Positions 1-64,000 of a stretch of DNA of 64,000 bases are shown here, in pieces. The translations under genes were made by a program, and so were the position numbers. Source of the stretch: a virus (taxonomy: Duplodnaviria; Caudoviricetes). The notes under the pieces were generated by a model. It did no database searches, was not told the origin of the DNA, and saw only the letters and a list, made by a program, of their open reading frames with translations. The stretch spans positions 96,001 through 160,000 of IMG/VR virus record IMGVR_UViG_3300021400_000034. One strand, 5' to 3'. How positions within the stretch are numbered: the first letter of the stretch is position 1; every line of letters starts with the position of its first letter.

Positions 1-126
1 CAGTCCGACAAGAACACTGTCTTCGGAAACAACTTGAAGCACAAGCGAGAAGGATTCGTTCTGCGTCTCCGCAAGGACTACAGCGTGTCATTCAAAGTCA
101 AGAACCCCAACTACTCTATCTAGAAC

Positions 127-471
127 ATGGCTAAGAGAAAGAAGAAGCGCGAGAAGCTAGAAGGCTTCACGGACTGGACTGCTCAAGACGGAGAGATCCT
201 CACCTGGAGCTATCTGCTGAAGATGGCAGAGAAGGCGTCAGACGTGGACTCTCCGATGATGATCCGTCTGCCTATTCCTATCGCTTTCGGAAAGTTCCCT
301 GACGGATCTCCGAGAACGGCTACTTCTGTCGGCTTAGTCAAAGAGATCGACGGCTTCACTCATCCGGTCTTCTTCCACTGCGACGACAAAGGTACTGCTA
401 TCGCGATCCGCATGGAGGACATCGAAGAGGAAGAGGTCGAGAGGGACTTCGCTAAAGGTCGTTTCGACTGA
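127..471 (+). CDS. hypothetical protein
   Basis: ORF with the codon bias typical of this genome. Confidence 0.7.
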   Translation: MAKRKKKREKLEGFTDWTAQDGEILTWSYLLKMAEKASDVDSPMMIRLPIPIAFGKFPDGSPRTATSVGLVKEIDGFTHPVFFHCDDKGTAIAIRMEDIEEEEVERDFAKGRFD

Positions 472-560
472 GTTTACAAAACTTTACAATAAAGGCGGGT
501 TAACGAAACGGCCCGCTTTTTCTTATATTTTATGTATCAACTTTAGACAAGGAAAACTAA

Positions 561-1148
561 ATGTACATCATAGACTACTTCAGAAGGATCAAGTCTCTCG
601 ACGCTTATCGAGAGATCGAAGACGTCATCCGCACCTACTTCATGCGCTTCAAGTTCAAGCGCGACGACGAGAACAGCTGGAAGGGCTTCTTCCTGCCAGG
701 GTTCGCTAACGACGATCCGTTCATCTACATCAGCTTCCTCCCTTACGGCGGAGAGAACATTCCTTGTTCTCTCACCATCTTCCAGAACGTGACAATCGTC
801 TACGACCCGAAAGGAATACAGTGCAAGACTATCAACAAGGCAGAGTTCCCTCTCTACCGAGAGCAGTTCCGTCTGTCTGATTGGAAGGAGACGAAGAAGA
901 AGCTCATCGAAGCTCTCAATTTCGCTATCGAGTCTCTCGACAAGACTGAAGAGGCTCTTGACGTCTGGAAGGCTGAGAAGTTGGACCCGAAGACGATCGT
1001 TCTGGAGCACACTGGAACTCCATCGCCTCTGAAGAAGAACCGCTACAAGCCTCGTAAGCCGAAGATCACTACGAGCGACGGGGCTAAGGTGACCGCATCT
1101 ACGAGTGACGTGAGTCCGGTCGACTATCAGGGAGCTAAGCTTCCTTGA
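561..1148 (+). CDS. hypothetical protein
   Basis: ORF with AAGGA RBS, downstream of a TATATT box. Confidence 0.75.
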   Translation: MYIIDYFRRIKSLDAYREIEDVIRTYFMRFKFKRDDENSWKGFFLPGFANDDPFIYISFLPYGGENIPCSLTIFQNVTIVYDPKGIQCKTINKAEFPLYREQFRLSDWKETKKKLIEALNFAIESLDKTEEALDVWKAEKLDPKTIVLEHTGTPSPLKKNRYKPRKPKITTSDGAKVTASTSDVSPVDYQGAKLP

Positions 1149-1222
1149 CCGCAGCATGGCTAATCGCGGTAGTCGCCGCTACCGCATTCACTGTCCTGTT
1201 CATGGGACGAAAGAGGTAAATC

Positions 1223-1453
1223 ATGAGAGATCCAGAGAGACTCGAAGAGTTCTACAAGCAGCTGAAAGAGCTGCACCAGAAGAAGTTCCCAGACTGGCGC
1301 TTCGGCCAGTTCATGATAAACTTTCTAGGTTGGCTTGGAAAGAAGAGAGACGGATTCTTCCCGGAGGAAGACGAGATGCTCGAATATCTGAAGCAGTTTG
1401 GACGCGGACTAAAGAACCCGAACGTCGCTAAAGCATTGGAGAAGACTAAATGA
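1223..1453 (+). CDS. small phage protein (MRDPxR...PDWRFGQ type)
   Basis: GAGG RBS; recognisable phage-type motif. Confidence 0.75.
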   Translation: MRDPERLEEFYKQLKELHQKKFPDWRFGQFMINFLGWLGKKRDGFFPEEDEMLEYLKQFGRGLKNPNVAKALEKTK

Positions 1454-2082
1454 AGCGCTTATTGGTCATTTGCGGCGTCCAGAAGGACTTTTTCGAGCTA
1501 CCCTTTGGAAACCCTGGGGCAAGATCAATACTCCCTAAAATCGCCTCTTTTGTGCACGATTGGCAAGACGACATAATCGTGGTCAAAGAGACACGTCTGA
1601 CCCGAGAGCTCGTGGAGATGGGCAACGGGACTATTCCAGACGCTAAGCCTTGGGAAGATACACGCGAGGCGTTCGTCTGGGGATACGCTAAGCACTGCAT
1701 CAAGTGGTCGGACGGCTGGGAGATCGAGCCAGAGATTCTCGCTGAGCTGCAGAAGAAGAACGACCGGAAGTGCACTTTCCGCACTGTCGAGGCATACGGG
1801 CAGACGTGGCACGACTGGGCGAACAACATCGCTACATACGATCAGATCGTCGTCTGCGGCACTAAGCTCGAAGACCAGATCATATCGACGGTCTTCGCCA
1901 TCTTGGCGGTCAGACCAAACGTCGATGTCTTCGTTCAGCAGAATCTGTGCTGCTCTGACTGGCACTCTGACGCGCTCTACGTCTGGAAAGTTCTAGAGGG
2001 CAAAGTCAACTTGACGTTCTACGCTAACTTGAGAGAGATGAAAGACTTAACCGGAAATGAACATGATGTTAACAAAACGTAG
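1450..2082 (+). CDS. isochorismatase/nicotinamidase-like protein, catalytic residues degenerate
   Basis: LLVICGVQKDF, HCIKWSDGWEI and IVVCG motifs resemble PncA. Confidence 0.65.
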   Translation: MKRLLVICGVQKDFFELPFGNPGARSILPKIASFVHDWQDDIIVVKETRLTRELVEMGNGTIPDAKPWEDTREAFVWGYAKHCIKWSDGWEIEPEILAELQKKNDRKCTFRTVEAYGQTWHDWANNIATYDQIVVCGTKLEDQIISTVFAILAVRPNVDVFVQQNLCCSDWHSDALYVWKVLEGKVNLTFYANLREMKDLTGNEHDVNKT

Positions 2083-2599
2083 ACAAATTACAGCAGAAGA
2101 ACAACGGCTGAGAGCTGAGCGAGACGAAGCACAGCAGGTTCTGTACAAGAAGCAGAAAGCGCTAGACGAGTACCGTGACAAAGAAGAGTCTGGTCTCTTG
2201 AGCGACTTGAGAGAGCAGTATGTCGGAAAGATCATCCGAGTGCGACAGTATGAGCGAGGACTCAGTCCGATGAACAAGTTCGAGCGCCAGTATCACTACA
2301 TGTGGATCCACGTCAGAGACGTCAAGCACAAGTTCAGAGACGAGACTGAGTTCAGCGGAGAGATGCTGCAGCTTAACTTGCAGCCGAGCAACTTTGATCT
2401 GGCGGACCATCTAGGAGACAAAGAGTTCACGAAAGTCGAGATGTGCTGCGTTCTCTCTGAGCAGCTTCGAGTGTCTGACGAAGACATCGACGACAAGTTC
2501 TGGACAGAAGCAGAGATACGAGAAGTGGCTAAGAGAACGAACGAAGTCGAGAATGAGCTTCTGAAAGTGTTCTTCGAAGGAGCAGAAGATGAAGGGTGA
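2057..2599 (+). CDS. hypothetical protein
   Basis: packed ORF, codon bias. Confidence 0.7.
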   Translation: MNMMLTKRRQITAEEQRLRAERDEAQQVLYKKQKALDEYRDKEESGLLSDLREQYVGKIIRVRQYERGLSPMNKFERQYHYMWIHVRDVKHKFRDETEFSGEMLQLNLQPSNFDLADHLGDKEFTKVEMCCVLSEQLRVSDEDIDDKFWTEAEIREVAKRTNEVENELLKVFFEGAEDEG

Positions 2600-2819
2600 C
2601 AGGCGACACTGCTACATGGTCTTCTTCGCTTCTTACGACCAGTACGGAACTTCTAAGAGCGAGCACTCGTTCGCATTCGTGAGCAACCAGACGGGAACTA
2701 AGCTCGCTAGAGAGATATACGGACGAGTGAACAAGTTCAAGTGCGGAGATCCGTCTATCAAGGTATTCGAGAAGAGGGTCACAAAATCAGTGTTCGACTG
2801 TGGAATAGTAGGAGACTAG
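2589..2819 (+). CDS. hypothetical protein
   Basis: packed ORF. Confidence 0.6.
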   Translation: MKGDRRHCYMVFFASYDQYGTSKSEHSFAFVSNQTGTKLAREIYGRVNKFKCGDPSIKVFEKRVTKSVFDCGIVGD

Positions 2820-2822
2820 AAT

Positions 2823-3119
2823 ATGAAGTTTAAGCTATACGGCCTGTACTGCAGCCAGATCGAAGTCGTGGACGACGCAGAGTCTACTCCTGGCGAGTCT
2901 AGAATGATTCAGAGATTCAGACGCGAGTGCTACGAGCCCATCGTGAAAGCGATGATGGCGCTAAAGCCAGCGGAGAAGTACACGTGCCTGTCAGACGTCT
3001 GGAATACGGTCAACGAAGTTCTGAAGACGCACCACTTCAAGATAGAAGAGAGCTGCTTCCACACGAACGAGAAGGATGGACTTGAACATGCTGACTTCCG
3101 GATCAGCAGCGAGGAGTAA
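2823..3119 (+). CDS. hypothetical protein
   Basis: packed ORF, GGAG RBS. Confidence 0.65.
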   Translation: MKFKLYGLYCSQIEVVDDAESTPGESRMIQRFRRECYEPIVKAMMALKPAEKYTCLSDVWNTVNEVLKTHHFKIEESCFHTNEKDGLEHADFRISSEE

Positions 3120-3123
3120 GAGT

Positions 3124-3456
3124 ATGAAGATGAAGTTTAGAGGAGCCGAGATCGAGCTGACAGTCGAAGAGCTGAAGCAGATGATCGACAGAGGAATTCT
3201 AGATGACGAGCACTGGGACAAGAACGATCCTTGGCTGAAGCTGGTCGACGAGTCGACTAAGTCTATGCCGAAGAAGAATCCGTTTCCTGACACTGTAGCT
3301 CTCTATGGATGCCAGATGCCGAACAGCTGGGAGCCTCCGTTCTATCAGCAGGATCACACTGGCTTGCCGCATATAGACGCTACAGAAGTTACAGCTTTGA
3401 ATGTCACATCAGTAGAGAAGATCGACAAGGAGAAAGAAGATGAGTCTAAAGAATGA
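3124..3456 (+). CDS. hypothetical protein
   Basis: packed ORF; start moved to the ATG after GAGG. Confidence 0.65.
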   Translation: MKMKFRGAEIELTVEELKQMIDRGILDDEHWDKNDPWLKLVDESTKSMPKKNPFPDTVALYGCQMPNSWEPPFYQQDHTGLPHIDATEVTALNVTSVEKIDKEKEDESKE

Positions 3457-4870
3457 TGATATCAGAATCGCTATCTCGACGATTCTCACTAACGTCCATG
3501 CAGATTATGTACTGACGAACGCAGTAGCGCACCAGGAACATAAAAGGTGCGTTCAGTACGTACTGCCTATGACACAGACGACGATTCTAGCTAGCCTTGA
3601 CGATGACTGGTGGTTCATCGGCAATGTTCTAGAAGATCGTTACGTAAGCACAGAATTCCGGAAACGTGACACTTTCTTGTCCGATGTCGAAATTGAAGGA
3701 CGACGCTCTCACAAGAAGCAATGTGAGTTAGAGATGGCTTCTACGCGACTCGGATCTAAGACCTTGTATCGTGAATCTGAAGCTAAGGGGAAGGCGGAAA
3801 CTCTCAACTACGGAGATGCTCCTTACCAGTACTCTCAGAAAGAGGCTGTTGACACAGTCAACAAGATCATCCGGGATCACTCGATCGCTAACGCACAGAC
3901 GAATTTTATCGAATATACAGACGGAACAGGCGTAGCGATCGAATTCACTTCTTGGGGAATGCCTATGCTAGTCGCTATCGATCCAGTCTTCGTTGGAGAG
4001 AAGACTCCAAAGATCGCACTGTTCGAGAACTACAGAGACACTCCGACATACATCACTAACGGCGCAGGCGGCTACACTAAGCCTAGAGCTTTCCGCTGGT
4101 TCATGGCGATGCTGGACAACTTCCTGACTCAGCGCGACGAGAAGAAGAAGTCTAAGCTGAGCGACGAGAGCTTCGCGCTCGAAGCTGAAGCAGAGAAGCT
4201 GAGAGGCGAGTTCAACGAAGAGATCCGTGAGAACGAGGCTATGGCTCCAACAGACGAAGGAACTCTAGTCGGAAACTTGGATCACGTACGCAATGCTGAC
4301 CAGCTCTTGGAGAAGGCGGAAGAGAATTGTGTCAAGGACATTCAGGACAAGGCTGTGGAGCTGGCTGAAGAGCGTGGCTACACTGACACGGCTGAGAAGA
4401 TCAAGAGCGAAGGACTCTTCTCTGAGATGAAGAAGTGCCAGCTCAAGTCGGCTAACAACTGCAAGCTGTGCTGCTTCGGAAAGTCATGTCCGCAGTCTCT
4501 CTTGAACGCTGCTATGCGTCCCATCAAGCCTAAGCCGAAGGTGAAGAAGCTCGAACCTGATCCTAACTGGCTCAACGCATCTGATGCCGTTGAAGCGCTA
4601 TTGGCTACGAATGACGTCTCGTTCACGTCTGAGTCTATGTCTGGAGGAAACTACCGCATCAGCGCTCACGAAGGAGACAAGCGCATCGAGATTCTGTTCA
4701 GGCTCAACCCCGATCTCACGAACGACGTCACTCTAAATCGATGGAAAGACGGAGACAAGAGCCCTTATGACGAGACTATGATTCCAGTTCGCGACACCTG
4801 CTCTTGCAATCACTTGCTCAACACTGTTCTGCACTACATCAAAGGAATGAAGGAGGCTGCTGATGCCTGA
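3440..4870 (+). CDS. hypothetical protein with Cys cluster
   Basis: 476-aa ORF with a CKLCCFGKSC motif. Confidence 0.8.
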   Translation: MSLKNDDIRIAISTILTNVHADYVLTNAVAHQEHKRCVQYVLPMTQTTILASLDDDWWFIGNVLEDRYVSTEFRKRDTFLSDVEIEGRRSHKKQCELEMASTRLGSKTLYRESEAKGKAETLNYGDAPYQYSQKEAVDTVNKIIRDHSIANAQTNFIEYTDGTGVAIEFTSWGMPMLVAIDPVFVGEKTPKIALFENYRDTPTYITNGAGGYTKPRAFRWFMAMLDNFLTQRDEKKKSKLSDESFALEAEAEKLRGEFNEEIRENEAMAPTDEGTLVGNLDHVRNADQLLEKAEENCVKDIQDKAVELAEERGYTDTAEKIKSEGLFSEMKKCQLKSANNCKLCCFGKSCPQSLLNAAMRPIKPKPKVKKLEPDPNWLNASDAVEALLATNDVSFTSESMSGGNYRISAHEGDKRIEILFRLNPDLTNDVTLNRWKDGDKSPYDETMIPVRDTCSCNHLLNTVLHYIKGMKEAADA

Positions 4871-5396
4871 TCCACTCATGAGACCTATAGTCACTAACGA
4901 AGATCTGAAGAAGCTAGTCGGCGTTCCTGATAGATGGGCTACGATCGACTGGGTAGAGATCTGCCTAGGCGAGAACGAGAACTTCTTCGGTTCTTCTCTC
5001 TTGCCAGCTACTACGATCTACGACATTCTTAACGAGTGCTGCGAGAGCGAGTACAGCGACGAGAAAGACCACTCGATCTACGTCTCTGGAAAGATCATCA
5101 TCGAGCGCAAAGGTGTTCCACTTCTCATGCTTCGTCGTCCGAAGAAGCGAGACCGCAACGGCGTCGAGTTCGTCTACGCTGAAGCGAAGATCATACCGAC
5201 TCAAGAGAACGTCAATCTGTTCGAAACGATGGCTAACGAAGGATTCGGAATGAAGATCGACGTCTACAACGGCGTTTGCGACTTCAACTACGACCACCTA
5301 GGAATCTTTCCTAAAGAGCAGCTCGAAAGAATGAATCTCACTCGACGGAATCTAGTCAAGAGCGAAGAACCTACAGACTTGGAGCCATTACTCTGA
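4863..5396 (+). CDS. hypothetical protein
   Basis: packed ORF, GGAGG RBS. Confidence 0.7.
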   Translation: MPDPLMRPIVTNEDLKKLVGVPDRWATIDWVEICLGENENFFGSSLLPATTIYDILNECCESEYSDEKDHSIYVSGKIIIERKGVPLLMLRRPKKRDRNGVEFVYAEAKIIPTQENVNLFETMANEGFGMKIDVYNGVCDFNYDHLGIFPKEQLERMNLTRRNLVKSEEPTDLEPLL

Positions 5397-5665
5397 TGAG
5401 CAAGCCGATAACGCTAGAAGAATATGTAGTTCAGTGCAAGATGCATTATGACGGCGGTGAAGAGCGAGACCTGTATGTCGGACAAGAAGACTACTACACT
5501 CTGTATCTCAGCGATGCAAAGTTCTTCAGCTCTGTGAAGAACGCTAAGCTGTCTATCGCTTATGATTCGAAGCACAACAAGAGCGCCCACGACTACGTGA
5601 TATTCAAGGTTCGACGGACGTTCGAGATCATCGGGATATTCCAAGGAGAAACAAATGCTGACTAA
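5396..5665 (+). CDS. hypothetical protein
   Basis: TGATG stop/start coupling. Confidence 0.65.
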   Translation: MSKPITLEEYVVQCKMHYDGGEERDLYVGQEDYYTLYLSDAKFFSSVKNAKLSIAYDSKHNKSAHDYVIFKVRRTFEIIGIFQGETNAD

Positions 5666-6032
5666 CCTGTTCATAGTCACTATCGTCTACGAAGTCATCC
5701 AGAGCGTCATCATGGCTTACAAGCTCAATAAAGGAATCTGGAGCCAAGCGGAGGAAGAGATGATGCCAGACGAAGACCAGCGCATAAAGGCATATGGCGT
5801 CGCTTTTCTCTGCAACGTGTTGTTCATATTAGCTGCGTTGTTTGGCGCTCTGCTAGGCGGCAATATGGCGCTTACGCTCGCTTGCGTCTTCACAGCCTTC
5901 TGCGCTTTCGGAACAGCTATGTACGTCTTCTCGTTCGGTCGAGGGAGAAACATCGCTGCGCTTTGGGCGTGCTACAACTTCACCATGATGATCTTGTTCG
6001 TCTGGTGCATCTGCAAAGGGATTCAGGGATGA
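5655..6032 (+). CDS. membrane protein
   Basis: about four hydrophobic segments. Confidence 0.7.
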   Translation: MLTNLFIVTIVYEVIQSVIMAYKLNKGIWSQAEEEMMPDEDQRIKAYGVAFLCNVLFILAALFGALLGGNMALTLACVFTAFCAFGTAMYVFSFGRGRNIAALWACYNFTMMILFVWCICKGIQG

Positions 6033-6104
6033 GCGGAATAAAACTTATATTTCTTGGGCTGGTCATGACCAGCGAAGGCATAACTTTTGAAAAGGAGTAA
6101 CTAG

Positions 6105-6449
6105 ATGACTCTGGGAGAAGAGATACTAGAGATACAGCTCAAAGCGAAAGCTGACAATGACGCTGAGCGTCAGAAGCGCGCCGAACGTGCTGGAAAGAAG
6201 GTAGGAGAAGCGCTGAAAGAGATCGCTCAGTCGAATCCATACTTGAAAGAGTTCTTCATTCCGATAAAGAAAGGAATTCTGATGTATCGCGACGAACAGA
6301 TCGCGCTCATCAACGAGTTCAATTATCTCGGCAATTGGCTGTTGAAGCAAGGAATAGAGATGGTCGGAACATACGACAGATCCGAGTGCAACGGTCAGTG
6401 CGTGTTCAGGCTCAAGGACGATCTTCTAGACAGAGGGCAATGCGAATGA
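6105..6449 (+). CDS. hypothetical protein
   Basis: AAGGAG RBS. Confidence 0.7.
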   Translation: MTLGEEILEIQLKAKADNDAERQKRAERAGKKVGEALKEIAQSNPYLKEFFIPIKKGILMYRDEQIALINEFNYLGNWLLKQGIEMVGTYDRSECNGQCVFRLKDDLLDRGQCE

Positions 6450-6763
6450 CAGTAGCTGAACAGAAAGTCAAAGAGCTAGCGTCTAAGCTCGCTGAACAGA
6501 TTGAGACGTGCGAGAATAGTGGAATGGCTATGGACATGATTCTGCACGGAGTCAAGTGCTATCTGTCCGGAATAGAGGACGGCATCTCTCTTTCCGAAGA
6601 GATGCGAGAGCCAGACTACTCCGTTCAGGCTAAGGCTGGCGGAGAGAGACCGATCGTAGGAGACGGTCCTCACGAGACTATCTCTGGCGGTCCGAAGACG
6701 ACTAACATCCTTATCGACGAGAGAGATCTACCTTGGAACATCAGACCGGGAGCAGACTTATGA
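6446..6763 (+). CDS. hypothetical protein
   Basis: ATGA overlap with the upstream stop. Confidence 0.65.
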   Translation: MTVAEQKVKELASKLAEQIETCENSGMAMDMILHGVKCYLSGIEDGISLSEEMREPDYSVQAKAGGERPIVGDGPHETISGGPKTTNILIDERDLPWNIRPGADL

Positions 6764-6963
6764 TACACGATTACAGAGACTTAGAGAGTTTAGAGCCTTT
6801 CGACGACGATGAAGAGCTCGTCAAGGCGATCCAGAAACGTGATGACCACATCGCTAAGCTAGAAGCGTTCATCGAGCAAGACAACGACATCAAGGACGCA
6901 TTCGAAGCATGGGAGAAGGACTGGTGGGAAGATCCGTCTGATCCCAAAGGAGCTGTCGAATGA
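6760..6963 (+). CDS. hypothetical protein
   Basis: ATGA overlap. Confidence 0.6.
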   Translation: MIHDYRDLESLEPFDDDEELVKAIQKRDDHIAKLEAFIEQDNDIKDAFEAWEKDWWEDPSDPKGAVE

Positions 6964-7670
6964 TCGTAGTGAGCATGACATCGTGGGCGAGACGCATCAA
7001 CAACGTCGTTCCTGTCCTGAACAGTCTGGCTGACGTCAACAGCTACTGTGAGAGATCACTGACAGTCGTCGAACTCAATCTCAGCAAGGAAGAGTTTCCG
7101 AAGAGAGAGAAGGACCTTCCGAACGAGCTTCTGTTCTGGAAGTCTCCGACTGCAGATATGTCTCTGTCGATCAACTGGGTGGGACGCAACACTAAGGCTT
7201 TCAAGAAGCTCATTCCTACAGTCAAGAAGTTCTACGACAAGGACGTGAAGATCATCACTGTCGATGACGACGTCCTCTATCCTAAGGGCTTCTTGGCTTC
7301 TATGGAAGCTGCAGCTGAGGCGAATCCAGAGCACATCATATCGAACAACTTCTGTCGCGGCATGTATCAGGGTCAGCAGTGCGTCAACGGCGCGGGAACG
7401 CTATATCGTCCTCGATTCTTCACGCCGTTCCTCTGGGAAGAGCTCAACGACGAGATCATCGCTACGAACGCTGACGACTGGTGGTACTCGTTCTGCCTCT
7501 GGATCACTGGCATAAGGCCCGTAAAGTACATCCCGCAGAAGTTTAAGTTCTTCAACGAGGTGAATCCTAATGAGAGCAGCGCAATCGACCCTAGACCAGC
7601 TCTACAGCGCAAATGGCTAGAGGTCATACACAGACCCGAAGTATCTGGAGGAGCAGGAAGATGCGGGTAG
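6960..7670 (+). CDS. GT-A fold glycosyltransferase-like protein
   Basis: VSMTSWARRI, FKKLIPT, IITVDDDVLY and DDWW motifs; paralog of 13542-14270. Confidence 0.7.
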   Translation: MIVVSMTSWARRINNVVPVLNSLADVNSYCERSLTVVELNLSKEEFPKREKDLPNELLFWKSPTADMSLSINWVGRNTKAFKKLIPTVKKFYDKDVKIITVDDDVLYPKGFLASMEAAAEANPEHIISNNFCRGMYQGQQCVNGAGTLYRPRFFTPFLWEELNDEIIATNADDWWYSFCLWITGIRPVKYIPQKFKFFNEVNPNESSAIDPRPALQRKWLEVIHRPEVSGGAGRCG

Positions 7671-8599
7671 AGAGACCTAGATACGTAAAAGTCTACAAGA
7701 GCAGCGAAGACGGATCTCTGTGGTATCACCAGCTGAACGCTCAAGAGGCTCATCCGTTCAATCCGGACGAGACGGTGTTCTATCTGGAGAAAGATGTCGA
7801 CGCTCTGATGGCTGGAATAGACATCGTGATAGAGAACAAGGTTAAGTTCCTCGAAGAGTCTGCCGAGAAGTGGAAGAAAGAGTTCGCTGAGAAAGCTGAC
7901 GAGAAGCTCAGAGAGAAAGAAGAGTTCCTTGTCGAGATGCTGCAGATAGCGACTAAGAAGTTCGTCGAGCAAGAGCTTTGCGGCGAACTGACTGACGCTA
8001 ACAAGGAAGCGATCAACTTCCTCATCTCTGAGTCGCTAGCTCATGTAGAGGATAAGCTGAAGAAGAAAGAGGACAAGAAGGAAGAGGAACTTCCTCCGTG
8101 GGCAGCAAACGAGACCATTGATCCGGTCGAACTGGCCAAAATCGAACTTCAATGCGCAGTAAAGTCTGAAGATGCGCTGGGCATTGCGGAAGCGACAGCC
8201 AACCTAGCCACAGCAAAGATGGCCAAGCTGCTCGAAACCGAGAAGAAACCGTATAATGGTGATAAGCCGAAGAGAGAGGCGAAGATGATTGAAGACAAAG
8301 AGAAGTACAGAAACGAGTGCGCTAAGAGATCTAACAAGATCTTGGAGCTCCAGGGAAAGAAGGATTTCATCGATAAGCTCGTCGACGAGTTCGGCGACGC
8401 ATCGATCACGGACATCAGTCTATCAATCGATGAAGATCTAGAGAAGGCTCAGAAAGCCTATGACGATTTCACTAAGGAAGAGACTGAGACGCTAAAGAAG
8501 ATCGAGGAGAAGTATGATTCTGGAAAGATTCTAGACTTGATCGCTGACGGCTACGACCAGATAGACATGGTAAACGCATATCTGAGAGGAGATCTATGA
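7661..8599 (+). CDS. hypothetical coiled-coil protein
   Basis: long E/K-rich ORF. Confidence 0.75.
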   Translation: MRVERPRYVKVYKSSEDGSLWYHQLNAQEAHPFNPDETVFYLEKDVDALMAGIDIVIENKVKFLEESAEKWKKEFAEKADEKLREKEEFLVEMLQIATKKFVEQELCGELTDANKEAINFLISESLAHVEDKLKKKEDKKEEELPPWAANETIDPVELAKIELQCAVKSEDALGIAEATANLATAKMAKLLETEKKPYNGDKPKREAKMIEDKEKYRNECAKRSNKILELQGKKDFIDKLVDEFGDASITDISLSIDEDLEKAQKAYDDFTKEETETLKKIEEKYDSGKILDLIADGYDQIDMVNAYLRGDL

Positions 8600-8790
8600 C
8601 GCTGTTCGAGAAGTGGTGGGATCACGGCACTAAGACCTTCTGCATCCAGTGGTGTCCCAGACACACTCTACGCTGCTTCTTGAGCTTTCACAACAACGGC
8701 GCAAAGAAGGGCAGAGACAGGTGCTATGACGGATCGTTCTGGATCCTCGGATTCTGCTTCAACTACACTAACTGGAGATATGATCGATGA
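8596..8790 (+). CDS. hypothetical protein
   Basis: ATGA overlap, GAGGAG RBS. Confidence 0.55.
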   Translation: MTLFEKWWDHGTKTFCIQWCPRHTLRCFLSFHNNGAKKGRDRCYDGSFWILGFCFNYTNWRYDR

Positions 8791-8815
8791 CCGAAGATCA
8801 ATATGGAGAAGAAAG

Positions 8816-9103
8816 ATGATTGAAGCAAAACTGAAGACCTGGGTACTCTGCTGTCGGCCGAGACAGTATCACTCTGGCTGGAATGGCGAAATTCACTACT
8901 GGACTAGCAAAGGTTCCGGTGGACATTGGACTGATGACTTGAGTCAGGCTACCCACTATCCCAATAAGGGCAGAGCTAAAGCTACTATGACGGCAGAGAG
9001 AAAGAAGTATAAGCAATATCCGTGGTTTGACTTCACGGAAGAGGACAGAATGTTCGTCGGCGAGATAGACACGACTGTACAAATCAACGAGACTGGAGAC
9101 TAG
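8816..9103 (+). CDS. hypothetical protein
   Basis: packed ORF. Confidence 0.6.
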   Translation: MIEAKLKTWVLCCRPRQYHSGWNGEIHYWTSKGSGGHWTDDLSQATHYPNKGRAKATMTAERKKYKQYPWFDFTEEDRMFVGEIDTTVQINETGD

Positions 9104-9105
9104 GG

Positions 9106-9333
9106 ATGAGAGGTTGCGAAGACTGCGAACACTTTGTAGAAGTAGAGCTAAAGAACACTCCGCACAACTGGAGACGGTACTGCGGACTTGGAAACTTCAA
9201 CATCGATCTCGCTAGCTTCGAAGTCGTGAAGACTTCACACAACAAGACGAGATACCAGAGAGAACGAATCGGATCAGACGGCTTGGAGTATCACAAGCCG
9301 AAGCGCTGTCCACTACTGAGGAAAGAGAAATGA
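9106..9333 (+). CDS. small Cys-rich protein
   Basis: CxxC...C...CPL pattern. Confidence 0.6.
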   Translation: MRGCEDCEHFVEVELKNTPHNWRRYCGLGNFNIDLASFEVVKTSHNKTRYQRERIGSDGLEYHKPKRCPLLRKEK

Positions 9334-9899
9334 AACTAGAAGACATGAACATTCAGCAGCTATTCAAGTTGAATTCGAAGGTAGAAGACTTTCCAGAGGG
9401 ACTAGGATTGATGAGAGATGGAAAGCCGTTCGACTTAGAGGACTACTTCTTTCAGCGCATTATGGACTTTTTCGATGCGCCAGAAGAGACTGCTCAGAAG
9501 CTAGTCGGAAGATGCTTCAAGTCACCATACGGCGGAACATACATGATCAAGATTCTCGGTCTCAGAACTGACCGAGACAACAAGTACTGGAACAAGTCTA
9601 AGCTCTGGCAGGAGTTCATCTACGAGAGTATAGAGAAGGTTGGAAGAGGATGGGAATTTCCTGACTACTCTCATCTCCAAGATGATGACGATCTGAAGGA
9701 TATGCGCATCACACCATTCGCTGAGATTAACTACGCGTCAGAAGAGATGTTCAACATAGGCAAGGATGGCAATCTGTATGTGGACTACTGGTGCAACAGA
9801 GACTACTCGAAGCTGCAAGAAGTCGATCCGAAGACGTTCAACAAGCACAGAGCTGAAGCTTACAAGAAATGGAAAGATGAGAATGCAGATGATGAGTGA
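9330..9899 (+). CDS. hypothetical protein
   Basis: ATGA overlap. Confidence 0.7.
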   Translation: MKLEDMNIQQLFKLNSKVEDFPEGLGLMRDGKPFDLEDYFFQRIMDFFDAPEETAQKLVGRCFKSPYGGTYMIKILGLRTDRDNKYWNKSKLWQEFIYESIEKVGRGWEFPDYSHLQDDDDLKDMRITPFAEINYASEEMFNIGKDGNLYVDYWCNRDYSKLQEVDPKTFNKHRAEAYKKWKDENADDE

Positions 9900-10188
9900 T
9901 AACCGAATGACGAGCGCTGATGCGATCGACCAAGAGATTTTGTCTGATCTAGCAAAGGGCGTAAAGGTTGAAACGACTACTGGATGGAAGGCGAAAAAGA
10001 CAAGGCTTTAGACTTGTACAAGAAAACTAAAGAAATCAAAAAGTGGAAAGATCCGCGGGAGACTAAATAATGGAAGCATTTTTAAATTTCTGTCAGAATA
10101 ATCCGGGATTAACAATTATGGGTATGATTTTTGTGTACCTGATTATTGATTCTATTGCTGGAATTTTCAAGAAAAATAAGGAAAACTA

Positions 10189-10389
10189 ATGGAACACGAT
10201 TTGAAATTCTGGAAGAAGCTTGCTACCGATATGGTGGTAGTCCTCGGTAACAATCCGTATATGGCCAAGGCAGCAATGATGTCTTGGATTACGAAGATGG
10301 GTGACGCCGAAGAACAAGTGTCATTGCTTGCTCTTTCTGACAATATTACAAAGCGATTACTGGAAATTAAACCGGAAGAATGGAAATAA
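10189..10389 (+). CDS. hypothetical protein
   Basis: AAGGA RBS; AT-rich patch. Confidence 0.55.
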   Translation: MEHDLKFWKKLATDMVVVLGNNPYMAKAAMMSWITKMGDAEEQVSLLALSDNITKRLLEIKPEEWK

Positions 10390-10449
10390 TGGATAAATTA
10401 TATATTGTTAGACATACAGATATTGCATTAAAAACTATAGGAGTATACG

Positions 10450-10746
10450 ATGACAGCAGAAGAAGCAAGAAGCCAGAGACACTCAGCAGAAGACGAGAAG
10501 GTGGGACACAAGAATACATTCAACCTGCTCGTAAGCGACTATGTCAACGATATAGAGCGCAAGATAAGGAAGGTCGCGTGTTACACTGACGCGGCTATCT
10601 ATTCCTTGAAAGACTTGTGCAACCGCACAGACGTCGCTGACGAGATCGTGCGTCAGCTGAGAGAATCTGGGTTTAAAGTGACTCCAGACGTGAGATGCTA
10701 TCTTGGGACCAACGTGATGTGGGTTGACTTGTACATCACCTGGTGA
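10450..10746 (+). CDS. hypothetical protein
   Basis: AGGAG RBS. Confidence 0.65.
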   Translation: MTAEEARSQRHSAEDEKVGHKNTFNLLVSDYVNDIERKIRKVACYTDAAIYSLKDLCNRTDVADEIVRQLRESGFKVTPDVRCYLGTNVMWVDLYITW

Positions 10747-11024
10747 AAATGACTGAGAGGATTCGAAGAATGACACAGGAAATAGAATTCAAAGAAAGCG
10801 AGTTCCTTGCAGAACTCAAGTCGGTCGTAGCAGAGATAGGCGGTGAGCTGACTATGTCGTACAATAGTGACGACATGTCATACGTCGTAAACTATACGAG
10901 GAACGGAATTCCGTTCAAGATTAGCCTTGAAGCGCTGGAAGCAGTGTGCAGCATAAATGGATCTGGAACTCTTCGTGAAACACTGCTTAGCGCGACCGAC
11001 TTGCATAATGATGAAGAGAGATGA
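10743..11024 (+). CDS. hypothetical protein
   Basis: packed ORF. Confidence 0.6.
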   Translation: MKMTERIRRMTQEIEFKESEFLAELKSVVAEIGGELTMSYNSDDMSYVVNYTRNGIPFKISLEALEAVCSINGSGTLRETLLSATDLHNDEER

Positions 11025-11349
11025 CGAAGAGCTCTGATTCTAAGATGTCATTCAGCGAGTTGACTACTGCTCTAGGTCAAACGACACAGTTGCTGAATTG
11101 CTGTCCTTATGGAAGTCAAGATTGGATCGAAATAAACAAGAGACAAGAACAATTATACAAAGACTTGAGAGATGGCAACTACCTATGACAAATAAAGAGC
11201 TGCGAGAGAAGCTAGAGAAGCTTCCTGACGATATGGATGTATGGAGCAAGATTGCAGACAAGCCTATCGATGAAGTCTATGATGAAAACAACTGCGATTG
11301 TGGCGAGTGGAAAACCGTCATAATGCTTGAGTAAGTATGAGGAAGAAAG

Positions 11350-11883
11350 ATGACGATAACTGATAAGCACATTCTGTTCTGGGGCCAGTGGCCCAGCAAC
11401 TTCGCATGGTCTCCTATAGAGACGGTCACGTTCGATGGAGACAGACGACGCTTCTTCAGCGTAGAGCAGTGCTACGCTTGGAGCAAGGCTCTGTACTTCG
11501 GCGACTTGGACACGATGAACCTGATCGAGAAGCTAGACTTCTACGAAGGAAGATCTGATCTCGCTAAGAAGCTCGGGAGAACGACTAAGGACTTTGACCA
11601 GGACGCTTGGAACGCTGTCTCTTACGACATCATGCTCAAGGCGTGCCTCAGCAAGTACAGCCAGAACAGAGTCTTGCTAGACAAGATCACTGATCCGGCT
11701 CTCGAAGGAAAGAAATTCGTAGAGGCTAGTCCAGTAGACATGATCTGGGGCATCGGACTTCGTGAAGCAGATCCGCTAGCAGACGACGAGAACAGCTGGA
11801 AGGGCGAGAACCGTCTAGGCAAGGTGCTCGACGAAGTCAGAAAGAAGCTGCTGGAAGGCTACAGGGAAGATCTGAAGTACTAG
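11350..11883 (+). CDS. NADAR (YbiA-like) family protein
   Basis: SNF, SVEQ, KA.YFGD, KKLGR, FVEASP.D.IWGIG and WKGENRLG motifs. Confidence 0.92.
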   Translation: MTITDKHILFWGQWPSNFAWSPIETVTFDGDRRRFFSVEQCYAWSKALYFGDLDTMNLIEKLDFYEGRSDLAKKLGRTTKDFDQDAWNAVSYDIMLKACLSKYSQNRVLLDKITDPALEGKKFVEASPVDMIWGIGLREADPLADDENSWKGENRLGKVLDEVRKKLLEGYREDLKY

Positions 11884-11897
11884 AATAAATAGCTTGT

Positions 11898-12731
11898 ATG
11901 CAAAAGAAATATCTCACTGAAGTTGTTCTTCTAACTAAGTCTTACAACTTGACCGACTTTAAAGACTGGTTGCACTGGCACTTGGACATCATCGGCTTCG
12001 ATCACTGCCACATCTTCGATAACGAGAGCTTAGTAGACATAAAGTCTGTCTGCGATCAGTATAAAGATAAGGTAAGCTATGAGCTAGTGAAAGGCTGGCC
12101 AGATCAGTATAACCTGTACAATAGATACATCAACAATGAGAGTCCTGCTTGGTGGGTTCTACCTATTGATGATGATGAGTATCTATACGTATCTGACAAG
12201 TATCAGAACAATATCGACGCCTTCTTGCTCAGCTGGTGTAAGTCACATAGAGACTGGAGCAAGATATGCATCGGCTGGAGAAATCTATTCCCATCTAAAT
12301 TCACCGATGAGAGAACGAATCCTCATAGGATTCTAAACGCTACTGCGTGGTCAAATGAGGCTAGTCAGGTATGGCAAGCTGGAAATAAACCTGTGAAGAC
12401 ATTTGTGCTCACTACACACAAATACGAGTGGTCTGACAGAATAGGCCACAGTACACATGATCCACTGATCGATGGAAGATACGAGCCAGGAAAGACCATC
12501 TATGGAACTGAAGTGAAGAATAGCTGGCAGGTAACGGCAACTCCGGACGATGCAGACTTGATTCTCTATCATTATCAGTTCGTATCCAACAAAGAGTGGC
12601 AGTATAAGTGCAAGAATCGAAAGAGCCCGGGATCTAAGACCTTCGTCAAGGACTTTCCGATCTTCTATTCTAAGCTTTACACATTTGCTCTAAACGAAGA
12701 CAATAGAGTCGTTAACTTATTCGAGAGGTAA
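11898..12731 (+). CDS. glycosyltransferase (GT2/GT92-like)
   Basis: WLHWH...GFDH..IFDNES, IDDDEYL and LYHY motifs. Confidence 0.8.
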   Translation: MQKKYLTEVVLLTKSYNLTDFKDWLHWHLDIIGFDHCHIFDNESLVDIKSVCDQYKDKVSYELVKGWPDQYNLYNRYINNESPAWWVLPIDDDEYLYVSDKYQNNIDAFLLSWCKSHRDWSKICIGWRNLFPSKFTDERTNPHRILNATAWSNEASQVWQAGNKPVKTFVLTTHKYEWSDRIGHSTHDPLIDGRYEPGKTIYGTEVKNSWQVTATPDDADLILYHYQFVSNKEWQYKCKNRKSPGSKTFVKDFPIFYSKLYTFALNEDNRVVNLFER

Positions 12732-12734
12732 TTT

Positions 12735-13556
12735 ATGCCGAGTTGGGAAGAGTATTGCTTATCTCAGGAGAGCAATATACAGAAGATGTTCCCTAACAAG
12801 AACATTAAGCATCCGTCAACATTCACCGAGAAGATACAATGGCTTAAAATACACGACTCGTCTTTTCTAAAGACATACTGCACTGATAAGATAACTGTTC
12901 ATGAATATTGTAAAAAGAAGTTAGGTAAAGATATATGCATTCCTATTCTGAAAGTCTATAATAATGTAGACGAGATAGATCTCTCGGAATTGCCAAAGTC
13001 TTTCGTAATTAAATGCAATCATGGAAGCGCAATGAATATAATCGTGGAAGACAAGTCGAAATTGAATTTATCTGAAGCGAAGATGAAACTTAAGAAGTGG
13101 CTAAATACTGACTTTTCAAAATTCAGTGAACTACATTATAAGCTAATTCCTAGAAAGATATATATCGAAGAGTTCAAATCAAATATCGGTAAATCTGATC
13201 TTACAGACTATAAGCTATTTTGTTTCAATGGAGTTCCTAGGTTTTGGCAAGTTATAACTGATAGACGAACGTCTGAGAAGATCTCTCATTATGATATGGA
13301 TTGGAAGTATGCTCCAATATATGACTGGAGAGATTATGGGTCGATCAGCAATATTCCAAGACCTGAGAATTATGAATTGATGGTCGAATATGCGAAAAAG
13401 CTATCTGCAGATTTTAAGATGGTTAGAGTAGACTTCTATGAAATAGACGGTATGGTGTATTTAGGCGAGCTGACTTTTACACCAGCAAACGGGAAACAGA
13501 TTTTTAAGAATTCTAATGCTGATAAGCTTATAGGGGATATGCTACAACTTCAATAG
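12735..13556 (+). CDS. TupA-like ATP-grasp protein
   Basis: FTEKIQWLK, FVIKCNHGS, DYKLFCFNG, VRVDFY and GELTFTP motifs. Confidence 0.9.
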   Translation: MPSWEEYCLSQESNIQKMFPNKNIKHPSTFTEKIQWLKIHDSSFLKTYCTDKITVHEYCKKKLGKDICIPILKVYNNVDEIDLSELPKSFVIKCNHGSAMNIIVEDKSKLNLSEAKMKLKKWLNTDFSKFSELHYKLIPRKIYIEEFKSNIGKSDLTDYKLFCFNGVPRFWQVITDRRTSEKISHYDMDWKYAPIYDWRDYGSISNIPRPENYELMVEYAKKLSADFKMVRVDFYEIDGMVYLGELTFTPANGKQIFKNSNADKLIGDMLQLQ

Positions 13557-14270
13557 TTTTTTCATTGTATAATAATCAGACCTTTTATCATAATGACGTT
13601 CATTTGATAGAGGTTCTATTTGATTATGAAATATACAAGCTATTGTATTAGATCTCTTTTGTACATGAAAGCCCAGAGGTATGTTTTTTATGTTATACTT
13701 TTTACATAATAAGGCATAAAGCATATCGTCTTCTGTTAATTTATATTTAAGAAATTCATTTAGAATTTCTTTATTAAAACCACTAAAAGCATTTGGTGGA
13801 AATAGAGTAGAATATCCACATAATAATTTAAGCCCAAATCTACTGACTGATTCTAGACCTACTCTTGAATTTTCATTTTCTTTCCATTTCTTGTATAGCA
13901 TCTCAGCATAGTTGCATGTGTAGATGCAGTCATCGTCAGCGCTAATGACAGGAACGTCGCGATACTTGTCCATCGTGAAGAGGACTTTCTTAAACGCTTT
14001 GTAGTTCTTGTAGACCCATAAGACTTCGATGAGATCGTTCTTGACAAACAACTTCAAGTTCGATGGAATCTCGTCCATCATCTTCGGAAACTCTTCCTCG
14101 CTGAGGACTAGAACGATGTGAAAGCCAGGGCACTGCTTGAGAAGGCTGTACAGTGTCTTTGATACGGTGTCGATCCTGGCCTTCCAAGACGTGAGGCTGA
14201 TAATTGCTTTTTCTCCAGCGTACTTCTTGCCGAAAGTTGGATAATTTTCTCTAGTGTATTCTTCTCTCAT
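13542..14270 (-). CDS. GT-A fold glycosyltransferase-like protein
   Basis: ISLTSWKARI, KAFKK and VISADDD motifs; paralog of 6960-7670. Confidence 0.7.
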   Translation of the reverse strand: MREEYTRENYPTFGKKYAGEKAIISLTSWKARIDTVSKTLYSLLKQCPGFHIVLVLSEEEFPKMMDEIPSNLKLFVKNDLIEVLWVYKNYKAFKKVLFTMDKYRDVPVISADDDCIYTCNYAEMLYKKWKENENSRVGLESVSRFGLKLLCGYSTLFPPNAFSGFNKEILNEFLKYKLTEDDMLYALLCKKYNIKNIPLGFHVQKRSNTIACIFHNQIEPLSNERHYDKRSDYYTMKKLLKL

Positions 14271-14321
14271 AGTCTATTTATCAGTAGATCCAGTCACCGC
14301 GATCTAAGTCGTAGTTGTTCA

Positions 14322-14645
14322 TCATCCCCATCGATTATTGACGAAGTCGTAATTTCTTTCCCACCACTCTTCGCTAGCTTTTCTTCTATTCTCTAGATCC
14401 CGAGATTTCTTCAACGCTTGCTTATAGTAGCCGTCGTACTTTGTGATGAGCTTCTTAGTGCTCAGCTCAGCTGGTCTTCCGATCCACTGTGGGTTGTCCT
14501 GAAGGAACTTGATCTGCTCGTCTCTCTTTTTCAGCCAGATCTCTGAGATCTCCTTCCACTCTTCTGCCGTTCTCGGCAACTTAGACTCTAGAATGAGAGG
14601 CTCAGATGCTAAGACGTCGATCGCTTCCTCAAATGACATCTTCAT
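14322..14645 (-). CDS. hypothetical protein with leader motif
   Basis: N-terminus MKMSFEEAIDVL. Confidence 0.65.
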   Translation of the reverse strand: MKMSFEEAIDVLASEPLILESKLPRTAEEWKEISEIWLKKRDEQIKFLQDNPQWIGRPAELSTKKLITKYDGYYKQALKKSRDLENRRKASEEWWERNYDFVNNRWG

Positions 14646-14776
14646 ATTGAAACCCTTTTCTAGTTGACTGACAGAATCTCTACTTCTGGACTGCCTTCAC
14701 TGAGAATATCGCTCAGAGCTTCGATGATCTCATCCTCGTCGTCCGGATTCTCTAGCCAGACAGTGTCTTGTCTAGC

Positions 14777-15673
14777 TTAGTCGCCCTGATACTTTGCTGT
14801 TCTATAGAACTCAGATGCGCCAGCCTGGAATGCGTCGTTAGCGTCAGCGCTCTTCTTAACTGCAGCTGCATCTTCTTCGTCGAGGAAGTCGTCAGCGTGT
14901 GCGAACTCGATAGCAGCGGGCATGAAGATGTCCATCGGAATGTACCAAGTGTTTCGGTTCTCGTCGCGGTATCTCTCTAGAGCAGCGCATGCCTTAGCCT
15001 TGCCGTTCGAGTTCTGGGCGAGAATTCTCAGCGCGTCGCTGTTTCCGAGAGTCACTTGCTCGATATTGATCGGAGTCTCGAACCGGAACGAGTCGACGCT
15101 GTTCTCGACTCTCATTGTGATCTTGTAAGGAATCTTGCTTCCGTCTAGCGGCTCAGCGCCAGGAAGGGCATCTTTGATATTCTTCATGAGCTCATCGAAG
15201 TCGTAGAAGTGATCAGCGTACTCGATCTTGACGATTTCGTATCCGTTCGCTACTAGCTTGTCGACAACCTTCCTCTTGTACTCTGGCCAGACTTCTAGGC
15301 ACTTCTTGTAGCGGTTGTAGATGTTCTGATTGTAGCGGCGTATCTCGGCGTCTCGTCCATCGTTCCGCACCTTCTCGTAGTGAGCGTTCGACAGGTAGTA
15401 GAGAGTCTCACGCTCTTTGCGGTCGAACAGGTCCTTGCCTCTTCTGTTAGCCCAGCCAGCGACGTCGTTGACTGCGAAAGGAGCAGCAGCGTCATCTGCT
15501 TTGCGCTTCTCTTCGTCTGTCAGCGGCTTCTTGCTGCGTTCGTATGAGAAGTCAGGGAAAGCGTCGATCAGCCTTCTAGCGGCAGCTTCTTTCTTGGTTC
15601 TGTCGAAAGATCTAGCTTCGGTGATGCTCATGCCGGATCTTCTGATAATTCTTAGCGCTTCGTGTAGTTTCAT
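14777..15673 (-). CDS. putative internal virion protein with leader motif
   Basis: MKLHEALRIIRRSGMSITE; ATAAATA upstream. Confidence 0.7.
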   Translation of the reverse strand: MKLHEALRIIRRSGMSITEARSFDRTKKEAAARRLIDAFPDFSYERSKKPLTDEEKRKADDAAAPFAVNDVAGWANRRGKDLFDRKERETLYYLSNAHYEKVRNDGRDAEIRRYNQNIYNRYKKCLEVWPEYKRKVVDKLVANGYEIVKIEYADHFYDFDELMKNIKDALPGAEPLDGSKIPYKITMRVENSVDSFRFETPINIEQVTLGNSDALRILAQNSNGKAKACAALERYRDENRNTWYIPMDIFMPAAIEFAHADDFLDEEDAAAVKKSADANDAFQAGASEFYRTAKYQGD

Positions 15674-15692
15674 AATTTCCTCTTTTTATTTA

Positions 15693-16661
15693 TCACCAGA
15701 GACGGAAACGACTTCTACTGCGTCTACCATAGGATTTCTCACCTCCGAGATAGACAGAGTCCCATTCCTTCACGACGTCTCTCTCGAACAGGTTATCCAG
15801 GTAGCTGCCCTTGAATGCGCTATTTCCAGCATAGCTCACAGGTGTCAGCTTCTCTCTGGCGAGCTTCTCTGGATCGAACTTGTACTCGACCCACTTTCCT
15901 TGTCTGTTTCCTTCCTCTACGTCTTTCTTGAGCTTGTTGAAGCCTTCATCCGTTAGATAGTAGAAGTACTTGTGTCTTCCTCCGCCTGGCTCGCAGAGAA
16001 CAATGTGATTTCCCTGAGTCGCTTTGATCGCCGCAGCCTTCTCTTCTCCAGTGTCTTCTAGCTCATCCGTCTGACCGAACTTGTTTAGCTTCAGATAAGG
16101 GAACTTGCTCATCAGCTCTTCGCACTTCGCGAGCCAGATGCCGTGATGACCGTCTTTGCCCATCGACCTCGTCAGAGCGTTCCACCATCTTCTGCTTCTC
16201 GCCATGCCGTAGGCGTTAGCTCCTCTGATGTCTTCTCGGTCGATCTGTTGGTACGCCCACTGGTGAACCATCTCGTGAACTAAGACGTTTCTGAACGTCT
16301 GATAGTTTCGAACGTCTTCGTTTACTCGTATAGCCGAGCAGAATACCTCGTTCTTTCTAGGGTCATAGTCTGACGTGCACTTTCCAAGCGATCCAGACTT
16401 GCTCGGCATAAAGAAGCGTGGTTCTTTCAGCGTCCCTTCGAAGTACTTCTTGTTGAATATGCTCCACTGAACTTTGATGAATCCTGTGCTGACGTCGACT
16501 GGAGCTGCAGGATCAAGCTCTTTAGGTCCCCTAGGATTCTCTGATGAAGATGATGCAGCTTCAGCCTTTCTCTTCTCGCGACGATCCTTAGCTCTCGCTC
16601 TTCTCGCTTCTCTCTGCTCGGGAGTCAATTCTCGCTCAAGAATCATGTCTAGAAGGCTCAT
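15693..16661 (-). CDS. SprT-like Zn metalloprotease-domain protein
   Basis: FNKKYFEGTL, LVHEMVHQW and DGHHG motifs. Confidence 0.8.
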   Translation of the reverse strand: MSLLDMILERELTPEQREARRARAKDRREKRKAEAASSSSENPRGPKELDPAAPVDVSTGFIKVQWSIFNKKYFEGTLKEPRFFMPSKSGSLGKCTSDYDPRKNEVFCSAIRVNEDVRNYQTFRNVLVHEMVHQWAYQQIDREDIRGANAYGMARSRRWWNALTRSMGKDGHHGIWLAKCEELMSKFPYLKLNKFGQTDELEDTGEEKAAAIKATQGNHIVLCEPGGGRHKYFYYLTDEGFNKLKKDVEEGNRQGKWVEYKFDPEKLAREKLTPVSYAGNSAFKGSYLDNLFERDVVKEWDSVYLGGEKSYGRRSRSRFRLW

Positions 16662-16927
16662 TCTACCACCTCCGGTCCAGCATCACGGTCGACGTAGACG
16701 GCGAGCCATACGCGCTCTTTAGCCGTCTCTAACGGGATGTCCTGATCGAAAGCCTCGAACATGACAGACTCTAGCTGGTCTAGATCGGGGCTGAAGTTCT
16801 CTTCCTCAGCCTTCTTCAAGACAGCTTTGCGCAAGGCGCTGATGTACTCAGCTTCCTTCTCCTCGACCTCGGTCAAGAACTGGACGCCTAGGTTGACCAA
16901 TTTGGTCAAAGATTCAGATAATCTCAT
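16658..16927 (-). CDS. hypothetical protein
   Basis: coupled to the downstream gene; GGAG RBS. Confidence 0.6.
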   Translation of the reverse strand: MRLSESLTKLVNLGVQFLTEVEEKEAEYISALRKAVLKKAEEENFSPDLDQLESVMFEAFDQDIPLETAKERVWLAVYVDRDAGPEVVE

Positions 16928-16946
16928 AAAATCTCCACTATAGGGG

Positions 16947-16975
16947 TTTAGAAAAGCTTCTGTTTTATTTATATT
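16947..16975 (+). promoter_or_regulatory. sigma70-like early promoter
   Basis: TTTAGA-N17-TATATT followed by AAGGACC RBS. Confidence 0.75.
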
Positions 16976-17006
16976 GTCTATGTAACCTCAACAAAAGGAC
17001 CAAACT

Positions 17007-17435
17007 ATGACCGGTAAAGAAAACATCGACAGATACGTCGAGGCGAGCAAAACGCTGGACAAGCTCTATGACTTGACGTACTGGGTAGCCAACAAGCTCG
17101 GTTCGATATATATCAGCGGCGCAGGATATTACGAGTTCAAGGGTATCGAACGGAAAGGTGACCGGTACGAGATCACGGTCGACTGGACCGTGTCGGGCGA
17201 AACTAATTACGGCGAGACGTTCACGGTTCCTGCAGAGCTGTGCGAGAAGTGCTTCTGCAAAGAGACACGAGACGAAGCGTATGCAGAACTGAAGAAGATC
17301 AAGGACGAGGAACGCCGTATTCGCGAAGCCGAAGAGAAGGCCAAGTTCGAGAAGGCGCAGGCTGAACAAAAAGCCTTTGAGAAGGAACGTCGTCGCAAGC
17401 AATACGAAGAGCTCAAGAAGGAATTCGGAGAATAA
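17007..17435 (+). CDS. hypothetical early protein
   Basis: follows promoter and RBS. Confidence 0.75.
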   Translation: MTGKENIDRYVEASKTLDKLYDLTYWVANKLGSIYISGAGYYEFKGIERKGDRYEITVDWTVSGETNYGETFTVPAELCEKCFCKETRDEAYAELKKIKDEERRIREAEEKAKFEKAQAEQKAFEKERRRKQYEELKKEFGE

Positions 17436-17440
17436 TCTCT

Positions 17441-17668
17441 ATGAAGAAACTGCAAAAGTTCGCTAAGAAGATTGAAGAAGAGCTAGATCTCGACGGAGCT
17501 GAAGTCGAGATCATCACTACCTCGCTCGACGGCATACCTCGTGTAAAGGTGACCTGGCGAGGGATCAGCACTGACTTCACTTCGGAGAATATTGACAACT
17601 TCAATGTTGAAGAGTTCCGTGAGGCGCTCGTCGCTGAAGACGTATTCAGGAAAGGACTCGGAATATGA
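17441..17668 (+). CDS. hypothetical protein
   Basis: packed ORF. Confidence 0.6.
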   Translation: MKKLQKFAKKIEEELDLDGAEVEIITTSLDGIPRVKVTWRGISTDFTSENIDNFNVEEFREALVAEDVFRKGLGI

Positions 17669-18078
17669 GCGAACAAACGATGTCGAAAGAAGAATTTTCA
17701 GCTATATGCAAAGAGTGTGGACTTGAGGTCGAATATACCAAAATTGGTCCAGGAATGGACAATGTCGTAGCATACGTATCGTCACCTATGCTCAGAGACG
17801 GCAGATCTTCCTTTGCATGGTGGAGCAACTATGTTCTCTCGAACCACGGAATCTTCTATGGATTCTATGAAGCTCTATGGCGAGAGACGAGCACTGGAAA
17901 GTATACGCTGAACGGAAACGATCTAGGAGACTGCTTATCGTATGTCAATGATGAAGACGAACTCCGTGAAGTTTGTCTCAATGCGATTGATGCTTTGAAA
18001 CGACTTGAAAGAGACGAGTCATATCGGCCAAAGCATATAGACTTGAACCGAGGAAAGTATGAGCGAGAAAAAGAATAA
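17665..18078 (+). CDS. hypothetical protein
   Basis: ATGA overlap. Confidence 0.65.
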   Translation: MSEQTMSKEEFSAICKECGLEVEYTKIGPGMDNVVAYVSSPMLRDGRSSFAWWSNYVLSNHGIFYGFYEALWRETSTGKYTLNGNDLGDCLSYVNDEDELREVCLNAIDALKRLERDESYRPKHIDLNRGKYEREKE

Positions 18079-18213
18079 TAAGCTTTCGAAACCTATCTAT
18101 GCGCTGTATGGCGGACAACCTATGAAGCTGCCGCAAGATCTGATCCTGCTAGACTTCGCTTTGCGTGAGCTCAAACACGCAGGATACGATGGAGACCTGT
18201 ACGCGGACGCGAA

Positions 18214-18690
18214 GTGCAAGCGCTCGCTCGGACCTATGAAGAAATACCTTTAAGGAGACAAACAATGACAACACTATCCTATCTTCTCTTACTCGCTCCA
18301 GCCGCTGAAGGACTATGCATCGCGTGCGGACTCATGTCGGGAATTCTCGCTCTCGGCGGAGTCATATACATCATCTACATGTGCGGAGGCTTCAACACAT
18401 ACAACAATGATGAACCGCCAGCTGGAACTAGCAAGAAGTGGCCAGTGATCGCGTTCACGCTGACTATCGTCTTCGCTCTCATGGCTGCGATCATGCCAGA
18501 CCGCAAGACCGTCTACATGGTCGCTGGCGTCGAGACGATCAACCGCTTCTCACAGACTGAAGTCGCTAAGGAGCTCGGCGAGAGCGGAATGAACATCGTG
18601 AGGGACATCACGACGATGATCCACACCTACACGATGGACGCAGTCCGCGAGTCTAAGGCGAAGAACGGAGGCAGCGATGGCAGAAATTGA
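18214..18690 (+). CDS. membrane protein (start probably at internal MTTLSY)
   Basis: hydrophobic segments; AAGGAG before the internal ATG. Confidence 0.65.
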   Translation: MQALARTYEEIPLRRQTMTTLSYLLLLAPAAEGLCIACGLMSGILALGGVIYIIYMCGGFNTYNNDEPPAGTSKKWPVIAFTLTIVFALMAAIMPDRKTVYMVAGVETINRFSQTEVAKELGESGMNIVRDITTMIHTYTMDAVRESKAKNGGSDGRN

Positions 18691-18767
18691 AAAGATGGGT
18701 TACAAGGTTCAGCTTTGTAAAAATGGCTCTGGCAGACTTGAATCTATCATAGTGAGGTGGTAAACTG

Positions 18768-19100
18768 ATGAGTACATGGAGAATTAAGGAAATCTTCAGT
18801 CCGAAGTACAATATGACGCTGTATATCCCGCAGCAGAAGGGGCTGTTCTTCTATAGCAGCTTCCCCTATAGTGAATACTGCGAATACATCGAGAAGCGGC
18901 ACAATATGACTGGCGAATTCGAGCTGGTCAAAGGGGACGGTCTTGATAATCGTGTCGGCTTCAAGACAGTTGAAGGCGCGAAGCGGATGATCAAGTATTA
19001 CCGAGAATACTGGTGGATTGTCGCCGAACACGAGAAGGCCGAAAAAGAAGCCCGGAAGAAGGGCAAGAAGTTCAAGAGCAGATACATCGTTGTGGACTAA
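18768..19100 (+). CDS. hypothetical protein
   Basis: GAGG RBS. Confidence 0.65.
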   Translation: MSTWRIKEIFSPKYNMTLYIPQQKGLFFYSSFPYSEYCEYIEKRHNMTGEFELVKGDGLDNRVGFKTVEGAKRMIKYYREYWWIVAEHEKAEKEARKKGKKFKSRYIVVD

Positions 19101-19127
19101 TGAAGAAACCTAAACACGGAGAAATAT

Positions 19128-20081
19128 ATGACCTCTGACAAAATCCAAGACATCATCGACCAGAACATCCAGCGTAGGCTGTCGAGCCGAGCGAACCTGC
19201 TCTTCTTGAAGCTCTGCATCAGCTCACTCTCTGAGAAGATCTGGATCGCTGGAAACTCTCTGAACGCTGGCGAGTGCCACGACATCGACGTCTTCTTCCC
19301 TAAGAAAGGCTACGGACTCGGAGGCTGGAACGAGGAAGAGATCGACCTAGACGGAATAGAGAACTGCATCGATGAGTACAACAAAGAGTTCTCCGAGAAG
19401 ATGGGCAAATGCGAGATTCTGCACACGAGCCAGAACGCTATCACGGCCGAGTTCAAAGGAGTCAAGTACCAGTTCTGCAAGTACCAGAAAGAGACGATCC
19501 AGGAGCTCGTCGAATCGTTCGACTACGCTCACATTCAGATCGGGTGCGTGGTTGACTTCGAAGAAGATGGAGAAGAGAACGAGCCCAAGGTCGACGAAGT
19601 CTACTGCACTGACGCTTATCTAGAGGCGCTGTTGACGCACCGGACGTGGTACGTGGGTTCTGACTATCCGCTAGGATCGATCTTCAGAGCAGAGAAGTAC
19701 AAGCGCTACGGCGAGATGCACAGCAGCGAGTACAAGAAGTCCGTCGTGAAGGCTCTCACTGACTTGATACGTCGCGGCTACAAGGACTACCAAGACTTCA
19801 AGGACTCGATCGGCGCAATCGATCTGCTGCTCTTCGACCGCTCTACGTCTGACTGCCTCTTCCACTACTTCGAGGCTTGCGCCGAGCGTGGTCTGGTCGC
19901 TTCGATCAAGTCTGGAGATGAGGAGAAGCTGGACCAGTGGCAGTTCGAATCGATGATGAATGATGAAGAGTTCCAAGATCCGAATATCAACCAAGAGAAG
20001 ACTCTAGACCTAGAAGAGCTCTTCGCTCCACCGAAAGAAGAACCTAAAGAAGAATCTAAAACCGAAGAGAAGAAAGAATGA
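19128..20081 (+). CDS. putative nucleotidyltransferase (Pol-beta/CCA-head-like)
   Basis: WIAGNS...HDIDVFF and LVESFDY motifs. Confidence 0.6.
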   Translation: MTSDKIQDIIDQNIQRRLSSRANLLFLKLCISSLSEKIWIAGNSLNAGECHDIDVFFPKKGYGLGGWNEEEIDLDGIENCIDEYNKEFSEKMGKCEILHTSQNAITAEFKGVKYQFCKYQKETIQELVESFDYAHIQIGCVVDFEEDGEENEPKVDEVYCTDAYLEALLTHRTWYVGSDYPLGSIFRAEKYKRYGEMHSSEYKKSVVKALTDLIRRGYKDYQDFKDSIGAIDLLLFDRSTSDCLFHYFEACAERGLVASIKSGDEEKLDQWQFESMMNDEEFQDPNINQEKTLDLEELFAPPKEEPKEESKTEEKKE

Positions 20082-20413
20082 AGTTCGATGAAGCCAAAGA
20101 GATCGTAGACGAGTTATGGAAAGATCAACCAGATCTTGTCGTATTCGGAGTGAACGAATTCAACAATCCCACGTTGAGCGTCTCTTACGGGACTAACAAC
20201 AAGCAGTGGTTCAACATGGAGAAAGGTCAACACGGCTGGGACCTCTGGATCGACAACAGGTTCATCACGTACCGCATGTACACGCTCGACATTCGTCTTG
20301 AACCTGTGAAGATGAAGATGAGAAGCATAATGCTCAGCAAGCTTCAACCCGACATGCTCAGATCCTTCTTGATGGGTCAATTAGCGCTAGCTGCTGTTGC
20401 GCAAAGAAAGTAG
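20078..20413 (+). CDS. hypothetical protein
   Basis: ATGA overlap; N-terminus resembles 21652-21969. Confidence 0.65.
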   Translation: MKFDEAKEIVDELWKDQPDLVVFGVNEFNNPTLSVSYGTNNKQWFNMEKGQHGWDLWIDNRFITYRMYTLDIRLEPVKMKMRSIMLSKLQPDMLRSFLMGQLALAAVAQRK

Positions 20414-20443
20414 ATCAGAGTACGCGTATAGGCTACAATAATA

Positions 20444-20470
20444 GACCGAGATTGAAGTCTCGGTCTCTTT
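20444..20470. terminator. intrinsic terminator between convergent genes
   Basis: GACCGAGA-ttgaag-TCTCGGTC followed by a T run. Confidence 0.65.
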
Positions 20471-20474
20471 ATGT

Positions 20475-21302
20475 TTAGATGAAGTTCTTGATCAGTCCGA
20501 GCTCTTTCGACAGAGTCTTGGATATGTCGTCGAACACAGCAGTGATCTCGCTGTAGTCTTCGAACTTCTCGCCAGTAGCCTGAACAGTGTCGATGAAGTC
20601 TTCGATCTCTTCTACGGCTTCTTGAGCTTCGAAGTTCATAGAGTCGGCCTTCATCTCGCTCTGAAGGTTGAATCTGATGTTCTTTCCGCTAGCCAAGCAG
20701 ACTTCGACGAGCTCATCTGCGAAGTCTCTCAGAGCGTCGTAGATCGCCTCGAAGTGCGTGTGCTGGAATCCGGACTGGCAGCACCAGTGCCAGCAGTGAA
20801 CCTGGTCAGCGAACTGGAGTGACTTTCCAGCCAGCTCATATAGCTCTTCTACGTTAGCCTCTTCGAGATAGCTCTCGTTGATAGCTCTCTTTCCGGATTC
20901 CTTAAGAATCTTCATGGCTTCGTCCATTGACATTTCTTCTTTCATAACTTCCTTCCTATGCTCTCTTAATTTTGTCTTGAGTGAACCGAGATCGTCCACG
21001 AAGAATTTCGTTTCTTGCAGCTTTGACGGATAACCGTAGTAGTGAACTGCATAAATGACGTACTTGTAGCTGAAGTCTCTTATGAATCCGAGCTCGTCTG
21101 GTTTGTCATCGCCTACGTGATTGACTTCCTCCCATGAGCAGAGATTGACAGGGTCTACTCCACGAATTGCCCAGCCTAGACAAGTTAGCTCGAAACCGTC
21201 TCCGTGAAGCTTATTTGATGAGTGAACGGCAGCGACTCCACCGTTGCCCATGCTGTCGACTAGTTTATGTGCTGATTTAAGTGCTGAATCTACAAGACTC
21301 AT
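20475..21302 (-). CDS. protein with C-terminal ferritin/Dps-like domain
   Basis: HCWHW...HTHFEAIYDAL..FADELVE; internal leader motif; TATAAATA upstream. Confidence 0.65.
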   Translation of the reverse strand: MSLVDSALKSAHKLVDSMGNGGVAAVHSSNKLHGDGFELTCLGWAIRGVDPVNLCSWEEVNHVGDDKPDELGFIRDFSYKYVIYAVHYYGYPSKLQETKFFVDDLGSLKTKLREHRKEVMKEEMSMDEAMKILKESGKRAINESYLEEANVEELYELAGKSLQFADQVHCWHWCCQSGFQHTHFEAIYDALRDFADELVEVCLASGKNIRFNLQSEMKADSMNFEAQEAVEEIEDFIDTVQATGEKFEDYSEITAVFDDISKTLSKELGLIKNFI

Positions 21303-21341
21303 TCTCGATTTCCTTATTCTCTTTATTTATATCCGCTCGGG

Positions 21342-21370
21342 TTTACAAAAATATAGAAGTTTCTTATATT
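21342..21370 (+). promoter_or_regulatory. sigma70-like early promoter
   Basis: TTTACA-N17-TATATT. Confidence 0.7.
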
Positions 21371-21400
21371 TTCATTGTACAACTCGAAAACGGAGGATCT

Positions 21401-21652
21401 ATGTCCGCTATGAAGTACATTCTCGATAGTGATGTCGATGTTCAAGATCGACTGGGACTGTCGGTTTGTAAAGACCATGTCAAGGTGACTGGAGAATACA
21501 CGTCTGACTCTGTCGCCAAGTTCAAGCTCACCTGGAAGGCTGAGCAGGCTATGAGGAGGGCTCATCGCGGTCGCGTTCCGGTCTTGACTAAGACACACTT
21601 CTACTGCTTTGACGGCAGAGGAACCGCAGAACTAGGAAGAAAGGAGTACTGA
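21401..21652 (+). CDS. hypothetical protein
   Basis: GGAGG RBS before MSAMKY. Confidence 0.6.
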   Translation: MSAMKYILDSDVDVQDRLGLSVCKDHVKVTGEYTSDSVAKFKLTWKAEQAMRRAHRGRVPVLTKTHFYCFDGRGTAELGRKEY

Positions 21653-21969
21653 TGACTTTTGAAGAAGCTAAGCAGACAGCGCTAGACGTGATGAGCGACT
21701 ATCCCGACTGGATCGACGTTACAATTTCATCACAGGAAGGAAAGACGTTCGTCCAGATCATGTATGACAAGTCCCGCAAAGGAAAGCGTGATGAAGATAT
21801 GACGATCTGCGACGAGGGCTGGATAGTCTACAATCAGTGGTACGAGGATCTGAACCTGAAGCCCGTTCGAGGCATTCCTGAGTACTCGGCGCTGATAGGA
21901 ATCGAGCGCGGACATCTATACGAGTTCCTGTGTCGACAGATCGAGATGGTCTCACACATCACATACTAA
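21652..21969 (+). CDS. hypothetical protein
   Basis: TGATG coupling. Confidence 0.65.
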   Translation: MTFEEAKQTALDVMSDYPDWIDVTISSQEGKTFVQIMYDKSRKGKRDEDMTICDEGWIVYNQWYEDLNLKPVRGIPEYSALIGIERGHLYEFLCRQIEMVSHITY

Positions 21970-21986
21970 AATAAAGGAGACAAAAA

Positions 21987-22394
21987 ATGAAATGGACATA
22001 TAAGTATGAAGCAGAAATGGACACGAATGACGGAGACTATATTTATAAGTCAGGCGAACTTGGTGTCTATGATGACGCTGACATTGAACAGATGAAAGCA
22101 GTACACATGACTATGATGTACTTGAACGCTTATGCAGAGAAGTTTGATGATGGCAATGCAGACGATGATGAAGTAAGAGAGGCATTTGCGGAAAAGTGCA
22201 AGTCTTATGGACTTGAAGAAGCAGACTATAAGAATTTCCACATAGATGGATATCATTACAAACCAAGAGATCCAAACTGCGACAGCAATGCTCACGATCT
22301 GGAATTCTCATTCAAGCGTCTTCCTGCAGATGTCGTAGAACAGAACGTAGATGAGTTCGGCTTGAGACAGTACTACAATGTAAATAGAGGTTAA
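21987..22394 (+). CDS. hypothetical acidic protein
   Basis: AAGGAG RBS. Confidence 0.7.
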   Translation: MKWTYKYEAEMDTNDGDYIYKSGELGVYDDADIEQMKAVHMTMMYLNAYAEKFDDGNADDDEVREAFAEKCKSYGLEEADYKNFHIDGYHYKPRDPNCDSNAHDLEFSFKRLPADVVEQNVDEFGLRQYYNVNRG

Positions 22395-22395
22395 T

Positions 22396-22680
22396 ATGGC
22401 TACCGCAGCAGAAAATGCGAGAAAAGTCCTTAATTCAATCAGATCGAAACTCAAGCTGGATAAGTTTCCTCGTGGAACATTTATCGAAAGTTTTGGTGAG
22501 GATCTCGCATACATCCGATACAACGGTTGTATTGAAGACCGTTTCTCTTCTGGTGAACTGACTGTCGATGAAGCCTATGGACGTGCACAGAAGATAATCG
22601 ACACTTGTGGCGCACCTAAGCTGAACACCTCTGACGATTTCCTTGCTCCAGAAGACCTTCCACCATGCATGTTAGGTTAA
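22396..22680 (+). CDS. hypothetical protein
   Basis: GAGG RBS. Confidence 0.6.
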   Translation: MATAAENARKVLNSIRSKLKLDKFPRGTFIESFGEDLAYIRYNGCIEDRFSSGELTVDEAYGRAQKIIDTCGAPKLNTSDDFLAPEDLPPCMLG

Positions 22681-22694
22681 TCTAGAATTTACGG

Positions 22695-22723
22695 TTTAGA
22701 TTTCTCTCGGATTTACTTATATT
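22695..22723 (+). promoter_or_regulatory. sigma70-like early promoter
   Basis: TTTAGA-N17-TATATT. Confidence 0.75.
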
Positions 22724-22753
22724 TTCTCTGTAACTTCAACAAAGGACCAACTA

Positions 22754-23932
22754 ATGAGAATTGAGACTAAGTACATACAGTCAGACGCTCTGCGCTGCGG
22801 CATGGATCTCTGCAAGGAGATCAACAAGTTCGGCCATGAAGCTTACGTGGTCGGCGGCTGCGTCCGCGATCTCGTCCGCTGGGGCTTCGGTCAGACTGAC
22901 AAGCCCGAGATCCACGACGTGGACATCGCTACGAACATGCCAATCGATGCGCTGAAGAACTGCTTCCGCACGGAGAGCAACAACGGCGAAGCTCACGGCA
23001 CGATCCTCGTCTTCCACATCTACGGCTATCCGTTCGAAGTGACTCAGTTCCGCAAGGACGGCGCTTACAGCGACGGTCGTCATCCCGACACGGTAGACTT
23101 CACGAGAGACTTCAAGGAAGACGCTGCACGTCGAGACTTTACGATGAATGCTATCGGCATGGACGGTGACGGCAACCTGATCGATCCTTTCGACGGCATT
23201 CACGACATCGACGTCGGCATCGTTCGAGCTGTCGGCGACGCTGACGCACGCTTCAAGGAAGACTCCCTCCGCATCATTCGCGGCATCAGGTTCTCTGTCA
23301 ACTTCGGCTACGAGATCGAAGCTGAGACACAAGCTGCGATGAAGACGAACGCTGCTCTTCTGAACAGTCTCTCTAACGAGAGGGTCCGCAAAGAGATCGC
23401 TGCCGTCAAGAACAAGGACTGCGGCTTCCAGCTCTTCATGAACAAGCTCGGCAAGCTCGACGCGCTGGACAATCATCCTATGTTCGAGTGGATCGACTAC
23501 CACGCTCTTCACGTCGCTGCTCTGCGGTCTAGGGACTTCGGCAAGACTTCTGTCTTCGCTATGATGACTCTCTTCAGCCACCAGAGCGACAGACAAGCTG
23601 AGCTGTGCCTTCTCACGAGAGAAGAGAAGAAGCAAGTGAAGTGGTTCCAGAAGTTCTGGGCTAAGCGCGACGAGATGACGCTGCCTTGGGCAGAGCTCAT
23701 CGAGTTCGTCAAGGGCGACTGGAACACGTTCATCAGCATTCTCGACAATCGAGATCTTCCCGCTTGGGCGAACTACATCCCTCAGGCTATCGCTCTGAGC
23801 AAGATGGAGATCGATCAAGCGGCCATCAGCGGCAAGCTGATGGATGAAGGCTATGAGCCTGGTCCCGTCTTCGGCGACATGGTTCGAGCCGAGATCCAGA
23901 AGATCTACCAACAAGAAGTGGATAAGATGTAA
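22754..23932 (+). CDS. cca: class II tRNA nucleotidyltransferase (CCA-adding enzyme)
   Basis: VVGGCVRD, DVDIAT, EVTQFR, EDAARRDFTMNA, RFKEDSLRIIRGIRF and SNER motifs. Confidence 0.92.
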   Translation: MRIETKYIQSDALRCGMDLCKEINKFGHEAYVVGGCVRDLVRWGFGQTDKPEIHDVDIATNMPIDALKNCFRTESNNGEAHGTILVFHIYGYPFEVTQFRKDGAYSDGRHPDTVDFTRDFKEDAARRDFTMNAIGMDGDGNLIDPFDGIHDIDVGIVRAVGDADARFKEDSLRIIRGIRFSVNFGYEIEAETQAAMKTNAALLNSLSNERVRKEIAAVKNKDCGFQLFMNKLGKLDALDNHPMFEWIDYHALHVAALRSRDFGKTSVFAMMTLFSHQSDRQAELCLLTREEKKQVKWFQKFWAKRDEMTLPWAELIEFVKGDWNTFISILDNRDLPAWANYIPQAIALSKMEIDQAAISGKLMDEGYEPGPVFGDMVRAEIQKIYQQEVDKM

Positions 23933-23981
23933 ATAACTTGTTTACAAATTGTTCAGACTTTGTTTAGTCTTTGTTTAGGGA

Positions 23982-24016
23982 CAAAAAGAGAGACGGTCTT
24001 CACGGCCGTCTCTTTC
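23982..24016. terminator. bidirectional intrinsic terminator
   Basis: AAAAAG-AGAGACGG...CCGTCTCT-TT between convergent genes. Confidence 0.65.
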
Positions 24017-24033
24017 TCGTTAGCGGAATTTCA

Positions 24034-24795
24034 TCAGGACTCGTCGTTCTCCTGCTCTTCAAGAAAGCGATCCATCTGCTCAGCGGCTTCCTTCGGCGTG
24101 TAGCCGTCTTTGAAAGCCTGAATGAACTCTCCTCTCCACTCGTCAGTCACATAAGAGTTAGCAGTGACTGGACCGTAGCCGAGCTTTATCATCTCCCTCT
24201 TGCACATGTCCATCCAGTCGCTAGCGTCAGTGTTGCTCTTGTCGACGCGACGACCAGACTCACGGATGATCTCTAGCGCTTCTTCGACTGACATGCTCTC
24301 GTTCTTCTTGCCGAGCAGCTGCTGTCCGATCCGCTCGATGATCTGGTCAGTGTTGAGAGCTCCGTCCTGGACGAGCTTCAAGATGTCGTATCCGCGAGAA
24401 GCCAAGAACTCTTTAGGATCTAGATTCTTGAGACCACATAGAGTCAGAACGACGTGGTCGAACTGAGCCTTCTGGACGCGATCCATAGTCTGGATGCGCT
24501 TGACTGCCTTCTTCTTCTGGAGCGCAGGTGCGCTGTCGACGATCTCGGTAGCGTATCTCTCGAACGACTCGGTCAATCTGTCCCACTTAGAGCAGTTGTC
24601 ACGGATCGAAGAAGCGCAGTCGAACTCGCTCATTCTGTCAGCGTAGAAGTCTCGAATCCAAGACTCCGCATGTTTCATCTTGCTAGGATCGATGACGATT
24701 CCTATAGAGCCTAGAACGTCAAGAACGCGGTTCTTGTAGCTCTTGTAGCTGTCGCCGAAGAATCCTTCGTTGATGCACTCTCCGAATGTTCTCAT
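24034..24795 (-). CDS. putative internal virion protein
   Basis: MRTFGECINE N-terminus and internal SVEEALEIIRESG motif. Confidence 0.7.
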   Translation of the reverse strand: MRTFGECINEGFFGDSYKSYKNRVLDVLGSIGIVIDPSKMKHAESWIRDFYADRMSEFDCASSIRDNCSKWDRLTESFERYATEIVDSAPALQKKKAVKRIQTMDRVQKAQFDHVVLTLCGLKNLDPKEFLASRGYDILKLVQDGALNTDQIIERIGQQLLGKKNESMSVEEALEIIRESGRRVDKSNTDASDWMDMCKREMIKLGYGPVTANSYVTDEWRGEFIQAFKDGYTPKEAAEQMDRFLEEQENDES

Positions 24796-25022
24796 TACTG
24801 ATACTCCCAGTGAAGGTTTCTGATGCCGCCGTCATAGTCGAAAGCGCGGCGGACCGGACGAACCTTCTTCCTCTTGGTCTCTTCGATCTTAGCTCTCACA
24901 GTGCCACGCTTTGCGGGAGCAGCCTTCTTAGGATCAGCCTTCTTCTGAACGGAGTTGAACTCCTTCTCGTACTCTGCGAACATAGCTAGCAGTTCGGGAT
25001 CTTTGATTTCGCTTAAGTCCAT
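24795..25022 (-). CDS. hypothetical protein
   Basis: TATAAATA and GAGG upstream. Confidence 0.6.
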   Translation of the reverse strand: MDLSEIKDPELLAMFAEYEKEFNSVQKKADPKKAAPAKRGTVRAKIEETKRKKVRPVRRAFDYDGGIRNLHWEYQ

Positions 25023-25059
25023 GATATTACCTCAGTTTATGTTATTTATACTTTATCTA

Positions 25060-25088
25060 TTTAGATTTCTCACGGATTTTCTTATATT
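25060..25088 (+). promoter_or_regulatory. sigma70-like early promoter
   Basis: TTTAGA-N17-TATATT. Confidence 0.75.
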
Positions 25089-25117
25089 TACTGTGTAACT
25101 TCAACAAAGGACCAGCT

Positions 25118-25489
25118 ATGAAGAGAATCATCAACACCTCTATCATGAGGAAAGCGTGCCGCATCGAATACAAGACCGAGGACGGCTTCATCACATTGAG
25201 CTTCAATGAAGATCAGACCGAGTACACGATCAGTCCGATCAAGAACAGCGAATACCTGGTTCTGATCCAGACTGAAGGCGCGTCGGAAGGACCTATGACG
25301 GCTGTCCCGTGGTGCGATCCGGTCGACACTTGGCTGAGCGAAGGCCGCTTGTCCATCTACGACGAGAGCCAGATGGACGTAAACACTGTCTTCCTCGCTA
25401 CGATGATGTATGCAGAGCTCCAGAAGCTCAACAAGAAGATGAAGATAGCTAAAGCGGCTGTCGAACTCGGAAAAGCCCTAGAAGTATAA
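25118..25489 (+). CDS. hypothetical early protein
   Basis: promoter plus AAGGACC RBS. Confidence 0.75.
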   Translation: MKRIINTSIMRKACRIEYKTEDGFITLSFNEDQTEYTISPIKNSEYLVLIQTEGASEGPMTAVPWCDPVDTWLSEGRLSIYDESQMDVNTVFLATMMYAELQKLNKKMKIAKAAVELGKALEV

Positions 25490-25492
25490 ATA
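25485..25492 (+). promoter_or_regulatory. T4-late-like promoter (one of about 12)
   Basis: TATAAATA; also at 26471, 29820, 31927, 32780, 35191, 39947, 46370, 51085, 62518 and on the minus strand at 21324 and 25043. Confidence 0.7.
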
Positions 25493-25512
25493 TCCTATAA
25501 AGAGGAATTTAT

Positions 25513-26475
25513 ATGCGGAAACTAATCTCAGAAAAGCGAGAGAGGAAGACTTTCGACACATTCATGACATATCTGATGGATCAGGACGGCAGGTGCTCTG
25601 CTGACGGCGGAGACCACACCTTCTACTGTCTCAAGCTGAACGACGAGAACTTCAGCTTCGACGGCTACGACAAGTTCAAGGAACAGATCGACAAGGAAGG
25701 GCTCTACGACTGGTCCTGGGTCGCAGGTCTGATTCCGAACAAGAACCTGGAAGACGGAAAGGTTCCAGTCAGCTGGCTTCCGATCTTCGGCGATCCTAAC
25801 CGCTATGTAACGAAATGGTTACGTAACGGCACGCCGTCTGGCGCAGTGGAAGAAGTCTTCCGTGACCGCAGAATGAAGATCAAGGACCGCATCGACTACT
25901 TCGCTATTCCAGCAGAAGAGCAGCTGAGCTTGAACGCTCTCAAGGAAGAGCTCGAGAAGATCGGACTTCCTTGCCGCATCAGAAGCCATCACCGCAAGGG
26001 CGACTTCTTGGAGACGAACCTCGAGTTCTCTCAAGAAGCATGCAAGAAGTGGAACGACATTCCCGTCTCGGGCGGCTACAAGATCGTATGGCTCATCCGC
26101 AACAAGTTCGTCATCAACAAGCACAAGTTCAACTCCGTCCAGAAAGTCGTAGACTACTTCAAGGAGAACAAGGATCTCTACGAGATCGCTGAAGCTAAGG
26201 AAACTATCAAGAAGGCTGGAAAGAAGCTCATCAAAGAGTCTAGCTATTCCTTCGAGAAGATGAAGAAGATCACGGAGATCCTCTACGACAACATCGAAGA
26301 GCTGAACTACGACGACGCTCAAGACATCGCAGACTACGTCTCCGAGAAGATGGAATCCGAAGACGTGGACCGTGAGTACGTAGCAGAGACGCTAGAGCAG
26401 ATGCTAGACGACTGCGGCATCCGCATCTCCTTCGACCTGTCTACTCGTCTCGCTAGCAAGATCATAGCGCTATAA
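25513..26475 (+). CDS. putative internal virion protein
   Basis: late promoter; MRKLISE start and EAKETIKKAGKKLIKES motif. Confidence 0.7.
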   Translation: MRKLISEKRERKTFDTFMTYLMDQDGRCSADGGDHTFYCLKLNDENFSFDGYDKFKEQIDKEGLYDWSWVAGLIPNKNLEDGKVPVSWLPIFGDPNRYVTKWLRNGTPSGAVEEVFRDRRMKIKDRIDYFAIPAEEQLSLNALKEELEKIGLPCRIRSHHRKGDFLETNLEFSQEACKKWNDIPVSGGYKIVWLIRNKFVINKHKFNSVQKVVDYFKENKDLYEIAEAKETIKKAGKKLIKESSYSFEKMKKITEILYDNIEELNYDDAQDIADYVSEKMESEDVDREYVAETLEQMLDDCGIRISFDLSTRLASKIIAL

Positions 26476-26495
26476 ATAAGAAAAAGGAATTTGGA

Positions 26496-27458
26496 ATGAA
26501 AAAGTTGACTGAAGCAATGCTTGTTCTAGAACGTTCTGGTCTCCTCATAGAAGCATATCCAGGTGAAGGCTACAAGAAGCCAGTGCTGCAAATGCTTCAA
26601 GAGATCGAAGATAATGACCGAGATCTCGGAAAGCTAGTAGACTTCATAATCAAAGACAAGTGGGGCGACATCCAGAAGGCATTCAACGAAGCGTCAAGCG
26701 AGTTCCGTGAGATCAAGTCAGATACGAGCTGGAAAGGAGATACCTACTACGCTGCTTGGTTCAAAGAAGGATTTGCTCAGAATAGCCGCGATGCTAGAAG
26801 CTACGGAAGATACATATTCTCTAAGGTCAGTAAGTTGGCTGGAATTCCGATCAAGTTCAGCAAAGAAGGCGGCGCTAGAAAGCGTGGATCCTGGACTCAG
26901 GCCTGGTGCATAGACTTCAACATTCTGACGAAGGATGACGGATCTTATGATCTCAGGGCCATCGCTGAAGTAGTAGGAAATGACGACAAGTACTGGGAAA
27001 TCCTCGATGAGCTGTATGCTCACAGGAAGGACCGACATGACTCTCATACTCCGAGCGAAGAGGAGAAGAACATAGAAAGTGCGAGAGAAACAAGTATCAT
27101 TAGAGCTCTCAACAGCATCAGCAGAGCTCCTCTGACAGAGAAAGACTGGGAGAGATTAAAAAGCAGCACAATCGGAAGACAGCTAGGAACGCTAGACAAG
27201 CTGAGCGACGAGAAGCTTAACTCGAGAAAGCACGCTATCCTTCTCATGATGGCTAAGAAGTGTCATGGTGAAATTGGCGAGGAGATCGACTTTGGAGACG
27301 AAGATGTAAGCATTACTAAGGTGAGCAGATTCCTGAGGAGATGCGGAATCTCTATACCTGACGCGCGCACATATAGGGAACTTGGAGATATTATCTTGGA
27401 TCGACTGAGAGAGGTCAAAGATTACTTCAAAGATGAGCTAGAAGTTCTCGATCAGTAA
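26496..27458 (+). CDS. putative internal virion protein
   Basis: late promoter; MKKLTEAMLVLERSGLLIEA. Confidence 0.7.
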   Translation: MKKLTEAMLVLERSGLLIEAYPGEGYKKPVLQMLQEIEDNDRDLGKLVDFIIKDKWGDIQKAFNEASSEFREIKSDTSWKGDTYYAAWFKEGFAQNSRDARSYGRYIFSKVSKLAGIPIKFSKEGGARKRGSWTQAWCIDFNILTKDDGSYDLRAIAEVVGNDDKYWEILDELYAHRKDRHDSHTPSEEEKNIESARETSIIRALNSISRAPLTEKDWERLKSSTIGRQLGTLDKLSDEKLNSRKHAILLMMAKKCHGEIGEEIDFGDEDVSITKVSRFLRRCGISIPDARTYRELGDIILDRLREVKDYFKDELEVLDQ

Positions 27459-27529
27459 TTAAATCTTTACATTTCCGGTGGTTTTTATAATCGCCGGAAA
27501 TTTTGTAGATTTACTGTGGAAGGCTTATA

Positions 27530-27961
27530 ATGAAACCTACATTCAAAGTACTATACGAAGAGTTCAACAAGAACGAGATCCAGTTCGCGAACTGGTTCGA
27601 CTTCAGTCAGTGGTCAGTCATCAAGAGAGAGCTCTCTGGTCTGATCAAGAAATTCAGAAAGCTAGAGAAGCTAGACTTCAAGAAATCCCAGAAGGAAGTG
27701 AAAGAATTCTTCACGAAGAACATGTGGTCGGACGAGTTCAAGAAGTGCAAGAGTCTTGACGAGCTAATCGAGTACTCTATCGAGATGCGACTAGAGCGTC
27801 TCTGCATGTACTACTTCTGGTCTAAGTGCGAATATGAAGTGATCGTGTCTTCCTGGCCTCCACGCGAAGGATCAGAGGAGAAGATCGACATCTACGATCA
27901 GCTCAAAGCGAACTGGGATATATTCAAAGAACTCGTATTCAAAGAGTTGAAGCTCAGATGA
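27530..27961 (+). CDS. hypothetical phage protein
   Basis: YYFWSKCEYE...KIDIYDQ motif. Confidence 0.75.
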   Translation: MKPTFKVLYEEFNKNEIQFANWFDFSQWSVIKRELSGLIKKFRKLEKLDFKKSQKEVKEFFTKNMWSDEFKKCKSLDELIEYSIEMRLERLCMYYFWSKCEYEVIVSSWPPREGSEEKIDIYDQLKANWDIFKELVFKELKLR

Positions 27962-28701
27962 CGCAAGACGAAAAGAACAAGTTCGACAGTCTGACGGACA
28001 CTTCGTATCTATTCAGACTGATCTTCGAGAGAGCTGGTCTCGATCTCACGTGCATACAGATCGACGGAAAAGACTGCTGGCACTTATACTACAAGACGGC
28101 CATCGTAGGAGCAGTCACGACCAGGCTATGGGAGACAGAGGCTGACTCTTGCACCTTCACGAACCTGCATCTCTACAAGTACTTCACTGACAAGTTTCCG
28201 AAAGTGAAAGACTTCAGGATGTCAGAGTTCTACGAGTACCGAGATGGAAAGCGGGTCAAGTTCTCGTTCGACAAGTTCGAAGACTACACAGACCAGATCA
28301 AGAAGTGCTCAGAGTCGCTGGTGAAGCATGATGAAGATGAAGAAGATCCCGACAATCTAGAGGACGCTATCGCTAGACTGAAGGACTTCTGCGACGAGTT
28401 TGACGAGAAGTTCTCGAACAACACGCTCTTCAAAGACGTGAGGGCGCTGCTGAACGAGAACGAGAGACTTAACAAAAAACTGAAAGAGGTTGACAATGGC
28501 AATGACACTAGAAGAAGCAGTTCAGAAGAGGGAAGAGCTAGTAGCGGAGCAGAGGAAGTATGCTCACGCGATCAAGATTCTGAAGTCGGAGAGCATTCCG
28601 GAGAACGGAGCGATCAAGACAGCGATCGCTCTGTACGAGTCGAAGATCAAGATGATCGACGAGAATCTGAAGGATCTAGCGAATCAGGCTCTGGATGCTG
28701 A
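27958..28701 (+). CDS. hypothetical protein
   Basis: ATGA overlap; 3' end overlaps the next gene. Confidence 0.65.
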   Translation: MTQDEKNKFDSLTDTSYLFRLIFERAGLDLTCIQIDGKDCWHLYYKTAIVGAVTTRLWETEADSCTFTNLHLYKYFTDKFPKVKDFRMSEFYEYRDGKRVKFSFDKFEDYTDQIKKCSESLVKHDEDEEDPDNLEDAIARLKDFCDEFDEKFSNNTLFKDVRALLNENERLNKKLKEVDNGNDTRRSSSEEGRASSGAEEVCSRDQDSEVGEHSGERSDQDSDRSVRVEDQDDRRESEGSSESGSGC

Positions 28702-28903
28702 GAAGCCGGAGTGGACTATCGAGTTCAACTTCGAGGGTGAGAGCACTTACATCACTGAGTGCAAGATCGGCATCGAGAAGAACCCAGACAAAGATGATCT
28801 GATGACGTGGGACTCTAAGGAGTCTGCAGAAGAGTTCGCTAAGTGGTACGGGTACAAGCACGGCTGGAAGGTCGTTCCAGTCTCTCAGTACAAGAAGAAG
28901 TAA
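28490..28903 (+). CDS. hypothetical protein
   Basis: GAGG RBS, codon bias. Confidence 0.6.
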   Translation: MTMAMTLEEAVQKREELVAEQRKYAHAIKILKSESIPENGAIKTAIALYESKIKMIDENLKDLANQALDAEKPEWTIEFNFEGESTYITECKIGIEKNPDKDDLMTWDSKESAEEFAKWYGYKHGWKVVPVSQYKKK

Positions 28904-28906
28904 TCG

Positions 28907-29824
28907 ATGAAGCTGTTCGTAATCTCCGACATACACACGGACGTCTGGTTTCCTTATGCGGTAGAGAAAGACCGCTGGAAGCTCGATGATCCTCCTGAGT
29001 CAGCATCGAGGGACACGCTCGAGCACATCTGGAAGATGTACGAATATCCTCTAGACGTGGACGCTATCTTGGTGGCCGGAGACATAGCGAACGACTATCT
29101 GACGACGACATACACGCTCAAGTGGCTGTCGGAGAAGTACAAGAAGGTCTACTTCGTCGTCGGAAATCACGAGTTGTGCGTACGTGGAGGAACTCCGAGC
29201 AAGAGCAACCTGCAGTTCTTGAACAGCTACGAGAAAGTGACTAACCTGGGACGCTACGCTGACTCCCTAGGAAACTGCTATCTCCTCGACGCGTCGATGC
29301 GCGACGGAATCGCTGGGACTATGGGCTTCGCCGACTTCAAGTGCTGCTGCTACGACGTCGCCTCAGAAGTCAGAATGAAGCTCGCTTGGCGAAGGTCATG
29401 GTTTGACGGGAATCACTGGAAGCTGCACAGCATGAATCCTGACGACATCTGGGAGTCAGAGAGGGTCCGCATGCACGATCTGATCGGCGGAAAGCCAAAG
29501 GTGCTAGTAACTCACTTCACGCCTATTCAGCTCGGGATCACCTTCGACGCTAGGAACGATCCAGGAAACGCTTTCTTCTTTTTCGACGCTAAAGAGTTCT
29601 TGGAGGAGTTCGAAGAGGACGCTTATTGGGTGTGCGGGCATACGCACTACCACTATAAGGCAGTATACACGAACGCTAAAGGAGCCAAAGTCACTATCCT
29701 GTGTAACCCGAACGGCTATCCAGACAGCTCCCATACAGCGCTCTATGCGCCGAGCGAGAAGCGTCCTAAGACTGCGACATCGATAGGTCTGACTGAAAAC
29801 GAGCACTTCATCATCGAGATATAA
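28907..29824 (+). CDS. calcineurin-like metallophosphoesterase
   Basis: SDIH, AGDI, GNHE, THF and GHTH motifs. Confidence 0.9.
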   Translation: MKLFVISDIHTDVWFPYAVEKDRWKLDDPPESASRDTLEHIWKMYEYPLDVDAILVAGDIANDYLTTTYTLKWLSEKYKKVYFVVGNHELCVRGGTPSKSNLQFLNSYEKVTNLGRYADSLGNCYLLDASMRDGIAGTMGFADFKCCCYDVASEVRMKLAWRRSWFDGNHWKLHSMNPDDIWESERVRMHDLIGGKPKVLVTHFTPIQLGITFDARNDPGNAFFFFDAKEFLEEFEEDAYWVCGHTHYHYKAVYTNAKGAKVTILCNPNGYPDSSHTALYAPSEKRPKTATSIGLTENEHFIIEI

Positions 29825-29858
29825 ATAAAGAGAATAACATTCAAGGAGTTTTTCTAAG

Positions 29859-30764
29859 ATGACTACTGAAAACGAAAACATCAAGGACGAAGAGCTGAAC
29901 GAAGCTGAGCTCAGCGACGTGAAGAACTCGATCGCCTCTCTCTGCAAGAAGTACCTCACTGGCTCGTTCTTCGACAAGCTGGTCGACACGAGTGGAATCA
30001 AGATCGCCAAGGACATCCTTCTCGGCGACCTGAAGAACATGATCGGCAAGGGCACTTCTGGTCCTGCAGCTAAGAAGTTCGCTATCGCTATCCAGATGGC
30101 TAAGAATCCTGTGGCAGTCGACACTATCATGTCGAACTACATGCTCAAGGGCGACGGCATGGGATCTGGCATCGGCTACAGCGAGTCTGCCGAGATTCAG
30201 GGATTCCGCGAGTATCTCACTGAAGCCAAGAAGGGCGGATGCTGCGGCGGAAAGAAGAAGCCGTCCGAAGAAGAGATCGAAGAAGCTATCAAGGTCGTGG
30301 AGGCTGAAGGCTACAAAGTCAGCCGCATCGAAGAGTCCAAGGAAGACAAGAGCTTCGTCACCGAAGAAGAGATCGAGAAGGCTAAGAAGCTCGTCGAGTC
30401 TCGCGGATTCAAGGTTCGCGAGAAGAGAGTCAACGAGTCCGAAGAGGAATACCTGGTCTTGGAGATCCCAGCTGACAAGCTCGGATTCGACGTCGACGAA
30501 GTAGAGACTCTCATCGAGATTGCTATGAGCGACAGATCAGTTCCGACCTATCTGCGAAACAGCGTCGAGCACATTTCTACTGATCACGACGACGGAACAG
30601 TACATGTTATGGTCTACGATGCAGAAGACGCTGAAGAGGCTAAGGAAACGATCATCAAGCTGATCGACGCATTACTGGAGAACGCTACGGGCATCGAAGC
30701 CGAGATCTCCGAAGATCTTCTCGACAACTACAGAAACCTCATCGACAAGGCTGTAGAAGTCTAA
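29859..30764 (+). CDS. putative internal virion/scaffold-like protein with repeated leader motifs
   Basis: late promoter; GFREYLTEA plus two EEIE.A.K.VE..G.KV repeats. Confidence 0.7.
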   Translation: MTTENENIKDEELNEAELSDVKNSIASLCKKYLTGSFFDKLVDTSGIKIAKDILLGDLKNMIGKGTSGPAAKKFAIAIQMAKNPVAVDTIMSNYMLKGDGMGSGIGYSESAEIQGFREYLTEAKKGGCCGGKKKPSEEEIEEAIKVVEAEGYKVSRIEESKEDKSFVTEEEIEKAKKLVESRGFKVREKRVNESEEEYLVLEIPADKLGFDVDEVETLIEIAMSDRSVPTYLRNSVEHISTDHDDGTVHVMVYDAEDAEEAKETIIKLIDALLENATGIEAEISEDLLDNYRNLIDKAVEV

Positions 30765-30852
30765 AAGATAACAAATCTTTACAAAACAAGCGCCTTAACC
30801 GGCGCTTTCTTTGTGTTTTCTGAAAAAAATTGAGATTTTTCTGATTTTGGGG

Positions 30853-30881
30853 TTTAGATTTCTCTCAGAAGTACTTATATT
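30853..30881 (+). promoter_or_regulatory. sigma70-like early promoter
   Basis: TTTAGA-N17-TATATT. Confidence 0.75.
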
Positions 30882-30911
30882 GTATATGTAACTTCAACAA
30901 AGGACCTACCT

Positions 30912-31799
30912 ATGAATATCTGGGACAACAAGATCGAGACCAAGTCCGGCGCCACCTTCAGCCTCCACTACCGTGGCCTCAAGAACAAGACCTACTCCGG
31001 ATTCCTCCGCAACATCGAATGGCCGCGCAACTGCTCCATCTCGATTCCGAAGACCAAGGGCATGGCTGCATTCCAGGCCATCGTCGACCAGGTGATCGAC
31101 AACGAAGACAAGTTCAACTCTGCGAACACTCTCGGCCGTCCTCGCTACTACGACATCCTCGCCAACGGCGTCGCAGGTCTGCCGACCGAGAACAAGGTCT
31201 TCAAGCTGCGTGAATCCAACCCGGACTTCCACACCTACAAGAACTCCAAGCGCATGTGGTACTACAAGTCCATCGGCGGCAACTTCAACATGAAGTCCAT
31301 CAAGATCAATCACATGCGTCTGATCGACTCTGTCTCCTTCAAGGAACTCTTCCCGTTCATCAAGAACGAAGAAGTCAAGGAAGTGCTCGAAGCGCTCCGC
31401 CGCCAGAAGTTCGAATTCGAAGGCGAGTTCATCAACTTCTGCGACCAGCTCATCGACGCTACTGAGGACACCATGATTCAGTCCTACAACTCCTACATGA
31501 AGAGCTTGGTCGGCACCCACAAGACTCTCACCCGCAGCAAGAAGGACGGGACTCCGTCTCTCACTTACTACGTCTACGTCTCTGCGGACGCCTCTGCTGC
31601 CGACAAGGCGCTCCAGGAATCCGCTGGTCGTCAGGACATTCCGGCCAGCGCGAACGTCAAGGTCATCGAACTGAAGATGTTCCCGGAAGACTCCATCGCC
31701 AACGCCATGACCGACAAGGTCCGCCACGACAAGCTGGAAGCCATCAAGGCTTACTTCGCCGAGCGCAAGGCTGCCAAGAAGTCCAAGAAGGCTGCATAA
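30912..31799 (+). CDS. hypothetical early protein
   Basis: very strong C-ending codon bias; promoter and terminator flank it. Confidence 0.85.
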   Translation: MNIWDNKIETKSGATFSLHYRGLKNKTYSGFLRNIEWPRNCSISIPKTKGMAAFQAIVDQVIDNEDKFNSANTLGRPRYYDILANGVAGLPTENKVFKLRESNPDFHTYKNSKRMWYYKSIGGNFNMKSIKINHMRLIDSVSFKELFPFIKNEEVKEVLEALRRQKFEFEGEFINFCDQLIDATEDTMIQSYNSYMKSLVGTHKTLTRSKKDGTPSLTYYVYVSADASAADKALQESAGRQDIPASANVKVIELKMFPEDSIANAMTDKVRHDKLEAIKAYFAERKAAKKSKKAA

Positions 31800-32037
31800 C
31801 TCTTTACCATATCTAGCAATAGAGCGGGCCTCTAACTTGAGGCCCCTCTTTCTAACTTCAACTACTCTCGACCCGTTAAGTACATTCCGACGCAGCGGAA
31901 AGAGAACTGGGAAAATAATGGTGACATATAAATAGAATGTTCCTATCACTCAAACGAGCAGAAATTCCGCCTTTCTGGGCGGAATTTTTGTGTTCAGAAT
32001 TTGTCTATATTTTGATCATTTATATAAGGAAACTGCT

Positions 32038-32727
32038 ATGGCAAGAATATACTCAAACTGGAAAGAGGCTTACGGCGAGATCAAGCGCGACGTCTCTGAG
32101 AACGGCATCTCTGTCCACACTAAGACCTACCAGAACAAGGACATCGAGAAGAACCCGATGTTCGAGACTAAAGAGATCCAGAACTACTCGTGGGTGCTCC
32201 AGAACGCTAAGTCTTCCGACATCACTGGCGTTACGCAGCCGTGGGCGGACGCTGAGTTCAAAGAACGCATCGACCCTAATGATCTCAACCCAGGCGAAGC
32301 TTGGAAGCTCAGAGCGGACGTATGGACCGAGTTCCTGATGGACGGCAAGCAGAGCTACACGTACAACGAGCGCTACCACCGCAACGACCAGCTCAACAAG
32401 GTCATTCAGTGTCTCAAGAACGACCCGATGACGCGTCAGGCATGGCTATCTATGTGGGATCCGAACGAAGATCCAGACAAGTTCACTGGCGTTGGACGCT
32501 GTCCGTGCACTCTGGGCTACCACTTCTTCTATCGTGGCGGAAAGCTCAACATGCACAACGTGATGCGTTCATGCGACATCTACACTCACTTCTGCAACGA
32601 CGTGTACCTCTCTATCCGTCTCCTCGAGTATGTGGCGATGAAAGTAGGTATGCCCGTAGGAAACTTCCAGCAGACTGTGTTCTCGCTCCACGCATACCGC
32701 AAAGACTTCGAAGACAGCATCTTCTAA
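32038..32727 (+). CDS. thymidylate-synthase-family protein, probable dCMP hydroxymethylase/methylase
   Basis: YTY.ER, DPMTRQA, PCT, MRSCD.....NDVY and SLHAY motifs. Confidence 0.85.
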   Translation: MARIYSNWKEAYGEIKRDVSENGISVHTKTYQNKDIEKNPMFETKEIQNYSWVLQNAKSSDITGVTQPWADAEFKERIDPNDLNPGEAWKLRADVWTEFLMDGKQSYTYNERYHRNDQLNKVIQCLKNDPMTRQAWLSMWDPNEDPDKFTGVGRCPCTLGYHFFYRGGKLNMHNVMRSCDIYTHFCNDVYLSIRLLEYVAMKVGMPVGNFQQTVFSLHAYRKDFEDSIF

Positions 32728-32804
32728 TCTGATCTTCCACTAGAACAAAAAAGAGACGGGCCGCAAGCTCGTCTTTTTCTATAAATAAATTGGAGAAAAA
32801 GACT

Positions 32805-33794
32805 ATGGATAGACACGAAGCACTACGCATCATCAAAGAGTCTGGCCTCATCGCTGAGAAGATGACAGAGGAAGAGAAGGCAGCTAAGCGCAAGGCCCGT
32901 AGAGAGGCACGCAAGGCTGAAGCTAACGCATACAAAGACGCTCACGTGACATTCAAGACGAACAAGAACTCTGGCATATATAGCGACATAATCTACGAGC
33001 TCTGCAAGATGTTCAGTTCTGAGCTGGGCTCATTCGAGATCAGAAAGGGATCAGACGATGGATCCGACTACATGTACATCTTCGATCAGAAGAACGACGC
33101 TTCTGGAAATTCTCACAGGGCAGTGATCGAGTTCGATCTGAGACAGATGAGAAAGCTCTGCATCGTCGCTCACCTTGAAATCGACGGCAGAGACACTGGC
33201 GACACCTTCGGCTATAGAGACTCCGAGGGAAGTCAGGGAATGTTCACTCAACAAGATCTCAACTGGGAATGGCACGAGTACGCTAAGGGACGTTTCAGCA
33301 GCTTCGACATCGACGTAACTATCAACAAGAAGGACTTCTCTGAGTGGCTCAAGAGAATATGCGCAAAGGCTTCTAGCGCTCTAGATCGTGCAGTCGCTAT
33401 GGCTAACGAAGAGACTAAGGATCCTAGCGAGAGAGGAATTCCTAACTTCGAGCACTTGGAGTTCGAGTTCACAGATGATTCGATCGACTCTATGACTGGA
33501 GAAAGGCTTAGATACAGAGTCCCGAAGTCTTTTGTGATGGAGTTCTTCCACAAGAACTGTGGAGAGGACAACAACAGCTACAAGGACTTCAAGAACTTCT
33601 TCGACAGCCTGGACATCAGCTACATGAGAAGCATGAGCGAGCCAGCGTCACTCTTCAGAGGAAGCTTCAGCTTCAGCCAGTACAAGTGGTTCAAGAGAGG
33701 CGGTGGAGAGCTGCAGGGTCGTCTATGGTCGTTCCCTGCATTCAGTGGATACGAGAACGATGATGTAGAAGTCAAGGGCTGGAAGCTATCTTAA
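32805..33794 (+). CDS. putative internal virion protein
   Basis: late promoter; MDRHEALRIIKESGLIAE. Confidence 0.7.
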   Translation: MDRHEALRIIKESGLIAEKMTEEEKAAKRKARREARKAEANAYKDAHVTFKTNKNSGIYSDIIYELCKMFSSELGSFEIRKGSDDGSDYMYIFDQKNDASGNSHRAVIEFDLRQMRKLCIVAHLEIDGRDTGDTFGYRDSEGSQGMFTQQDLNWEWHEYAKGRFSSFDIDVTINKKDFSEWLKRICAKASSALDRAVAMANEETKDPSERGIPNFEHLEFEFTDDSIDSMTGERLRYRVPKSFVMEFFHKNCGEDNNSYKDFKNFFDSLDISYMRSMSEPASLFRGSFSFSQYKWFKRGGGELQGRLWSFPAFSGYENDDVEVKGWKLS

Positions 33795-33872
33795 CGAAAT
33801 CTATGTTCCGCTCCACTGAGAGCGGAATTTTTGTGTTCAGAATTTGTCTATATTTAAAGCTGAGGTAACTTT

Positions 33873-34421
33873 ATGAACATTGTAGTCTACGGCTGCGACA
33901 ACTCTGGAAAGACATCGCTAGCCAATCACATCGCGGACAAGTTCAAGTTCGAATACATCCGCAGCAAAGGCGGTCCCAAGATGGACCTGATCGAAGTTCT
34001 CAAGTACATCCACGAGAATCTCTGCTCTGGCGGAAACAAAGTCTTCGACCGCTTCACGCCTATCGAGGAGTTCGCCAACGGCATCGCTCTCCGCAACGAG
34101 AACAAGATCGCCACGAGCTTCATCGACACCAGCGACTTTTTCAGCTCTGTCAGCCTGTTCATCTACGCTCGTCCCGACATGGAGACCGTCAAGAACTTTG
34201 GCGATCGTGAGCAGATGGACGGAATTATCAAGAACATAGACCGTCTTCGCAGTCTATATGACTTCTACACTGTCGACAAGATCGAGAACGACAGACCGCT
34301 CTACATCTTTGACTGGACTAAGGATCCGAGCTACGACAAGATCGACAAGTTCTTGGAGATGTGGATCGAGAACGACGAGAACATCGCAAAAGCTTTCGCG
34401 CAGGGCTCCTGCTGCGCATAA
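33873..34421 (+). CDS. P-loop deoxynucleoside monophosphate kinase
   Basis: GCDNSGKT Walker A; FDRF motif. Confidence 0.8.
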   Translation: MNIVVYGCDNSGKTSLANHIADKFKFEYIRSKGGPKMDLIEVLKYIHENLCSGGNKVFDRFTPIEEFANGIALRNENKIATSFIDTSDFFSSVSLFIYARPDMETVKNFGDREQMDGIIKNIDRLRSLYDFYTVDKIENDRPLYIFDWTKDPSYDKIDKFLEMWIENDENIAKAFAQGSCCA

Positions 34422-34438
34422 CTCTAGAGGAAACACCA

Positions 34439-35059
34439 ATGAACGTAACTGACTTCAAAGACAACAAAGAGTACATCAAGTACATGGACAAGGGCATCAT
34501 CCCTGGCATCTTCGGACTCCAGGACACCCTGATCGACGCATACGTGAAGATCGAAGGAGAGAACGACCCGCAGAATCCGTACAACATCCACCGTCATCTC
34601 GACATCAACAACACTCGCGACCAGCTGATCATCAAGATCCTCTCTCAGCGCGTGATCGAAGAGCTCGCCGAGATGAGCATGGCTGGACACAACATCGAGC
34701 ACGTCAAGGAAGAGTTCGTAGACGCTCTCATCTTCGCGACGGAGATGATGATCTTGCTAGACGTGAAGGCCGAGGATCTCAACGAAGACTACACGCTCAA
34801 CGACAACTACAGTCTGCCGTTCGGAAACAGAATGATCGTGATCGACTATCTCGCTTCCGCGACGAACTGCTTGAAGAACAAGAGCTGGAAGAAGGATCAG
34901 GTGCTCGTGGACGCTAAAGCGTTCTGGCGCAGAATCATGAAGTTCTACCAGCACCTCTTGGCGCTCGGCACTAACATCTTCGGATCGAACACGGACATGT
35001 TCCTCTACTTCTACGCGAAGTGGTCGACGAACAAGTTCCGTCAGGTCTCGAACTACTAA
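34439..35059 (+). CDS. all-alpha (MazG-like) dUTPase/dCTPase
   Basis: EELAE...EEFVDAL, LKNKSWKK and K...NKFRQ.SNY motifs. Confidence 0.75.
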   Translation: MNVTDFKDNKEYIKYMDKGIIPGIFGLQDTLIDAYVKIEGENDPQNPYNIHRHLDINNTRDQLIIKILSQRVIEELAEMSMAGHNIEHVKEEFVDALIFATEMMILLDVKAEDLNEDYTLNDNYSLPFGNRMIVIDYLASATNCLKNKSWKKDQVLVDAKAFWRRIMKFYQHLLALGTNIFGSNTDMFLYFYAKWSTNKFRQVSNY

Positions 35060-35496
35060 CTGATCCATAGCAGAGCCGCGAGAGTGGAGCCGTCATGAGC
35101 TCCGCTCTTTTTGTGTAGATGCAACTATGTAGAGGCAACCATGTTTAGAAAGTTTTACAAAAGTTTCTCATAAAAATATGTATATTGTTGTATAAATAAA
35201 ACAATCAAAGCTGGAATACAGCGCAAAGGAATAAAATGATCCTGACCGGAACGACATATCAGTCAAAATACGCCAATCACAAGGCGGTTGAAAATTGCGG
35301 TCGCGATCAAGGCTTGAGAAGCATCGATCCAAGATTTGCAATCGAGCCGAACCGCTGCGAATGACTTCCAGTCTCTAAGACGCTTTTATAAGAGGAGAAC
35401 GAGGAAGTCACCACGACTTCCTCTCTTTTTTGTATAAGCGTCGAAACACCGTCTCGTGAAGATGATGTGCAGATTGACATTTCGGCAATGACTTAT

Positions 35497-35570
35497 GGAC
35501 CGGTAGCCCAACTGGCAGAGGCAGGGCACTCAAAACGCCCGCAGTGATGGTTCGAATCCATCTCGGTCCA
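35497..35570 (+). tRNA. tRNA-Leu(CAA), short variable arm
   Basis: cloverleaf, loop CTCAAAA. Confidence 0.85.
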
Positions 35571-35575
35571 CTTAT

Positions 35576-35649
35576 GGGGCTGCATGTACCAAGGCTGGCG
35601 ATGGATCTTAGCAAGATTCGTGAGAAGGGTTCGATTCCCTTCGGTTCCA
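35576..35649 (+). tRNA. tRNA-Ala(AGC)
   Basis: G3:U70 pair, loop TTAGCAA. Confidence 0.75.
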
Positions 35650-35655
35650 CTACAT

Positions 35656-35729
35656 TAGGTCGTAGTTCTAATTGGCAGAACGCCTGGCCGTTAACCAGGA
35701 TGTTGCAGGTTCGAGTCCTGCCCTCCCAG
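35656..35729 (+). pseudogene. tRNA-Asn(GTT)-like, acceptor stem broken
   Basis: D, anticodon and T arms intact; 3 acceptor mismatches; C33. Confidence 0.6.
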
Positions 35730-35736
35730 CTAATTT

Positions 35737-35810
35737 CAGCGTATAGCTCAGTCTGGTAGAGCGTTGGTTTCGGGTACCAAAGGTCGGTGGTTCGAATCCA
35801 CCTACGCTGA
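35737..35810 (+). tRNA. tRNA-Pro(CGG)
   Basis: cloverleaf, loop TTCGGGT. Confidence 0.9.
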
Positions 35811-35846
35811 CTCTTTAGAAAAACTTTGAAAATGACAAAATTTGAC

Positions 35847-35875
35847 TTTACAAAACAGCTAAAAATTCCTATAAT
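35847..35875 (+). promoter_or_regulatory. sigma70-like early promoter
   Basis: TTTACA-N17-TATAAT. Confidence 0.75.
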
Positions 35876-35911
35876 ATATATGTAAAACTCTTAAAGAAAA
35901 GGACCTGAACT

Positions 35912-36253
35912 ATGAAATTCAGAATCGTCTACATCGGCAACACCCGCCACATCAAGGAACTCAAGGCTGCAGCCCAGGAATTCAACCCCACCGCCCGCTC
36001 TCAGTGGCTCGGGATCTGCTTCCCGGACGACGCGATCGAAGCTGAAGTCGAAAGCGTAGAAGAGGGCAAGAAGCTCATGGCCCACATCTACAAGAAGGTC
36101 AACTGCTTCCCGAAGAAGTACTCTTACGTGGACGGACCGGAATGGTGGTCCAACGACATGAAGCACTTCCTCGGCACTTCTGTCTGCTCCGACCGCTTCG
36201 ACTACGAGAAGCCAGTCACCGAAGAACACTTTGAAGACTTCTTGGAGGCATAA
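35912..36253 (+). CDS. hypothetical early protein
   Basis: promoter plus AAGGACC RBS. Confidence 0.75.
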   Translation: MKFRIVYIGNTRHIKELKAAAQEFNPTARSQWLGICFPDDAIEAEVESVEEGKKLMAHIYKKVNCFPKKYSYVDGPEWWSNDMKHFLGTSVCSDRFDYEKPVTEEHFEDFLEA

Positions 36254-36537
36254 TGATCTGGAAGCGCTCTACATACAGTCACAGCGGAACGCTCGCTGTG
36301 TTCGCAAACGATGACGATGGCAGTCCTTACGGCGTCGCTACCGTATATCTGGAAGGGCAGAGCGAAACGCTCCCCAGAGACTGCGCATTCGTCGATACGA
36401 ACAACTGGCCAGACATCGTCGAGACGCTGGAGAAAGCCGATCTCGCTGAAGAGCTGATCGACTCCTATGGCTCTTCGGGATTCTGCGTCTATCCAGCGAT
36501 GCGCTTCAAGATCGAGAAGATCTCGGAAGCACGATAA
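36253..36537 (+). CDS. DUF4313-like protein
   Basis: PYGVATV...AFVDTNN.P...SGFCVYP. Confidence 0.7.
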   Translation: MIWKRSTYSHSGTLAVFANDDDGSPYGVATVYLEGQSETLPRDCAFVDTNNWPDIVETLEKADLAEELIDSYGSSGFCVYPAMRFKIEKISEAR

Positions 36538-36557
36538 ATTAAGTAGATTTGTTCTAC

Positions 36558-36631
36558 GCCCCGATAGCTCAGCTGGATAGAGCAACTGCCTTCTAAGCAG
36601 TAGGTCGCAGGTTCGAATCCTGCTCGGGGTA
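36558..36631 (+). tRNA. tRNA-Arg(TCT)
   Basis: cloverleaf, loop CTTCTAA. Confidence 0.93.
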
Positions 36632-36755
36632 CTACCGAGTCTAGCTCTCGACCTATATCCTCACACAAATATGGGTTTCCCTTAAACTAACATACTGCTA
36701 GACTCTGTCATGGTCTTCTCCGTTCCCATGAATAAAGAACCGAGACGCCTTTCAT

Positions 36756-36829
36756 GGATCTGTATGACAACTGGAATAGTCGAGGCGACTTTTAATCGTC
36801 GGATCTGGGTTCGAGTCCCGGCAGGTCCA
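36756..36829 (+). tRNA. tRNA-Lys(TTT)
   Basis: cloverleaf, loop CTTTTAA. Confidence 0.88.
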
Positions 36830-36842
36830 CTAACATAGAACA

Positions 36843-37034
36843 ATGGAGATGAAGATGAAGAAAGACAAGAAAGAGCCTGAGACTTGGGAAGAGAAGAAGA
36901 ACCGCTGGGAGAAGCAGACGAAGAAGGCACTGTCTTTCGCTAAACAGAGCGGAATCGACGTCAAGAAGTTACAACGCGAACGAGCTAAGAACGAAGCTGA
37001 GAAGAGAGATCGATCTCGTTCGCAGTTCTTCTAA
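36843..37034 (+). CDS. small basic protein
   Basis: ORF filling a tRNA spacer; codon bias. Confidence 0.55.
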   Translation: MEMKMKKDKKEPETWEEKKNRWEKQTKKALSFAKQSGIDVKKLQRERAKNEAEKRDRSRSQFF

Positions 37035-37039
37035 GACAA

Positions 37040-37124
37040 GGCCACATGGCGGAACTGGTAGACGCTATGGACTTAAAATCCATTGAAGGTAATCTTCGTG
37101 AGAGTTCGAGTCTCTCTGCGGCTA
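37040..37124 (+). tRNA. tRNA-Leu(TAA)
   Basis: long variable arm, loop CTTAAAA. Confidence 0.88.
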
Positions 37125-37127
37125 TAC

Positions 37128-37219
37128 TGGGCAGTCGCCAAGTCTGGTTCAAGGCCCCGGACTTTGACTCCGGTAGAGAGGAAGTTCCTCCGTCAGTGGT
37201 TCGAATCCACTCTGCCCAA
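37128..37219 (+). tRNA. tRNA-Gln(TTG) with long variable arm
   Basis: U1-A72, loop CTTTGAC, extra GAGGAA-g-TTCCTC hairpin. Confidence 0.8.
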
Positions 37220-37240
37220 TAAAAAATTCTAGAAATAGGG

Positions 37241-37269
37241 TTTAGAAACTGAACTTCAATTTCTATATT
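37241..37269 (+). promoter_or_regulatory. sigma70-like promoter driving the RNA island
   Basis: TTTAGA-N17-TATATT. Confidence 0.7.
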
Positions 37270-37340
37270 CTAATCATCGTCAATCGATGAGGCTCTTCCG
37301 AGAGAAGAACCAGCAAATTGAAATTTCGGCAATGACTTAT

Positions 37341-37414
37341 TCCACTCTAGCTCAATTGGTAGTAGCGGGCGGCTGTTAACCGCCAGGTTCCTGGTTCGAG
37401 TCCAGGGAGTGGAG
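37341..37414 (+). tRNA. tRNA-Asn(GTT)
   Basis: cloverleaf, loop CTGTTAA. Confidence 0.92.
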
Positions 37415-37419
37415 CTACA

Positions 37420-37820
37420 CACGCGGTAATTGTTTTACAGTTTCTGCTTGGCGTGAGCATTCCTCCGTCCGGGGTGCCTTTTGAGCCCTCGGGTCGCGGT
37501 AAAAGAATGAAACTGGAGAGACTAAGTTGAAAAGGCTGCGATGTACCGCACAGGTGAAGTAAGTGCAACAACACTGGTTTCGAATTAAATGGCGAGGAGC
37601 CATCGAGAGAAGTCGAACTGTGGTAAGAGCAGAGGCTCTACGCTCTGGAGGTTGCATACTCCGGACGTGGACTACAAAGTGCATCCGATCGTCGCGGATA
37701 TTCTTCTTTCGATACGGGCAAATCGCAAGTCAGGAACAGTCATGCAAGACTCAGTACTGGCGAGCTCTTTAACGAGAGAGAACACTGCACTGAGGTCACC
37801 GCAGTCTAATCAAACCTCAC
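37420..37820 (+). ncRNA. candidate ~400-nt structured RNA
   Basis: no credible ORF; multiple hairpins; 3' pseudoknot CTGC/GCAG plus TGAGG/CCTCA. Confidence 0.45.
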
Positions 37821-37823
37821 CTC

Positions 37824-37896
37824 GGGGCCGTGGCGCAATTGGTAGCGCATCAGATTTGCATTCTGAGGGTTGCGGGTCCGACTCCCGCCGGTTCCA
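37824..37896 (+). tRNA. tRNA-Ala(TGC)
   Basis: G3:U70 pair, loop TTTGCAT. Confidence 0.88.
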
Positions 37897-37899
37897 CTA

Positions 37900-37960
37900 T
37901 AGATCCTAACAGCAATTCAAAGCACATTCCTGTTAAGAATCGAAAGCTAAAATGGATCTA
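37900..37960 (+). ncRNA. ACAGCAA cassette 1 (Asn GTT anticodon arm cargo)
   Basis: TAGATCC-ta-ACAGCAA...ATTC-CTGTTAA-GAAT...GGATCTA. Confidence 0.75.
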
Positions 37961-37967
37961 GTCATTT

Positions 37968-38040
37968 CAGTCTGTACGTCAATTGGTAGACGGATGGTTT
38001 TGGGAACCATTAGTTGAGTGTTCGAGTCACTCCAGACTGA
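37968..38040 (+). tRNA. tRNA-Pro(TGG)
   Basis: cloverleaf, loop TTTGGGA. Confidence 0.88.
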
Positions 38041-38161
38041 CTACTAAAAGAGGGACAAGAGGCTTCCACCTCCTGATCGAATTTCGTCGTTCGATCTCAC
38101 CTCTATACAATATGAGGATATGGAAGAATCCTCGTAAAAATAAAGATAACAGAGGCGAATT

Positions 38162-38944
38162 ATGATTTGCGAAAATTGCGGAAAAGAACATGACGGTTCT
38201 TACGGAAGTGGAAGATTCTGCTCTAGAGATTGCAGATTTTCTTATATAGGTAAACAGACTAACAAGAATGGTAAACATACTGGTCATCCTAATTATAATA
38301 CTGGAAGGACTCATTTTACTGCTTCACCAGATGGATGGAAATGCAAATGGTGTGATTTAGTCTTTAGAACTAGACGTGAACGTTCAAAACATTCAAATGA
38401 AGTTCATATACGCGATAAAAAGCATCCTTGGAATTATGGACTAACCAAAGATACTTCTAAAAAGGTAAAAGAGAGTACAGAATTAGTTAGGGAACTATAC
38501 AAAGCTGGAAAAATTCGTAAACCTGACAAAAAATTAGTATGGACGGAAGAGAGAAGACAAAGACAATCTGATAAGAAAAAGAAGTTTTATTCTGAACATC
38601 CAGAAGCACATCCAAATCGAAAATTAGCTAATAATCGTTCTAAGATGAGTTATCCAGAAAAGATAGTTTACGATTGGCTTACTGAGAAAAACATATCTTT
38701 TGAACATAATAAGCTGATAAGAACTAAAACTATTACGAGATATGTAGATTTTTATCTAAAAGACAATAATCTTATAATAGAAGTTGATGGAGAATTTTGG
38801 CACAATAGAAAGATTGAAAAAGATAAAAAGAAAGATTTTGAAGCCGAAGAAGCCGGTTATACTACTCTCCGAATAAAAGCAAAAGAGAGGATAATAGACC
38901 GATTAAATGACTTCTTCAGCTATCATATAAAAACGCTGGAATAG
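38162..38944 (+). CDS. putative homing endonuclease, Zn fingers plus Vsr/DUF559-like nuclease domain
   Basis: CENC...FCSRDC, PWNYGLTK, SYPE and VDF...IIEVDGEFWH motifs; AT-rich. Confidence 0.8.
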   Translation: MICENCGKEHDGSYGSGRFCSRDCRFSYIGKQTNKNGKHTGHPNYNTGRTHFTASPDGWKCKWCDLVFRTRRERSKHSNEVHIRDKKHPWNYGLTKDTSKKVKESTELVRELYKAGKIRKPDKKLVWTEERRQRQSDKKKKFYSEHPEAHPNRKLANNRSKMSYPEKIVYDWLTEKNISFEHNKLIRTKTITRYVDFYLKDNNLIIEVDGEFWHNRKIEKDKKKDFEAEEAGYTTLRIKAKERIIDRLNDFFSYHIKTLE

Positions 38945-39007
38945 CTCAGCTGGTAGAGCAGGGCTTTCGTAAAGCTCAGGTCGGCAGTTCGAGCCTGTCT
39001 TCCAGCG
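38935..39007 (+). tRNA. tRNA-Thr(CGT)
   Basis: loop TTCGTAA; overlaps the endonuclease stop codon. Confidence 0.88.
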
Positions 39008-39019
39008 CTACTGAAATTA

Positions 39020-39142
39020 GAGATGGTAACAGCAATTCTCTTTAGGCTGGTAACCTCGTGGTCGCGGGTTCGAGTCCCGTCTGGTCAGTCTCCGGATTGA
39101 TCGGTAGCTCAGTTGGTAGAGCACGTACAAGAAATCCATCTC
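39020..39142 (+). ncRNA. ACAGCAA cassette 2 (circularly permuted tRNA-Thr(GGT))
   Basis: GAGATGG/CCATCTC stem; 3' half 39044-39088 precedes 5' half 39098-39125. Confidence 0.85.
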
Positions 39143-39148
39143 GTCTTT

Positions 39149-39222
39149 GGTGCCGTGGTGAAGTGGCCTAACACATCGGTCTGTCTAACCGACATACGCG
39201 AGTTCGAATCTCGCCGGCATCG
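39149..39222 (+). tRNA. tRNA-Asp(GTC)
   Basis: loop CTGTCTA. Confidence 0.88.
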
Positions 39223-39225
39223 CTA

Positions 39226-39552
39226 TGATCTGAAGGAGAGACTCTAGCAATAGTGGAGTCGCTATCCTTGCAAAGGCCGCTACATTGAGCGTTACTTCGC
39301 CGTCAATTGGATCCAATGGAAGGACGCTTACTGGTTGATCAGCAGAAGTCAATTCGACGTCAACATGATGTCACCGACGAAGGCTGTGATGGAGTCAGGG
39401 GAGAGCATAGGCATAAGCATCCTGGCCCGGCCGCTGGAATCTCGAATTCATTTCAACCATCGAACGAGTCCGATGGTTCTATCGCGAAAAATAACGGCAT
39501 AAGCGCGAGACAGGTAAAGTCTTCGGTCACAAGACTATAAATGACCGGCCGT
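39226..39552 (+). ncRNA. candidate ~330-nt structured RNA
   Basis: 3' pseudoknot AGTCTT/AAGACT plus CGGTCA/TGACCG; no credible ORF. Confidence 0.45.
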
Positions 39553-39556
39553 ACAA

Positions 39557-39640
39557 GTCAGCTTCGGATAGCGGCAATTCCAGGAGACTGTAAATCTCCT
39601 GCCTTAACGGGCTTCGTAGGTTCGAGTCCTACAGCTGGCA
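39557..39640 (+). tRNA. tRNA-Tyr(GTA)
   Basis: loop CTGTAAA, long variable arm. Confidence 0.88.
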
Positions 39641-45900: not shown

Positions 45901-46369
45901 ACTAGTCGACCTCATAGACGAGTCATTCGCTGAGTACAAGCTGCCGCACATGCTGGTAGCTTTTCCTCATTGCACGTTCAAGTGCGACAGAGAGAACGGA
46001 AACCGAGTGTGCCAGAACTGGGAGCTCGCTAAGGCGCCTAGAATCACCGTAGAAGCGGAGGACGTCGCTGCCCGGTATGTTTCCAACGATTTGACAAAAG
46101 CGGTCGTATTCGCCGGTCTAGAGCCATTTGACAGCTATGCGGAGATGGTAGACCTGATCGTTCATCTACGCGAAGTCACAAAAGATCCTATCGTGATCTA
46201 CACTGGCTACGAGATGGAGGAGATCTACCCGCAGATTGTGCACTGGAACAGCTTAGGAAACATAATCATCAAGTTCGGACGCTACCGTCCAGGACAGCAG
46301 AAGCACTTCGACGAGGTTCTAGGTGTCGAGCTAGCGTCAGACAATCAGTATGCTAAGCAGATCTGCTGA
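45890..46369 (+). CDS. nrdG: NrdG-like radical-SAM activase of anaerobic ribonucleotide reductase
   Basis: CTFKC...CQN, GLEPF, IYTGY, KFGRY and LASDNQ motifs. Confidence 0.75.
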   Translation: MKIELVDLIDESFAEYKLPHMLVAFPHCTFKCDRENGNRVCQNWELAKAPRITVEAEDVAARYVSNDLTKAVVFAGLEPFDSYAEMVDLIVHLREVTKDPIVIYTGYEMEEIYPQIVHWNSLGNIIIKFGRYRPGQQKHFDEVLGVELASDNQYAKQIC

Positions 46370-46399
46370 TATAAATAAGAAAAAGAGAGGTTTAAACCT

Positions 46400-46819
46400 A
46401 TGAAGATGAAGATAAACGAAGCGAAGAAGATCCTAAAAGAGGCACGTATCTCTGTAAAGCCAGCCAAGGCGCTCGCTGCAGACGATCTTGAAGGATTCTT
46501 TGAAGATCTGAACGCAGCTCTGGATCGTGTCGGATTTGACCCAGTAGAAGACTTTAACGAGTTCGAGGAAGAGCTTAACGACATGGGCTCGGCTCATCTG
46601 TTCAACGTAGCTAGCGACGACGAGTACGAGGCTTGGGAAGAGGAAAACGACGGAGACGAAGGCTACTCTGACCACTATTTCGAACTCGCAGAAAAGATCA
46701 TCAAGAGGATCAACAGGGTTCTCGGCGCAAAGTGGTCTGGCTATTCGCTCGACTCCGACGAAGATGACACTCAGATCTTCGTAACGCTGAGCGTTGACGG
46801 CATGGGCGACGACCTATAA
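46400..46819 (+). CDS. putative internal virion protein, acidic
   Basis: late promoter; MKINEAKKILKEA. Confidence 0.7.
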   Translation: MKMKINEAKKILKEARISVKPAKALAADDLEGFFEDLNAALDRVGFDPVEDFNEFEEELNDMGSAHLFNVASDDEYEAWEEENDGDEGYSDHYFELAEKIIKRINRVLGAKWSGYSLDSDEDDTQIFVTLSVDGMGDDL

Positions 46820-46854
46820 GTCCTAAAAATCTCAAGAAAATCTCAATCCAAGGG

Positions 46855-46883
46855 TTTAGATTTCCCTTGGATTTTCTTATATT
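46855..46883 (+). promoter_or_regulatory. sigma70-like early promoter within an inverted repeat
   Basis: TTTAGA-N17-TATATT. Confidence 0.75.
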
Positions 46884-46915
46884 TTACTTGTAAAACTCAA
46901 TAAAGGACCAGCAAC

Positions 46916-47791
46916 ATGCTCAACATTCACCCTATCTTCGCCGAATATGTCAAGAAGTCCATCAACCTCCCGACTGAGTGCCCCGTCTGCAATGGCAATC
47001 TCACTATCACTGACTCTGGCTTCGTCGAGTGCCAGAACATCGACTGCCAGCAGAAGGTCGTCCACCTGCTCGCTGAGTTCTTCAAGGTGCTCGACATTCG
47101 CGGCGCTGGCGACTCTTTCGTCGACAACCTCGTCAACGTCTGCGGCGTCCGCCACATCCACGACCTCTTCGAAGACGGCGCTCAGAAGAAGTTCATCGAA
47201 GCTGCGGGTGGCGTCAACGGCATGAAAGTCTTCGACACTCTCATGGAGGCGCTCAAAGCTCCGATGAGTCTCCCAAAGTTCGTCGCTCTCTTCGATCTTC
47301 GCGGATTCGGCGAGAAGAAGTTCCTCGATCTCGACCAGCTCCCGCAGTTCAAGGAGTTCTACAAGAACCCCGTCAACACGCTCTTCACTCTGAAGCTCCA
47401 GGACTTCCAGACCAGCCATCCAGCTTCGATGGTTAGCGCAGAAGTCATCAACAAGTTCGCTTACGAGTTCGGCCTCAAGCGCAATGACATGGTTCGGACT
47501 GCCAAGATCGCCATGATAAAGTTCGCTCCCAAGGAAGAAGTCAAAGTCGTCGGCGGCAAGTTAGAAGGAAAGAGCTTCTGCTTCACTGGAAAGGCCGAAG
47601 CTATCGGTTCTCGCTCTAAGTGCGAAGAACTCGTCATCGCTAACGGCGGAACTATCAGCTCTGTAAACAAAAATTTAAGTTTTCTCGTCACCGACGACAC
47701 AGAATCTGGCTCTAGCAAGAACAAGAAGGCTAAGGAACTCGGCATTCCGGTCATCACCTCTTTCGAATTCAAGGCCATGCTGGAAGCATAA
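46916..47791 (+). CDS. ligA: NAD-dependent DNA ligase C-terminal half (Zn finger, HhH, BRCT)
   Basis: PTECPVC...C.N..C, LDIRGAG, GFGEK, LEGKSFCFTG and SSKNKKAKELGIPVI motifs. Confidence 0.88.
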   Translation: MLNIHPIFAEYVKKSINLPTECPVCNGNLTITDSGFVECQNIDCQQKVVHLLAEFFKVLDIRGAGDSFVDNLVNVCGVRHIHDLFEDGAQKKFIEAAGGVNGMKVFDTLMEALKAPMSLPKFVALFDLRGFGEKKFLDLDQLPQFKEFYKNPVNTLFTLKLQDFQTSHPASMVSAEVINKFAYEFGLKRNDMVRTAKIAMIKFAPKEEVKVVGGKLEGKSFCFTGKAEAIGSRSKCEELVIANGGTISSVNKNLSFLVTDDTESGSSKNKKAKELGIPVITSFEFKAMLEA

Positions 47792-47804
47792 AGAGAGGCG
47801 ATCT

Positions 47805-47990
47805 ATGATGAGAAAGCAACTGGTAGAACCTGGCGCATTCAAAGGTCTTCACTGCTCTATCTGCAAGAAGGATCTCGGAAACGAAGAGAAGGTAGTAGAG
47901 TCGACCGAGATCTTCGGACGCTGGATGTGCATGGACTGCTTCTACGAGCGTCAGAAAGAACGTCAACTAGCTACACGGATGTGGGGTTAG
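47805..47990 (+). CDS. small Zn-ribbon protein
   Basis: CSIC...CMDC. Confidence 0.6.
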   Translation: MMRKQLVEPGAFKGLHCSICKKDLGNEEKVVESTEIFGRWMCMDCFYERQKERQLATRMWG

Positions 47991-47994
47991 TGAT

Positions 47995-48615
47995 ATGGAA
48001 CATCTGATCGGCAAATTCCTGAAGATGATGGAACTGCGTTCTGTCAGATTCCTTCACAGAGTAGAAGAGATCACGAAGCAGTATGAGGCCGAGCATGACA
48101 CTTATCCAGACATCATCGCAAAGCCTCATCAATTTCAGATAGCTGATCTGACATGTGACTTCTATGATGATGTGAGGGTCGATCACTACAATAAGAACGG
48201 CGTCGGACACATGGTTCTGGAGATCGTCAACTCTAACTTCTCTCGTGTCGCTGATATGCTAAACGGACTCCTAGCAGCTTATAATGCTCCCGGAATCAGA
48301 CGCAATCTCATCGAGGATAATCTGAAGCATCTCGACAATTTCCTCGGACTTCCAGGATTCAACCCTCCGAGGCTTCTCACAGATGATGAGTTCATAGATG
48401 CAAGCAAAGTCGCACTAGAAGAGATACTCAACTCGACATCCGAAATGATGAAAGATCCGATGGACTTCTATTCTGGGGCAACGTGCGTCACCATGTCTGG
48501 AATGGTCGGAATAAAGAATTATTTGAAGAAGTTGAAAGAAGAAGGGGATCCTGAGTGGGACGAAGTCGACTTTGCTGAATTCTTCTTTCCTAGATTCGCA
48601 CTCTCCGATAAATAA
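47995..48615 (+). CDS. hypothetical protein, paralog family A
   Basis: aligns by eye with 49911-50576. Confidence 0.75.
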   Translation: MEHLIGKFLKMMELRSVRFLHRVEEITKQYEAEHDTYPDIIAKPHQFQIADLTCDFYDDVRVDHYNKNGVGHMVLEIVNSNFSRVADMLNGLLAAYNAPGIRRNLIEDNLKHLDNFLGLPGFNPPRLLTDDEFIDASKVALEEILNSTSEMMKDPMDFYSGATCVTMSGMVGIKNYLKKLKEEGDPEWDEVDFAEFFFPRFALSDK

Positions 48616-48633
48616 AACGAATAGGAGAGACCT

Positions 48634-49341
48634 ATGCCACAGATGTCATTTGAAGATGCGAAGTTGATCATCGAAGCTGCCGGAAAGAAGGCTGTCGAGA
48701 TGACGCCAGAAGATAAAGCGAGAAGAAGAGAGCGAAGACAGATGCGCAGGGCTCTCGTGACTGGAAAACCAGTCAAAGCAGGAATCTGGGCGCTCGTACT
48801 AGGAGCATGCCGTCCAGATCCAGAGTTCTTCGAAAAGAGAAGTCCAGTCGGTCTATCGAAAGATGCAGTAGATGGCGCACTGACGAACGGCGCTCGTCAT
48901 CAGGTCAGCAAGGCCGTCGTGATCGGTCTATATCCAGATCGAAAGTCCGCTATCAAGGCTGCTGAGAAGCTAGTCGACATGCTTATCGCAGATATCGATA
49001 AGGAGTATCACTATCTCATTGACAGATACCAAGGCAAAGAGCGGTACTGTCGAGCTGTCTTGGATGAACTCGAGTGGATAGCCAAGGCGTTCACGATCGT
49101 CAACATCGACGAAAGCAACAAAACGTGGTCCAATCAGCGCTGGTCTCCATTCGACCGTGGGTACTGCTACAGCACAGACACTGAAGCCAGAGAAGAGGCT
49201 GCTAAGGCTACAGAACCGTTGATCCAGAAGTACAGGAAAGAACTGGAAAGGCTGGAGAGAGGTGAAGATGATCGAGGAAGTCGCAATTCCTCGTGGGATC
49301 CTTATTCCGGAAACTTCCGCAACGTATACGCACACCACTAA
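48634..49341 (+). CDS. putative internal virion protein
   Basis: ATAAATA upstream; MSFEDAKLIIEAAGKKAVE. Confidence 0.7.
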   Translation: MPQMSFEDAKLIIEAAGKKAVEMTPEDKARRRERRQMRRALVTGKPVKAGIWALVLGACRPDPEFFEKRSPVGLSKDAVDGALTNGARHQVSKAVVIGLYPDRKSAIKAAEKLVDMLIADIDKEYHYLIDRYQGKERYCRAVLDELEWIAKAFTIVNIDESNKTWSNQRWSPFDRGYCYSTDTEAREEAAKATEPLIQKYRKELERLERGEDDRGSRNSSWDPYSGNFRNVYAHH

Positions 49342-49370
49342 GAGAAATTGAGAAATCTCAATCCAAAGGG

Positions 49371-49399
49371 TTTAGATTCCCTTTGGATTTTCTTATATT
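49371..49399 (+). promoter_or_regulatory. sigma70-like early promoter within an inverted repeat
   Basis: TTTAGA-N17-TATATT. Confidence 0.75.
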
Positions 49400-49418
49400 G
49401 TATATGTAACTCGAACAA

Positions 49419-49883
49419 ATGACAAACAGAATGTACCACGAGAAGTCAGCCGTCATCTATCATGCTCCTATACGAGTCATCGATCTGATCCGCAAGGTCA
49501 AGAACAGCGATATCATATTTCCAGATAACGTGAGATCGTGGAACGTTCAGGAGAATCCCAACCTGGTCGAGAATATTCTGCTAGACATCCAGCCGAACGA
49601 TCTGCTCTTCCAAGTCAAGGAGGATGGACAGTGGATCGTAAGGTACGGCTTCGAGACTATCAAGTCGATATACTCATATCTGGTCGAGCCAGAATTTCCA
49701 GAGGCATCTAAGAAATTCCCTCTGCGCTACGAGAACATCTCATCTATACGCTTCTCTGATCTGAAGCCGATCTGGTACAACGCTGTCAACGAGCACGTCA
49801 TAAAGTGCACATTCATCAGTCCATCAACTCGAAAAGAGATCGTAGAGGACTTAGTCGAACGATTCAAAGGCAAAGAAGTATGA
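49419..49883 (+). CDS. degenerate DUF262 (GmrS/ParB-like) domain protein
   Basis: RSW...LVENILLDI.P...EDGQW.VRYG; the DGQQR motif is absent. Confidence 0.5.
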   Translation: MTNRMYHEKSAVIYHAPIRVIDLIRKVKNSDIIFPDNVRSWNVQENPNLVENILLDIQPNDLLFQVKEDGQWIVRYGFETIKSIYSYLVEPEFPEASKKFPLRYENISSIRFSDLKPIWYNAVNEHVIKCTFISPSTRKEIVEDLVERFKGKEV

Positions 49884-49910
49884 GGAAGAACGACAACAGG
49901 AGAGCTGTGA

Positions 49911-50576
49911 ATGGAACACACGATCACTAAGTTCATAAGAACTATAGAAGTCAGATCTGCTCGCATGTTTAGACTCATGAAGGAGTTCACGGAGTGGTAC
50001 CGGAAAGAGTATCATATTCACGTAGATCTGAGCAATAGAACTATGACGCCGAGGAATTACTTCGTCTACGGCCTCAACATCATCATCTACGACGACATAT
50101 CGATCTACGAGTATGACTCTGAGGGACGAGGTCATCTGATTCTGAGACTAGTCAACTCGAACATGAGTAAGATATGCGAAATACTCGGAGCTATTATGAG
50201 AGCTTACACTTTCAACAATTCTTCAGAAATCACAAAGAAAGTATACGAACTCTCTGGGTTCTTAGGTCTATGGGCGCCAGACTCTAGCAGAGTTCTAGAT
50301 CCTGCTCTTTTCGAAGATCTCTTATGCAAGGCTAGCGAGAGGATGTCTGGTCCGACAAAGTTCTTCGACGGCGCTAGCTGCTACAGTATCTCTGGTATGA
50401 TCGGAACCGAGAACTACATGGACACACTGAAACAGAGGAGATTTGGTCTCATCAACGACAACGAGTACAAGATAGCGGAAGCTTTCTTCAAGTACATAGA
50501 GGACAAGAAGTATGAGGAAGAAGAAAGACAAGAAAGTACACTCGATAGGGTTCCAGTTCGTGAACTCGACTACTAA
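49911..50576 (+). CDS. hypothetical protein, paralog family A
   Basis: aligns by eye with 47995-48615. Confidence 0.75.
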   Translation: MEHTITKFIRTIEVRSARMFRLMKEFTEWYRKEYHIHVDLSNRTMTPRNYFVYGLNIIIYDDISIYEYDSEGRGHLILRLVNSNMSKICEILGAIMRAYTFNNSSEITKKVYELSGFLGLWAPDSSRVLDPALFEDLLCKASERMSGPTKFFDGASCYSISGMIGTENYMDTLKQRRFGLINDNEYKIAEAFFKYIEDKKYEEEERQESTLDRVPVRELDY

Positions 50577-51066
50577 GGTATACTACAACGATCCACAGAT
50601 AGCTGTAGAGATCGGCGCAGCGTCTGACACTAGTCCATACCGCGTCAAAGTGAATGGCGAGTCAATCGGATGCGAGACGATAGCGAAAGTCATCATAGAC
50701 GGCAAAATTCACACCTTCGCAGATCCTTTCATGAAAGGATCTTTCACTGATAGAGATGAAGTGATCGAGTGGAGAAAGCACGTCGGTCTAGAGTGCTTCG
50801 AGCGCATCTTGCACTCTGTCGATCCTGACGAGACGGCTTTCGCTGAGTTCCTCAAAGCGCCGTTCAAGGACGGGATCGAAGCTGAGAAGAAAAAGAAGAT
50901 GATAGAGCTGAAGGTCGCTAAGGCTGTCCGAGATAAGAGAGAAGCCGAGAAGCCCAAAGAACCAGATCCTCCGAAGAAGATTGACCCCTATAACCAGAGC
51001 TATCCGACAAGCTACTCGAAGTCATCCTCTATAGATACAGTCCTTCCAATCGGTTCGAGAGGTTAG
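50512..51066 (+). CDS. hypothetical protein
   Basis: GAGGA RBS, codon bias. Confidence 0.65.
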   Translation: MRKKKDKKVHSIGFQFVNSTTKVYYNDPQIAVEIGAASDTSPYRVKVNGESIGCETIAKVIIDGKIHTFADPFMKGSFTDRDEVIEWRKHVGLECFERILHSVDPDETAFAEFLKAPFKDGIEAEKKKKMIELKVAKAVRDKREAEKPKEPDPPKKIDPYNQSYPTSYSKSSSIDTVLPIGSRG

Positions 51067-51112
51067 ATCTCAACCGATGGTAGGTATAAATAAAGAGAAA
51101 TGGAGAATAAAG

Positions 51113-51601
51113 ATGATAGCACAGTTTTTTGCGTCAGACGAAAGAGAGACAAGCCTTCTGGTCAAGACTGGCTCTCCGGAAGAAGCTATTAAGCTTCAGA
51201 AGTATATGTCAGATCAGCTTTATAATTCTAATGGGCTACTAATAGAGTTCAACAAGACACTTATATCCCATTGGACCATCGGAAAGTTCTACACGATCTC
51301 CTTTGACGACGATCTGGAAGCTCTCGAAGCAGCTGAACAGTGCATCCATGACTACGTGAATCACGTGAACGAGGACTTCTCGATGGGAGTCGAAGGTCCC
51401 ACTGGACTAAATCAAGGAATTCCTCTCGGCGGTCCAGGCAAAGGAGTCATCCCAGCGCCTCTCTTCGGAAAGGGCAAGATCGTGACAAGGGACGACGACA
51501 AGAAGAAGCTCAAGAAGGCTCTCGACGTGCTCGACGTCTACGGCGTCAAAGTCAAGAAGACGAAGAATGTCTCCGAAGACGCTAAGCCTGAGTGGTTCTG
51601 A
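51113..51601 (+). CDS. hypothetical late protein
   Basis: TATAAATA at 51085. Confidence 0.65.
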   Translation: MIAQFFASDERETSLLVKTGSPEEAIKLQKYMSDQLYNSNGLLIEFNKTLISHWTIGKFYTISFDDDLEALEAAEQCIHDYVNHVNEDFSMGVEGPTGLNQGIPLGGPGKGVIPAPLFGKGKIVTRDDDKKKLKKALDVLDVYGVKVKKTKNVSEDAKPEWF

Positions 51602-51896
51602 CGAAATCCTTACACGTTGGAAGACTTCGAGAACTACCTATATGAAGATCTAGGATTCAACGTTGACGAAATCGATGACATCGTGAACGACAACAGGGAG
51701 CTGATCTTCAATATGCTATACGACGGAAAGTCCCCAGCAGATATCGCTGCTGAGATCGACTTTGAAAGCTAATTTAGCTCACCTACAAGCGTAGAGATAC
51801 GCTGTAACGTAGGCAGAGTTCCTAGAGACGGACTAACCCTCTGTCTCTTGCTTTTAGGGTTTAGAAAGCTGCAAGAGTTTCTTATATTTTCTATGC

Positions 51897-52424
51897 ATGG
51901 AACAGGAAAAAGACATAAACCGTATCAAAGGCGAGAAGACAGTCGACATGTTGATGGCCAGGATAGTCCATGAGCTGAACGCAATCGACCCCAGGTTCAG
52001 GTTCTTCATGGAAGCTAGAGCTGGCGTGTTCGTAGCTGACTATCATCACATTACTGGTCGACTTCGAGAAACTCTCCCTACTCTTAGACGGGCTGTCAAA
52101 GTCGAGTCAGGTAGACTATCAGTCATGTACAGTCCCAGATGGATCGATGAACCTTATCTAGCTGGCGCTCACAGCTTCTTCGAGGAGATCAGAAGGACCC
52201 ATCCGGTTGACCTGAACGAGCTGACGCCTATGCACATTGCTCCAAACATATACTGGAGACGAAATTCGGGGTCACGAGAAGACGCTGAAGAGATCGACAT
52301 ATCTAATTCTCTAGCGATCAAGCTAGGAATACCACTTCAGAATACGGCGTTCGGAATATGGGAGTTCAGCCCAGAGAATTTGAAAAAGCTAGGCGACTAT
52401 ATGGATTTGAGCTTTGAGGAGTAA
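51897..52424 (+). CDS. hypothetical early protein, probably leaderless
   Basis: promoter 51860-51888 lies 8 nt before the ATG. Confidence 0.7.
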   Translation: MEQEKDINRIKGEKTVDMLMARIVHELNAIDPRFRFFMEARAGVFVADYHHITGRLRETLPTLRRAVKVESGRLSVMYSPRWIDEPYLAGAHSFFEEIRRTHPVDLNELTPMHIAPNIYWRRNSGSREDAEEIDISNSLAIKLGIPLQNTAFGIWEFSPENLKKLGDYMDLSFEE

Positions 52425-52558
52425 AATGGTAGAAAAGGATAAGAATGAAGATGGACTTGCTGCTGGTTGCTTTGGCGCAATCGTGGCAGGAATGTTCGTC
52501 ATGGGAATTTTAATGTTCATGGGAACGGGTGCATAAGTAGTATCTCGGACTGAAGAAG

Positions 52559-53152
52559 ATGTTCGATCTAGAGATTGACAAGTACTTTCGAACGATAGCG
52601 TTCCGGCAGTCGAAGTATCTGCAGGACCTGAAGCACGCGTACCCGATCCTCACGTTCAATCTCCTCAAAGAAGAGGCCGACAAGTGCGGAAGGACGCTGA
52701 AAGTCTACAAGGACATGCCCGTCAAGGATCCTAGCTGGGCTCAGCTGTCACTCAGCCTGAAGTCTCCTATGCTCGCTAGGATGAACAGCAGTCTAGAATA
52801 CCTATACATGATGAACGATGATGTAGATCTCGACAGGGTAGGTCCAGTCGCGACGATGTACTCCGATCTCTTCAAGCGAGAGTGGAACGGAGATCCAGCG
52901 ATAGGACTGAAGAAGTGCATCGACGAGATTCTGAAGAGAACCTCGCACGGTCCCTTCAGCATGTGGACCGACTACGAGCGTGAGATACAGCTCTACACCG
53001 GAGCAGCAAAGAGGGCGTTTCTGGACGCTGTGCTGAAGTTTAATCTAGAGATAAGCGGAACTACCACTAAGAACATTATGGACTCCTGTGCTGACGATTT
53101 TGACCGCTTGTCGATATTCATACAGAGCAACTTGGAGAAGTACAAGTACTGA
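52559..53152 (+). CDS. hypothetical protein (family A-like N-terminus)
   Basis: LEIDKYFRTIAFRQSKY. Confidence 0.7.
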   Translation: MFDLEIDKYFRTIAFRQSKYLQDLKHAYPILTFNLLKEEADKCGRTLKVYKDMPVKDPSWAQLSLSLKSPMLARMNSSLEYLYMMNDDVDLDRVGPVATMYSDLFKREWNGDPAIGLKKCIDEILKRTSHGPFSMWTDYEREIQLYTGAAKRAFLDAVLKFNLEISGTTTKNIMDSCADDFDRLSIFIQSNLEKYKY

Positions 53153-53775
53153 TGTGGGAACTAGAGATATCTAAAGTGATTCGAGTCGTCGACCTGAGAC
53201 TGGCTAAGTACTGCCACGAGATATCGGAACGATTGACTTACCCAGCTATGGTCAAGAGATTCTGTCAATCTTATGCAGCATCTAGGGTCTGGACTGAGCT
53301 TTACATCAGCGCTGACGAGTGTCCAGGTCACTCATTGACGCTCGAACATCCTAAGCTCTACCTTATTCTCAGGGACCTAGACGAACTATCGAAGATGGAC
53401 CTCTACGGAACACCTTTCACCAATGAGAATCCTGGTATCGCTGTTATCAGTCGTCTCTACTACAACTGCACTGGATATGAACTAGACTGGATGAAATATC
53501 TGAGCGAGCGAACGATCGTTAAGCCTTTCCAGACCGCGATAGATCATCTGCTAGACTATATCACTGGACGCGGAGCTATGCCCACGTTGAAGAGATACAC
53601 GAGAAACTGCCGCATGTTCAGTGGCGACTACAGCATAGAGCCAGAGGATCTGCTGAATGCTGCGAGAGGATGCAATCTCAGCGTAGAGGGAATGAGCCAC
53701 TGGGAGATCCTAGAGGAGTTCCCTTACGACTGCTTCAAGATCGATGAAGAGCTGAAAAAGATGGGAAAACTCTAA
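53152..53775 (+). CDS. hypothetical protein (family A-like N-terminus)
   Basis: LEISKVIRVVDLRLAKY. Confidence 0.7.
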   Translation: MWELEISKVIRVVDLRLAKYCHEISERLTYPAMVKRFCQSYAASRVWTELYISADECPGHSLTLEHPKLYLILRDLDELSKMDLYGTPFTNENPGIAVISRLYYNCTGYELDWMKYLSERTIVKPFQTAIDHLLDYITGRGAMPTLKRYTRNCRMFSGDYSIEPEDLLNAARGCNLSVEGMSHWEILEEFPYDCFKIDEELKKMGKL

Positions 53776-53854
53776 AATAAGGGTTTAGATTCCCTCTGGA
53801 TTTTCTTATATTGTCTATGTAAACCTAGTTCAACCGCCAACAAAAGGACCAAAT

Positions 53855-54316
53855 ATGGCAAAGAACAAGCTCTCCCTCTGGGACCAGATCGACGACCACG
53901 ACGCTGAACGCGCCTGCTCCCTCCTCCAGAACCCTAATGACCGTAAGCTCAGTCAGGCGCTGAACGGCTACGATCGCGCTACCAACGAAAAGAAGCGCCG
54001 TCGTCGCACTGCTCTGCTCTGCGCTCTCACTCTCATCGAAGGCGAGATCGGCATCGGCTCTATCGTTCGCGCTGTGAACCGTCTCTGCGACACTGACGGC
54101 ATCGCCGAAGTCAACGAAGAGTCTATGCGAGACCTCGTCGCATTCATGAAGACCGACACCAAGGGTCAGAGGATCATGCGCCAGATCGTCACCAAGCTCT
54201 CTCGGATGGCTAACGGCATGGACGAAGAGAAGCTCGCCCGCAAGTTCGAGATGAGGATGAACTTCATCGAGCACAAGCCGAAGACAGACATCCCGTTCGA
54301 GATCAACTGGTACTAG
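53855..54316 (+). CDS. hypothetical early protein
   Basis: promoter 53784-53812 and AAGGACC RBS. Confidence 0.75.
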   Translation: MAKNKLSLWDQIDDHDAERACSLLQNPNDRKLSQALNGYDRATNEKKRRRRTALLCALTLIEGEIGIGSIVRAVNRLCDTDGIAEVNEESMRDLVAFMKTDTKGQRIMRQIVTKLSRMANGMDEEKLARKFEMRMNFIEHKPKTDIPFEINWY

Positions 54317-54319
54317 TCT

Positions 54320-54814
54320 ATGGCCAGCGACCATGTCATAAGGATCAATCTAGCATCGAACATCCTCGGAGACTTCAACGAGGATTTTCTCGAATGCCTT
54401 ATCCATCATGGCGCACTAGATGTCGTTCAGAAGGTGAACGGCCTCTCCGGAATGAGCACTTTCTCTCAACGCGGTTACCGTACCTCCATTATTCTAGCCG
54501 CTGGAGTGATGAGAGAGGAGTTCACGAACTACTATGACGTCGTGACCTACCTCATCGGTCGAGAGCAGTGCACGGGATTCATGACAAAGGAGAAGCTAGA
54601 TCTTCTCCTAGACTGCATAGTGAACTGCGACTACGGACAGTCGCAGCTGCTGATGGCTGTTTCCTACTATGAGCGCTGGAACAAGAAAGACAGACTATCT
54701 CCAGACGAGTTCAAGACCTTGCGTGTGTGGATGACACGCATCGCGAGGATCCGATATGACTTCAAGAAGAATGGCTGGACATATCCGCCAGATTGGCTTC
54801 AAGTGAGGTGGTGA
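54320..54814 (+). CDS. hypothetical protein, paralog family B
   Basis: packed ORF; resembles the next gene. Confidence 0.7.
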   Translation: MASDHVIRINLASNILGDFNEDFLECLIHHGALDVVQKVNGLSGMSTFSQRGYRTSIILAAGVMREEFTNYYDVVTYLIGREQCTGFMTKEKLDLLLDCIVNCDYGQSQLLMAVSYYERWNKKDRLSPDEFKTLRVWMTRIARIRYDFKKNGWTYPPDWLQVRW

Positions 54815-55446
54815 TGCGCAGAGGAATGATGTCGATCATAGAGAATCTCCAGATGGAATTTCCGGAATGGGATAAGGGTCCGCATCTGATGCAGATGCCT
54901 ATGCGTGAGTTTCAGCTCAACTTGTCGACTAACCTAGACGCTAGCAATATCGACCTGATGGTCCGCTATCTGATTCACCGTGAGTCGCTGGACCGAATCT
55001 TCTTGGAGGTCGGATGGCTAGGAAATGTCGCTACTGAAGATCAGTGCAGCCGCATGGGAACCGCTATGCTGACTGCGCTCGCTTACATGACGGAGACTGT
55101 CGATCATGTCGATCTGTCTCACGCGGCTCACAGACTTCTGTTTGACGAGCTGTCTATCTTCGAGCCAGAAACGATGATCCAGTTCTTGCGAGATCTAGCA
55201 AATTGCGGAATGTCTCTGAACGCGCTAGGCATCGCGCTCAGCGCGATGAAGAGAAATGTCGAAGACGATGAGAGATACTATCCTCCGTTCAATACAGAGG
55301 AGCTCAAGCTGATGAGATCATACCAGATGAAGTACGAGTTTCTGAGACACAACGTATATGAAGGAGATGCTCATTTGTACAACGAAGTCTTGAAGCTAGG
55401 CGACGCTTTAGTCAATGTCAAGTGGTCTTATCCGGAGTGGAAGTGA
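54793..55446 (+). CDS. hypothetical protein, paralog family B
   Basis: packed ORF. Confidence 0.7.
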   Translation: MASSEVVMRRGMMSIIENLQMEFPEWDKGPHLMQMPMREFQLNLSTNLDASNIDLMVRYLIHRESLDRIFLEVGWLGNVATEDQCSRMGTAMLTALAYMTETVDHVDLSHAAHRLLFDELSIFEPETMIQFLRDLANCGMSLNALGIALSAMKRNVEDDERYYPPFNTEELKLMRSYQMKYEFLRHNVYEGDAHLYNEVLKLGDALVNVKWSYPEWK

Positions 55447-55994
55447 TGGGTGAGAAGACGATATATCTCAGGACAGTCAACGACGATACGGGCATCTGCG
55501 CACTGATCTCAGCACTGATCGTACGTTACATCATGAAGCGCATAAAGTTCTTTCGTCTAATCGACAGCGAAAAGATGAAACCGTTGATGAGTGGCGAGTA
55601 TCACTACAAACAGTCCGCAATGCTATACTCCGCAGCTATCATGAAGAACACTGAAGAGCCTGGCTGGCGAGTGAAGCACGTCGCTATGGCGACTGGTCTG
55701 TCAGAAGAGACCAGCGAGCAAGTCTTGCACCTCGTAGAGTCCTATCACGGAACGGTGCAGGCTCTAAGCAGAGCTCTCGACTCGATCCGCAAAGAGCAAG
55801 ACGAGCCATACTTCGATCACGAGCAGAGAAAGCTCATGATGTCGTACGAGCTCAGACTCAAGAATCTCCGCCGAGAGCAAGAGAAGACGGAAGAGCCCAG
55901 AATCCAGCTCAGACAAACGGGCTTCATGAATACCTACGAGATGTATACCGAGTTTTTCGCGAAGGAAGGCGAAATTACTATTATTTGGGAATAA
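55422..55994 (+). CDS. hypothetical protein, paralog family B
   Basis: KLMMSYELR matches KLMRSYQMK of the previous gene. Confidence 0.7.
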   Translation: MVLSGVEVMGEKTIYLRTVNDDTGICALISALIVRYIMKRIKFFRLIDSEKMKPLMSGEYHYKQSAMLYSAAIMKNTEEPGWRVKHVAMATGLSEETSEQVLHLVESYHGTVQALSRALDSIRKEQDEPYFDHEQRKLMMSYELRLKNLRREQEKTEEPRIQLRQTGFMNTYEMYTEFFAKEGEITIIWE

Positions 55995-56025
55995 GAGACT
56001 TGGGATAAATAAGTCGAGGTATGAA

Positions 56026-56226
56026 ATGAAAGTCATCAAGAACCCAGACTGGACCGAAGAACAGATCAAAGAATTCGAAGAAAAGATCAAGAACAACGAC
56101 GGATATTGCCCGTGCGCAATCGCTAAGACAAAAGACACCAAGTGCATGTGTTTAGAATTCCGTGAGCAGATCAAGGCTAAGCAGCCAGGCTTGTGCCATT
56201 GTCAATTGCATAAACTAATAGTGTAA
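56026..56226 (+). CDS. ferredoxin-thioredoxin reductase catalytic-chain-like protein
   Basis: GYCPC...CMC..FR...CHC pattern. Confidence 0.8.
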   Translation: MKVIKNPDWTEEQIKEFEEKIKNNDGYCPCAIAKTKDTKCMCLEFREQIKAKQPGLCHCQLHKLIV

Positions 56227-56948
56227 TGAGCATAGATGATGTACTAGTTCTCCCGTCAGACTGGACAGTGCTTGAGCGCTGCCGTTTTAAGCCTGAGAGC
56301 ATAGACGACGTTGTCTTAGAGATAGCAGAGTACATTCTCGAAGATTCTCAAGGCTACCAGCTGCAGAATCAGATAGACGACGCTGAGAACTTCAAGATGC
56401 ACGGCGATGCTTACAACACTAGGATCTACTTCATACTAGCATCTTGTCGTCTTCTGTGGGATGAGGAGATGATCCGGAAGGCCGTCAAAGAGTTCTTCAC
56501 TGTCCAGAACACTCCTATGGGCGTCAAGGGGGATGGCTTAGGAAACTATGACGCTGAGCAGCTGCTGGAGTACATCGCCAGGATGACGAAAGCCGTCATG
56601 ACTAGCCCAGATGTCGACAAAGTCTGTGAGTATCTCTTCAACTACTACATGAACAAGTCTATCTGCTCAGATCCTTATTACATGAAGACCCAGAAGCTGA
56701 CGAGAATGAGAATTCTTCGAGGACGAAAGCTTGACTTGGACTACAATCACAGCACTGTAGAGCTAGTCGTTCCTGAGGCTAAGATTCAGAAGACTACACT
56801 CATTGTCCAAGAAGAAAAAGACGTAGATGACAACGAAGCGCTAGTCGACACGAAAGATCGAATCGATCCAACCACCGAAAAGTGGATGTCAGTGAACGAT
56901 GACCAAGACGAAGTCCGTGAAGACTGGAACAAAATCCTAGGAAAGTAA
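56226..56948 (+). CDS. hypothetical protein
   Basis: TAATG coupling. Confidence 0.7.
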   Translation: MSIDDVLVLPSDWTVLERCRFKPESIDDVVLEIAEYILEDSQGYQLQNQIDDAENFKMHGDAYNTRIYFILASCRLLWDEEMIRKAVKEFFTVQNTPMGVKGDGLGNYDAEQLLEYIARMTKAVMTSPDVDKVCEYLFNYYMNKSICSDPYYMKTQKLTRMRILRGRKLDLDYNHSTVELVVPEAKIQKTTLIVQEEKDVDDNEALVDTKDRIDPTTEKWMSVNDDQDEVREDWNKILGK

Positions 56949-56951
56949 CTG

Positions 56952-57326
56952 ATGAAGAAGATTCCGCTAAAGCTATACAAAGAGTTCGTAGAAGAGAATG
57001 GACTTGAATCGAAGCTGGAGAAGTGGGCTAAGAAGCGTAATACATCTAACAACGCTAAGCCAAAGATCGAACTTGGCAAAGAGGTAGATAGGCGTTGCTT
57101 AGAAGTTGGTCACGCTTACTGGACTGGCGAGATCGATAAATGTGGTCCCGAAGCATGGATCTATGCCTCCTCAGGTCACTTGACATGTTTCGGAACTTTC
57201 ATCAATCCGATATGGGCAAAGAAGTGCAACGAGATCTCGATTGAAGACTACAATAAGTATGTCGAGTACTGGATCAAGAAGCGATACGGCAAGAAATACT
57301 ACGACGAGCTACACAGAGAAGAGTAA
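56952..57326 (+). CDS. hypothetical protein
   Basis: packed ORF. Confidence 0.65.
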   Translation: MKKIPLKLYKEFVEENGLESKLEKWAKKRNTSNNAKPKIELGKEVDRRCLEVGHAYWTGEIDKCGPEAWIYASSGHLTCFGTFINPIWAKKCNEISIEDYNKYVEYWIKKRYGKKYYDELHREE

Positions 57327-57354
57327 TAAAATCAAGAAAATCTCAATTTAGGGG

Positions 57355-57383
57355 TTTACATTTCTCCGCAAAATACCTATATT
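57355..57383 (+). promoter_or_regulatory. sigma70-like early promoter
   Basis: TTTACA-N17-TATATT. Confidence 0.75.
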
Positions 57384-57414
57384 GTTAATATAAACTTAAA
57401 CAAGGACCTAACTC

Positions 57415-58515
57415 ATGGACAAGAACCAGATCCGCGAACTCCTCCTCACTGCCGCTCAGGCATACTACAACGGCGACGAAATCATGAGCGACGCTGAATA
57501 TGACGCTCTCATCAACAAGCTCAAGGAAATCGATCCGAACGATCCGCTCTGCGCCAACGGCATGGCTGCTGCCGACAGCTGCGGCAACGAGAAGAAGATC
57601 CAGCACGACATGACCACTGGAACCCTCTCCAAGTGCGCTAACCTCGAAGAACTCCGCGAATGGGCCGCTAAGAAGAACCTCAAAGAACGCTACAGCCTCG
57701 AACTCAAGATCGACGGATCCAGCATGGAGCTCCAGTTCATCAACGGTCAGTTCGTCAAGGCTATCACTCGCGGCGATGGCGCTACTGGCCTCGATCGCAC
57801 CGCTACTCTCAACCTCATGAACTTCCCGAAGTCAATCGATCCGTCCTTCACTGGCTCTATTCGCGCCGAGATGGTCATCTACAACTCCGACTTCAAGGCT
57901 CGCTTCGCTACTAAGAACGCTAACCCGCGCAACGCTGTCGCTGGCATCATCAACCGCAAGTTCGAAACCCTCTCCGCCGAAGACAAGAACGATCTCCAGT
58001 TCATTCACGCCATCTGCTACGACGTGAAAGATGAACGCAGCTTCGACACTCAGACCAAGCTCATGGCTTGGCTCGAAACCAACGGCTTCGAAGTCTCTCC
58101 ACACATCACCGTCGAAGGCGTCGATATGCTCTCCAAGGCTAACGATCTTCGCGAACATCTTCGCGAACGCATCGCTAACGGCGAAATCAAGTTCAACTGC
58201 GACGGCGTCGTCATCAAGGCCGACATCATCGACCGAGCAGACCGTCAGCTCAAGACTCCTAAGCACGACGTGGCTCTCAAGCCAGAACTCGAGACCGCTG
58301 TCTCTGAGATCGTCGACATCGTCTGGGAAATGGCTGGCTCCACTCTCAACCCGGTAGCCGTCATCAAGCCCGTCCAGCTGGAAGGAACGACTGTCACTCG
58401 CGCCTCTCTGTCCAACCTCGCCAAGATGATGGATCTCGGCGTCGAGATAGGCAAACTCGCTGTCGTCAGCAAACATGGACAAATCATACCCATGATCGAC
58501 AAGGTTCTCGCTTAA
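57415..58515 (+). CDS. ligA: NAD-dependent DNA ligase N-terminal half (Ia, adenylation, OB domains)
   Basis: AYYNG...SDAEYD, ELKIDG, TRGDG, NPRNAVAG, DGVVIK, ALK, RASL.N and GQIIP motifs. Confidence 0.92.
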   Translation: MDKNQIRELLLTAAQAYYNGDEIMSDAEYDALINKLKEIDPNDPLCANGMAAADSCGNEKKIQHDMTTGTLSKCANLEELREWAAKKNLKERYSLELKIDGSSMELQFINGQFVKAITRGDGATGLDRTATLNLMNFPKSIDPSFTGSIRAEMVIYNSDFKARFATKNANPRNAVAGIINRKFETLSAEDKNDLQFIHAICYDVKDERSFDTQTKLMAWLETNGFEVSPHITVEGVDMLSKANDLREHLRERIANGEIKFNCDGVVIKADIIDRADRQLKTPKHDVALKPELETAVSEIVDIVWEMAGSTLNPVAVIKPVQLEGTTVTRASLSNLAKMMDLGVEIGKLAVVSKHGQIIPMIDKVLA

Positions 58516-58528
58516 CTCGGAGGAAACT

Positions 58529-58804
58529 ATGAACGAATATCAGAGAAACTGCAAACGTCGCTTGGAAGGAATCCTCCAGACCAAGGCGGTTCCCGTCCAC
58601 AAAGTATCTCACGGATCCTTGAACGGATCGAGCAGCTACTGCTTCGTTCTTGAGCCGTGGGCCTCTAAGCTCGATCTGGTCGAGATCTCCTCTAGCTCAC
58701 AGAAGTGCTTCAGGAAGGCGACCGTCAAGCTGGGCAAAGGCGCTCATCCGACTTATGCTCCAGAGTTGAACTTCCCGACGATCTACCTCACTTTCGACAA
58801 GTAA
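58529..58804 (+). CDS. hypothetical protein
   Basis: GGAGG RBS. Confidence 0.65.
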   Translation: MNEYQRNCKRRLEGILQTKAVPVHKVSHGSLNGSSSYCFVLEPWASKLDLVEISSSSQKCFRKATVKLGKGAHPTYAPELNFPTIYLTFDK

Positions 58805-59297
58805 GGAGTATATGGATGTATAACTATTTCATAGGTGGAGAACAGTACAAATACGCTGGACGTCCAGTAGTAGTCACTATTCCTTATGGAAATCCTCTAT
58901 ACGAACTTCACATCACTGATGACAAATATATCTCCGAGAACAAGATAAAGCTGTCTAAGAAGCTGTTTGAGCTTTTCGGAATTCACATCGACTGGAACAC
59001 CTATCAGGTGAGGTCAAAAGGCCAATTGTGCTGGGCTAGCTCTTGTGTGAATTACTGGGATCCAGGAGATGATCTAGACAAGATAGCCGTACATATTCTA
59101 AACTTTCACAGACCTTTGAAGTCCTATTTGAAAAAGAAGGCGAAGCTAGAGCTCGTAAAAGATACCGGAACATGGCTTCATATAGATGGAGATCTATAGA
59201 AGTAGGTAACTAAATCTTTACACTAAAGAGCCGAGAGAAAAATTCTCGGCTCTCTTTTTGTCTAAATTTGCATAGAACAGAATCCTATGAGGAACTT

Positions 59298-60035
59298 ATG
59301 AAAGAAGAAAAACTAGAGTACAACAAGAGCTACATCGATGCAGTCGACAGTCTCTCCGCCGTGAACCACCGTATCCTGATGTCTAAGGAAGGCGACAAGG
59401 TGACTATCAAAGCTAACAACCTGCCGTCCAATTTCTGCTACATTCTCCAGGCTCCGACGAGCTTCTTCGGAATGCCAGTCGACAAGATCGGTCTCGTTGA
59501 CTTCACGCGCTTCAAGAAGTTCTATGAAGCTATGTCGACGAAGACGGTCTCTGCTAACCTGTCTCTCAACATCGACGATGACGGATCTGCAGTGGATATG
59601 CTCTTCAAGAACGAGACCCGCTCCGACACGCTCACTCTGAGACTCGGCGACACTTCTCTTCCGACATTCGACGCTTCCTTCAACGAGCTCGCTGAGCACC
59701 AGCAGGACGTCGTTGCTGAGTTCGACGAAGAGACGATCGACCAGCTCCAGAGAAAGATCTCTCTGATCGGCGCAGACTACATCGACGTGATCGCTAACGA
59801 CAACGTCCTTAACTTCTGCATCTACACGATGAGATCTGCTGACCGTGCTGACTATCCGGTCTTCTTGAGCCAGCCGTCAACCAAGAGCTTCAAGCTCAAG
59901 TTCACTGCTGAGACGCTCAACCTTCTTCCGAAGGGAAAGTACAAGATCGAGATCGACGCTGACGGATGCCTCTACATGAAGCAGATCCGTGAAGACGAGA
60001 TCTCCGTCGAGATCATGCTGCTCGCGGAGGAATAA
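59298..60035 (+). CDS. sliding clamp (T4 gp45-like)
   Basis: size, LSAVNHRI N-terminus, LNLLPKGKYKI motif, and position upstream of the clamp loader. Confidence 0.7.
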   Translation: MKEEKLEYNKSYIDAVDSLSAVNHRILMSKEGDKVTIKANNLPSNFCYILQAPTSFFGMPVDKIGLVDFTRFKKFYEAMSTKTVSANLSLNIDDDGSAVDMLFKNETRSDTLTLRLGDTSLPTFDASFNELAEHQQDVVAEFDEETIDQLQRKISLIGADYIDVIANDNVLNFCIYTMRSADRADYPVFLSQPSTKSFKLKFTAETLNLLPKGKYKIEIDADGCLYMKQIREDEISVEIMLLAEE

Positions 60036-60382
60036 TGAACTTCCAGAATCCATCATTCACAACGATTGACGATCCTATCGAGAACTTCACTGGCCTGAAC
60101 AAGCCAGACGCTGTCGCTACAGACGAAGAAGCCGCTGGAGTAGAATATCTCAAGTCGCTGTCTCCGCTAGAGAAGCTCCGTCTCGGCTACCAGATTCTCG
60201 GCGTCCAGATCAATGATCCGAAGTCTGACTGCCAGCGCTGCCACGGCAAAGGCTACGTCTCGATCAATCCTGACACTAGCGAGCCGAGAGCCTGTCCTTG
60301 CATTCTTCCACCAGAGATGCACAACGGCAACAGAGCTGAGCGCAGAGCCGCCGCTAGAGCTGCACGCAAGATGAAGTTCTAA
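60035..60382 (+). CDS. Zn-finger protein
   Basis: CQRCHGKG...CPC. Confidence 0.7.
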   Translation: MNFQNPSFTTIDDPIENFTGLNKPDAVATDEEAAGVEYLKSLSPLEKLRLGYQILGVQINDPKSDCQRCHGKGYVSINPDTSEPRACPCILPPEMHNGNRAERRAAARAARKMKF

Positions 60383-60449
60383 ACGAAAAATCACCGTCTC
60401 CCTGAATTAGTATATTTTCAGGGAGACATATTTGTAGAAGGAATTGAGT

Positions 60450-61373
60450 ATGAACAAGAACTGTTCCAAGTGGGTAGAGAAATACCGTCCTGACCATGTC
60501 AAAGACGTCATCCTTCCCAAGACCGAGAGAAGATTCTTCGACGAGATCGTGAAGACGAAAGAAGTTCCGAACTTGATGCTGTACAGCGCAAAGGGAAGAG
60601 GAAAGACTTCTGTCGCCCTCGCGCTCATCAACGATCTCGACGCTCAGGTGTTCAAGATAAACGCTTCGATGGAAGGAAAGATCGAGCTGCTCCGTGAAGA
60701 CCTGTCCAAGTTCGCTAGAACGAAGAACCCGAAGAAGACGCCGAAGATCGTCTTCCTAGACGAGTTCGACATGTGCTCCGCTAAGTTCCAAGGCGCTCTG
60801 AGAAACTTGATCGAAGAGACTGCTCAGGGCTGCAGCTACATCATGACCTGCAACTTCCCGATGAACGTGATCGACGCTCTCAAGGAAGGAAGAACGATGG
60901 AACTCGACTTCAACTTCAACGATCCGAAAAAGCAGCAAGAGATGAAGGACCAGATCCTCGTTCGAGCCATCGGAATTCTGAAGCACGAAGGAGTCGAATA
61001 CGACGAAGCCGTCGTGAAGGAGCTCGTGGAGCGCTACGGCACTTCTATCCGTGAGCTGTACTCGATGCTCCAGAAGTACTACAAGCTCTACGGAAAGATC
61101 GACGCTAACATTCTCAAGTTCTCTCAAGTGGACGAGAAGCTCATCGACCTGCTCAAGGAGAAGAAGGTCTCTGAGGCGAGAACGCTGATCAACCAGAAGG
61201 GCTGGTCCGACGTGGACGTCTACCGGTTCTTGTTTGACAAGTACGTCCCGACCTGCCAGAAGAAGGGAAGCGCGATTCTGACCATCGCTCAGTACGAGGG
61301 AATCGGCGCTACCTCTAGACTTCCAGACATTCAGCTCGCTGCGTGTCTCATCTCTCTCATAGGACTTGAATAA
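60450..61373 (+). CDS. clamp loader large subunit (T4 gp44/RFC-like AAA+)
   Basis: WVEKYRP, KGRGKT, INAS, LDEFD, ALRNLIE and TCN motifs. Confidence 0.93.
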   Translation: MNKNCSKWVEKYRPDHVKDVILPKTERRFFDEIVKTKEVPNLMLYSAKGRGKTSVALALINDLDAQVFKINASMEGKIELLREDLSKFARTKNPKKTPKIVFLDEFDMCSAKFQGALRNLIEETAQGCSYIMTCNFPMNVIDALKEGRTMELDFNFNDPKKQQEMKDQILVRAIGILKHEGVEYDEAVVKELVERYGTSIRELYSMLQKYYKLYGKIDANILKFSQVDEKLIDLLKEKKVSEARTLINQKGWSDVDVYRFLFDKYVPTCQKKGSAILTIAQYEGIGATSRLPDIQLAACLISLIGLE

Positions 61374-62065
61374 TGCTAGACAGCCAGAAGATGGGAGCGC
61401 ACGAGTTCATCGTAGGGTTCAAGCACGGACTCTACGTCTGCGTATCTGACACCTGCCAGCTCTGCATGGACTACAAGCAGGACTTGAAGACCGTCGACAG
61501 CCATCACCTGAGGCTCGTCGAGGTCTCTACGGACGATCAGAAGAAGGCTATCTACCAGATCGCAGGAAGGACGGCTTTTCCTATCACGATGGGATTCTGG
61601 AAGAACGAGCTCAAGTTCGTCAAGCTCGGACAGCTGTTCGGCGATGATCTGAGCAGAGCTTTGAAGTTTCTTGAGAGATTCCCTAAGGATCCTTTCACGC
61701 CAGAGGAGCTCGCTATGCTCCAAAAGGACGTGTATAAGCGGTGCAAGCTAGCCTACTATGTGTTTCCTCCGGGTACTGGAAAAGAAGCACGTATGGCCGC
61801 TCTAAACGCCGCTTTTGAGCATGATGAGCTGCCTATGGACGTCGATGAGCAGCCAGGACTGCCTGTCGGATCCGAAGACCGGGTCAAAGCGCTATCCGGA
61901 ATGCTCGCTCACGCGAAGTTAGTTATATTTGACATATTCAAGACGGCCGAATACTCAGAAGTCGCGACTAAGCTCATCGCGAAGTTCATGGAGGACAAAG
62001 ACTATGGCGAAACGACAGTCGAGCATCGCACTCTTCAGAAAGCAGCTCAAGCTCAACAATCCTGA
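61373..62065 (+). CDS. thioredoxin-fold-like protein
   Basis: CQLC and AFP motifs. Confidence 0.5.
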   Translation: MLDSQKMGAHEFIVGFKHGLYVCVSDTCQLCMDYKQDLKTVDSHHLRLVEVSTDDQKKAIYQIAGRTAFPITMGFWKNELKFVKLGQLFGDDLSRALKFLERFPKDPFTPEELAMLQKDVYKRCKLAYYVFPPGTGKEARMAALNAAFEHDELPMDVDEQPGLPVGSEDRVKALSGMLAHAKLVIFDIFKTAEYSEVATKLIAKFMEDKDYGETTVEHRTLQKAAQAQQS

Positions 62066-62516
62066 TGCGCCCAAAGAAGAGCCAAAGAAGAAGAAAAAGT
62101 CTCCGCTGTTCAGTCTGATCGACCACATGAGCGGAGATAAGTGCCCATGGGATCAGCTCACAGACGACGAGAGAAACGCGATGAACCAGTGGCTCATCTT
62201 GCGGTGGCTGTCCACTTACGAGGAGTATGTCCCTATCTTCGCTATCATCTCTACGATGGAGTTCACAGACAAGGACTTCTACGAGCTCATGTGCGTCACC
62301 CTGAAGCGACAGAAGCACTACTTCACGAGCAAGATCTACAAGAAGATCGAAGAGCCAGACGAGATTCTACTGAACTGCATCATGAAGGAGTACTTCTACA
62401 CCGTCGAGAAGGCTCGTGACTACATGGAAGACCTCGATCAGTCCGAGATCGACTATCTCAAGAGGCGCTGGGGCGACATCGTCGAGGAAGAGCTCGCTGA
62501 ATCGAAGAAGCGTTAG
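62004..62516 (+). CDS. clamp loader small subunit (T4 gp62-like)
   Basis: NQWLILRWLS, I..YF..T.EKA..Y motifs; synteny. Confidence 0.7.
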   Translation: MAKRQSSIALFRKQLKLNNPDAPKEEPKKKKKSPLFSLIDHMSGDKCPWDQLTDDERNAMNQWLILRWLSTYEEYVPIFAIISTMEFTDKDFYELMCVTLKRQKHYFTSKIYKKIEEPDEILLNCIMKEYFYTVEKARDYMEDLDQSEIDYLKRRWGDIVEEELAESKKR

Positions 62517-62548
62517 GTATAAATAGAATAAAAAGAGAGGAATCCCAA

Positions 62549-62683
62549 ATGAAGTTTCTAACGGCTTATCAGCTTCTTGAATCTACCGGAATGTTCAAAA
62601 TTGAGCCGATCAGCGAAGCTATGATCGACAAAAAGAAAGAAGAGAAGGAAGACGACCAGAAGGTCGCGAAAGACGAAAAGTAA
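62549..62683 (+). CDS. 44-aa peptide consisting mostly of the leader motif
   Basis: late promoter, GAGG RBS; MKFLTAYQLLESTG. Confidence 0.55.
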   Translation: MKFLTAYQLLESTGMFKIEPISEAMIDKKKEEKEDDQKVAKDEK

Positions 62684-64000
62684 TGGAGGCTAAAGTGATA
62701 GTAGGCTTCAAAGACTTTCTAGTGACCGAAGCTAAGGTCGCTCCTAAGAATACGGATCGCACTGCAGACACTATCGTCCGCTATTTCAACAGCAAGCTAA
62801 AGAGATCATACGTCTTGATGGACGTCTTCGAAGGAATCAAGGGCGACAACAAGATACTTCAGGCTGTGTATATCGATCCGAGCGGTTCTGCTCTCGGAAT
62901 CAACTTCAAGACGAGCGGAGAATTCCTGTCTATCTCTTACTGGAACAAGTTCAAGATGAACTCTGACGGTCGTTGGGGAAATCCAGACAAGGAGATCAAG
63001 TTCTCTTCTTCAGAGTCGTTCGCTAAAGTTCTTCCTGCAGCAATCGACGAGCTCACTGGAGTGAAAGAGTCAGTCAGAGTAGACGAAGTTCTGAACACTT
63101 ACAAGTACAACGGAGTCACATACAACGGAAAGCGTGACACGGCTCTCGCTATGAAGAGCAACGGCGAGAGCGACTACCGCATCATGCAGATGCTCAACAT
63201 TCCGGCTAACAAGCTCAGAAAGTTCATCGAAGGAACTAACGCTGCTGAGGCAGGAGAAGACGGAACGTTCGAGATCACTGCTGGCGAGCCGCAGAGGATG
63301 GCTGAGAGAGACGACGTGAGCAACGCCGTGAAGCTATTCGAGGAGACTGAGTACGCTGATCCAGCCGTCGTGTTTGACCAGCTAGACGTTCTCGTGAAGA
63401 GCGTAGGAGAAGGTGTCAACCCAGCTCTGATCATCACAGGTCAGGGAGGCATCGGAAAGTCGTTCGGAGTAGGAAGGGTTCTCAAGGAAGTTCTAGGTCT
63501 CGTCAAGGGCGAAGACTACGTGATCATGAAGGGCTCTAACTCTTCATACGCTATGTACCGCTTCCTCTACAACAACTACAACAAGACTATAATCTTCGAC
63601 GACTGCGACTCAGTCTTCGGCGACAAAGACTCTCTGAACGTCCTGAAGGCCGTGCTAGACTCTGGCGCAGAGAGAATCGTATCTTGGGACACGGCTGGAA
63701 CAGTTCCTGTGAAGACTGGAATGAGCCACGAGCAGATCGAGCAGGAGCTCGCTGCGTACTCTGCCGCTCACGGAAACAAGCCAGTGATTCCTTCTCAGTT
63801 CGAGTTCGAAGGATCTATCATATTCATCTCGAACATGACCCGCAAGCAGATCGAAGCTAAAGACGCTGCTCTCTTGACCCGCTGTCTGTCTATCGACATC
63901 ACGCTGAGCCAAGAAGACACGATCAACCGAATCAAGACTTGTCTGCCAGGAATCAGATACTACGCTGCGAAGAAGGTCGAAGGACGTCCAGTAGACATAA
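62683..64000 (+). CDS. P-loop AAA-type ATPase, runs off the window end
   Basis: GFKDFLVTEA leader; ITGQGGIGKS Walker A; IIFDDCD Walker B; FISN motif. Confidence 0.8.
   Translation, partial: MEAKVIVGFKDFLVTEAKVAPKNTDRTADTIVRYFNSKLKRSYVLMDVFEGIKGDNKILQAVYIDPSGSALGINFKTSGEFLSISYWNKFKMNSDGRWGNPDKEIKFSSSESFAKVLPAAIDELTGVKESVRVDEVLNTYKYNGVTYNGKRDTALAMKSNGESDYRIMQMLNIPANKLRKFIEGTNAAEAGEDGTFEITAGEPQRMAERDDVSNAVKLFEETEYADPAVVFDQLDVLVKSVGEGVNPALIITGQGGIGKSFGVGRVLKEVLGLVKGEDYVIMKGSNSSYAMYRFLYNNYNKTIIFDDCDSVFGDKDSLNVLKAVLDSGAERIVSWDTAGTVPVKTGMSHEQIEQELAAYSAAHGNKPVIPSQFEFEGSIIFISNMTRKQIEAKDAALLTRCLSIDITLSQEDTINRIKTCLPGIRYYAAKKVEGRPVDI

What the first reader, a model, noticed from the sequence alone, without database searches (positions are those of the whole stretch)
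39020..39142. Circularly permuted tRNA-Thr(GGT) that rejoins into a perfect anticodon stem
Seen: the 3' half (AGG-CTGGTAA-CCTCG, variable loop, GCGGG-TTCGAGT-CCCGT, CTGGTCA; 39044-39088) precedes the 5' half (TGATCGG-TA-GCTC-AGTTGGTA-GAGC-A-CG; 39098-39125). The acceptor ends are joined by a TCCG-capped hairpin. Joining 39125 to 39044 gives CGAGG-CTGGTAA-CCTCG, an exact 5-bp stem with a canonical 7-nt loop. No conventional Thr(GGT) gene is present in the island. Established: permuted tRNAs are known from some algae and archaea, where BHB motifs direct processing; no BHB is evident here. Inference: this may supply the missing isoacceptor by a different route.
Basis: partly seen in the sequence, partly recalled or inferred. 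Interest (0 to 1): 0.9.

Follow-up and report, generated by a model that had tools for sequence, protein, structure and literature searches.

The report
Phage Y RNA shaped like rotated tRNA
The "rotated" threonine tRNA is real and conserved, but it is most likely a tRNA-mimicking Y RNA that partners this rumen jumbo phage's Ro60-like ring protein, an RNA class already described as resembling circularly permuted tRNAs, and not a gene that matures into a working tRNA.

Summary
Observation confirmed. At 39044-39125 a tRNA 3' half precedes its 5' half. The acceptor ends form a closed 10-bp hairpin with a UCCG loop. The in-silico rejoined sequence is called tRNA-Thr(GGT) by ARAGORN.

The interpretation, a permuted gene supplying a missing isoacceptor, is not supported. 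The element is one member of a large phage RNA family (68 unique copies parsed) with this plan:
- a terminal helix (here GAGATGG/CCATCTC);
- an ACAGCAA motif;
- a small hairpin with an anticodon-like 7-nt loop;
- a T arm, a closed acceptor stem and a D arm.

Stems and the 15:48 tertiary pair covary. The "anticodon" does not hold: 18 different triplets occur, and GAU and GUU are found in the two closest relatives.

The RNA co-occurs with a Ro60-like protein (DUF2828 plus vWA). Its Foldseek top 13 hits are all Ro60. In 23 of 23 cases the gene is on the same strand, at a median of 603 nt. It is present in 10 of 10 near-complete genomes tested. This phage encodes it 70 kb away.

The Rfam YrlA model matches the tRNA-like core only (38 bits, below the gathering score of 69). 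The phage has no RtcB and no splicing endonuclease, there is no BHB, the Thr identity pairs are absent, and no junction contig was found.

The scan had already noted sister cassettes in this same genome with the same reading.

The parts
39020..39026 (+). 5' strand of the terminal 'handle' helix (GAGATGG)
   Evidence: Pairs with 39136-39142 in the MFE and centroid fold. L005 has GAGGTAG/CTATCTC, with one compensatory change and one wobble. Across the family, a leader and its own trailer form a helix of 7 or more in 94% of elements, against 8% for swapped pairs.
39027..39036 (+). Conserved single-stranded motif TA-ACAGCAA-T. Candidate Ro60-like binding site, at the place of the GNCGAA motif of YrlA.
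   Evidence: ACAGCA is invariant in alignment A2, although it was part of the search pattern. The same motif plus helix lies just upstream of the phage's own Ro60-like gene (G000:62739-62791) and in at least 8 other cassettes of the island. Binding is inferred, not shown.
39044..39056 (+). Small hairpin AGG-CTGGTAA-CCT.
   Evidence: In the family the loop is 7 nt with U33 in 44/53, A37 in 41/53 and A38 in 47/53, while the middle triplet varies freely.
39057..39058 (+). CG pairing in trans with CG 39124-39125. It stacks on the small hairpin to give a nicked 5-bp 'anticodon' stem.
   Evidence: The Rfam YrlA alignment pairs CGU 39057-59 with ACG 39123-25. A perfect nicked 5-bp stem plus 7-nt loop is found in 53/68 family members, with the nick at varying positions.
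39059..39063 (+). Variable region TGGTC, ending in C48
   Evidence: Position 15:48 covaries across the family: G:C 38, A:T 22, G:T 0, A:C 3 (Fisher p = 4e-14, sequences not independent).
39064..39080 (+). T arm GCGGG-TTCGAGT-CCCGT
   Evidence: The T stem is paired in 68/68 elements at all five positions, with 5-6 pair types at three of them. RNAalifold finds compensatory changes.
39081..39104 (+). Closed acceptor stem-loop: 10 bp capped by UCCG, no free 3' end, no CCA
   Evidence: In L004 the sequence is wholly different but forms a 9-bp stem with an AATT loop. Of 123 pattern matches in viral contigs, 69 have a closed stem of 6 bp or more, in a bimodal distribution, against about 0.3% expected by chance. 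Compensatory changes occur at all 8 pairs.
39105..39123 (+). U8-A9, D arm GCTC-AGTTGGTA-GAGC, and A26
   Evidence: G18-G19 and G15 are present. The D stem is invariant in the family, but it was part of the search pattern, so it says nothing either way.
39124..39125 (+). CG, the trans partner of 39057-39058
39126..39135 (+). A-rich single-stranded linker TACAAGAAAT, facing the ACAGCAA strand across an internal loop
   Evidence: Unpaired in the fold. An A-rich linker sits at this place in nearly all family members.
39136..39142 (+). 3' strand of the terminal helix (CCATCTC)
39143..39148 (+). Short tail GTCTTT up to the 5' end of tRNA-Asp (39149). The 3' end is probably set by RNase P cutting of tRNA-Asp.
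   Evidence: ATCTCGT(C) follows the helix in most cassettes of this phage. No promoter-like or terminator-like site lies next to the element. The processing step is inferred.

Best explanation
The element (about 39009/39020 to 39142/39148, + strand) is a YrlA-class, tRNA-like Y RNA of a rumen jumbo phage.

How it is made (inferred): it is transcribed with the tRNA island and released when the flanking tRNA-Thr(CGT) and tRNA-Asp are processed.

Structure:
- Its two ends pair into a 7-bp helix.
- That helix, together with the adjacent single-stranded ACAGCAA motif, forms a 'handle'.
- The rest folds into an L-shaped tRNA mimic: T arm, closed acceptor stem, D arm, and a nicked anticodon-like arm made of 2 bp in trans and 3 bp in cis.

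Function (inferred): the handle is most likely bound by the phage's own Ro60-like ring protein (DUF2828 plus vWA domain, G000:62822-64318, about 70 kb upstream, same strand). The tRNA-like module then serves as the effector or decoy end of the particle. It may recruit a tRNA-binding enzyme or nuclease, as Y RNAs tether Ro60 to PNPase.

Shown here: the architecture, its conservation and covariation, the Ro60-like fold of the protein, and genomic co-occurrence.
Inferred: binding, processing and function.
For: 1. Rfam YrlA (RF02553) aligns to 39057-39125 over model positions 24-84, which is the tRNA-like core. Score 38.2 bits, E = 3e-6.
2. The same core occurs in Vibrio phage BONAISHI as a full-length YrlA match of 59 bits, next to an 'RNA binding protein' gene. 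It also occurs in mycobacteriophages Phabba and Myrna inside their tRNA islands, and in Enterococcus phage EA1 just upstream of a phrog_850 gene.
3. A pattern scan of viral contigs gave 68 unique elements with the same plan. T and acceptor stems covary. The tertiary pair 15:48 covaries, p = 4e-14. The terminal helix is specific to each element's own ends, 94% against 8% for swapped pairs.
4. Synteny: relatives L004 and L005 carry the element at the same place, between Thr(CGT) and Asp. L004's acceptor stem has a wholly different sequence, and the two relatives' loops differ from this one.
5. Partner protein: phrog_850 hits the phage's own genome at E = 2e-113. Pfam calls it DUF2828 plus DUF7788. 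The AF2 model has pLDDT 79. The 13 best Foldseek PDB hits are all Ro60/TROVE, full length, including Thermus phage phiLo Ro60. At E <= 1e-10 phrog_850 rings only in D. radiodurans and B. thetaiotaomicron, the same two control genomes that the TROVE model hits.
6. Linkage: 22 of 62 loci found by the RNA pattern alone hold the gene. In 23 of 23 element-gene pairs the two are on the same strand, at a median of 603 nt. In records where the gene was not in the fetched locus, 14 of 18 records have it elsewhere, and 10 of 10 among those at least 90% complete.
7. A 53-nt mini-cassette with the identical helix GAGATGG/CCATCTC and ACAGCAA lies in the 5' leader of the Ro60-like gene. At least a dozen cassettes with the same handle lie in the island.
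8. [quoted passage not shown] Phage Ro60 binds phage-encoded Y-like RNAs (PMC12135203).
Against: - The Rfam score is below the curated gathering score (38.2 against 69), and only the tRNA-like core aligns.
- The handle motif is ACAGCAA, not the GNCGAA(N)G motif of described YrlA RNAs.
- The Pfam TROVE model does not hit the phage protein. Its Ro60 relationship rests on fold and on the phrog profile.
- This copy lies about 70 kb from the Ro60-like gene. The published criterion for YrlA was within 4 kb.
- No binding, expression-boundary or modification data exist for this RNA.
- The conserved anticodon-loop-like features (U33, A37, A38) are not explained by a pure handle-plus-elbow model.
Confidence: 0.8

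Rival explanations
1. A genuine circularly permuted tRNA gene. Leader and trailer are removed, G28 is ligated to A29 to give a circle, the acceptor hairpin is opened (RNase P / RNase Z), CCA is added, and the product decodes ACC/ACU as tRNA-Thr(GGU).
For: - The rejoined sequence is a formally complete cloverleaf and is called tRNA-Thr(ggt).
- The loop has U33 and A37.
- The genome lacks Thr(GGT).
- The phage encodes an RNA-ligase-family protein (PF09414, G000:94807-96123) and a CCA-adding-type nucleotidyltransferase.
- M. smegmatis YrlA is cut by RNase P and receives CCA in published work (PMC4201824).
- The YrlA literature leaves such processing open as a possibility (10.1101/312249).
Against: - The triplet changes to GAU and GUU in the nearest relatives and to 18 different triplets in the family. 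A related rumen contig has the loop CCGATAA, which lacks U33.
- The acceptor stem starts U1-A72/G2-C71, against G1-C72/C2-G71 in both real Thr tRNAs of the phage.
- The acceptor is a 10-bp closed hairpin, so the discriminator and position -1 are paired.
- There is no BHB, no splicing endonuclease and no RtcB.
- The nick position varies from 0 to 5 bp within the family.
- In L005 the element carries an HNH gene inserted in its T loop.
- The RNA family tracks a Ro60-like gene, not codon usage.
Confidence: 0.03
2. A dead relic: two fragments left over from a tandem tRNA duplication, or from rearrangement caused by the homing endonucleases that litter the island, with no function of its own.
For: - Homing-endonuclease genes flank the region (38162-38944 DUF559/Vsr-like; 39960-40589 phrog_314).
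- YrlA RNAs are thought to descend from dimeric tRNA transcripts (10.1101/312249).
Against: - The halves complement each other exactly.
- The stems covary across 68 elements from many phage lineages. L004 keeps a 9-bp acceptor stem with an unrelated sequence.
- The terminal helix and the ACAGCAA motif are maintained.
Confidence: 0.03
3. A tRNA mimic that acts without the Ro60-like protein. Examples: a decoy or sponge for host anticodon nucleases or tRNA-modifying enzymes, or a processing or stability element of the polycistronic tRNA transcript whose shared end-helix is an RNase recognition site.
For: - The anticodon-loop-like features are conserved (U33, A37, A38).
- It is embedded among tRNAs with no promoter or terminator of its own.
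- This copy is far from the Ro60-like gene.
- Jumbo phages carry many counter-measures against tRNA-targeting defence (PMC7824862).
Against: - Same-strand linkage to the Ro60-like gene is strict (23 of 23), and the gene is present in 10 of 10 complete genomes tested.
- The handle also sits in the leader of the Ro60-like gene itself.
- The two ideas are not exclusive. The Ro60 particle could be what displays the decoy.
Confidence: 0.1

Closest known systems
YrlA-type Y RNAs bound by Ro60/Rsr (Salmonella Typhimurium, Mycobacterium smegmatis, mycobacteriophages; Rfam RF02553; PMC4201824; structure 10.1101/312249)
   Same: - Same order of parts: 5' strand, small stem-loop, T arm, closed acceptor stem-loop, D arm, 3' strand.
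- The ends pair into a stem with a conserved motif on the 5' strand.
- The T and D arm sequences are nearly the same, and the 15:48 Levitt pair covaries.
- A Ro60-type protein is encoded by the same genome.
- These RNAs are explicitly described as resembling circularly permuted tRNAs.
   Different: - The handle motif is ACAGCAA (ACNGCAA in sister cassettes), not GNCGAA.
- The Rfam score is 38 bits, below the gathering score of 69.
- The small stem-loop keeps a 7-nt anticodon-like loop that stacks on the trans pairs. S. Typhimurium YrlA has no anticodon loop.
- This copy lies in a tRNA island 70 kb from the Ro60-like gene.
- The protein is of the DUF2828 type and is not hit by Pfam TROVE.
Thermus phage phiLo Ro60 with its Y-like RNAs Yrl1 and Yrl2 (PMC12135203; PDB 9KOP, 9L5Y)
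   Same: - A phage-encoded Ro60 ring plus phage-encoded Y-like RNAs.
- The phiLo protein is the best structural match of this phage's protein.
   Different: - The phiLo RNAs are described as stem-bulge-stem RNAs with a CGAA motif, next to the gene. No tRNA-like domain is mentioned.
- In this phage there are a dozen or more cassettes, and most are far from the gene.
Circularly permuted tRNA genes of Cyanidioschyzon merolae, some green algae and Thermofilum pendens (Soma 2007; Maruyama 2010; Chan 2011, as cited in 10.1101/312249)
   Same: - The 3' half lies upstream of the 5' half.
- The acceptor ends are joined by a short linker.
- Leader and trailer pair next to the junction.
   Different: - Those precursors carry a BHB motif cut by the splicing endonuclease, are ligated to a circle, and keep a fixed anticodon and identity.
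- Here there is no BHB, no endonuclease, no RtcB, no conserved anticodon, and the wrong identity pairs.
Permuted (two-piece) tmRNA genes of alpha-proteobacteria and some cyanobacteria (recalled from memory, not tested here)
   Same: A bacterial tRNA-like domain encoded in permuted order.
   Different: tmRNA keeps a free CCA end and is charged with alanine. The two pieces stay unligated. No Ro60 is involved. Rfam tmRNA gives only an 18-nt T-arm match here (11 bits).

Membership tests
YrlA-type Y RNA (Rfam RF02553; Chen et al. 2014) | T arm, closed acceptor-like stem-loop and D arm, in that order, with tRNA-like conserved nucleotides | tested here: met
   cmscan aligns 39057-39125 to model positions 24-84. 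The fold agrees. The family parse agrees.
YrlA-type Y RNA (Rfam RF02553; Chen et al. 2014) | Tertiary tRNA contacts kept, notably compensatory G15:C48 or A15:U48 | tested here: met
   G:C 38, A:T 22, G:T 0, A:C 3 among 68 elements. This copy has G15 (39112) and C48 (39063).
YrlA-type Y RNA (Rfam RF02553; Chen et al. 2014) | 5' and 3' ends pair into a stem that carries the Ro60-binding motif GNCGAA(N0-1)G on the 5' strand | tested here: inconclusive
   The stem is present and covaries. The motif at that place is ACAGCAA, not GNCGAA.
YrlA-type Y RNA (Rfam RF02553; Chen et al. 2014) | Score at or above Rfam's gathering threshold (69 bits) | tested here: not met
   38.2 bits, core only. Phage copies next to Ro60-like genes also stay below it: BONAISHI 59.3, Phabba 40.1.
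YrlA-type Y RNA (Rfam RF02553; Chen et al. 2014) | Encoded near (within 4 kb) and on the same strand as a Ro60 ortholog | tested here: inconclusive
   This copy is on the same strand but about 70 kb away. In the family, 23 of 23 are on the same strand at a median of 603 nt, and the gene is present in 10 of 10 near-complete genomes.
YrlA-type Y RNA (Rfam RF02553; Chen et al. 2014) | Physically bound by Ro60/Rsr | not testable with these tools
   Needs EMSA, co-immunoprecipitation or a structure.
Circularly permuted tRNA gene (algal/archaeal type) | 3' half upstream of 5' half, halves exactly complementary, acceptor ends linked | tested here: met
Circularly permuted tRNA gene (algal/archaeal type) | Bulge-helix-bulge motif formed by leader and trailer at the junction | tested here: not met
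   The fold shows a 7-bp helix separated from the junction by a large internal loop. No 3-4-3 BHB can be drawn, because the trailer has no complement to AGGC.
Circularly permuted tRNA gene (algal/archaeal type) | Splicing endonuclease and RtcB-type ligase available | tested here: not met
   No PF01974 and no PF01139 in the complete phage genome. The host is unknown. An RNA ligase of another family (PF09414) is present.
Circularly permuted tRNA gene (algal/archaeal type) | Anticodon and aminoacylation identity conserved among orthologues | tested here: not met
   GGU here, GAU in L004, GUU in L005, and 18 triplets in the family. The pairs are U1-A72/G2-C71 instead of the G1-C72/C2-G71 of the phage's Thr tRNAs.
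Circularly permuted tRNA gene (algal/archaeal type) | Junction-spanning or circular RNA detectable | tested here: inconclusive
   Only assembled contigs of four rumen RNA runs could be laid. None joins 39125 to 39044. Contigs cannot exclude a rare form.
Ro60 / TROVE-vWA ring proteins (the presumed partner, G000:62822-64318) | HEAT-repeat ring followed by a vWA domain, full-length fold match to solved Ro60 | tested here: met
   The AF2 model has pLDDT 79.3 and pTM 0.78. Foldseek ranks 1-13 are all Ro60/TROVE, with 517-589 aligned columns and TM 0.32-0.57.
Ro60 / TROVE-vWA ring proteins (the presumed partner, G000:62822-64318) | Match to Pfam TROVE (PF05731) | tested here: not met
   No TROVE hit in the genome. 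Pfam gives DUF2828 plus DUF7788. There is no sequence-level PDB hit.

The most novel reading that the evidence does not exclude
Because this phage subfamily keeps a complete, coaxially stacked anticodon arm (U33, A37, A38) that other YrlA RNAs lack, some copies might be opened at the acceptor hairpin, sealed at the nick by the phage's own RNA ligase and given CCA by the phage nucleotidyltransferase. That would yield a circular or mature tRNA: a bacterial-virus route to permuted-tRNA maturation without BHB or splicing endonuclease. A milder form is that the Ro60-like particle displays full tRNA look-alikes as decoys for host anticodon nucleases.
Probability: 0.04. Interest if true: 0.9.

Novelty: new variant of a known kind. 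Interest (0 to 1): 0.35.

Why it matters
As proposed, a bacteriophage permuted tRNA matured by a new route, it would have been remarkable, but the evidence points elsewhere.

What remains is still useful in four ways:
- It adds an unannotated subfamily of phage Y-like RNAs. These have an ACAGCAA handle, a full tRNA mimic including an anticodon-like loop, and sit inside tRNA islands. Rfam's YrlA model misses them at its threshold.
- It ties that subfamily to the DUF2828/DUF7788 proteins, which this analysis shows to be Ro60-shaped.
- It gives annotators a rule for an otherwise puzzling 'half-tRNA' signal between phage tRNA genes.
- It offers a tractable system for asking what the tRNA-like end of Y RNAs recruits. 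This phage has one Ro60-like protein and a dozen cassettes with different tRNA-derived modules.

Tried and rejected
1. Junction reads. Assembled contigs of four bovine-rumen RNA runs were laid on 38850-39300. All 'go-back' joints from about 39122 to about 39060 carry 18-24 foreign letters between the two sides. They are ordinary tRNAs of other organisms matching the conserved D and T arms, not the rejoined element. No contig joins 39125 to 39044. One contig (X1 record 5) runs collinear over 39064-39214 without a difference. One (X2 record 13) is a relative covering 39017-39215. Contigs show neither ends nor absence, so this is no evidence either way.
2. An exact-pattern scan of viral contigs for this copy's acceptor hairpin found nothing. 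The hairpin sequence is lineage-specific.
3. The Pfam TROVE search of the genome was negative. This first suggested there was no Ro60. It was overturned by phrog_850 and by the fold search.
4. RtcB was suspected when phrog_850 rang in E. coli and archaea at a lax E-value. It was rejected: Pfam calls the protein DUF2828 plus vWA, there is no RtcB in the genome, and at E <= 1e-10 the controls are the two Ro60-bearing genomes.
5. BLAST hits to Enterococcus phage Efs 1-1-1, Bacillus, Streptomyces, Erwinia and Salmonella records are simply two adjacent ordinary tRNA genes.
6. MAFFT and RNAalifold could not align the variable 3' linkers, so the terminal helix is absent from the consensus. It was tested by a swap control in a script instead.
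7. No covariance model was built. Regex and parsing gave enough members.
8. A group I or group II intron explanation was considered. Only a 17-bit sub-threshold group II fragment hit appeared, and the flanks are too short.

Full report
**What is there.** The window is bases 96001-160000 of a complete 243,336-bp virus record with direct terminal repeats. RNA and DNA runs that hold the stretch are bovine gut or rumen samples. All 33 tRNA genes of the genome lie in one island at window 35.5-44.7 kb.

Between tRNA-Thr(CGT) (38935-39008) and tRNA-Asp (39149-39223) lies a 140-nt spacer.
- A29-G31, a 7-nt loop CTGGTAA, and C39-G43
- variable region TGGTC
- a canonical T arm
- an acceptor 3' strand
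- then, after a short linker, an acceptor 5' strand, U8-A9, a canonical D arm, A26 and C27-G28

Rejoined in silico it is a 73-nt tRNA-Thr(ggt) for ARAGORN. Two details refine the picture. The acceptor strands and the 'linker' form one uninterrupted 10-bp hairpin with a UCCG tetraloop. The outer flanks GAGATGG (39020-26) and CCATCTC (39136-42) pair with each other.

**First clue.** Rfam gives one non-tRNA match. The YrlA (Y RNA-like) model aligns to 39057-39125 over model positions 24-84, at 38.2 bits and E = 3e-6, below the gathering score of 69. YrlA RNAs are the bacterial and phage partners of Ro60/Rsr. Their effector domain has a T arm, a closed acceptor stem and a D arm, with the RNA's own 5' and 3' ends entering through the anticodon-stem position (PMC4201824).

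**Relatives.** BLAST against phage records finds the same permuted core in several places:
- unannotated DNA of Vibrio phage BONAISHI, a full-length YrlA match of 59 bits just upstream of an 'RNA binding protein' gene
- mycobacteriophages Phabba and Myrna, inside their tRNA islands
- Enterococcus phages, directly upstream of a phrog_850 'RNA-binding protein' gene
- cluster-L mycobacteriophages, directly downstream of such a gene

Some other hits were merely two adjacent normal tRNAs.

Two close relatives of the present phage (73% identity on a neighbouring protein) keep the element at the syntenic place.
- L004 has the same handle. Its acceptor hairpin has a wholly different sequence (9 bp, AATT loop), and its loop is TTGATAA.
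- L005 has GAGGTAG/CTATCTC, which is one compensatory change and one wobble. Its loop is CTGTTAA. An HNH-endonuclease ORF is inserted in its T loop.

**The family.** A degenerate pattern (ACAGCAR, T loop, D arm) pulled more than 120 stretches from viral contigs. Parsing gave 68 unique elements with one plan: helix strand, 0-2 nt, ACAGCAA, variable linker, small hairpin, variable region, T arm, closed acceptor stem of 7-12 bp, D arm, A-rich linker, complementary helix strand.

Controls and covariation:
- Of 123 pattern matches, the closed-stem length is bimodal. 69 have 6 bp or more, where chance gives about 0.3%.
- The T stem is paired in 68 of 68 at all positions, with up to six pair types.
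- RNAalifold on ten members finds compensatory changes at 12 of 17 pairs.
- The tertiary Levitt pair covaries: G15:C48 38, A15:U48 22, G15:U48 0.
- Each leader pairs with its own trailer (helix of 7 or more in 94%) but rarely with other elements' trailers (8%).

**The 'anticodon arm'.** In 53 of 68 members a perfect 5-bp stem with a 7-nt loop can be drawn from a few trans pairs plus a short cis hairpin. This count is somewhat inflated, because the best of several registers was taken. The nick sits at different depths, from 0 to 5 bp in cis. The loop keeps U33 (44/53), A37 (41/53) and A38 (47/53), so it is anticodon-loop-like as a family trait. The middle triplet takes 18 different values, and GGT occurs only here. 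This hairpin corresponds to the 'V' stem-loop of Chen et al., whose loop begins with YUAY (PMC4201824). A decoding tRNA would not change Thr to Ile to Asn between near relatives.

The rejoined acceptor stem begins U1-A72, G2-C71. Both real Thr tRNAs of the phage begin G1-C72, C2-G71 (alignments). Those are the ThrRS identity pairs known from E. coli (established knowledge).

**The partner.** Pfam TROVE finds nothing in the genome. phrog_850 finds a gene at G000:62765-64318 at E = 2e-113, and also finds one in L005's genome and in Phabba, Kikimora and EA1.
- Pfam calls the protein DUF2828 plus DUF7788 (vWA-like).
- More than 7,000 homologues exist in metagenomes, nearly all unnamed.
- An AlphaFold model from a 32-sequence alignment (pLDDT 79, pTM 0.78) matches, over its full length, only Ro60/TROVE structures in the first 13 Foldseek ranks. 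These include Thermus phage phiLo Ro60, Xenopus and human Ro60 and Deinococcus Rsr.
- At E <= 1e-10 the phrog model rings in exactly the two control genomes that have TROVE proteins.

Linkage:
- 22 of 62 loci fetched by the RNA pattern alone contain the gene.
- All 23 element-gene pairs are co-oriented, at a median distance of 603 nt.
- Of 18 records where the locus lacked it, 14 have it elsewhere. That is 10 of 10 among records at least 90% complete.

**In this phage.** The homologue alignment starts at residue 20 of the longest ORF, so the true start is probably 62822 (inferred). The 5' leader of the gene contains a 53-nt mini-cassette with the identical helix GAGATGG/CCATCTC and ACAGCAA.

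The tRNA island holds many more cassettes with the same handle (GAGAT.../...ATCTC plus ACAGCAA, ACTGCAA or ACCGCAA) around different inserts:
- bare hairpins
- a T-arm fragment
- a normal-order tRNA-like body
- a second permuted tRNA mimic with a class-II D arm at 44496-44624

Earlier notes of this scan list 14 such cassettes and reached the same Ro60/Y-RNA reading for two of them. I found nine independently before reading those notes, and then confirmed four more of the listed ones.

**Could it still be rejoined?** Against:
- The phage has no RtcB and no tRNA-splicing endonuclease.
- No BHB can be drawn.
- No promoter or terminator of its own is evident.
- No assembled RNA contig carries the 39125|39044 junction. 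Contigs cannot exclude it.

For: the phage does encode an RNA-ligase-family protein (PF09414 with a PHA02142 OB domain) and a CCA-adding-type nucleotidyltransferase. Published work shows RNase P cleavage and CCA addition on M. smegmatis YrlA. The rival is therefore not formally excluded. I put it at about 3-4%.

**Verdict.** The element is a YrlA-class tRNA-like Y RNA of a phage subfamily with an ACAGCAA handle, most likely the RNA partner of the phage's Ro60-like protein. Binding, processing and function are inferred. It is a variant of a known kind and of moderate interest.

Noticed in passing
window 37900-37960, 40939-41037, 41229-41300, 41726-41793, 41883-41938, 42113-42224, 42315-42437, 42702-42811, 43267-43348, 43431-43545, 44496-44624: Sister cassettes with the same end-helix (GAGAT.../...ATCTC) and an ACAGCAA, ACTGCAA or ACCGCAA motif, but different inserts. 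44496-44624 is a second permuted tRNA mimic with a class-II (Leu/Tyr-like) D arm. 43431-43545 holds a normal-order tRNA-like body. 42702-42811 encloses ARAGORN's tRNA-Leu(gag).
   Followed up: partly
outside the window: G000:62739-62791, just upstream of the Ro60-like gene (G000:62822-64318): A 53-nt mini-cassette with exactly the same helix GAGATGG/CCATCTC and ACAGCAA as the finding sits in the 5' leader of the Ro60-like gene. It could be a short Y RNA (YrlB-like) or an autoregulatory binding site. The longest ORF probably starts 19 codons too early.
   Followed up: partly
L005:14965-15745: In a related 248-kb phage the orthologous element is interrupted inside its T loop by about 770 nt carrying a 235-aa ORF with an HNH motif. 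No Pfam family is hit, no Rfam intron match is found, and the 3' strand of the T stem is not recognisable after the insert. It is either a disrupted copy or an unusual intron.
   Followed up: partly
window 38162-38944 and 39960-40589: Two homing-endonuclease-type genes lie inside the tRNA island on either side of the element: a DUF559/Vsr-like protein, and a phrog_314 homing endonuclease.
   Followed up: partly
window 1-123 (gene G000:94807-96123) and window 22841-23227: The phage encodes an RNA-ligase-family protein (PF09414 with a PHA02142 OB-fold domain) and a CCA-adding/poly(A)-polymerase-family nucleotidyltransferase. It has no RtcB and no Pfam TROVE hit.
   Followed up: partly
window 39671-39742: ARAGORN's tRNA-Ser(aga) has three non-standard pairs at each end of the acceptor stem in the Rfam alignment (39.6 bits). 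Its counterpart in L004 is called tRNA-??? with a 2-nt anticodon. It may be another tRNA-like oddity rather than a working tRNA.
   Followed up: no
L001:2960-3095 (Mycobacterium phage Phabba) and L006:362-433 (Myrna): The mycobacteriophage counterpart sits in the tRNA island about 37 kb from that phage's Ro60-like gene and has the loop CTGTCAA. In the Myrna record part of it is annotated as 'tRNA-Asp', probably a mis-call of the Y-like RNA.
   Followed up: partly
family-wide (loci L018-L137): The small hairpin's 7-nt loop keeps U33, A37 and A38 and often U36 (31/53). That resembles anticodon loops of tRNAs reading ANN codons, while the triplet is free. What selects for this is unexplained.
   Followed up: no
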